From: Erwinia sorbitola | GTDB lineage: Bacteria > Pseudomonadota > Gammaproteobacteria > Enterobacterales > Enterobacteriaceae | Direction of reading: 5' to 3' | NCBI RefSeq assembly: GCF_009738185.1 | Contig: NZ_CP046509.1 | Location: 1,777,361-1,801,360, forward strand | DNA length: 24,000 nt | Part shown: piece by piece, positions 1 through 24,000 of the stretch | Numbering within the stretch: the stretch's first letter is position 1 | How the letters are laid out: each line of letters begins with the position of its first letter | Notes under the pieces: generated by a model | Database searches by the model: none | What the model was told of the DNA's origin: nothing | Seen by the model: only the letters and a program-made list of their open reading frames with translations | Program-made: the position numbers and the translations under genes

Positions 1-330
1 GCGATCCCACGTCATGCGGCTTCTGCCTGGGCCAGCTACAGCTTCCTGCACGGTGAGCTGAACGGTCTGACTGTGGGTACGGGTGTGCGTTACATCGGTC
101 GGGCACCGGGCGATGATATCGGTGAATACTATGTACCGCATTACACCCTGTATGACGCAATGGTGAAGTATGAACTTGGCCAGGCCGTTCCGGTTCTGAA
201 GGGAACCACCCTGCAATTTAACGTGCAGAACCTGACGGATAAACACTATGTTTCATCCTGTGCGGGTCAGTGGGCGTGCTTCTACGGCGCAGGCCGTACC
301 TTCGTAGCATCGGTAAACTACCGTTGGTAA
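1..330 (+). CDS. TonB-dependent siderophore receptor, C-terminal fragment (5' end lies outside the window)
   Basis: Frame 1 is open from base 1 to the TAA at 328-330. The tail ([15 protein letters not shown]...[27 protein letters not shown]...[14 protein letters not shown]...[16 protein letters not shown]) aligns position for position with the C-terminus of the complete 728-aa receptor at 777-2963. It ends in the aromatic terminal residue typical of outer-membrane beta-barrels. Confidence 0.9.
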
Positions 331-391
331 ACGGGTAGTGTATATTCTTATTTAAACATCATCATTATTGTACAGCGTTATTATCATCCTT

Positions 392-423
392 TAGCCACCC
401 TCGCCGGGGTGGCTATTTTTTTT
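392..423 (+). terminator. Rho-independent terminator of the upstream receptor gene
   Basis: Stem TAGCCACCC (392-400) / GGGTGGCTA (407-415) with a 6-nt loop, followed by a T8 run (416-423). Confidence 0.8.
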
Positions 424-544
424 CTGTTTTACCACTCCAGTCAGCTACCTCCAGGCGTTACTCAAGACACGCCATTTCTTCTTTGTTTACATATTGTTAC
501 TTTCCCTTATCTGTACCAGTCATTTCTGAGTTTAAAAATGCTAA

Positions 545-577
545 TGCAAATGTTATTGAGAGTGATTTACATTTGCA
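545..577. promoter_or_regulatory. Inverted repeat with a Fur-box-like core in the receptor promoter region
   Basis: Perfect 9-bp inverted repeat TGCAAATGT-N15-ACATTTGCA (545-553 / 569-577) in AT-rich DNA about 200 bp upstream of the ATG at 777. The centre, TGAGAGTGATTTACA (557-571), matches the 7-1-7 Fur form TGATAATnATTATCA at 10 of 14 positions. Iron regulation is expected for this gene family, but the match is only moderate. Confidence 0.35.
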
Positions 578-776
578 TTAATATGCAGCGCAACTTAGCT
601 GGATAAAGCTGTAACTCTGCATTTAGTAAGGTTTTTTTTAGCTGAGGGAGAATGCGTGCGGACGCAGACGATCCGTGCCATTGCGTATGTCAGCCAGTGC
701 CAATCAGCAAAGCTAATGGGTTGGCGGGCTTTATCGGTTTTCGTAGACAAGGCTGTTTCAGACGAGATAACACAAT

Positions 777-2963
777 ATGGTGAATAAGATAAAAACCCAG
801 GCACGACCTGGCGTGGCATTACCCTCCGGGCCTTACGCTTTACGCCTGCTGCTGGCTTCCTCGCTGCTGGCCGCGCCTGTGGCTCAGTCGGCCGGTGACG
901 ATACCCTGACCGTAACGGCGGAAACGTCGGAAAGCGTGACCGCACGCAACGCCGGCATTGTGGCGAAAGAGAGCGCGTCTGGTACCAAAACGCCAACGCC
1001 ACTGCGAAAAACGCCGCAATCGATTTCGGTCGTCACCCGCGACCAGATGGACGATCAGGCGGCAGCTTCAGTGTCTGATGCCCTGAGCTACACCAGCGGG
1101 GTGGTCACAAACTATCGCGGTAACTCTAACCGTAACGACGAAATTATCAGCCGGGGCTTCCGTTACGCGCCAAAACTGCTGGACGGCCTGCACTATGGTC
1201 TTTCCAGCTCCAGCGGTGGGTCAGGGCAGTTGGATCCGTGGCTGATGGAGCGCGTGGAGATGGTACACGGCCCGGCGGGCGTCTTATACGGCCAGGTCAG
1301 CCCTGGTGGCCTGGTGGTGATGACCAGCAAGCGCCCGACGGCCGAGAGTATTCATGAAGTTAAACTGAGTACGGGTAATCAGCATCTCGCGGAAGCAGCG
1401 TTTGATTTTGGCGGCAAGCTGGATGATGACAACACGCTGTTTTATCGACTGAACGGTATCGCCTTTACCAAACATGAATTTGTGAAGGGCAATAAACAGC
1501 AGCGCATGGCGATTGCTCCGGCGATCACCTGGCTTGCCAGCGAAGACACCACGTTCACCCTGCTGACCAGTTATCAGTACGAGCCGGAAGCGGGCGCCCG
1601 TAACTTCTATCCGCGCGCCGGAACGTTGTTCAGCACCAGTGCAGGCTATGTGCCTTATGACTTTAACGTCAGCGAAACCAATTTCAATCGCTCCACCCGT
1701 GAGCAGACATCCATCGGCTATGAGCTGGAACACAACTTTAACGAGGCGCTGTCGTTTAAACAGAACCTGCGCTACAGCCACCGCCAGGAAGAGTATAAAT
1801 ATCTGGTGTATAACGCCACGGGTGCAAACGACCACACCATCACGCGTATCCCGCAACATGATAAGGTGCTGACCAATGAGATGGGCGTGGATAACCAGTT
1901 AAAAGGGCTGATCAGTACCGGCAGCGTGGAGCACACTCTGCTTGGCGGGCTGGATTATCGTTACAGTCACGTTAACAGTAAGCTGTGGCGCGATCGCTCA
2001 GGGGATTACGAGCTGGACTGGACCAATCCTGTCCATATTGATATTGATGAAAGCAAGCTGCTGCTCTCTTCCGATACTCAGAAGACCCTGAATCAGGTCG
2101 GTGTTTACTTACAGGATCAGCTGGAGTGGCAGCAGTGGAACCTGCTGTTATCCGGGCGTCATGACTGGTCGCAGGTGCATACGGTCTCCTATACCGGTGA
2201 TGGCAGCGATGAGACCTACAACGATAATCAGTTTACGGGGCGTGCAGGTCTGCTGTATGCCTTTGATAACGGATTGTCGCCGTATATCAGCTACAGCACC
2301 TCTTTCGAACCCACCTTACAGGCCAGCGCGCCGGGTGCCGATCCGCTGAAACCGACCACCGGAGAGCAGACCGAGCTTGGCATTAAATATCAGCCGGCAG
2401 GCAGCAATACGGCGCTGACGTTATCGCTGTTTGATATCAATCAGAAAAACGTGACAACCCTGAACTCCACTACTCAGTTCTATGAGCAGACAGGCAAGGT
2501 TAACTCGAAAGGATTCGAAGCGGAGCTGCACGCGCAGCCGGTGCCGGAAATCAAATTCACTGCCGCTTATACCTACACTGATGTTGTCACCAAAGAGACG
2601 ACCAAAGAACAGGAGCGCGGCCATAGTCCGGCCGGTGTACCAACCCATTCTGCATCGGCATGGGGCAGTTACAGCTTCCTCAGCGGCCCGCTGAATGGCT
2701 TTACGCTTGGCAGCGGTGTGCGCTATGTCGGTAAATCCCCGGCGGACAGTATCGGTGAGTACGATGTTCCGAGCTTTACGCTGTATGACGCCATGGCGAG
2801 CTATGAGCTGGGGCAGGCGGTGCCTTCCCTGAAGGGAGCAAAACTTCAGCTTAATGTGCAAAACCTGGCAGATAAGCACTATGTATCAAACTGTAGCAAC
2901 GCCTACGCCTGTTTCTATGGTACCGGGCGCAGCGTGGTGGCTTCCGTAGATTACCGCTGGTAA
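777..2963 (+). CDS. TonB-dependent siderophore receptor (FhuA/FoxA-like, hydroxamate type)
   Basis: 728-aa ORF. It has a signal peptide ending AAPVAQSA|GDD, a TonB-box-like DTLTVTA, and a plug-domain motif ([31 protein letters not shown]). The C-terminal barrel motif is [17 protein letters not shown]...[20 protein letters not shown] 777 is the first start after an in-frame TAA at 768-770, and its SD is weak. Confidence 0.93.
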
Positions 2964-3007
2964 GCGTACGGCCCGGCCCGGTTGTGACGGGGAATATTTT
3001 CTGCTGT

Positions 3008-3037
3008 TAGCCACTCCATGAGGGTGGCTATTTTTTT
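3008..3037 (+). terminator. Rho-independent terminator of the receptor gene
   Basis: Stem TAGCCAC (3008-3014) / GTGGCTA (3024-3030) followed by a T7 run (3031-3037). The arms are the same sequence as in the terminator at 392-423. Confidence 0.75.
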
Positions 3038-3102
3038 AGTTAAATCTCTCTAAGATAGGGGGGCGAACTGACCGCAGGATTTATCATCAAAGGAGAGAGA
3101 AA

Positions 3103-3450
3103 ATGTATGAGTCGCGTAATATGCCGCTGCTTCCCTTCAGGGATTTTTTAAAACGCCTGTTATTACATTTCGGAGGAGCGGTACTGCTGGTGATGATCAC
3201 CCTGCTGGCAGGCATGGCGGGCCATATGCTTTTCGATACCGATATCACCTGGCACGATGCGACGCTGAACAGCGCCTTTATCGCCAATGGAATCGGCCCT
3301 TATCTCGTGCCACAAAATCTCGCCGGAAAAGTATTTTTCGCTATTTACGGCATGTTTACCAGCTTCGTCTTTATGACCACGCTCGGCATGGTGCTGGCTC
3401 CAGTTGCGCATCGCCTGGTACATAAATTTCACCTCGATGATGAGGCGTAA
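3103..3450 (+). CDS. Small two-TM membrane protein with a K+-channel-like pore-loop architecture (degenerate filter)
   Basis: 115-aa ORF with a strong SD (AAAGGAGAGAGAAAATG). It has two hydrophobic helices (LLLHFGGAVLLVMITLLAGMAGHMLF and KVFFAIYGMFTSFVFMTTLGMVLAPVA) flanking ITWHDATLNSAFIANGIGPYLVPQNLAGK. That segment aligns with the KcsA pore helix and filter ([30 protein letters not shown]), but TVGYG is replaced by GIGPY. Confidence 0.6.
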   Translation: MYESRNMPLLPFRDFLKRLLLHFGGAVLLVMITLLAGMAGHMLFDTDITWHDATLNSAFIANGIGPYLVPQNLAGKVFFAIYGMFTSFVFMTTLGMVLAPVAHRLVHKFHLDDEA

Positions 3451-3667
3451 CCTCAAATAACAGTGCACTGATACAGTTATCGTCAGCCTCTGCCGCGCAG
3501 GCCGGGGCTGACCGCCACAGTTTCATGCGCGCGATCACAGAATGCCCTGTTACACCGTGAAAAACTTGTTTCAGCTATGCGTCTGTTAAAAAATATCGCT
3601 TTATGGCTGACAGGCGTAGTGTGACAGCCAGAAGGTCACTATTCCGTATGTTCCACAGGAGATTGTC

Positions 3668-5617
3668 GTGAATCAAAGCCAGCGCGAACACATTGCCACG
3701 GTAGTAGCCAGCGTCAGCGATAATGCGCAGCATCGGGCAGTGTGTCAGCACGATCAGGCGATTCGGGACTCATGGCAGCGGTGCGTTGAACGCTATGGTC
3801 TGGATCCCAGCCGGATGCAGGCGGCGCATATTCTGCCCTGGCATGAGCTGCGCGAGCACCGCGAGCATCTGGAAGAGTTTCGCCGTATTGCCCGGCATGG
3901 CCTGAGCGCGCTGTACCAGCAGATAGCTCCCGCAGGCTATGTCGTATTACTGACCGATGCGCAGGGTGTGACGGTGGATTATCTGGGCGATGAGAGCGCT
4001 GAAATCAGCCTGCGCCGCGCCGGACTGTTCCTCGGCGCACAGTGGTCGGAAGCCTGGGCGGGAACCTGTGCGGTAGGTACGGCGCTGGCAACCGGAAAAG
4101 CGCTGACCGTGCATCACAATGACCATTTTGACGCTACTCATATTGCGCTCTCCTGTTCGGCGGTGCCGCTGTTCGATCCGCAGGGGCAGCTCAACGCTAT
4201 TCTGGATATCTCCGCGCTCACCTCGCCGCAGCCAAAATCCGGTCAGCAGCTGGCATTACAGCTTGCCCGGCTGCATGCCCATCAGATTGAAAATGCCTGG
4301 TTTGAGCATCGTCATCGCACTGACTGGGTGCTGAAACTCAGCCCGGCATCTCCATTTGTCGAAGTCAGCCCGGATTACCTGATCGCTTTTGATGCCCGTG
4401 GCCGCCTCATCGGCCATAACCACCGCGCACAGCGTATGCTGGAGCAGGAGCTTGGCATTGAAGCTGCGTCACCGCACGGGCGCAGTAGCTTGCTCGGGAT
4501 GCCCATCGAACAGCTTTTTAATACCTCAATTAACAGCCTGCCGGACTGGCTGGCCAGCGCCAGCGGGCGTCAGGGTACGCTGGAGCGCGTGAACAGCGGC
4601 GAACGGCTGTATGTGACGGCGGTGCAGCCTGCAAGGCTCCCTGAACGTCCGGTGATCAATACCTCAGCGCAACTTTTACCTGCGCCGCTGGCGGCACTGA
4701 ATGGCGGCGATCCGGCATTGCAGCAGCAGCTACAGCGCGCTGCACGGCTGCTGAATGCGCCGCTGCATGTGGTGGTTCAGGGGGAAACCGGTAGTGGGAA
4801 AGAGTATTTTGCCCGCGCGTTTCATCAGTCCGGCGAGCGCAGCTCCCAGCCGTTTATTGCGCTGAACTGTGCCGCTATTCCTCCGACGCTGATCGAAAGC
4901 GTACTGTTTGGTCATCTGCCGGGAAGTTTCTCCGGGGCCGGAAATAAGGCACGACGCGGCCTGATCCAGGAAGCGGACGGCGGCACGCTGTTCCTTGATG
5001 AAATTGGTGATATGCCGCTGGAGATGCAGACGCGACTGCTGCGTGTACTTGCCGAGCAGGAGGTGTTGCCGGTCGGGGCTTCACGTCCGGTGGCGGTTAA
5101 TATTCGCGTGATTTCAGCATCTCATCATGTGCTGGATCAGCTGGTGGAGCAGGGGCGTTTCCGCGCTGACCTGTTCTATCGTTTACAGGGGGCGCGTATT
5201 ACTCTGCCCGCGCTGCGCAGCCGCAGCGATCTCGACTGGTTAATTGATAAGATGCTGGCGGGAAAAGCGTCGCTGTCGCAGGCGGCCCGCCAGTGTCTGC
5301 ACCAGCATGGCTGGCCGGGTAACCTGCGGGAGCTGAGTAACGCGCTGGATTATGCCGTGGCGATGTTTGAAGGTGAACGGATTGAAAGTGCGGATCTGCC
5401 GGAGGGAATCGGAACAACAGCTCCTGTGACGCTGGCGCAGGAGGGCGCGCTAACTGAACAGGCACTGCCGGAGGAGGCGCAGCGGCTGATGGCGTCTCTG
5501 CACGCTGCACGCTGGAACCACAGCGCGGTAGCGCGCCAGATGGGGATCAGCCGTATGACACTCTATCGCCGTATGCAGCGCTACGGTATTCAGTCTCCAA
5601 ATACTCTGCCCGCATAG
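3668..5617 (+). CDS. acoR: Sigma-54-dependent Fis-family transcriptional activator, AcoR-like (N-terminal sensory/GAF-like region, AAA+ core, C-terminal HTH)
   Basis: GTG start with SD CAGGAG 7 nt upstream. Walker A is GETGSGKE and Walker B is GGTLFLDEIGDM. The sigma-54 contact loop position reads GSFSGA. The R-finger region is RADLFYRL, and the C-terminal Fis-type HTH is NHSAVARQMGISRMTLYRRMQRYGI. The N-terminal AIRDSWQRCVERYGLDP is typical of the AcoR family. Confidence 0.85.
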   Translation: MNQSQREHIATVVASVSDNAQHRAVCQHDQAIRDSWQRCVERYGLDPSRMQAAHILPWHELREHREHLEEFRRIARHGLSALYQQIAPAGYVVLLTDAQGVTVDYLGDESAEISLRRAGLFLGAQWSEAWAGTCAVGTALATGKALTVHHNDHFDATHIALSCSAVPLFDPQGQLNAILDISALTSPQPKSGQQLALQLARLHAHQIENAWFEHRHRTDWVLKLSPASPFVEVSPDYLIAFDARGRLIGHNHRAQRMLEQELGIEAASPHGRSSLLGMPIEQLFNTSINSLPDWLASASGRQGTLERVNSGERLYVTAVQPARLPERPVINTSAQLLPAPLAALNGGDPALQQQLQRAARLLNAPLHVVVQGETGSGKEYFARAFHQSGERSSQPFIALNCAAIPPTLIESVLFGHLPGSFSGAGNKARRGLIQEADGGTLFLDEIGDMPLEMQTRLLRVLAEQEVLPVGASRPVAVNIRVISASHHVLDQLVEQGRFRADLFYRLQGARITLPALRSRSDLDWLIDKMLAGKASLSQAARQCLHQHGWPGNLRELSNALDYAVAMFEGERIESADLPEGIGTTAPVTLAQEGALTEQALPEEAQRLMASLHAARWNHSAVARQMGISRMTLYRRMQRYGIQSPNTLPA

Positions 5618-5634
5618 CAGGGCCACGGAGAGCA

Positions 5635-6384
5635 ATGATAATAAAAGTCAAAACCCCGGTGGCCGGAAACGGCCCGTTTTCACTCCCCCACGGGCGATTG
5701 CTATTCTGCCCTGACCCGGCCGTGGCGGAAGACGGGCTGTTTACCCTGGCTGCCGCAGGCCGCAAGGTGGCGCAGATCTGGCATGGGCCACAGTCGCTGG
5801 TGGTGCCCTCAAGCTATAAACGTTTCAGCAACCTGGATAAAGTGAGGGCACAGTATGCTGCTGCCGGGTGTCCGGTATTTTTACGCAAGTCCGGCGGCGG
5901 GCTGGTGCCGCAGGGGCCGGGGATTATTAATCTCAGCCTCGCCTGGCCCATCGAACGCACTTTTGGTGAGGCGGCAGAGGATGTATACCGTTACCTGTGC
6001 GGCATATTAAGCGATGCGCTGCGCAGTCTCGGCGTCGTTACTGGCTGGCAGGCGGTGGAGGGTTCGTTCTGTGACGGGCGTTTTAATCTTGCCTGTGGCG
6101 AAGGTCGGCAGGCGCGTAAGATCGCCGGAACGGCCCAATACTGGCGGGCGATCCCGGGTGAGGCGGATGCGCCGCGCCGCCATGTGGTGCTGGCGCATGC
6201 GGTGCTGCTGGTGGATTGTGATCTCACGGCGGCACACCGGCTGGCTAATCAGTTTGAGGCGATACTGGGCAGCGGGCACTGTTATCAGGCGTCGAAAACG
6301 GTGAGTGTGGCGCAGATGCTGCCGGCAGGGAGTAGCGGTTTGTGTGATGAGGTTATTGATGCGCTGATTGCGCGTTTACAATAG
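5635..6384 (+). CDS. Lipoate-protein ligase (LplA/LipB, BPL) family protein, catalytic domain only
   Basis: 249-aa ORF starting 17 nt after the acoR-like stop, with SD GGAGAG. It contains the LplA-family motif context FLRKSGGGLVPQGPG (compare RRxSGGGAV in LplA) and the lysine-containing ARKIAGTAQY segment. Confidence 0.65.
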   Translation: MIIKVKTPVAGNGPFSLPHGRLLFCPDPAVAEDGLFTLAAAGRKVAQIWHGPQSLVVPSSYKRFSNLDKVRAQYAAAGCPVFLRKSGGGLVPQGPGIINLSLAWPIERTFGEAAEDVYRYLCGILSDALRSLGVVTGWQAVEGSFCDGRFNLACGEGRQARKIAGTAQYWRAIPGEADAPRRHVVLAHAVLLVDCDLTAAHRLANQFEAILGSGHCYQASKTVSVAQMLPAGSSGLCDEVIDALIARLQ

Positions 6385-6404
6385 GGGCGAGGCCAGCCTC
6401 GCCC
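6385..6404. repeat. REP-like GC palindrome, probable bidirectional terminator between convergent genes
   Basis: GGGCGAGG-CCAG-CCTCGCCC starts immediately after the stop at 6384 and lies 18 bp from the stop of the convergent dehydrogenase gene. The arms are the same as the palindrome repeated in the array at 10429-10935 (GGGCGAGGCATGCCTCGCCC). Confidence 0.6.
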
Positions 6405-6421
6405 ATGGTATTAGCGTGGGA

Positions 6422-7477
6422 TTATTGCGGTGGACGCACCAGGATCTTCACCTGATTTTTCTCTTTCACCAGCGCTTCAAAACCTTCTGTTACCAGATCG
6501 TCTAATTCAATGCGTTTGGTAACCAGCTTTTCGGCCTGGAAATAGCCCTGAGTCATCAGCTCCATAACCGCCGGGAAAATGTGACGGTAGGCGATGATGC
6601 CTTTTACGTTACGTTCTGCCAGTACGACTTTATTCGGATGGAATGACGCTTCGCCTTCCCAGATCGACACAATGATGGTTTCGCCTTCGTAACGGGTGCT
6701 GTCGATACACTGTTTCAGCACTACCGGCACGCCGGTCACTTCGAAAGCAACATCCACACCACCCTTGCTCAACTCACGGATAGTCTCTACGGCGTCCTGC
6801 TTGCTGGGATCAATCACCACGTTAGCGCCCAGTTCGCGGGCTTTTTCAGCGCGCTGCGGGGACAGTTCCACCACGTAAATCTCTGAAGCGCCCGCCGCGC
6901 GCAGTGCTTCGATCACCAGTAGCCCAATCGGGCCAGCGCCAAATACCGCTGCTTTATCTCCGGCTTTCAGCTTGCTCATGCGTACGGCGTGCAGCGCCAC
7001 AGCGGCAGGCTCAACCAGCGCGCCCTGTTCGTAAGAGAGGCCGTCCGGCATACGATGAACCATATGCTCGTCAACCATGGTAAAGGAAGAGAATCCGCCG
7101 CCACCACCGGACAGGCCATGGAAACCGAGGTCGCCACACAGGTTATATTTGCCTTCACGGCAGGCTTCGCACTCGCGACAGGCGAGAATCGGTTCAACGA
7201 CTACGCGGTCGCCAGCTTTGAACTTAGTGACGCCGGTGCCAACTTCCACCACCTCACCGGAAAATTCATGTCCCATCACAATTGGGGCAATATCGTGGCT
7301 GATTTTATGAGGCTTATCTACAGGGACAAAGATCGGTCCAGCAAGATATTCATGCAGGTCGCTGCCGCAGATGCCGGTCCAGGCTACTTTGATTTTTACT
7401 TTGCCTGCGGAAACCTGAGGTTCTTCGATATCGTCGATGCGAATGTCATGTGCTTTATACCAACGTGCTGCTTTCAT
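6422..7477 (-). CDS. bdhA: (R,R)-2,3-butanediol dehydrogenase / acetoin reductase, zinc-dependent MDR family
   Basis: 351 aa. It is near-colinear with remembered B. subtilis BdhA (MKAA.WY...D.RI...EEP.V..G.VKIKV.W.GICGSDLHEYL.GPIF.PV..PH). It has the catalytic Zn ligands (GICGSD, GHEFSGEV), the structural Zn Cys cluster (CRECEACREGKYNLC) and the Rossmann motif GAGPIGL. Confidence 0.9.
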   Translation of the reverse strand: MKAARWYKAHDIRIDDIEEPQVSAGKVKIKVAWTGICGSDLHEYLAGPIFVPVDKPHKISHDIAPIVMGHEFSGEVVEVGTGVTKFKAGDRVVVEPILACRECEACREGKYNLCGDLGFHGLSGGGGGFSSFTMVDEHMVHRMPDGLSYEQGALVEPAAVALHAVRMSKLKAGDKAAVFGAGPIGLLVIEALRAAGASEIYVVELSPQRAEKARELGANVVIDPSKQDAVETIRELSKGGVDVAFEVTGVPVVLKQCIDSTRYEGETIIVSIWEGEASFHPNKVVLAERNVKGIIAYRHIFPAVMELMTQGYFQAEKLVTKRIELDDLVTEGFEALVKEKNQVKILVRPPQ

Positions 7478-7559
7478 CTTCTTTTCCCTTGAGATTGGTC
7501 AAAAACCTGTCCATTACCACATACATTGTGGCCGGTGCAGGAACTCAGGGCTGCATATT

Positions 7560-7576
7560 GCGAAAAGCATGCCAGA
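7560..7576 (-). promoter_or_regulatory. Sigma-54 (-24/-12) promoter of the butanediol dehydrogenase gene
   Basis: The minus strand reads CTGGCATGCTTTTCGCA against the consensus YTGGCACGrNNNTTGCW. The invariant GG and GC doublets have the exact 10-nt spacing. The -12 element lies about 84 nt upstream of the ATG at 7477. Confidence 0.75.
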
Positions 7577-7591
7577 ATGAATTGTTTATTT

Positions 7592-7604
7592 AATTCATTG
7601 ATTT
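7592..7604 (-). promoter_or_regulatory. IHF binding site between the promoter and the upstream palindrome
   Basis: The minus strand reads AATCAATGAATTA, a full match to the IHF core WATCAANNNNTTR. It is embedded in AT-rich DNA about 20-30 bp upstream of the -24 element. Confidence 0.55.
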
Positions 7605-7650
7605 ATAAGTATTAAACTTAAATTTCTGTTACAGGAACGATGAAAAGAGC

Positions 7651-7687
7651 ATAAAATGTGACACCTGTATCAGTGACAGGTGTCACA
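7651..7687 (-). terminator. amn rho-independent terminator; the same palindrome is positioned as a candidate enhancer (UAS) for the sigma-54 promoter
   Basis: Perfect 12-bp arms TGTGACACCTGT (7657-7668) / ACAGGTGTCACA (7676-7687) with a 7-nt loop. On the minus strand the hairpin begins 8 nt after the amn stop (7695-7697) and is followed by TTTTAT (7656-7651). It lies roughly 85-115 bp upstream of the -24 element. Confidence 0.75.
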
Positions 7688-7694
7688 GGTGGGG

Positions 7695-9152
7695 CTAGCG
7701 GAAAGGCGGTTCGTTAAAGGTGCGCAGCTTGCGTGAATGCAGGCGGTCGCCTTCGGCACGCAGCAGGTCAATGGCGCGAATGCCAATCTGTAAGTGTTCG
7801 GAAATCGCCCCTTCATAGAAGCGGTTTGCCTGGCCCGGTAGTTTAATTTCACCGTGCAATGGCTTATCGGAGACGCAGAGCAGGGTGCCGTAAGGAACGC
7901 GGAAGCGATAACCCTGTGCGGCAATGGTCGCGCTCTCCATATCCACCGCCACGGCGCGACTGAGATTAAAGCGCAGCGCAGAAGCAGAATAGCGTAGCTC
8001 CCAGTTGCGGTCGTCGGTAGTAACCACCGTGCCGGTGCGGAGGCGCTCTTTAACCGCTTCTCCCGGCATTCCGCTTACCAGTTTGGTGGCGTCATACAGC
8101 GCACGCTGCACTTCAGCAATACTTGGAATAGGAATATCAGGCGGCAGTACCGCATCCAGTACATGATCGTCGCGCAGATAGGCGTGTGCCAGCACATAGT
8201 CACCAATGCTCTGACTTTCGCGCAGCCCGCCGCAGTGGCCGATCATCAGCCATGCATGGGGGCGCAGCACCGCGAGGTGATCACAGATAGTTTTGGCATT
8301 TGACGGGCCAACGCCGATATTAACCAGCGTAATCCCCTGGCCATCTTTGGCGATCAGGTGCCAGGCGGGCATCTGATGCTTTTTCCACGCCAGATCGGAA
8401 ACCGTCTGCTCCGGGTGCGGTGTATCGCCAGTGATCGTGATGCCACCTGCGCAGGAGAGTGCCTGGTAAGGCGAGTCCGGGTCAGCAATCTGTGCGCAGG
8501 CCCACAGTACAAACTCATCGACGTAACGCGTGTAATTAGTGAAAAGCACGTAGGGCTGGAAATCTTCTACCGGGGTGCCGGTGTAATGGCGCAGACGTGC
8601 CAGCGAAAAATCGGTGCGCAGGGCATCAAAGTGCGAGAGCGGGAAAGTCTCCCCCGGGGGCAGCAGGCCGTCAGCATTTTCATCGCCAATCTGCGACAGT
8701 TCAGTGGTAGGAAAATGCTGGGCAATACCGGCACTCATGCTGCGATCCAGGGCCAGGCTGGAGCCGTCGATCACATAGGGAAACGGGATCTCCTGCTCTG
8801 ACGGCAGCACATCGATCTGCACCTGATATTCGCTGGTCAGTATTGACAGCTGCTCGCTGAGATAGTGGCGCAGCAGTGCCGGGCGGGTGATGGTGGTGCT
8901 GTAGTTTCCGGCGCGGGTAAAGCGTCCAAAGGCACGGGTAAGACGTTGTGAAGGTGCGATGCCGTTCCAGCTAACGCGCAGCTGCGGATAGACAAACAGA
9001 CCTGCTGCACGCTGTGTCGCATCGGGCAGGCTGCCATCAGCAACAAAGGCGTTAATGGCGTCGCGCAGGGCTTCTACCGCCGCGTTGTAATGGTTTTCCA
9101 GGCTGTCGAGCGCCTCAGTGACGGTCAGGGATCGTGCTACGGGGTAAGTCAT
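7695..9152 (-). CDS. amn: AMP nucleosidase
   Basis: The protein is colinear with remembered E. coli Amn (GLFVYP.L.V.W.G...; C-terminal PNP/UDP phosphorylase-type domain ...DMESATIAAQGYRFRVPYGTLLCVSDKPLHGEIKLPG...). I place the start at ATG 9152 (MTYPVARSL...), which has a perfect SD (AAGGAGATAACATG). The ORF-track start at 9176 has none. Confidence 0.92.
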   Translation of the reverse strand: MTYPVARSLTVTEALDSLENHYNAAVEALRDAINAFVADGSLPDATQRAAGLFVYPQLRVSWNGIAPSQRLTRAFGRFTRAGNYSTTITRPALLRHYLSEQLSILTSEYQVQIDVLPSEQEIPFPYVIDGSSLALDRSMSAGIAQHFPTTELSQIGDENADGLLPPGETFPLSHFDALRTDFSLARLRHYTGTPVEDFQPYVLFTNYTRYVDEFVLWACAQIADPDSPYQALSCAGGITITGDTPHPEQTVSDLAWKKHQMPAWHLIAKDGQGITLVNIGVGPSNAKTICDHLAVLRPHAWLMIGHCGGLRESQSIGDYVLAHAYLRDDHVLDAVLPPDIPIPSIAEVQRALYDATKLVSGMPGEAVKERLRTGTVVTTDDRNWELRYSASALRFNLSRAVAVDMESATIAAQGYRFRVPYGTLLCVSDKPLHGEIKLPGQANRFYEGAISEHLQIGIRAIDLLRAEGDRLHSRKLRTFNEPPFR

Positions 9153-9212
9153 GTTATCTCCTTGAATCGTGTGCACGTTTGTCTTACAGATTTACTGAAG
9201 ATAACACCATAA

Positions 9213-10403
9213 TTAGCTGCTGGCACCCGGCTCAAGGCTGAATTTTACCTGCTCTTCCAGCGGCTGTGGGGCATCATCTAGCATTGCCATCAGGCGCTGA
9301 CCCACCTGATGGCCGAGCTTTTCGTAATTAAGGCGCATTGAGGTCAGCGCCGGAAAGGTGTGATCGCAATTGGCTGAACCGTCGAGGCATGCCACCGCCA
9401 TATCGTAGGGAACTTTGAGCAGCCGCCGCTGGCACTCCGAAAGCACGCCGAAGGCTATCTCCTCATGGCTACAGATAATTGCATCCAGATCCGGCTGATT
9501 TTGCAGCAGCTGGCCCAAAGCATAGCGGCCAAACTCTAAGCTGGGCGCATCGGGAACGGTAATCATCAGATCGGCATTTTGATAGTGCGCCATCATCGCT
9601 TTATGCCAGCCGTTAAGCTGCTGCTTGTGCAGGCGGTTATCAGTCTGCGCACCAATAAAAGCAATCCGGCGGTAGCCTTTGTCCAGCAGATGTGTGGTCA
9701 GCCGTTCGGCGGCGTCGTTGATGGCAATATCGAGGATGATATCAGCAGAAAAACGCTCTGCGCCGCAGACATTTACCGTTACCAGTTCTGCGGACTCAAT
9801 CAGGTCGCAGGTCTTTTTTGACAGCTGCGCACCAAAAAGCACCAGCGCCGAAGGGCGGTGTTGCAGTAGTTTCTCTACCAGCGGCGTTTCACCGTACTGA
9901 TGGTATTCATGACAGGCCATAATCAGCTGAAAAGGCTGTTTACTCAGGGTTTGTTGCAATGCCTGAACAAAACGGGTGCTGGCGCGGTCATGCTGAAAGG
10001 GATAGAGCACCGCTACCGTATGCAGCTGGGATGAGGCCAGCGTGGCAGCGGCCTGATTGGGCACGTAGCCGAGAGTGATAACAGCCTGCTGAATCTTCTT
10101 TAATGAGGCATCAGACACCTGGCTCGGATCACGTAATGCGCGTGAAACCGTCATCGGTCCGACGCCTGCATGGCGGGCAACATCCTGAAGTGTTACGCGC
10201 GTACCGCTCTGGGCTGCCAGTTCACTGGCCTCCGGGCTGGCCTCATAGCCGAGTGCGCGGGCGGCCTGTTCCACTTTACTGCGGACTTTTTCAGAAACCA
10301 GCTCAGGTGTGCGCATTACGCGCGACACGGTCATGGCCCCAACGCCGACGTAATCGGCCACATCCTGTAGCGTCACCCGACCACTACTGCGACGCTTGCG
10401 CAT
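9213..10403 (-). CDS. LacI/GalR-family transcriptional regulator (GntR/IdnR-like) with a duplicated N-terminal HTH domain
   Basis: 396 aa. ATG 10403 is preceded by AGGAG with 8-nt spacing. There are two consecutive LacI-type HTH segments: RVTLQDVADYVGVGAMTVSRVMRTPELVSEKVRSKVEQAARALGY (about residues 9-53) and RVTLQDVARHAGVGPMTVSRALRDPSQVSDASLKKIQQAVITLGYVPNQAAATLAS (about residues 69-123). A periplasmic-binding-protein-like effector domain follows. Confidence 0.88.
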   Translation of the reverse strand: MRKRRSSGRVTLQDVADYVGVGAMTVSRVMRTPELVSEKVRSKVEQAARALGYEASPEASELAAQSGTRVTLQDVARHAGVGPMTVSRALRDPSQVSDASLKKIQQAVITLGYVPNQAAATLASSQLHTVAVLYPFQHDRASTRFVQALQQTLSKQPFQLIMACHEYHQYGETPLVEKLLQHRPSALVLFGAQLSKKTCDLIESAELVTVNVCGAERFSADIILDIAINDAAERLTTHLLDKGYRRIAFIGAQTDNRLHKQQLNGWHKAMMAHYQNADLMITVPDAPSLEFGRYALGQLLQNQPDLDAIICSHEEIAFGVLSECQRRLLKVPYDMAVACLDGSANCDHTFPALTSMRLNYEKLGHQVGQRLMAMLDDAPQPLEEQVKFSLEPGASS

Positions 10404-10428
10404 TCTGGTTTCTCCTGATTTTTTGATT

Positions 10429-10935
10429 CCACGGTGGCGGGCGAGGCATGCCTCGCCCCTACAGCGCCGTGGATATTGAGTCGTTGGCGCATCCCGTTTC
10501 CGTCATGGCGGGCGAGGCATGCCTCGCCCCTACAGCGCCGTGGATATTGAGTCGTTGGCGCATCCAGTTCCCGTCATGGCGGGCGAGGCATGCCTCGCCC
10601 CTGCAGCGCCGTGGATATTGAGTCGTTGGCGCATTCAGTTCCCGTCATGGCGGGCGAGGCATGCCTCGCCCCTGCAGCGCCGTTGATACTGTGTTGTTAG
10701 CGCTTCCGATCCCTGTAGGGGTCAGGCATGCCTCGCCCCTGCAGCGCCGTGGATATTGAGTCGTTGGCGCATCCAGTTCCCGTTATGGCGGGCGAGGCAT
10801 GCCTCGCCCCTACAGTGCCGTTGATATTGAGTCGTTGGCGCATCCAGTTCCCGTCATGCCTCGCCCCTGCAGCGCCGTTGATACTGTGTTGTTAGCGCTT
10901 CCGATCCCTGTAGGGGTCAGGCATGCCTGACCCAG
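10429..10935. repeat. Tandem array of about 8 palindrome-containing units (71-bp and 67-bp variants), REP/BIME-like
   Basis: The palindrome GGGCGAGGCATGCCTCGCCC, or a variant of it, is centred at 10448/9, 10519/20, 10590/1, 10661/2, 10728/9, 10799/800, 10856/7 and 10923/4. The spacings are 71, 71, 71, 67, 71, 57 and 67 bp. The linkers are also repeated, in two types: ...CGCCGTGGATATTGAGTCGTTGGCGCATCCAGTTCCCGTCATGG and ...CGCCGTTGATACTGTGTTGTTAGCGCTTCCGATCCCTGTAGG. The copy at 10856 lacks the left palindrome arm. Confidence 0.9.
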
Positions 10936-11106
10936 TCAGTTTGCCGCGACAGGCTTCCGGCAACAACTTATTCTCCGGCTGATGATAAGCCGATCACAAT
11001 TAATGATAGTTATAACAGTTAGCGTTATCTTTTTAGATGCTCATCACATTAATCCGGTCGTTGTCGCACTACTCTGCTCGGGCGATTAGAGAGAGGTGAC
11101 ACTAAA

Positions 11107-11550
11107 ATGCTTAAAGAATTACTGACAGCCGACGTTGTTCAGATTATCCCTGCCTGCGCTGACTGGCGTGAGGCTGTCTCACTTTCCTGTCAGCCACTGC
11201 GTGATAACGGCACCATTGAAGCCAGCTATGTCGAGGCAATTTACCGCTCGCATGAGGCTATTGGTCCATATTACGTCGTTGGCCCCGGTATCGCTATGCC
11301 TCATGCACGTCCTGAAGATGGTGCCAACAAAATGGGCGTCAGTCTGACGGTGATCCGCGAGGGCGTGAATTTTGATTCTGACGGCAATGACCCGGTACAT
11401 CTGCTGATCGTGCTGGCCGCGACCGACAGTAACAGCCATATCGGCATTATTACCGCGCTCGCCCATCTTTTCGATACCCCTGAAGATACCGCGTCGCTGA
11501 TGGCAGCGACAGAGGTTGAACAGATTTTATCCATTGTTTCACGTTACTAA
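11107..11550 (+). CDS. PTS EIIA component, ascorbate/mannitol-fructose (EIIA-2) type
   Basis: 147 aa with SD GAGAGAGGTGA. The motif GIAMPHARPE carries the phosphorylatable His typical of PTS_EIIA_2 (UlaC/SgaA-like). Confidence 0.85.
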   Translation: MLKELLTADVVQIIPACADWREAVSLSCQPLRDNGTIEASYVEAIYRSHEAIGPYYVVGPGIAMPHARPEDGANKMGVSLTVIREGVNFDSDGNDPVHLLIVLAATDSNSHIGIITALAHLFDTPEDTASLMAATEVEQILSIVSRY

Positions 11551-11575
11551 TTCACCCCAGGAAAAGGAAAATACA

Positions 11576-11863
11576 ATGAAAATTACCGTGGTATGTGGCA
11601 ACGGTCTCGGTACCAGCCTGATGATGGAAATGAGTATTAAAAGTATCGTTAAAGAACTGGGTGTTAACGCGGAAGTTGACCATGTCGATCTTGGTTCAGC
11701 TAAAGGCACCGCCAGCGATATTTTCGTCGGCACCTCTGATATTGCCGAGCAGCTGGTGGCACAGCAGGTGGGTGGCAAGATTGTCTCCCTGAAAAACATG
11801 GTAGATAAAGTGGCGATGAAAGAGCGCATCTCTGCGGCGTTGACCGAACTCGGCGCATTATAA
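11576..11863 (+). CDS. PTS EIIB component, ascorbate (UlaB/SgaB) type
   Basis: I take the start at ATG 11576 (MKITVVCGNGLGTSLMM...), preceded by AAAAGGAAAA. The active-site Cys lies in the VVCGNGLGTS loop typical of UlaB-type IIB. The 20 codons upstream in the ORF track overlap the IIA stop and lack an SD. Confidence 0.85.
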   Translation: MKITVVCGNGLGTSLMMEMSIKSIVKELGVNAEVDHVDLGSAKGTASDIFVGTSDIAEQLVAQQVGGKIVSLKNMVDKVAMKERISAALTELGAL

Positions 11864-11873
11864 GGAAGCCAGA

Positions 11874-13133
11874 ATGGAATTTTTCCGTTTCTTAATGAGC
11901 GATGTGTTATCCGAACCCTCTATTCTGGTGGGGCTGATAGCGCTAATCGGTCTGGTGGCGCAGAAAAAACCGGCCACTGAAGTTATCAAAGGCACGGTGA
12001 AAACCGTAATGGGCTTCCTGATCCTCGGGGCAGGGGCCGGACTGATCGTCTCTTCACTGGGCGACTTTGCGGCTATCTTCCATCATGCTTTCGGTATTCC
12101 GGGTGTCGTGCCGAACAACGAAGCGATTGTTGCTGTAGCGCAGAAGAGTTTCGGCACTGAGATGGCGATGATTATGTTCTTCGCTATGGTGATTAACATC
12201 GCTATTGCCCGCTTTACACCATGGAAATATATCTTCCTCACTGGTCATCACACGCTGTTTATGTCGATGATGGTTGCGGTGATCCTGGCAACCGCAGGGA
12301 TGAAAGGTGCCAGCCTGATTGCCGTAGGTTCGCTGGTAGTTGGTGTATCGATGGTGTTTTTCCCGGCGATTATCCATCCGTATATGAAGAAGGTGACCGG
12401 ATCTGACGATGTGGCTTTTGGTCACTTCTCGGCAATCTCTCAGCTACTTTCCGCCTGGATCGGCAGTAAATTCGGTAATAAAGAGAAGTCTACCGAAGAT
12501 ATGGAAGTGCCGAAAAGTCTGCTGTTCCTGCGTGATACGCCGGTGGCGATCGCCTTTACCATGTTCTTTATCTTTATCTTCACTTGTCTGGTAGCAGGCC
12601 CGTCCACGGTGAAAGAGATGAATGCCGGTGGTAAAAACTGGTTTATGTTCTCGCTGATGCAGTCCATCACCTTTGCTGCCGGTGTCTACATTGTGCTTCA
12701 GGGTGTGCGGATGGTGATTGCCGAAATCGTCCCGGCGTTTAAGGGGATCTCTGACAAACTGGTGCCAAACGCAAAACCGGCACTCGACTGCCCGGTGGTG
12801 TTCCCTTATGCACCCAATGCTGTGCTGGTGGGCTTTCTGAGCAGCTTTGCCGCCGGGGTGCTGGGGATGTTCCTGCTGTATGCGCTGAATATGACGGTGA
12901 TCATTCCGGGCGTGGTGCCGCACTTCTTCGTCGGCGCTGCCGCCGGGGTGTTCGGTAATGCCACCGGCGGCCGCCGTGGCGCCATCCTTGGTGCCTTCAC
13001 CAATGGCCTGCTGATCACCTTTATTCCGGTGTTCCTGCTGCCGGTGCTGGGCAGTATTGGACTGGCGAACACCACCTTCAGTGACTCGGATTTCGGTGCT
13101 GTCGGTATCCTTTTAGGTCTGATTGTACGTTAA
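11874..13133 (+). CDS. PTS EIIC component, ascorbate family (UlaA/SgaT-like)
   Basis: 419-aa polytopic membrane protein with SD AAGGAAG. It shares the UlaA signature region QGVRM..AEIVPAFKGISDKLVPNAKPALDCPVVFPYAPNAVLVGF. Confidence 0.88.
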   Translation: MEFFRFLMSDVLSEPSILVGLIALIGLVAQKKPATEVIKGTVKTVMGFLILGAGAGLIVSSLGDFAAIFHHAFGIPGVVPNNEAIVAVAQKSFGTEMAMIMFFAMVINIAIARFTPWKYIFLTGHHTLFMSMMVAVILATAGMKGASLIAVGSLVVGVSMVFFPAIIHPYMKKVTGSDDVAFGHFSAISQLLSAWIGSKFGNKEKSTEDMEVPKSLLFLRDTPVAIAFTMFFIFIFTCLVAGPSTVKEMNAGGKNWFMFSLMQSITFAAGVYIVLQGVRMVIAEIVPAFKGISDKLVPNAKPALDCPVVFPYAPNAVLVGFLSSFAAGVLGMFLLYALNMTVIIPGVVPHFFVGAAAGVFGNATGGRRGAILGAFTNGLLITFIPVFLLPVLGSIGLANTTFSDSDFGAVGILLGLIVR

Positions 13134-13150
13134 TCGTTGCTTAATTAGTC

Positions 13151-13194
13151 AGGGGCCGCTCTGTTTTCAGCGGCCCCTCCTTATTTATCCTTTT
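13151..13194 (+). terminator. Rho-independent terminator of the PTS operon
   Basis: 10-bp stem AGGGGCCGCT (13151-13160) / AGCGGCCCCT (13169-13178) with an 8-nt loop, followed by the T-rich CCTTATTTATCCTTTT. Confidence 0.8.
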
Positions 13195-13346
13195 ACTGAT
13201 ACCCCCCTCTATCTTCCATGATGCGCATCAAGTTCAATTTCACCTCACGCTATTAAGATAATTCTGTTCAATATGCCGTTAATAATATGAAGAATCTTGT
13301 CAGGGACGGCTTTTATTTACCGGGAACATCACCGTGAGTCAGAATC

Positions 13347-14252
13347 ATGAACCTGAAGCAACTCTACTATTTTAGGCGCCTGGCCGAAAAAGAGCATTAT
13401 ACTGCCGCCGCTGCCAGCCTGTTTATTACCCAGCCCTCTCTCAGCCACGCTATTTCTGAACTGGAAAAAGAACTTGGCGTGATGCTGTTTGCAAAGCAGG
13501 GAAGAAATATACGTATTACCGAAGAGGGAAAACAGTTTCTGCCCTATGTGGAAAAGGCCATTGCTGAACTGGAGAACGGCTGTGCTGCGCTGCAAAAATT
13601 TAACAGCAACGCACGCGAAACCGTTAACCTGGCTTTTATCTATACCATGGGGGAGCGGGTGGTCCCGCAGCTGATTGAACGCTTTGGCCAGCAGCCCGGG
13701 CAGCCGCCCGCAGACTTCAGCTTCTTCCAGGGCACGACCAGCGCTATCGTGCAGGAGCTGAAAGCTGACAGTTTCGATCTGGCAATCTGCTCACATTTAA
13801 GCCATGAAAATGAGATCGAGTTCACCCCGATTATCAGTCAGGAGCTGGTGCTGGTGACCTCCCGACATCATCCGCTGGCGCAGCGTAATACCATGAGCAT
13901 TGATCTCAGCGAGGCGATGGCGTGGCCATTTGTATTTTTCTCAGAAAAAAGCGGATTAAGACCTTTTATTGATCGGATATTCAGCCAGAAGAATCTGGTT
14001 CCTAAAATTGCCTGTTATGTTGAAGAGGATACGGCGATGGTGGGATTAGTCAGTATTAATTATGGCATTGCCATTATGCCGCGCATTACTACGCTGGATT
14101 ATTCCGATGTGAAAGTAATGAGTATTACCGATCCGGGCGAGACACGTTATATTTATCTGGCGGCACGAAAAGGCCGGCAGTTATCTCCGGTTGCTAATGC
14201 TTTTAAGCAGTTTATTATTCAGCACTGCCAGTCTGAGCTGGAGTTAAAATAA
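13347..14252 (+). CDS. LysR-family transcriptional regulator
   Basis: 301 aa. The N-terminal wHTH is MNLKQLYYFRRLAEKEHYTAAAASLFITQPSLSHAISELEKELGVMLF, followed by a LysR substrate-binding domain. The gene and its 5' flank are visibly more AT-rich than the neighbouring genes. Confidence 0.88.
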   Translation: MNLKQLYYFRRLAEKEHYTAAAASLFITQPSLSHAISELEKELGVMLFAKQGRNIRITEEGKQFLPYVEKAIAELENGCAALQKFNSNARETVNLAFIYTMGERVVPQLIERFGQQPGQPPADFSFFQGTTSAIVQELKADSFDLAICSHLSHENEIEFTPIISQELVLVTSRHHPLAQRNTMSIDLSEAMAWPFVFFSEKSGLRPFIDRIFSQKNLVPKIACYVEEDTAMVGLVSINYGIAIMPRITTLDYSDVKVMSITDPGETRYIYLAARKGRQLSPVANAFKQFIIQHCQSELELK

Positions 14253-14264
14253 AATATCAGCAGT

Positions 14265-14301
14265 AAGGGCGGGTAACCCTGTATCACGGGATACCCGCCT
14301 T
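14265..14301. terminator. Bidirectional hairpin terminator between the convergent LysR gene and aroD
   Basis: AAGGGCGGGTA (14265-14275) pairs with TACCCGCCTT (14292-14301) with one bulged G. It sits in the 53-bp gap between two converging stop codons. Confidence 0.55.
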
Positions 14302-14305
14302 GCTA

Positions 14306-15064
14306 TTAGTGGCTCAGTACATTGAGCATCTCACGCAGCGACTGCACGGCAATCTGCCCCGGAGCCGATGCCTGGCGCGCTGCTCCAAAGGTCATCGCTG
14401 AACCGAACACTTCCCCGGCCAGACGGCTGATCACGCCGGTTTTCCCCATCGACATGGTAATCAGAGGACAGGTGGCGTGTTCCTCTTTCATGGTCAGTGT
14501 GGCATCCAGCAGTACCAGCACATCATGGGGCGACTGCGGCATCACCGCGATTTTCGGCAGGTCAGCACCCAGGGTTTGCATCCGGCAAAGACGGGCAATA
14601 ATCTCCGTTTTACTCGGTGTCTTATGGAAATCATGGTTGCTCATAATCACCTTCACGCCAGCGCTATGTGCCTGGGCGACCAGCGCGCGGATGCGTGGTT
14701 CCTCGTTAAACAGCTCTACATCAATCAAATCCACCAACCCGCTGCGGGCAATCTCGCTATTAAGATTAAAATAGGCATCATCGCTCAGTTCATGCTCGCC
14801 GCCCTCCTTTTTACTGCGGAAGGTAAACAGCAACGGCACCTGCGGCAAAATAGCGCGGACCTGTTGCAGCGCAGCCTTTACGGCATTCACGTCGTCAACG
14901 GACTCAAAGTGGTCAGCGCGCCACTCAATCACATCTGCCTGAATTTCTGCCAGCTGACGGGCATCTTCACTAATGGCGGCCAGTGTGCGTCCTATCAGAG
15001 GAACACAGATTAGCGGTTTGCCTGCGCCAAAAGTGATGTTTTTAACGTTTACGATAGCGGTCAT
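14306..15064 (-). CDS. aroD: 3-dehydroquinate dehydratase, type I
   Basis: 252 aa, the same length as E. coli AroD and colinear with it (EWR.DH..., LLFTFRS.KEGGE, VIMSNHDFHKTP, PKIA.MPQS..DVL.LL.AT, ITMSM.KTGVISRLAGEVFGSA.TFGA...ASAPGQI). The Schiff-base Lys context PKIAVMP is present. Confidence 0.95.
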   Translation of the reverse strand: MTAIVNVKNITFGAGKPLICVPLIGRTLAAISEDARQLAEIQADVIEWRADHFESVDDVNAVKAALQQVRAILPQVPLLFTFRSKKEGGEHELSDDAYFNLNSEIARSGLVDLIDVELFNEEPRIRALVAQAHSAGVKVIMSNHDFHKTPSKTEIIARLCRMQTLGADLPKIAVMPQSPHDVLVLLDATLTMKEEHATCPLITMSMGKTGVISRLAGEVFGSAMTFGAARQASAPGQIAVQSLREMLNVLSH

Positions 15065-15087
15065 AATATTCTCTCTCTGATGGCAGG

Positions 15088-16317
15088 CTAAACCTGCACA
15101 CGATTAATCTGCAAGGCCGCGCTGCGCGCTGCAAGCTGGCGATAGCCAATAAACAGGGCAAGGGCGAAACCCGCCGCTGCAATGCCAACGTCAAACCACA
15201 TAATACTGGCGATACTGGTTTGTGACAGCTTCGCGGTGATCAGCGGAATGGTGAATGTGGCCAGGCTCCCGGCGCTGTAGAAAATACCGGTAGCTTTCCC
15301 TTTGGCGTGTGGGAAGCTCATCGCCATAATCGTCAGACCCAGCTGCATGACCCCACCTGCCGCCGAGAAGCCGATTACAAAGGCGAAGCCAATCACCACC
15401 GGAGGGGTTGGATGCAGGCAGACGGTTATTAGCGCCAGCAGCGAGATAAAGGTATACAACATCAGCAGGTTCACTGAGCTGACGGCCTTTTTCACCAGTG
15501 CAGCGGTCACAAATACACAGGTCAGGGAGCCGACGGTATAGATACTTAGCAGCTTAATCGCCGAGGCGTAGGACATTCCGGCAACAAACTGGCCGTACTG
15601 CGCCAGCCACTGGCTGACCAGGTAGAACGTTGCCATTGAGATATAGCCGTACAGCGTGAAACAGGCGATATCCAGCAGGTTGCTGTTGTTCTGCTGCGGC
15701 TGCGGTGAGGTGCCGGTCTGTTCGCTGGTGCTGATGACCGGTTTTGCCAGCGCCCGGTGATCCGGGAACGGACGTTTCAACAGGTAGATCGCATTCAGCA
15801 GCATAATGGCGGCCGCCACGATGAACGACCAGCCAAACCACAGATCCGCCAGCACGATAGCGCTGATAATAAACGGCAGCAGGAACTGTCCACCTGACAC
15901 GAAAGCTTTGATCAGGATATTAGCGGTGCTGGCTGAGTTGGGGAACGACTCCATCAGTGCCGGGTAGGTGCCGGAATCAAGGAAGCTGTTTGCCATGCCG
16001 GCGAGGAAGCCGAAGGCAAAAGCCGTGGTAATGCTCTGCGAACTGAGAATGCCAAAGAAGAAGCCCAGATAGCACAGCATTCCGAGATAGATAAAAGGCT
16101 TACGGCCAAACTTATCAGACAGCATGCCGGAGATAAACAGCACGACCAGACGGCCAAAACCCAGCGATGAGATCACCACAGAGACCCCGGCGGCGTTGGT
16201 CTGCCACTGCTGTTCCAGGTGAGACATATTGAGGGTCATTAACAGCACCCCCATGCCATGCACCAGATAGTTAAGGTACAGCCCGGCGGCGGTGGGAATG
16301 TAGGTATTTTTTTTCAT
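15088..16317 (-). CDS. ydiN: MFS transporter, YdiN/YdiM family (putative hydroaromatic transporter)
   Basis: 12-TM MFS protein similar to remembered E. coli YdiN (..SDKFGR.., ..GYPALME.FP.., ..FVIGFSAAGG..QLG..). I prefer ATG 16317 (MKKNTY...), which has GAAGG 5 nt upstream. The ORF-track GTG at 16329 abuts the ydiB stop and is an alternative start. Confidence 0.85.
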   Translation of the reverse strand: MKKNTYIPTAAGLYLNYLVHGMGVLLMTLNMSHLEQQWQTNAAGVSVVISSLGFGRLVVLFISGMLSDKFGRKPFIYLGMLCYLGFFFGILSSQSITTAFAFGFLAGMANSFLDSGTYPALMESFPNSASTANILIKAFVSGGQFLLPFIISAIVLADLWFGWSFIVAAAIMLLNAIYLLKRPFPDHRALAKPVISTSEQTGTSPQPQQNNSNLLDIACFTLYGYISMATFYLVSQWLAQYGQFVAGMSYASAIKLLSIYTVGSLTCVFVTAALVKKAVSSVNLLMLYTFISLLALITVCLHPTPPVVIGFAFVIGFSAAGGVMQLGLTIMAMSFPHAKGKATGIFYSAGSLATFTIPLITAKLSQTSIASIMWFDVGIAAAGFALALFIGYRQLAARSAALQINRVQV

Positions 16318-16329
16318 AGATGCCTTCAC

Positions 16330-17193
16330 TCAGAACAGGATGTTTTTGATGTAGTCGACCGGCATTTCTTTCCCTGTCCAGATTTCGAAGGCTGCCGCCC
16401 CTTGCCACAGCATCATGCCTAACCCGTTGACAGTGCGACAACCTTTTTTGCGGGCGACTTCCAGCAACCGGGTTTGCTGTGGCTTGTACACCACATCAGA
16501 GACGATAAGATCGGGGCGCAGGAAGCTCTCATCCGGCAGTAGCATCACGCCTTCAAACGGCTTCATGCCAATGCCAGTCGCATTGGTAAAAATCATGCTG
16601 TCATCGATCTCATTGCGCAGCTTTTGCGTATCGGCAATATCGTAAAGATTTACCACGCAGCGGGTATTGTCCTGGATTTTACGGATTGTGGCCTGCGCAT
16701 TATCCCAGAAGGCGTCACGCTGGTTGAAGATGGAGATTTCGCGCACACCGTCCAGCGCAGCCTGCACACAGATTGCCGTGGCGGCACCACCGGCACCACA
16801 CAGCGTCATTTTCTCGCCGATAATATTGATATTCTCCTCCACCAGCGCACGCATATAGCCCGTGCCGTCGGTGATATGCCCGGTCAGTACGCCGTTATCA
16901 TTAACCACGGTATTCACCGCGCCCACCAGCTGTGAGGCTGGAGAAAGCTGGTCAAGATGCTGACATACGGTAGTTTTATTCGGCATTGAGACATTAAAGC
17001 CACGCAGGTTTAGTGCACGGAATCCGTCGATCACCTCTTTCAGCTCTTTATTGCCCACGTCGAACGCCAGATAGACGTAATCCAGACCAAGATGGGCGAA
17101 AGCCTCGTTATGCATGGTGGGAGAGAGGCTGTGACGGATGGGGGTGGCGATCAATCCAATCAGTTCGGTATGACCAGTGATGCGTTCTGCCAT
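16330..17193 (-). CDS. ydiB: Quinate/shikimate dehydrogenase, NAD(P)-dependent
   Basis: 287 aa, colinear with remembered E. coli YdiB (ELIGL.A.PIRHSLSP.M.N.A, VSMPNK, VGA.NT.VNDDG.L.G..TDGTG, GAGGA.TAI, G.GMLLWQGA..F.LWTGK..P). Confidence 0.93.
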   Translation of the reverse strand: MAERITGHTELIGLIATPIRHSLSPTMHNEAFAHLGLDYVYLAFDVGNKELKEVIDGFRALNLRGFNVSMPNKTTVCQHLDQLSPASQLVGAVNTVVNDNGVLTGHITDGTGYMRALVEENINIIGEKMTLCGAGGAATAICVQAALDGVREISIFNQRDAFWDNAQATIRKIQDNTRCVVNLYDIADTQKLRNEIDDSMIFTNATGIGMKPFEGVMLLPDESFLRPDLIVSDVVYKPQQTRLLEVARKKGCRTVNGLGMMLWQGAAAFEIWTGKEMPVDYIKNILF

Positions 17194-17255
17194 GATGCTA
17201 TCCTCATAATGTTAAAAAATTCATTGCTTCCCGGCGCAGGGGAGTCTTCACCGCA

Positions 17256-19253
17256 TCACGCCAGGCAGCCCATATCTTCCAGAGTGGTGAGCACGTCATG
17301 CCCTTCGCGAACGCCATCAATAATGCGACGTGCCATCACGCTGTCGCCGATGTTCATAACTCTTATCTGCTCGCTGGCCGCCCACTGTTGCAACGCATCC
17401 AGCCCTTGCTGGTTGGCGCGCATACCGAGGCAGACAAAGCCGAAGTCGAAGGGCAGTTCGTGCAGGGCATCGTCTTTCTTCACGCTAAAATGCTCACCAT
17501 GAACCGCCATCAGCCGGGTCTGCATCCACAGCGTGACCTGGTGTTCGTCGAGCATTGTCAGCATTGAGTTTTTGGTGATCAGATCGAGGTCGCGGCCCGG
17601 GGCATCCAGCATTTCTACCAGGGTGACGCGGGCACCGCGTTTGGCGAAAAATTCGCAGACGTCCAGCCCGACAGCACCACCGCCTACGACCACCACGCGT
17701 TTATCTGCGTTGTCGGTAAAGTTGTCGATACCGGAAAGCAGGCCGGTAATGGAGAACACCCGGCTGCCAGGGCGGTCGATAAAGTCCATCAGACCGTTAA
17801 TCGGCGGCAGCAGCGGGGTGGAGCCGGTGGCGTTGACTACCAGGTCAGGAAGAAGGGCGGCGACATCGCTGACGCTGGCATGTTTACCGGTGATCACTGC
17901 AAGGTTGTTCAGCGCGCGCAGGCGGCGTTCCATAAACTGCGGGAACCCGGCAATCCTCTGTTTTTCAGGCAGGCGGGCGATGTCGCGTGCCAGGCCGCCC
18001 AGCTGCGGCTGTGCTTCCAGTAGCCAGGTCTGACAGCCGACTTCGGCGGCGGTGCAGGCTGCTTCCATGCCAGCAGTGCCGCCGCCAATCACCACCACCT
18101 TGAGCGGCCGGCTGACATGGCGCTGCCGGTAAGCATCACCGTGCAGAATATCGGGGTTGATTGAGCAGCGGATGGGGCGTGAACGTGCAATGCGATGGTC
18201 GGCGCAGCCAATATTGCAGGAGATGCAGTGGCGCATCAGGTGCTCCTGACCACTTTGTACTTTATTGACCCACGCCGGTTCGGCGATAAGCCCGCGCCCG
18301 ATGGCCAGCAGGTCGGCGTCACCGCTGGCGAGGATATCTTCTGCAATGGCCGGATTACGGATATTGCCGGCGATCACCGTTGGTTTGCCGAAGCGCTGGC
18401 GCACGTCCCGTGACAGGTAACGTTTCCAGCCGTCGGGCAGATCCATCTGGTCAATCTGTAATTGCAGGGTATCGTTTAATGCCGCTGAGACGTTGAGCAT
18501 ATCCACGTTCTGCTGGCAGTGTTCCAGCAGGGCCAGCATCTCCTGCGGATGATTACCGCCTTCTACAAAGTCATCCATGCTGAAACGCAGGCTGATAGGG
18601 AAGCGGGGACCAACTTTCTCACGCACTTTATCCACCACCAGCCGCACGATGCGCGCACGGTTCTCCGGCGAACCGCCAAACTCATCTTCACGCTGGTTGT
18701 AGATTGGAGAGAGAAACTGACACAGCAGATAGGAGTGCCCTGCATGGATCTCAACGCAGTCAAAACCTGCCTGACGGGCGCGCTGTGCAGCATCACCAAA
18801 TTTATCTACTACCTGATAAATTTCCTCCACGCTCATGGCGCGTGGGATTGTGCCGTTCTTTTTCGAAGGCTGCGTTGAGGAGGAGAGGGGCTGCTGCTGA
18901 TTAAGGCGTGCCGCGTAGGCAGATGCTCCGGCGTGGTTAAGCTGAACCGAGACGCAGGCACCATGCTGATGCAGGCGTTCCGTCAGGCGAAACAGGCCGG
19001 GAATATACTGGTCATTATCAATGCGTAGCTGGGTCGTGCCGTTAGTGGCAAACGGGAAATCAATGCAGACATTTTCAATCGTTATCAGTGCAGTGCCGCC
19101 TTTTGCTCTCAGCGAATAATAATCCAGCTGCTGTTCACTGACTTCTCCATTTAACCCGGCAAAATTAGTTCCCATCGGCGGCATAATAATACGATTTTTT
19201 AAACGCATGCCATTGATGGTAATTGGGGTGAAAAGATGGCGATAACGATTCAT
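17256..19253 (-). CDS. NADH:flavin oxidoreductase of the 2-enoate reductase / 2,4-dienoyl-CoA reductase (FadH) family (OYE-like FMN domain, 4Fe-4S, FAD/NAD(P) domain)
   Basis: I take the start at ATG 19253 (MNRYRHLFTPITINGMRLKNRIIMPPMGT...), with GGAG 8 nt upstream. The OYE motif is HAGHSYLLCQFLSPIYNQREDEFGGS. The Cys cluster is CISCNIGCADHRIARSRPIRC (C-x2-C-x3-C-x11-C). There are two dinucleotide folds, VVVIGGGTAGMEAA and VVVVGGGAVGLDV. The 42 extra codons in the ORF track are AT-rich and have no homology context. Confidence 0.88.
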   Translation of the reverse strand: MNRYRHLFTPITINGMRLKNRIIMPPMGTNFAGLNGEVSEQQLDYYSLRAKGGTALITIENVCIDFPFATNGTTQLRIDNDQYIPGLFRLTERLHQHGACVSVQLNHAGASAYAARLNQQQPLSSSTQPSKKNGTIPRAMSVEEIYQVVDKFGDAAQRARQAGFDCVEIHAGHSYLLCQFLSPIYNQREDEFGGSPENRARIVRLVVDKVREKVGPRFPISLRFSMDDFVEGGNHPQEMLALLEHCQQNVDMLNVSAALNDTLQLQIDQMDLPDGWKRYLSRDVRQRFGKPTVIAGNIRNPAIAEDILASGDADLLAIGRGLIAEPAWVNKVQSGQEHLMRHCISCNIGCADHRIARSRPIRCSINPDILHGDAYRQRHVSRPLKVVVIGGGTAGMEAACTAAEVGCQTWLLEAQPQLGGLARDIARLPEKQRIAGFPQFMERRLRALNNLAVITGKHASVSDVAALLPDLVVNATGSTPLLPPINGLMDFIDRPGSRVFSITGLLSGIDNFTDNADKRVVVVGGGAVGLDVCEFFAKRGARVTLVEMLDAPGRDLDLITKNSMLTMLDEHQVTLWMQTRLMAVHGEHFSVKKDDALHELPFDFGFVCLGMRANQQGLDALQQWAASEQIRVMNIGDSVMARRIIDGVREGHDVLTTLEDMGCLA

Positions 19254-19391
19254 AATATTGGCTCCGTAGCGACTTTTGCCGGGAAATAAATTCGGCTGGC
19301 GGTGAATATCAATAGTAATATTATTGGTATTAATACTACGAGGCGGGAGATGTAATGAATAATGCTTTTTTTTGTGCAATCAATAGAAGAT

Positions 19392-19422
19392 TTCTATAGG
19401 ATTAACAAATAGATCTATAGAA
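19392..19422. promoter_or_regulatory. Inverted repeat in the promoter region of the reductase-ydiB-MFS-aroD operon (candidate operator)
   Basis: TTCTATAG (19392-19399) -N15- CTATAGAA (19415-19422), about 140-170 bp upstream of the ATG at 19253 in AT-rich DNA. Function is not established. Confidence 0.3.
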
Positions 19423-19502
19423 TTTCAGTATAATTAACATTTGTAACCGAAGAGGAACATGCGGCCCTGCGTCAGCGACATGATAGTACTGTTACTATGT
19501 CA

Positions 19503-19529
19503 TTATGCCTGCTTAACTGGCAGGCATAA
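19503..19529 (-). terminator. Hairpin downstream of ydiL (terminator-like, no clear U-tract)
   Basis: 10-bp perfect stem TTATGCCTGC (19503-19512) / GCAGGCATAA (19520-19529) with a 7-nt loop, 27 nt downstream of the ydiL stop codon on the minus strand. The U-run is poor on that strand, so intrinsic termination is uncertain. Confidence 0.4.
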
Positions 19530-19555
19530 GCGTTATTTAATAATAATTCAGTAGG

Positions 19556-19912
19556 TTAGCAGAGCCGTTCCAGCCCGCGAGAGTAAAGTTCAGCAGCCAC
19601 TGACTGATAGGTTTTCCATGCTAAAAGATCTTCGCCCGGTCTGGCCTGTTTGAATTCTTCAAAGGTAGGGAAATATTTCATAGTGTTATTTCCGATACGC
19701 AGGTTAATTTTGTCAATTATGGCGTTCATGTGATGTTGACGTTGAATCAACAACTCTTCAAAGCGGTGGATAATTTTCTCGCTGATCTCTTCTTGCCCCA
19801 ACTCTCTTTTTTTCCACGCTGCGGGATCGTTATCCTTAGCAATATAGCTAGCAGCTTCTTCGATACTGAGAAGGAAAATATGACGTAATGCCTGGAGTTC
19901 TAAATAATTCAT
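19556..19912 (-). CDS. ydiL: YdiL-family (DUF1870, Aca2-like HTH) protein
   Basis: 118 aa, the same length as E. coli YdiL and matching my recollection of it (M..YELQALRHIF......A..IA, ...INNRIGNNTM.(Y/F)FP....F......, W(K)IYQSVAAELY...LERLC). It sits in the syntenic position next to the ydiN/ydiB/aroD homologues. Confidence 0.85.
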   Translation of the reverse strand: MNYLELQALRHIFLLSIEEAASYIAKDNDPAAWKKRELGQEEISEKIIHRFEELLIQRQHHMNAIIDKINLRIGNNTMKYFPTFEEFKQARPGEDLLAWKTYQSVAAELYSRGLERLC

Positions 19913-20199
19913 TTAATCTACTCTCTGTTAATTTTTTCTCACTCTAACATTAATTGCCCATCGCCAAGATGGCAGGGGATGATCTGCGTCATAAACGGGA
20001 TAAATAATGTCTGTGTAAATCAGAGTGATAACGATTTCAGAACAGTGCATAAGTGATGCAGGTTACACATTGCAAAATTAGATGGTCTGCTGAAAAGCGG
20101 ATCCACCGCATGCTGACCTGGGAAAATATAAGAGACCGGGTGACGAGATAACTCCACAGAAGACCCTATCGTGGCAAGAAGTTACGCGAGCGACTCAAA

Positions 20200-20222
20200 C
20201 TGCCCGCAAAATTTACGGGCAG
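20200..20222 (-). terminator. Hairpin terminator downstream of the antitoxin-like gene
   Basis: CTGCCCG (20200-20206) / CGGGCAG (20216-20222) with a 9-nt loop. On the minus strand it begins 25 nt after the stop at 20248-20250 and is followed by TTTGAG, a weak U-tract. Confidence 0.45.
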
Positions 20223-20247
20223 TAGAGGTCTGTGTGACAAAGTCCGA

Positions 20248-20847
20248 TCAGGCGATTGCTGCGGCCATATTTCTTAACTCAGGCAGGCCGCTGAGATCCT
20301 GCTCCAGCACCAGATCCTGGTGAATTTTCAGGATCACCGCTTTCACCACGTCAGAGGTTTTTTTCATCCCCTGTCCCAGCATTAGCTGGTTGAGTTCGGC
20401 CTGCTGACGGTTGGTGATTTTCATCGACAGGCGGCGGGAAGCTTTGGCATTTGCCATATCGCTACTCAAAAAGGATTTCAACTTCTGCTGCGGGTAGCGT
20501 CCGTTTGTCAGCGCATGGAGATACCAGAGAATCAGCACTTTGTTGAAATTTTCATTAAGCGTCGCATCAATTTTCTGCGTTGCTATATAAAGAATATCCA
20601 GGTAGTGCGCAGGTACTCTCACCTCCAGCGATGAGCTGGACTGCTCGAATACCTCTTTGATGCGGGCGTTAGACTGTGCCGGGATAGCGGCAACTTCGTC
20701 ACAGCGGTCACAGACGGCAGCCAGAATATTTTTTACCGTACCGCGTTTATCGCTGAAGTCGACATCGCGCATCCGGTAGGTAGCGGAGGTTTTACCGCAG
20801 TTATGGCACAGTAGCGTCCTTGTCTCACCTTCTTTAACAATTCTCAT
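20248..20847 (-). CDS. Putative antitoxin: MqsA-like N-terminal zinc ribbon fused to a non-MqsA C-terminal region with a predicted ribbon-helix-helix-like tail
   Basis: 199 aa, starting 17 nt after the upstream toxin-like stop, with its own SD (GAGGTGAACAATG). The N-terminus C14-HN-C17 ... C46-DR-C49 mirrors the MqsA CPVC...CVHC zinc ribbon. The C-terminal RRLSMKITNRQQAELNQLMLGQGMKKTSDVVKAVILKI has a strand-helix-helix pattern. No XRE-type HTH is evident. Confidence 0.6.
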   Translation of the reverse strand: MRIVKEGETRTLLCHNCGKTSATYRMRDVDFSDKRGTVKNILAAVCDRCDEVAAIPAQSNARIKEVFEQSSSSLEVRVPAHYLDILYIATQKIDATLNENFNKVLILWYLHALTNGRYPQQKLKSFLSSDMANAKASRRLSMKITNRQQAELNQLMLGQGMKKTSDVVKAVILKIHQDLVLEQDLSGLPELRNMAAAIA

Positions 20848-20864
20848 TGTTCACCTCTTCCTTG

Positions 20865-21161
20865 TTACAGATGCACGCTGATAAAAATCATGTCAGGTTC
20901 CATAAAATAAAATTTTACGTACCACCAACCTCCACATTTCCAGCTACGGCAGATATGCACATCTACCTCAGGATCCTGATGATGCGGGCTACAATGATAC
21001 CCGGTACCGCTGGTTTTCCTGATCAGTTCAGCGACCCAAACGTTATCAACCTCGCCTGTCGCAAACAGGTTTTTAACGTCTATATTCCTGCGAACCTCAT
21101 GATCATATGCGCCTTGATGGAGGCAGTGTATTGCCTGACGTTTCACATCCGTGAGTTTCAT
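20865..21161 (-). CDS. MqsR-like toxin (putative mRNA interferase, RelE-fold superfamily)
   Basis: 98 aa, the same length as E. coli MqsR, with SD AGAGGGACGAAGAAATG. A gapless alignment to remembered MqsR puts Tyr55, the D-V pair near residue 68-70, Tyr81 (WYVKF vs VYLKI) and the terminal hydrophobic strand (MIFISV vs VLIVSF) at matching positions. The toxin-first gene order is the same as in mqsRA. Confidence 0.55.
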   Translation of the reverse strand: MKLTDVKRQAIHCLHQGAYDHEVRRNIDVKNLFATGEVDNVWVAELIRKTSGTGYHCSPHHQDPEVDVHICRSWKCGGWWYVKFYFMEPDMIFISVHL

Positions 21162-21471
21162 TTCTTCGTCCCTCTATTATGTACGCATGAAGACGTACTT
21201 TCAAATGCCTACTATTACGATTCTGGCTGGATTCTAAGGTCTGAGGTGACGAAAAGGAGGGGATGACAGTGAGAAGACGGAAGAGAATTTCAACTTTCAG
21301 AGACGGCTCGCAACCTCGATACAGGCAAAAGTGTGATCTGTACGGAATAGTTACCGATAACAATTAAAATAATTTTAGTTTTTATATCAGATTTTTTTAG
21401 TTAAATTAGTGTGAGTATATTGTAATTATTTGTCAGGTAATAATTGCGCACTTTAACACTAAGGGATACCA

Positions 21472-23835
21472 ATGCTTAACAAGATAACCAGTATTGTCAT
21501 CGCGATTGTCGGGATCGCGACGCTCTACATGGGTACAAAATTGCTGATGATAGGCGGTACGCCGTTCTATGCGCTGATGGGCCTCGGTCTGTTGGTAACA
21601 GCGGTAACACTGTTTATGAAAAAAAGAATCGCGCTGACTCTCTACGCTCTGCTGATGTGGATGGTGCTGGCGTGGATGATTTATGAAGTCGGTTTCGATA
21701 AGTGGCAGTGGATCCCGCGTGGAGACATTTTCGGCCTGATCGGCCTGTGGCTGGCAATGCCATGGGTTGTTCGCCCGCTGTATAAAAATGAAGGGCGGCG
21801 TTTTCATCCGTTCCTCGGTACTACGGTGATTGTCATTGTGGCGCTGGTGGTGGGGATGATGTTCTACGATCCTTTGCCGCAGGCCGGCACCATCACCACA
21901 CAGCGTCAGAGTAGCAATACTGATGTGGCTGGCAATGACTGGACGGCCTACGGCGGCACCGCCAATGGTTTGCGTTTCTCCAGTCTGAAACAGATCACTA
22001 AAGATAACGTCAACAAGCTGGATGTTGCCTGGATCTACCATACGGGTGACGTGCGTGACGCCGAAAAAGATGCCACCGAATACACCTTTGAAGCCACGCC
22101 GCTGAAGGTGAATAACAGCGTCTATATCTGTACGCCGCACAATGAAGTGCATGCGCTGAATCCAGAAACCGGAGCGCTGAAGTGGAAATATCAGCCAGCG
22201 AAGGATGCTTCTTATCTGCAACAGCATCAGACCTGTCGTGGCGTGAGCTTCTACGATGGCGGTGATGTGCAGGGTGATACCACAGCTGGTCAGCCAGCGC
22301 TGTGTCGTAAACGTATTTACAACGCCAGTAATGATGCAAAATTGATCGCGCTGGATGCCGATACCGGCAAGCTGTGTGCTGATTTTGGCAAAAATGGCGT
22401 GGTAGATCTGCATACCAATATGGGCCCTGTACGCCCGCATGCACTGATGCAGACAGCGGCACCGCTGGTGGCGGGTAATCTGGTTATTGTTGGCGGTTCA
22501 GTCATGGACAACGGCTATAACACAGGCAATCCGTCAGGAGTGATTCGTGCCTATGATGCGATGTCAGGTCGCCTGGTATGGAACTTCGATCCGGCCAACC
22601 CGGAAAATACCCAACCGATCGCCGCTGACCAGAGCTATCCGCAGGATACGCCAGTGGCGTGGGGCACGCTGAGTGCCGACCTGAAAAATGGTCTGGTGTA
22701 TGTGCCGTTTGGCAATGCCTCGCCGGATGAAGTGGGAATGAAACGTGACGCGAACAGCAACACGGAAAAATTCCGCGATACGCTGGTGGCGTTGGATCTG
22801 AAAACCGGCAGCTTTAAATGGCGCTTCCAGTCGTCGAAAAATGACCTGTGGGATCGTGATAATCCATCGCAGCCTTCACTGCTGGATATTGACTACCAGG
22901 GGCAGAAACAGCCAGTGGTAATCCTGCCGACCAAAACCGGCAACCTGTTTGTACTTAACCGCCTTACCGGTCAGCCGGTATATCCGATTAATCAGGTAGA
23001 TGTCTCTACTCAGGGCATCAGCGGTGAAAAATATTCCCCGACACAGCCTGTTTCGGCGCTGAATTTTATTCCGGCACCGCTAAATGAGAAAGCGATGTGG
23101 GGCCTGACGCCATTTGATCAGATGGCCTGCCGTATCGACTTTAAGTCACTGCGCTATGACGGTAATCCGTGGACGCCAGCGACGGAAGCTGGCTCAATTA
23201 TCTTCCCGGGTAATATCGGCGTATTCAACTGGGGTTCCGTGGCGGTTGATCCCGAGCGTCAGATTCTGATCGCCTCTCCGGTGCGTCTGGCTTACAAATA
23301 TAATCTCATCAAACGTTCAGCGGCCACCGCCGACAAGCGTCTGTTCAGCAAAGATGGTACGCCGTACTGGAATGAGAACTTTGAGGGTGATTACGCCATT
23401 CATATTCAGCAGCTCTCCTCCAGCCTGGGTATTCCGTGTATTGCACCACCCTGGGGTCGTATGGTGGGTGTCGATCTGAAAACCGGTAAAACTGAATGGC
23501 TGCGCCGCGTTGGCACCACCAAAAACCTCAATACCAGCTTCCTGCCGGGCCGCTTCCCGATTGGTTTCCCGATGGGAATGGTGGCTCACGGCGGGCCGTT
23601 AACCACGGCGGGTGATGTGGTGTTCCACGGTGCAACGGCCGATAACTTCTTCCGCGCTTACGACGTAAATACGGGTGAACTGCTGTGGCAAACTGAACTG
23701 CCAGCAGGTGGCCAGGCGACGCCTGCTACCTATATGGGCAGCGATAAGCAGCAGTATGTGGTTATTGCCGCGGGTGGACATGGTTCGCTGGGCACTAAAG
23801 CGGGTGATTCAGTAGTGGCTTTTCGTCTGAAGTAA
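21472..23835 (+). CDS. Membrane-bound PQQ-dependent dehydrogenase, glucose/quinate/shikimate (Gcd/QuiA) family
   Basis: 787 aa with about five N-terminal TM helices, followed by a PQQ beta-propeller. It is colinear with remembered E. coli Gcd (DW.AYG....G.RFS.LKQI...NV..L..AW...TGD; CRGVS(F/Y); SGVIR(A/G)(Y/F)D; KTGN.FVL(N/D)R; GGQATP.TY....KQYVVI.AGGHGS.GTK.GD). Substrate (glucose or quinate) cannot be decided from sequence by eye. Confidence 0.9.
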   Translation: MLNKITSIVIAIVGIATLYMGTKLLMIGGTPFYALMGLGLLVTAVTLFMKKRIALTLYALLMWMVLAWMIYEVGFDKWQWIPRGDIFGLIGLWLAMPWVVRPLYKNEGRRFHPFLGTTVIVIVALVVGMMFYDPLPQAGTITTQRQSSNTDVAGNDWTAYGGTANGLRFSSLKQITKDNVNKLDVAWIYHTGDVRDAEKDATEYTFEATPLKVNNSVYICTPHNEVHALNPETGALKWKYQPAKDASYLQQHQTCRGVSFYDGGDVQGDTTAGQPALCRKRIYNASNDAKLIALDADTGKLCADFGKNGVVDLHTNMGPVRPHALMQTAAPLVAGNLVIVGGSVMDNGYNTGNPSGVIRAYDAMSGRLVWNFDPANPENTQPIAADQSYPQDTPVAWGTLSADLKNGLVYVPFGNASPDEVGMKRDANSNTEKFRDTLVALDLKTGSFKWRFQSSKNDLWDRDNPSQPSLLDIDYQGQKQPVVILPTKTGNLFVLNRLTGQPVYPINQVDVSTQGISGEKYSPTQPVSALNFIPAPLNEKAMWGLTPFDQMACRIDFKSLRYDGNPWTPATEAGSIIFPGNIGVFNWGSVAVDPERQILIASPVRLAYKYNLIKRSAATADKRLFSKDGTPYWNENFEGDYAIHIQQLSSSLGIPCIAPPWGRMVGVDLKTGKTEWLRRVGTTKNLNTSFLPGRFPIGFPMGMVAHGGPLTTAGDVVFHGATADNFFRAYDVNTGELLWQTELPAGGQATPATYMGSDKQQYVVIAAGGHGSLGTKAGDSVVAFRLK

Positions 23836-23842
23836 CCTGAAC

Positions 23843-23871
23843 CGGGGAGCGGCCTGTATTGCCGCTCTCCG
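23843..23871. terminator. Hairpin between convergent genes (probable bidirectional terminator)
   Basis: CGGGGAGCGGC (23843-23853) pairs with GCCGCTCTCCG (23861-23871), with one G-U pair and a 7-nt loop. It lies between the PQQ dehydrogenase stop (23833-23835) and the minus-strand stop at 23872-23874. Confidence 0.5.
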
Positions 23872-24000
23872 TTAGTTATTATCAAGCTGGTCGGCCACAT
23901 AGAGCAGGAAGCGGTCGTCCAGATTACTGAGGTTCATTCCGGTCAGTTCGGCAATTCGTTTGAGGCGATAGTCCAGGGTGTTTTTATGAATAAACAGCGC
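23872..24000 (-). CDS. CdaR/PucR-family transcriptional regulator, C-terminal HTH fragment (5' part outside window)
   Basis: The minus-strand frame reads ALFIHKNTLDYRLKRIAELTGMNLSNLDDRFLLYVADQLDNN*. This matches the C-terminal PucR-type HTH of CdaR/SdaR (remembered as LFIHRNTLEYRL.RI.ELTGL.L...DDR.LLYVALQL). Confidence 0.8.
   Translation of the reverse strand, partial: ALFIHKNTLDYRLKRIAELTGMNLSNLDDRFLLYVADQLDNN

Follow-up and report, generated by a model that had tools for sequence, protein, structure and literature searches.

The closest described relatives of the repeat array analysed here are the GTAG-tagged REPs, which were surveyed by Di Nocera, De Gregorio and Rocco in 2013 (PMC3733652), and the RAYT/TnpA-REP partners of REPs have been described by Nunvar in 2010 (PMC2817692). 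According to the text-searchable parts of the survey, a GTAG head combined with a stem-loop is the defining mark of the GTAG REP superfamily, and the enterobacterial family GTAG-3 is confined to the Escherichia-to-Enterobacter cluster and absent from the Serratia/Erwinia cluster. The same parts describe the head-to-tail arrangement of REPs as under-represented and as rare or absent in most genomes. Two other described systems resemble the array, namely the BIMEs of E. coli, especially BIME-2 with its tandem REP pairs and conserved linkers, and the VNTR or minisatellite (MLVA) loci.

Our analysis concerned a window of 24,000 nucleotides from Erwinia sorbitola (the whole stretch of DNA that was analysed, to which all coordinates refer), in which a block of palindromic repeats lies between a gene for a LacI-family regulator and a divergent PTS operon. 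With a probability of about 85%, we read this block as a GTAG-headed REP cluster that is BIME-like in build, behaves as a VNTR, and was seeded before E. sorbitola and E. rhapontici parted, in their common ancestor, to be remodelled later in each species. The features of the window on which the analysis draws are as follows.

6383-6406, plus strand: solitary REP of the same family as the array, aTAG-GGGCGAGGCCAGCCTCGCCC, overlapping the stop codon of ORF 5635-6384 and lying between convergent ORFs.
9213-10403, minus strand: LacI-family regulator gene, 396 aa, with two tandem LacI HTH domains.
10411-10416, minus strand: ribosome-binding site of the regulator gene, 18 nt from the array.
10435-10505, minus strand: unit 1, 71 bp, nearest the regulator gene; C-type REP 10439-10458 with CTACAG head 10459-10464 (CTGTAG on the minus strand) and an A linker.
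10506-10576, minus strand: unit 2, 71 bp; C-type REP 10510-10529 and an A linker.
10577-10647, minus strand: unit 3, 71 bp; C-type REP 10581-10600 with a GCAG head variant and an A linker.
10648-10714, minus strand: unit 4, 67 bp; C-type REP 10652-10671 and a B linker.
10715-10785, unstranded: unit 5, 71 bp; hybrid palindrome 10719-10738 and an A linker.
10786-10842, minus strand: unit 6, 57 bp; C-type REP 10790-10809 and an A linker, the interval being 14 bp short.
10843-10909, minus strand: unit 7, 67 bp; half palindrome (right arm only, about 10857-10867) and a B linker.
10910-10935, plus strand: unit 8, the terminal T-type REP, 26 bp, nearest the PTS operon; GTAG-GGGTCAGGCATGCCTGACCC with its palindrome at 10914-10933.
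10981-11055, unstranded: conserved control core, AT-rich, adjoining the PTS operon and common to REP-free relatives.
11107-13133, plus strand: PTS operon, comprising EIIA_2 (11107-11550), IIB (11516-11863) and EIIC-GAT (11874-13133).

Tandem Repeats Finder resolved the block into a period of 71 with 6.0 copies at 10435-10858 (89% matches, score 685) and a period of 209 with 2.4 copies at 10434-10928 that represents a higher-order repeat, while a repeat search of the window placed six copies in register at spacings of 71, 71, 67, 71 and 71. A 20-nt probe consisting of half the palindrome and its flank (GGCATGCCTCGCCCCTRCAG) gave nine matches at up to three mismatches, all nine of them within the array, where shuffled sequences led to an expectation of 0.00. 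The array as a whole (10435-10935) comprises seven palindromes and one half-palindrome and takes up 501 of the 703 intergenic bases (71%). A sequence-only reading of the same DNA had put this share at about 70% and had recognised the flanks as a double-HTH repressor gene and a PTS operon, both of which our analysis bears out. That reading had also counted eight perfect 20-bp palindromes at fixed intervals of 71 or 67 bp, separated by two alternating types of linker, and here the picture needs amending. The exact C-type palindrome GGGCGAGGCATGCCTCGCCC occurs five times (starts 10439, 10510, 10581, 10652 and 10790), and the other three copies are a hybrid at 10719, a second perfect variant at 10914 and a half-copy at about 10857. 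The centre-to-centre spacings are 71, 71, 71, 67, 71, 57 and 67 bp, so that six of the seven fit and one does not, and the two linker types, A with five copies and B with two, are real but do not alternate strictly.

Both linkers open with CAGCGCCGT(G/T)GATA(T/C)TG(A/T)GT(C/T)GTT(G/A)GCGC, and A and B are diverged copies of one sequence, B being the shorter. Every palindrome in the array is preceded by a CTGTAG or CTGCAG head (read on one strand), which lies on the same side, that is head-to-tail, in six of the eight units and is inverted only in doublets of a C-type REP, a B linker and a T-type REP. The palindromes are perfect 20-bp dyads without a loop, one copy of which extends to an imperfect 32-bp dyad. 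C-type and T-type stems differ by compensatory substitutions (CGAGG/CCTCG to TCAGG/CCTGA), and the hybrid palindrome of unit 5 joins a T-type left arm GGGTCAGGC to a C-type right arm GCCTCGCCC and carries a GTAG/GCAG head on both sides (10713-10744), the two being able to pair. The higher-order duplication noticed earlier was recovered as the identity of 10661-10733 and 10856-10928, which forms part of the 209-bp repeat (71 + 71 + 67 bp), and the copy reported to have lost one palindrome arm retains the right arm only. The array is non-coding, as had been proposed, because the longest ORF in the spacer has 57 aa and a 71-bp period shifts the reading frame; no spacer ORF spans more than about 2.5 units.

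The palindrome is not specific to this locus. Perfect hairpins with a stem of at least 9 bp numbered seven in the 24-kb window and all belong to the REP family of the array, which thus occupies two loci there, the array and the solitary copy at 6383-6406, whose location at the 3' end of a gene is a classical REP position. At least three loci were found in E. rhapontici 1SR (L010, L062 and L123). The units of L010 (62 bp x 4.9) follow one another head-to-tail directly past the 3' end of a gene and join the REP of the window to an unrelated linker, and L062 is a small REP cluster between convergent ORFs. Together with the 76-bp-unit array that E. rhapontici has at the orthologous locus, the L010 array runs against the earlier description of the organisation in the window as unusually regular. 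With one genome per species scanned, the exact 20-mer was present in at least 120 stretches, against about two expected by chance; two of the stretches come from E. rhapontici 1SR. The RNA of a single REP folds at about -18 to -20 kcal/mol.

Members of the GTAG superfamily are generally stem-loops of 20-40 bp that bear GTAG (GYAG/GTRG) at one end, are scattered in many extragenic copies over the host genome and frame a cognate RAYT (TnpA-REP) gene there. The properties of the array agree with the GTAG-tagged REPs as presented in the text-searchable parts of the survey (PMC3733652), which are likewise short GC-rich palindromes with a GTAG/GCAG head, fall into sub-families that differ by complementary changes in the stem, are extragenic with gene 3' ends included, and form clusters in which units are reiterated in tandem with flanking DNA. 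Additionally, the palindrome of the array lies in or beside RAYT-like genes of other organisms. The Erwinia sequence family itself was not found in those parts of the survey, and it differs from the REPs described there in that its stem-loop is a perfect 20-bp palindrome without a loop and most of its units run head-to-tail, a layout that makes the E. sorbitola array and L010 somewhat atypical. Our data document a GTAG-type REP family in Erwinia, where GTAG-3, in the same parts of the survey, stopped at the Escherichia-Enterobacter cluster.

Neither the window nor the Erwinia loci examined showed a Y1_Tnp ORF, and no paper linking Erwinia with RAYT was found; the best 120 homologues of E. coli RayT came from Enterobacteriaceae only and are uninformative on Erwinia. 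An E. coli REP was considered as the source of the array and rejected, as megablast of 9800-11900 against 5,426 E. coli genomes gave no match and the sequence is unrelated to the Y/Z REPs of E. coli. Searches elsewhere were similarly empty, with no blastn match of the array to plasmids, no match of the A-type linker in metagenomes and two matches only of the palindrome in viral contigs. E. coli BIMEs bind IHF (BIME-1) or DNA gyrase (BIME-2), and binding of these proteins, cruciform formation and stabilisation of transcripts, all named in the sequence-only reading, would be candidate functions of the array. Inspection of the linkers by eye for the IHF consensus gave nothing convincing.

Comparison between strains demonstrated that the locus behaves as a VNTR in which whole units are gained or lost. 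The record WLZX01000001.1, which is E. sorbitola J316 (PMC9978198), encodes an EIIA protein identical to that of the window, matches the window over 8.4 kb at 98.3-98.9% identity and has a lacI-like regulator gene of 99.7% identity. Its spacer measures 579 nt against 703 nt in the window, the array being 124 bp shorter, a length that could be collapsed in an assembly made from short reads. The J316 array consists of four A units and one B unit (five C-type units) followed by a terminal T-type REP.

In the E. rhapontici group (12 assemblies, including 1SR), all 12 carry a REP array in the orthologous spacer. Regulator genes within the group share 97-100% identity, and their identity to that of the window is 85%. 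The unit in this group is 76 bp long and is composed of a T-type REP, a 20-nt linker, an imperfect C-type REP in inverted orientation and a second linker of about 12 nt. Spacer lengths of 440, 462, 463, 538, 538, 539, 577, 614, 614, 614, 619 and 690 nt were observed, with steps of 76 bp. Two members of the group, L124 and L128, have lacI-like genes that are 100% identical and spacers of 539 and 463 nt, exactly one unit apart.

The array resembles E. coli BIMEs in that both systems have tandem REPs, few linker types, an intergenic location and a unit number that is polymorphic between strains, and the layout of the E. rhapontici version is that of a classical BIME, its 76-bp unit combining two linkers with two REP types that face opposite ways. 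The E. sorbitola array departs from this layout in that its REPs mostly point in the same direction, the alternating orientation of E. coli BIMEs not being seen in the window. A further difference is the location of the Erwinia array, which is found in a divergent promoter region instead of at the 3' ends of operons. With VNTR or minisatellite loci it shares tandem units of 62-76 bp, whole-unit differences between close strains and breaks in short-read assemblies; unlike them, its unit is built on a dispersed mobile palindrome and not on a locus-specific sequence. The earlier proposal, in which the cluster was non-coding, resembled REPs or BIMEs and was possibly a hypervariable VNTR, is thus upheld by the GTAG head, by further copies of the palindrome both elsewhere in the window and in a sister species, by the association with RAYT-like genes in other phyla and by whole-unit strain differences. 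The sequence-only reading would have reduced the array to an ordinary BIME if its REP were dispersed, formed similar arrays elsewhere and did not vary between strains; the REP does recur at other loci and form similar arrays elsewhere, but the strains vary. Overall, the array belongs to a familiar class of repeats, selfish or neutral, and is not a new system.

Regular spacing of 67-71 bp recalls the periodicity of a CRISPR, and short-read contigs, both from sequencing runs and from metagenomes, end at the array (L129-L131, L137-L141), so that an assembly artefact or a degenerate CRISPR-like or RNA-gene array had to be weighed. The probability of such an origin appears almost negligible, given that arrays were recovered in independent assemblies, including three single-replicon records of more than 5 Mb (one of them titled a complete genome) with spacers of 538, 538 and 690 nt. 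Moreover, the would-be spacers are themselves repeated, in two linker types only, in contrast to a CRISPR array, no cas-like gene or domain was seen among the flanking ORFs scanned, and an Rfam search of 9000-12500 returned nothing significant, its best result being a chance miRNA match (E 0.95). Contig breaks of this kind mark the REP array as a known breakpoint for short-read assemblies, and its length differences make it a ready strain-typing marker for E. sorbitola and the E. rhapontici group.

Three relatives possess the same gene pair, with a 396-aa regulator, and have no REP in the spacer. These are the Erwinia L146 (spacer 229 nt, regulator gene 80% identical to that of the window), E. 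oleae (spacer 196 nt, regulator gene 72% identical) and Pectobacterium versatile (spacer 318 nt, regulator protein 69%), and their spacers keep only a core matching 10981-11055 of the window. The core holds a LacI-type palindrome GTTAGCGTTATC at 11018-11029, with the counterpart GTTAGCGCTAAC in E. oleae (dyad GTTAGCG(C/T)TAAC), and two ATCACA(A)TTAAT motifs. Because REP-free relatives have the same pair, the array is unnecessary for the gene pair to exist, and the comparison further suggests that it is probably not needed for regulation.

These relatives also bear on whether the palindromes could be repeated operators of the double-HTH LacI-family regulator, the array then serving as a protein-binding platform. 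Such a role would suit perfect 20-bp dyads placed between the regulator gene and an operon that the regulator probably controls, as well as a regulator with two HTH domains. It is nevertheless very unlikely, as the same palindrome occurs at unrelated loci, both in the window (6383-6406) and in E. rhapontici (L010, L062), as well as across more than 20 phyla, and relatives with the same regulator but free of REPs keep only the AT-rich core, in which the dyad is of typical LacI type. The compensatory stem substitutions would likewise preserve pairing and not a fixed recognition sequence.

Returning to the REP cluster, its distribution is most simply explained by a single acquisition before E. 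sorbitola and E. rhapontici diverged, followed by independent remodelling in each. The terminal T-type REP that closes the array in the window also does so in J316 and in nine of the 12 E. rhapontici-group arrays (two others have a one-base variant and one is truncated), and it stands beside a conserved sequence, ...GTGCCG...GGCAACAA..., that is common to both species. We infer that this shared REP and its neighbouring sequence fit a single seeding event. According to this scheme, a REP or REP doublet would have lodged, in the common ancestor of the two species, in the gap that separates the regulator gene from the control region it shares with the divergent PTS operon, and a unit of REP plus linker would then have been amplified and trimmed by unequal homologous recombination or replication slippage between neighbours, with exchanges at palindrome centres and microhomology deletions also at work.

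Several footprints in the window are consistent with such events. A single unequal exchange would be enough to derive the present array from a J316-like one. If the terminal T-type palindrome recombined with a C-type palindrome upstream of it, through the centre AGGCATGCCT that the two have in common, exactly the hybrid palindrome at 10719-10738 and the 209-bp higher-order repeat would result. The hybrid, which lies at the junction of the 209-bp duplication, may accordingly be read as a recombinant junction at a palindrome centre. A 14-nt deletion between two CATG microhomologies (TCATG/GCGGGCGAGGCATG/CC) appears to have removed one palindrome arm at about 10857, and the 57-bp interval would be explained by the same deletion, since it took the last 2 nt of an A linker together with the left arm of the next palindrome. 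Variation in unit number is observed directly, and recombination or slippage as its mechanism is suggested by these footprints.

The array sits between the ribosome-binding site of the regulator gene and the conserved core, beginning 32 nt from the regulator start codon, with the first palindrome 36 nt from it in the window and 35 nt in E. rhapontici. Given this distance from the ATG and the ribosome-binding site at 10411-10416, the regulator promoter must overlap the array (unit 1) or lie beyond it. A sigma-70 consensus scan of 10300-11200 returned no site, and a promoter within each repeat unit is accordingly unsupported. The only sigma-70-like match in any relative was TTATCA-16-TATCAT in the conserved core of E. 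oleae, directed toward the regulator (9/12). Its counterpart in the window, CTATCA-16-TATCAT on the minus strand (-35 at 11009-11004, -10 at 10987-10982), is weaker and falls below the scan threshold, and we regard it as a weak candidate for a leftward promoter.

If the promoter does lie beyond the array, the regulator mRNA would have a leader with up to eight stable hairpins. A leader running from the candidate promoter in the core would be about 570-577 nt long and folds at -278.6 kcal/mol (z = -8.6 against shuffled sequence), and the hairpins that neighbouring REPs can form with each other reach -56 to -60 kcal/mol (z about -6). Intrinsic terminators were ruled out, as the hairpins have no T-run after them.

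Each of the 14 genomes from E. sorbitola and E. rhapontici, the two species with the array, keeps at least two units, no array-free allele being found among them, and the array has persisted ever since these species split (lacI-like gene 85% identical). Retention in 14 of 14 genomes would be compatible with selection for keeping the array as well. This raises the idea that the array is a selected, tunable module resembling a contingency locus, in which the number of hairpins in the promoter or leader of the regulator sets repressor abundance and thus the inducibility of the PTS operon, putatively through mRNA stability, access of Rho or RNase, or promoter spacing. Its attractions are the location of the first palindrome 35-36 nt from the regulator start in both species groups, which puts the array in the promoter or leader, the lack of an array-free allele in those genomes, the location past the array of the only promoter-like site facing the regulator (the core of E. 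oleae and its equivalent in the window), the folding of the 577-nt leader far better than shuffled sequence, and the strong pairing of adjacent REPs. We nevertheless hold the idea to be unlikely. The three relatives manage the same gene pair without any REP, the same REP builds arrays at unrelated loci, and the promoter call is weak. Unit sequence and architecture are also wholly different between the species (71/67 bp against 76 bp), for which selfish or neutral DNA turnover is a better fit. That REP copy number acts as a heritable, fast-mutating dial of repressor level, as a contingency-locus-like use of a selfish array, is a doubtful proposition; if true, gain or loss of units would alter repressor level and diversify the inducibility of the PTS operon within a population. 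With zero units in the relatives and up to eight in the window, the locus provides a natural allele series for asking whether REP hairpins in a promoter or 5' leader alter repressor expression.

Beyond this locus, the exact 20-mer GGGCGAGGCATGCCTCGCCC was present, among the matches listed, in genomes labelled as belonging to more than 20 phyla. Its hosts include Chloroflexota, Cyanobacteria, Acidobacteriota, Deinococcales, Planctomycetota, Latescibacterota, Tectomicrobia, Nitrospinota, Bacteroidia, Clostridiales and several proteobacterial classes, and sister variants of the palindrome differ from it by compensatory changes (for example GGGCGACGCATGCGTCGCCC). No paper containing the palindrome string or the peptides encoded by the REP was found. 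That one palindrome has kept every letter across more than 20 phyla, and lies in frame within RAYT-like genes, bears on the inheritance or transfer of REP-RAYT systems and may matter more for REP biology than the Erwinia locus itself.

The exact palindrome lies inside RAYT-like ORFs at three loci from other phyla (L070, L074 and L084), and at a fourth (L075) its distance from an ORF of this kind is 1.2 kb. All four ORFs matched Pfam Y1_Tnp and NF047646 (the NCBIfam REP-associated tyrosine transposase) at E values of 1e-15 to 1e-22, below the curated cut-off. The peptide encoded by the palindrome, VGARHASPL or VGATHASPL or a close variant, was found in 89 of the best 120 homologues of one RAYT-like ORF, a proportion that is inflated, as the choice of candidates relied on 5-residue words in common with a query that itself includes the palindrome-encoded peptide. 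The peptide is mostly located 13-18 residues past the start of the PNHxH (HUH) motif, and other RAYT-like homologues have different GTAG...CTAC-encoded peptides at the same place.

REPs are usually described as species- or genus-specific, and the letter-for-letter identity of the palindrome CTGYAGGGGCGAGGCATGCC across phyla was therefore unexpected. In a scan of one genome per species, with the copy at window 10439-10464 as the reference, this exact 20-mer was present in at least 120 genome stretches (L001-L120) in comparison to approximately 2 expected by chance, and the labels of the genomes carrying it among the matches listed spanned more than 20 phylum-level groups. Several hosts possessed multiple copies, including the Pseudomonadales MAG OY762274, Pseudohongiella OX638341 and Tectomicrobia MGDP01, and in sister variants of the sequence the stem was preserved via compensatory changes.

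RAYT-like ORFs (Y1_Tnp / NF047646-like) were identified on four of these stretches:

L074 1167-1727, plus strand, RAYT-like ORF
L084 1018-1716, minus strand, RAYT-like ORF
L075 1970-2683, minus strand, RAYT-like ORF (palindrome 1.2 kb away)
L070 2560-3006, minus strand, RAYT-like ORF

The REP palindrome lies in frame within RAYT-like ORFs, those of L070, L074 and L084 among them, and encodes VGARHASPL or VGATHASPL, mostly 13-18 residues past the point where the PNHxH (HUH) motif begins. Other RAYT-like members had alternative GTAG...CTAC-encoded peptides at the equivalent position (VGAGFKPAPT; GRGTACRAPT). One of the two peptides or a close variant occurred in 89 of the 120 homologues listed for one such ORF (P0241-P0360), a proportion obtained by a word-index search that is biased toward the peptide. 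None of these peptide strings had a match in the literature searched.

In the cyanobacterium Coleofasciculus sp. S288 (L002, L003, L055, L069 and L105) the palindrome was located mid-way in a longer repeated element bounded by the inverted repeats GGACTTACGCA and TGCGTAAGTCC, an arrangement suggestive of a MITE-like element that carries the REP. The Pseudohongiella MAG OX638341 possessed an array (L052 6522-6752) with a 105/106-bp period in which two REP types, GGGCGAGGCATGCCTCGCCC and GGGCGACGCATGCGTCGCCCC, alternate, indicating that REP doublets are reiterated in tandem in distant hosts of the palindrome family as well.

Erwinia copies outside the array, and the features flanking it, were as follows:

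Window 6383-6406, solitary REP of the array's family, with an ATAG head and a CA loop replacing the AT centre
L010 7171-7502 (NZ_CP159261, approximately 1.879 Mb), second REP array, in E. rhapontici 1SR
Window 9213-10403, minus strand, LacI-family regulator gene with two tandem LacI-type HTH domains
Window 10981-11055, conserved control core, common to REP-free relatives as far off as Pectobacterium

ORF 5635-6384 ends in a TAG stop codon that the solitary REP overlaps, and the ORFs on either side of this REP are convergent. The E. rhapontici array, situated immediately past the 3' end of a gene and preceded by the variant palindrome GGGCGGGTCATGACCCGCCC, is built from a 62-bp unit reiterated head-to-tail (4.9 copies) that shares the palindrome of the window array and has an unrelated linker.

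Regulator-bearing short-read contigs from Logan, JGI and ENA (L129-L131, L137-L141) stop inside or just before the REP array. Assemblies thus break systematically at this array, and caution is needed with any array length derived from short reads, that of E. sorbitola J316 included.

The control core contains two ATCACA(A)TTAAT motifs and a LacI-type dyad (GTTAGCGTTATC in the window; a perfect GTTAGCGCTAAC in E. oleae), and these elements probably constitute an operator and promoter region serving both divergent transcription units. The HTH domains of the regulator span residues ~8-55 and ~71-116, and this 396-aa double-HTH form is kept across Erwinia, Pectobacterium, Brenneria, Samsonia and Winslowiella. 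The next relatives, from Yersinia, Photorhabdus and Providencia, are 340-346 aa in length, and their alignments cover only the query's C-terminal ~80%.

Follow-up and report, generated by a model that had tools for sequence, protein, structure and literature searches.

Two co-directional genes within the window (the whole 24,000-nucleotide stretch of Erwinia sorbitola DNA analysed here) probably constitute a self-contained, horizontally mobile and autoregulated type II toxin–antitoxin operon that is a distant relative of mqsRA. The first gene encodes a 98-residue putative toxin with the predicted fold of MqsR, which is probably an endoribonuclease. The second encodes a 199-residue candidate antitoxin in which an MqsA-like zinc domain precedes two predicted ribbon-helix-helix (RHH) units. 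Both proteins are members of conserved families, and the observation is more than chance. An earlier note on this DNA had proposed an MqsRA-type module with a new antitoxin architecture, and this proposal is supported by the fold match to MqsR, the MqsA-like zinc domain, the TraY-like RHH region and the conserved pairing of the two genes. A search of the literature found no paper on an MqsR-like toxin paired with a zinc-ribbon/RHH antitoxin.

The two genes lie on the minus strand, with the 199-aa ORF (20248-20847) downstream of the 98-aa ORF, and each has its own ribosome-binding site, GAGGGA being located 8 nt 5' of the first ATG and GAGGTG 6 nt 5' of the second. This agrees with the earlier note, which had described two minus-strand genes separated by 17 nt, each with its own Shine–Dalgarno sequence, in a block richer in AT that is flanked by ydiL and a PQQ dehydrogenase gene. 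The GC content from 19000 to 21600 is 0.39-0.50, compared with 0.53-0.64 in the flanks, and the neighbours are indeed ydiL (Pfam Aca2_YdiL, E 5.8e-38) and a PQQ dehydrogenase gene (PF01011, E 8e-209). The approximate limits of the cassette were taken from the points at which flanking similarity ends: downstream, similarity to Erwinia rhapontici stops near 20175, and upstream, the sequence common to the PQQ dehydrogenase side stops near 21330. The module DNA has no match in 5,426 E. coli genomes. The flanking ydi genes gave no match to E. coli by megablast and, by sensitive blastn, ydiB was the sole match.

Table. Coordinates of the module and its features in the window.
Feature	Position	Strand	Basis or remark
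Whole module, approximate extent	20175..21330	-	ends of flanking similarity; two-gene cassette of 1.15 kb
Terminator-like hairpin 3' of the antitoxin stop codon	20199..20223	-	folding energy -22.4 kcal/mol, z-score -3.5
Antitoxin residues 188-198, conserved C-terminal helix L-x-E-L-x-x-x-A-A-A-F	20254..20286	-	model and conservation
Antitoxin residues 137-180, second predicted RHH unit	20308..20439	-	model E137-145, H146-158, H164-180; TraY match
Antitoxin residues 71-114, first predicted RHH unit	20506..20637	-	model E71-79, H80-93, H100-114; TraY match
Antitoxin residues 1-60, predicted zinc-binding domain (C14, C17, C46, C49), MqsA-N-like	20668..20847	-	model and hhalign
Intergenic spacer, 17 nt, with the GAGGTG ribosome-binding site of the 199-aa gene	20848..20864	-	
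98-aa putative toxin, MqsR-like predicted fold	20865..21161	-	ORF and AlphaFold/Foldseek
-10-like hexamer CATAAT	21176..21181	-	14 nt 5' of the ATG
Operator candidate, palindrome GTACG-N8-CGTAC	21181..21198	.	fills the promoter spacer and the first base of the -10
-35-like hexamer TTGAAA, module promoter	21199..21204	-	part of the only sigma-70-like site upstream of the 98-aa gene

The structural evidence for an MqsR-like toxin comes from prediction. The AlphaFold model of the 98-aa protein, built from only 10 sequences, has a pLDDT of 90.4, and a Foldseek search of the PDB with this model returned MqsR (3hi2_B) with an E-value of 3e-4, a probability of 1.0, a TM-score of 0.66 and an rmsd of 3.2 over 94 columns. 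MqsR is the sole significant fold match, the next unrelated one having an E-value of 0.29, and the protein is predicted to belong to the RelE-like fold superfamily. Sequence models are silent: the protein has no match among the Pfam, NCBIfam, PADLOC and PHROG models, and the MqsR family models of Pfam and NCBIfam return nothing even at E<=10. None of 104 members of the 98-aa family matches PF15723 at E<=0.1; all genuine MqsR homologues carry it. Searches of PDB sequences with the single sequence, a 10-sequence profile and a 104-sequence profile found neither MqsR nor any other relative. The earlier note had called the protein MqsR-like and had named Pfam MqsR_toxin profiles and Foldseek as checks; the profile gave no match, and the likeness is upheld by the predicted fold.

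The closest known system is MqsR/MqsA (YgiU/YgiT) of E. coli (PDB 3HI2 and 3GN5). At the level of sequence the protein is about 15% identical to MqsR, which also has 98 residues, and hhalign relates the family to MqsR weakly, with a probability of 27.7%. The resulting profile–profile alignment, to be read at that probability, covers residues 39-98, with Tyr55, Tyr81 and Lys83 each opposite the same residue of MqsR and His56 opposite Lys56. A basic residue followed by proline at positions 72-73, the Y81-x-K83 strand and the C-terminal Ser-x-basic strand (S95-x-H97 against S94-x-K96 in MqsR) are likewise in register, a shift of one residue near position 89 placing His97 opposite MqsR Lys96. The N-terminal 38 residues are left unaligned by sequence methods. 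Of the gap-free alignment reported in the earlier note, this comparison reproduces the register over residues 39-98, including Tyr55 and Tyr81, apart from the shift near position 89.

MqsR employs Tyr81, which is essential, and Lys56 as its catalytic pair (PMC9636575). In the 98-aa family Tyr81 is conserved in 99 of 104 sequences, its equivalence to the MqsR residue resting on the alignment of only 27.7% hhalign probability, and with the same caveat position 56 differs between members (S, E, T, R, Q or K, and His in the window). The conserved residues are R24, K30, N31, H60, H69, W80, Y81, K83, Y85, S95 and H97. Set against MqsR by this alignment, the family does not conserve the essential Lys56, has an invariant histidine in place of Lys96, and adds His60 and His69 as conserved positions. 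The earlier note had already remarked on a histidine in place of Lys56 and on the missing C-terminal lysine, and conservation in the family is in line with altered catalytic residues. The putative toxin has probably kept the Tyr81/Lys83 strand of MqsR and would use His60, His69 and His97 where MqsR uses Lys56 and Lys96. Such His-for-Lys replacements offer a natural experiment on the evolution of the unusual MqsR active site.

The candidate antitoxin opens with a predicted zinc domain, its strands lying at residues 9-54 of the model. The motif C14xxC17-x28-C46xxC49 is present, and none of its four cysteines varies in an alignment of 26 sequences, distant members among them. When compared by hhalign with a small MqsA alignment, a diverse antitoxin alignment matched MqsA residues 1-55 with a probability of 69.8% and an E-value of 4.2e-5, both CxxC pairs being in register, a value that was 3% against a single MqsA sequence and rose to 70% with the MqsA alignment and the more diverse antitoxin alignment. 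Other comparisons are fainter. PF15731 MqsA_antitoxin gives E 0.008 on the window protein (16.7 bits against a cut-off of 30) and TIGR03830 gives 14.6 bits against a cut-off of 61.8; MqsA_antitoxin appears below threshold in 13 of 29 members, with a best E-value among the 29 of 7.8e-4. Foldseek pairs the domain weakly with MqsA-N (3ga8, 3hi2_C; probability 0.35-0.54), and PDB sequence searches with the single 199-aa sequence and with a 29-sequence profile found neither MqsA nor any other relative. Across Pfam, NCBIfam, PADLOC and PHROGs the whole protein has only sub-threshold zinc-ribbon, MqsA and MobC_2 matches. Homology of the zinc domain to MqsA-N, as drawn from these sequence comparisons, is moderately supported, and the CxxC-28-CxxC zinc ribbon that the earlier note had likened to the MqsA N-domain is confirmed in its cysteine pattern.

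Antitoxins of the MqsA type need no more than their zinc domain to neutralise MqsR (PMC10440598). The Cys4 domain here most likely binds and neutralises the toxin, with the C-terminal helix as an alternative candidate for the toxin-binding element. The MqsR:PanA systems (NetFlax), whose antitoxins combine zinc domain, HTH and Panacea domains, provide a parallel, since truncations showed that their zinc domain alone neutralises the toxin, so that an MqsA-type zinc domain acts there as a portable neutralising element combinable with other antitoxin domains (PMC10440598). Those antitoxins retain the HTH and add the Panacea domain, whereas in the antitoxin described here the HTH is replaced by a tandem RHH; moreover their toxins are recognisable MqsR family members, unlike the 98-aa protein.

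Beyond the zinc domain the protein departs from MqsA, which has 131 residues and an XRE-type HTH. No HTH family matches the candidate antitoxin. Instead the model contains two beta-alpha-alpha units in a single chain, arranged in the fold of an RHH dimer, and a short conserved helix closes the protein. The earlier note had inferred that the HTH half was replaced by sequence ending in one RHH-like segment; the replacement and the RHH character are retained, and the single segment becomes two units plus the terminal helix. Within the first unit R77, P79 and D84 each reach at least 90% conservation. Foldseek pairs the C-terminal 112 or so residues with TraY of the F plasmid (9f0x_E) at a probability of 1.0 and a TM-score of 0.64 on the target, at 12% identity, and TraY itself is a monomer with a full RHH-dimer fold (PMC12117103). 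No sequence model connects the antitoxin with TraY. By hhalign the first repeat has no similarity to the second, and therefore it is the model alone that points to a duplication.

An RHH antitoxin that autoregulates its operon, as is proposed here, is familiar from RelBE, ParDE, CcdAB and FitAB. Classical RHH antitoxins, however, have one N-terminal RHH per chain, dimerise, and neutralise the toxin through a disordered C-terminal tail. In the protein described here the RHH is predicted to be duplicated in one chain, in the middle of the protein and after a folded zinc domain, and the two repeats would fold as a single-chain pseudo-dimer like TraY.

A candidate for the DNA that such a module might bind lies in the promoter. 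The sigma-70-like site upstream of the 98-aa gene has 10 of 12 consensus matches and a 17-nt spacer, and the palindrome GTACG-N8-CGTAC that occupies the spacer has this one exact match in the window. The exact palindrome recurs in 31 of 45 loci, each time within about 110 nt 5' of the small gene and nowhere else in some 470 kb. Its range extends from Erwinia to Geobacter and Acinetobacter. Loci of Vibrio, Marinomonas and Acinetobacter have it in duplicate, and those of Sericytochromatia and Methylococcaceae have variants with one base changed. The GTAC-to-GTAC spacing is always 14 nt, and a hexamer reading TTGACT, TTGAAA or TTGCAA abuts the palindrome in nearly all related loci. As in type II systems, a predicted DNA-binding domain, the tandem RHH, is accompanied by a conserved palindrome in the promoter of the same operon. 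This sequence between the -35 and the -10 is most likely bound by the RHH module, which would repress the operon. MqsA also has a palindromic operator in its own promoter, of the ACCT-N-AGGT type, which differs from the candidate operator here.

The -10 of distant members directly adjoins the start codon, suggesting that the message has no leader or a very short one. The toxin gene comes first, yet its message probably has little or no leader, and the good ribosome-binding site of the antitoxin gene would hold the antitoxin in excess.

TraY is a relaxosome accessory protein that acts at oriT, and its position as the best fold match raises a different reading, in which the 199-aa protein would assist a relaxosome as TraY- or MobC-type accessory factors do, the palindrome would be part of an origin of transfer and the module would serve to mobilise an island. 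Pfam MobC_2 falls on residues 131-174 below threshold (E 0.008), as it does below threshold in 4 of 29 members, and the pair in Citrobacter koseri has a MobA/MobL relaxase gene at a distance of about 2.3 kb and a TraD-like gene in its vicinity. However, there is no relaxase or transfer gene nearby in the window, in Serratia, in Vibrio or in most other loci, and in all lineages the palindrome keeps its place between the -35 and -10 of the promoter that drives the module itself. TraY, moreover, has neither a zinc domain nor a toxin partner, and a zinc domain and an MqsR-fold partner have no role in known relaxosomes. This explanation is highly improbable.

The toxin–antitoxin reading draws further weight from the pairing of the genes. 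In 36 of 39 assessable genomes, from a set of 41 species representatives, a small-gene homologue, intact or disrupted, lies directly 5' of the large gene, and this conservation spans several phyla. The distance from the end of the small gene to the start of the large one is about 10-30 nt in most, and 74-175 nt in three loci (L038, L040 and L041). Conversely, each of the five distant small-gene homologues examined has a full-length large-gene homologue after it (identities of 30-34% for the three of the five in alignment A4). The earlier note had described the toxin-first order and had named co-occurrence as a check; both hold in every member examined, down to about 30% identity. The order is shared with mqsRA and HigBA, and two small, adjacent, co-directional genes that co-occur across genomes are what is seen in type II systems.

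The toxin family comprises at least 319 clusters at 50% identity, with members in Gamma- and Alphaproteobacteria, Geobacter relatives and Sericytochromatia. The module has a patchy distribution and occurs on chromosomes, plasmids and islands, including plasmids of Rhizobium and Acetobacter and an integrase/MobA island in Citrobacter koseri; in Serratia and in the window it forms a lone islet. Every source that names the family proteins labels them "hypothetical", and naming the toxin family would fill this annotation gap. The small gene is often skipped by gene callers.

The two genes decay unequally. Nonsense or frameshift mutations affect the small gene in five genomes (L015, L019, L027, L031 and L034), and it is absent or a remnant in a further three (L037, L039 and L032), giving eight genomes in which it is mutated or lost, although some of the disrupted copies are from metagenome-assembled genomes and could reflect sequencing errors. 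In Serratia liquefaciens His97 has become Arg and the stop codon is lost. The large gene, by contrast, is matched over nearly its whole length (residues 1-192 or more) in 40 of 41 loci, the exception being L041 with a partial match to residues 1-146, and is never clearly mutated or lost. This pattern lends indirect support to a growth-arresting toxin that its partner would neutralise.

This asymmetry bears on a rather improbable alternative, namely that the module is regulatory and non-toxic, with the 199-aa protein as an autoregulated RHH transcription factor and the 98-aa protein as a harmless partner, a co-repressor or sensor, that shares an old MqsR fold. A DNA-binding architecture with a promoter palindrome would suit any autoregulator, the catalytic Lys56 of MqsR is not conserved and the sequence similarity to MqsR is at noise level. 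Yet nonsense, frameshift and deletion strike only the small gene whilst its partner persists, the invariant polar and aromatic residues of the 98-aa protein (R24, K30, N31, H60, H69, Y81, K83, S95 and H97) are as dense as is usual for an active site, and the patchy distribution on plasmids and islands is that of addiction modules.

As to what the operon is for, phage defence is a function of many type II toxin–antitoxin systems (PMC10440598), and the earlier note had suggested a possible abortive-infection module. A primarily anti-phage role of this kind would be layered on the toxin–antitoxin mechanism rather than be an alternative to it. The module is mobile and in some loci lies near other toxin–antitoxin, Abi or mobile-element genes, such as PIN_3 in L042 and an Abi family protein on an Acetobacter plasmid. 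No PADLOC model assigns it to a defence system, however, the only match being HEC-08 over the zinc-ribbon stretch of the antitoxin (E 0.023). A search of 50,697 phage records yielded no protein homologue of the module, a fold search of the BFVD viral library gave no match, and the neighbours in most loci are housekeeping genes, not defence islands. The suggestion thus finds no support in PADLOC, phage records or gene context, and such a primary role is unlikely.

A bolder version of the toxin–antitoxin reading, speculative and offered tentatively, regards the 98-aa family as a separate RNase lineage on the MqsR scaffold. Here the Lys/Tyr chemistry would have given way to histidine-based acid–base chemistry (His60, His69 and His97 with Tyr81), and the target might be different, a specific tRNA or rRNA, or cleavage might be ribosome-dependent. 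The toxin would be made from a leaderless message, the repressor would be a monomeric pseudo-dimeric RHH protein with two copies per inverted repeat, and the role on plasmids and islands might be one of addiction or abortive infection.

If the toxin–antitoxin reading is correct, a zinc domain of the MqsA type can be transferred as a neutralising unit and coupled to a wholly different DNA-binding fold, and the antitoxin represents a rare use of a single-chain tandem RHH as a repressor. The near-invariant candidate operator, found across phyla, is a ready-made system for studies of RHH–DNA recognition. The general understanding of toxin–antitoxin systems would remain unchanged, as domain shuffling among antitoxins is already well documented.

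Some minor observations complete the description of the locus and family. The N-terminal extensions of longer toxin homologues have no match in Pfam, and P0150, a protein of 1013 aa with 15 repeats, was rejected as a family member, being a repeat protein with a spurious match. An RprA-like sRNA was sought between ydiL and the module because rprA adjoins ydiL in E. coli, and was discarded: no Rfam match in the window reaches the gathering threshold, and 19850-21480 has none even at E<=1. The terminator-like hairpin was left unflagged by a consensus scan because its T-run is short; it is kept in Erwinia rhapontici and in Erwinia sp. AnSW2-5.

The two minus-strand genes, of which the first encodes a putative toxin of 98 amino acids and the second a putative antitoxin of 199, are likely to constitute an autoregulated type II toxin–antitoxin operon that has a common ancestry with mqsRA, with a ribonuclease-like toxin, neutralisation by a zinc domain and repression by a ribbon-helix-helix (RHH) protein. 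The sequence features that the earlier note had listed in proposing an MqsRA-type module were all found in the window. The ORFs are 17 nt apart, their start codons are preceded by GAGGGA (98-aa ORF) and GAGGTG (199-aa ORF), and the GC content over 19000-21600 is 0.39-0.50 against 0.53-0.64 in both flanks. Upstream, on the opposite strand, is a gene for a 787-aa PQQ dehydrogenase (PF01011, E 8e-209). Genes for an MFS transporter, a ydiB-like shikimate dehydrogenase and a reductase with Oxidored_FMN and Pyr_redox domains stand farther off, and the likeness to the E. coli aroD-ydiB-ydiN-ydiM-ydiL-rprA-ydiK locus is loose.

Coordinates of the genes, predicted promoter elements, modelled domains and residues aligned with MqsR
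Feature	Position	Strand	Basis or detail
98-aa ORF	20865..21161	minus	ORF listing
199-aa ORF	20248..20847	minus	ORF listing
ydiL	19556-19912	minus, as module	downstream; Aca2/YdiL-like HTH (Pfam Aca2_YdiL, E 5.8e-38)
Predicted sigma-70-like promoter	21204..21176	minus	TTGAAA, 17-nt spacer, CATAAT
Palindrome GTACGTCTTCATGCGTAC	21181-21198		spacer and first base of -10 hexamer
Beta-rich zinc domain, 199-aa protein	strands within residues 9-54		model
Helix, 199-aa protein	61-69		model
First strand-helix-helix unit, 199-aa protein	71-79, 80-93, 100-114		model
Second strand-helix-helix unit, 199-aa protein	137-145, 146-158, 164-180		model
Terminal helix, 199-aa protein	188-198		model
98-aa family Y55	MqsR Y55		weak profile alignment (27.7%)
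98-aa family position 56 (variable)	MqsR K56		weak profile alignment (27.7%)
98-aa family K/R72-P73	MqsR R72-P73		weak profile alignment (27.7%)
98-aa family Y81	MqsR Y81		weak profile alignment (27.7%)
98-aa family K83	MqsR K83		weak profile alignment (27.7%)
98-aa family S95	MqsR S94		weak profile alignment (27.7%)
98-aa family H97	MqsR K96		weak profile alignment (27.7%)

Searches of Pfam, NCBIfam, PADLOC and PHROGs with the cut-off relaxed to E<=10 gave no match for the 98-aa protein, and family-model searches of the 199-aa protein returned sub-threshold matches only, to MqsA_antitoxin (residues 14-90, E 0.008), TIGR03830 (E 0.02), the zinc-ribbon family DUF5817 and MobC_2 (residues 131-174, E 0.008). 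Judged by such sequence models, neither protein belongs to the MqsR or MqsA family, and PDB sequence searches with single sequences and profiles of both proteins found no relative. An exhaustive profile search with the 98-aa protein yielded 319 cluster representatives at E<=1e-3, 188 of them at E<=1e-10, and all named entries in both families are “hypothetical” or “uncharacterised”. The representative P0150 was rejected as a family member; in this 1013-aa protein a unit of roughly 67 residues recurs almost unchanged about 15 times, its profile score (E 1.6e-17) reflects many weak repeated matches, and it looks unrelated and the match spurious. A word-indexed search gave 13 clusters for the 98-aa protein against 56 for the 199-aa protein, the toxin family being under-represented in protein databases because its ORF is present with no gene called in Serratia assemblies (L049/L050) and is unlisted in the PLSDB gene table, incomplete by design, for a Rhizobium etli plasmid (L052), where it matches in two reading frames.

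The AlphaFold model of the 98-aa protein is confident (pLDDT 90.4, pTM 0.82) and comprises helices at 3-16 and 40-48, short strands within 19-27, and strands at 55-59, 67-75, 78-88 and 91-97. When it was searched with Foldseek against 350,542 PDB chains, the single significant family was MqsR, from the MqsR-MqsA complex (3hi2_B; E 3e-4, probability 1.0, TM 0.66, rmsd 3.2 A, 15% identity), the next match being a designed protein at E 0.29. In an alignment of 104 family sequences, none of which matches the Pfam MqsR_toxin model, L14, R24, K30, N31, H60, W80, Y81, K83, Y85, S95 and H97 are near-invariant and H69 is kept in 86. Profile-profile comparison with an MqsR alignment assembled from real family members was weak (probability 27.7%, E 6.4e-4), pairing residues 39-98 with MqsR 38-97. 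The residues of MqsR found essential by mutagenesis are Tyr81 and Lys56 (PMC9636575); the 98-aa family keeps Tyr81, does not keep Lys56 and adds three conserved histidines. We infer that the scaffold and the cleft of MqsR are retained and the chemistry is altered, and the 98-aa protein is predicted to be an MqsR-fold toxin that is probably ribonucleolytic.

The model of the 199-aa protein (pLDDT 84.7) has as its top PDB fold matches chains E, F and G of the F-plasmid relaxosome (for 9f0x_E, E 4.7e-3, probability 1.0, TM 0.64 on target, 112 columns), which sequence lookup identifies as TraY. F TraY is a monomer that holds the entire RHH-dimer fold within one polypeptide (PMC12117103). Weaker fold matches were to VirC2 and AcaB, that to the MqsA N-domain was weak (probability 0.35-0.54), and the two RHH repeats, compared with each other, have no sequence similarity. 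When five MqsA sequences from mqsRA loci were compared with a diverse antitoxin alignment, hhalign paired antitoxin residues 11-64 with MqsA 1-55 (69.8% probability, E 4.2e-5), with both CxxC pairs and the R-D-x-x-F/Y motif in register. The fold match and hhalign bear out the earlier description of a zinc ribbon plus something RHH-like, with the refinement that the part binding DNA would be a tandem RHH of the TraY type. In MqsA-type antitoxins the isolated zinc domain neutralises the toxin (PMC10440598); by analogy the zinc domain here would do the same, whilst the tandem RHH would repress the module promoter.

Upstream of the toxin gene a single sigma-70-like site, TTGAAA/CATAAT, is predicted, and the palindrome within it, GTACG-N8-CGTAC, has one exact match in the window. 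One arrangement recurs in the upstream regions of all loci, in which a TTGACT-like hexamer is followed by GTACG, then eight bases and CGTAC, and last an A/T-rich -10; the GTAC-to-GTAC spacing is invariably 14 nt, and loci of Vibrio, Marinomonas, Alteromonadaceae and Acinetobacter carry two copies of the palindrome. It is exact in 31 of 45 loci, and over the roughly 470 kb of those loci every exact copy falls in the 110 nt or so that precede the toxin start. Locus L042 has the exact form though its toxin is only 34% identical, and the solo-antitoxin locus L039 keeps a one-mismatch form, GTACG-N8-TGTAC. Because this 10-base candidate operator is kept across phyla and lies inside the promoter, it argues strongly that the conserved RHH protein represses its own operon. 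As a tandem RHH is an asymmetric pseudo-dimer, each of the two inverted half-sites is probably occupied by an antitoxin molecule of its own.

In the window (21162-21181) 14 nt separate the toxin ATG and the predicted -10 hexamer, and in distant members the two abut, for example CGTAC-ATG (upstream regions of L058, L051 and L043), so that translation of the toxin probably has little or no leader to start from, on a leaderless or very short-leader mRNA. The transcript may begin at the GAGGGA “SD” or after it; both of the SDs that had been assigned, one to each gene, are present, and the short leader casts some doubt on the function of the first. With a good ribosome-binding site for the antitoxin and a short leader for the toxin, the antitoxin would be in excess despite the toxin-first order. 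A conserved hairpin follows the antitoxin stop codon (20199-20223; -22.4 kcal/mol, z -3.5).

One genome per species was scanned with the 199-aa protein, giving 41 loci in Erwinia, Serratia, Pantoea, Pectobacterium, Vibrio, Marinomonas, Oceanospirillum, Geobacter relatives, Sericytochromatia, Methylococcaceae, Acinetobacter, Martelella and Phenylobacterium. The proposed pairing of the two genes holds across these genomes, with a 98-aa homologue directly upstream on the same strand in 36 of the 39 loci assessable for it (L022 and L033 end at contig ends). All five of the distant toxin homologues that were examined (P0095, P0211 and P0203, with 30-34% identity to the window protein, P0183 and an Acetobacter plasmid copy) are likewise followed by a full-length antitoxin homologue of 201-212 aa (hmmsearch 1e-16 to 3e-61), 205 aa for P0183. 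The small gene is intact in 31 of the 36, interrupted by nonsense mutation in three (L019, L027, L034) and by frameshift in two (L015, L031), and lost from three further loci (L037 and L039 wholly, L032 with a remnant). The antitoxin is near-full-length (at least residues 1-192) in 40 of 41, L041 matching residues 1-146 only; Vibrio mangrovi has the antitoxin alone, its toxin gene missing. Inactivation or loss of the small gene is repeated and independent between loci, with the antitoxin at full length. The decay of one gene while its partner persists is indirect evidence, as would be expected of a toxin and its antidote, and this one-sided decay, together with the active-site-like conservation, makes it unlikely that the genes encode a non-toxic regulator pair. 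In Serratia liquefaciens (L049 6686-7600, also L050) toxin His97 has become Arg with loss of the stop codon, and a QIDKEFK linker joins toxin and antitoxin in one reading frame as a natural fusion, whose antitoxin cluster (P0019) has 126 member sequences.

Among the nonsense changes, TAA stands in place of Y19 in Oceanospirillum beijerinckii and of K49 in an Oceanospirillaceae MAG, and the small gene is also absent from L048. P0183 (L059 1315-2112) is 265 aa long, with about 170 extra N-terminal residues, devoid of Pfam matches, before the toxin domain (profile positions 18-98), and may be a fusion or have a mis-called start.

Judged by comparison with Erwinia rhapontici, the nearest genome found (199-aa protein 89% and PQQ dehydrogenase 95% identical), and with other Erwinia, the module extends from about 20175 to about 21330. 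It adjoins the same PQQ dehydrogenase gene in four Erwiniaceae, in which the other flank varies; in Citrobacter koseri and Enterobacter it is on an island with integrase, H-NS, TraD and a MobA/MobL relaxase; in Serratia it is a lone islet among housekeeping genes, its toxin gene missed by gene callers; and Rhizobium and Acetobacter plasmids carry it at about 30% identity, annotated “hypothetical protein”. That the 199-aa protein is a TraY/MobC-like mobilisation factor is very improbable, given that transfer genes are missing from most loci and that the palindrome sits within the module's own promoter. The module was absent from 5,426 E. coli genomes searched with its DNA, and from phage records. 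A role in phage defence, which is compatible with a toxin–antitoxin mechanism but has nothing specific in its favour, is unlikely. Erwinia toletana has a homologue of the module antitoxin (P0022) alongside a genuine mqsR (P0234, 69% identical to E. coli MqsR), so the two appear to coexist as distinct systems.

As a toxin–antitoxin operon the module is proposed to work like MqsRA, but it is without the HTH of MqsA and the catalytic Lys56 of MqsR. In the known MqsA architectures the zinc domain is followed by an HTH, or by an HTH and a Panacea domain (PMC10440598), and a literature search turned up no account of one fused to a tandem RHH. The toxin–antitoxin paradigm is not broken by the module; the family is real, widespread and unannotated, its antitoxin is unusual in architecture and its candidate operator is remarkably conserved.

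ydiL, which in E. rhapontici does not adjoin the module, lies where the block is richest in AT (GC about 0.40). In E. coli the sRNA gene rprA adjoins ydiL; a scan of 19850-21480 against Rfam gave no family match, RprA included, and ydiL and the module are separated by a stretch of roughly 260 nt (19913-20175). The listed 707-aa ORF (17256-19379) starts at TTG and carries an unlikely 42-residue N-terminal extension; the ATG at 19253 is probably its true start, since in the version that this codon opens (MNRYRHLF) residue 7 is the first in the Oxidored_FMN match. Homologues of ydiB (quinate/shikimate dehydrogenase) and of an MFS transporter, with the membrane PQQ dehydrogenase, occupy 14306-17193 and 21472-23835, and together with a 252-aa ORF at the putative aroD position they suggest a cluster for the use of quinate and shikimate, with its genes arranged differently from those of the E. 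coli ydi locus.
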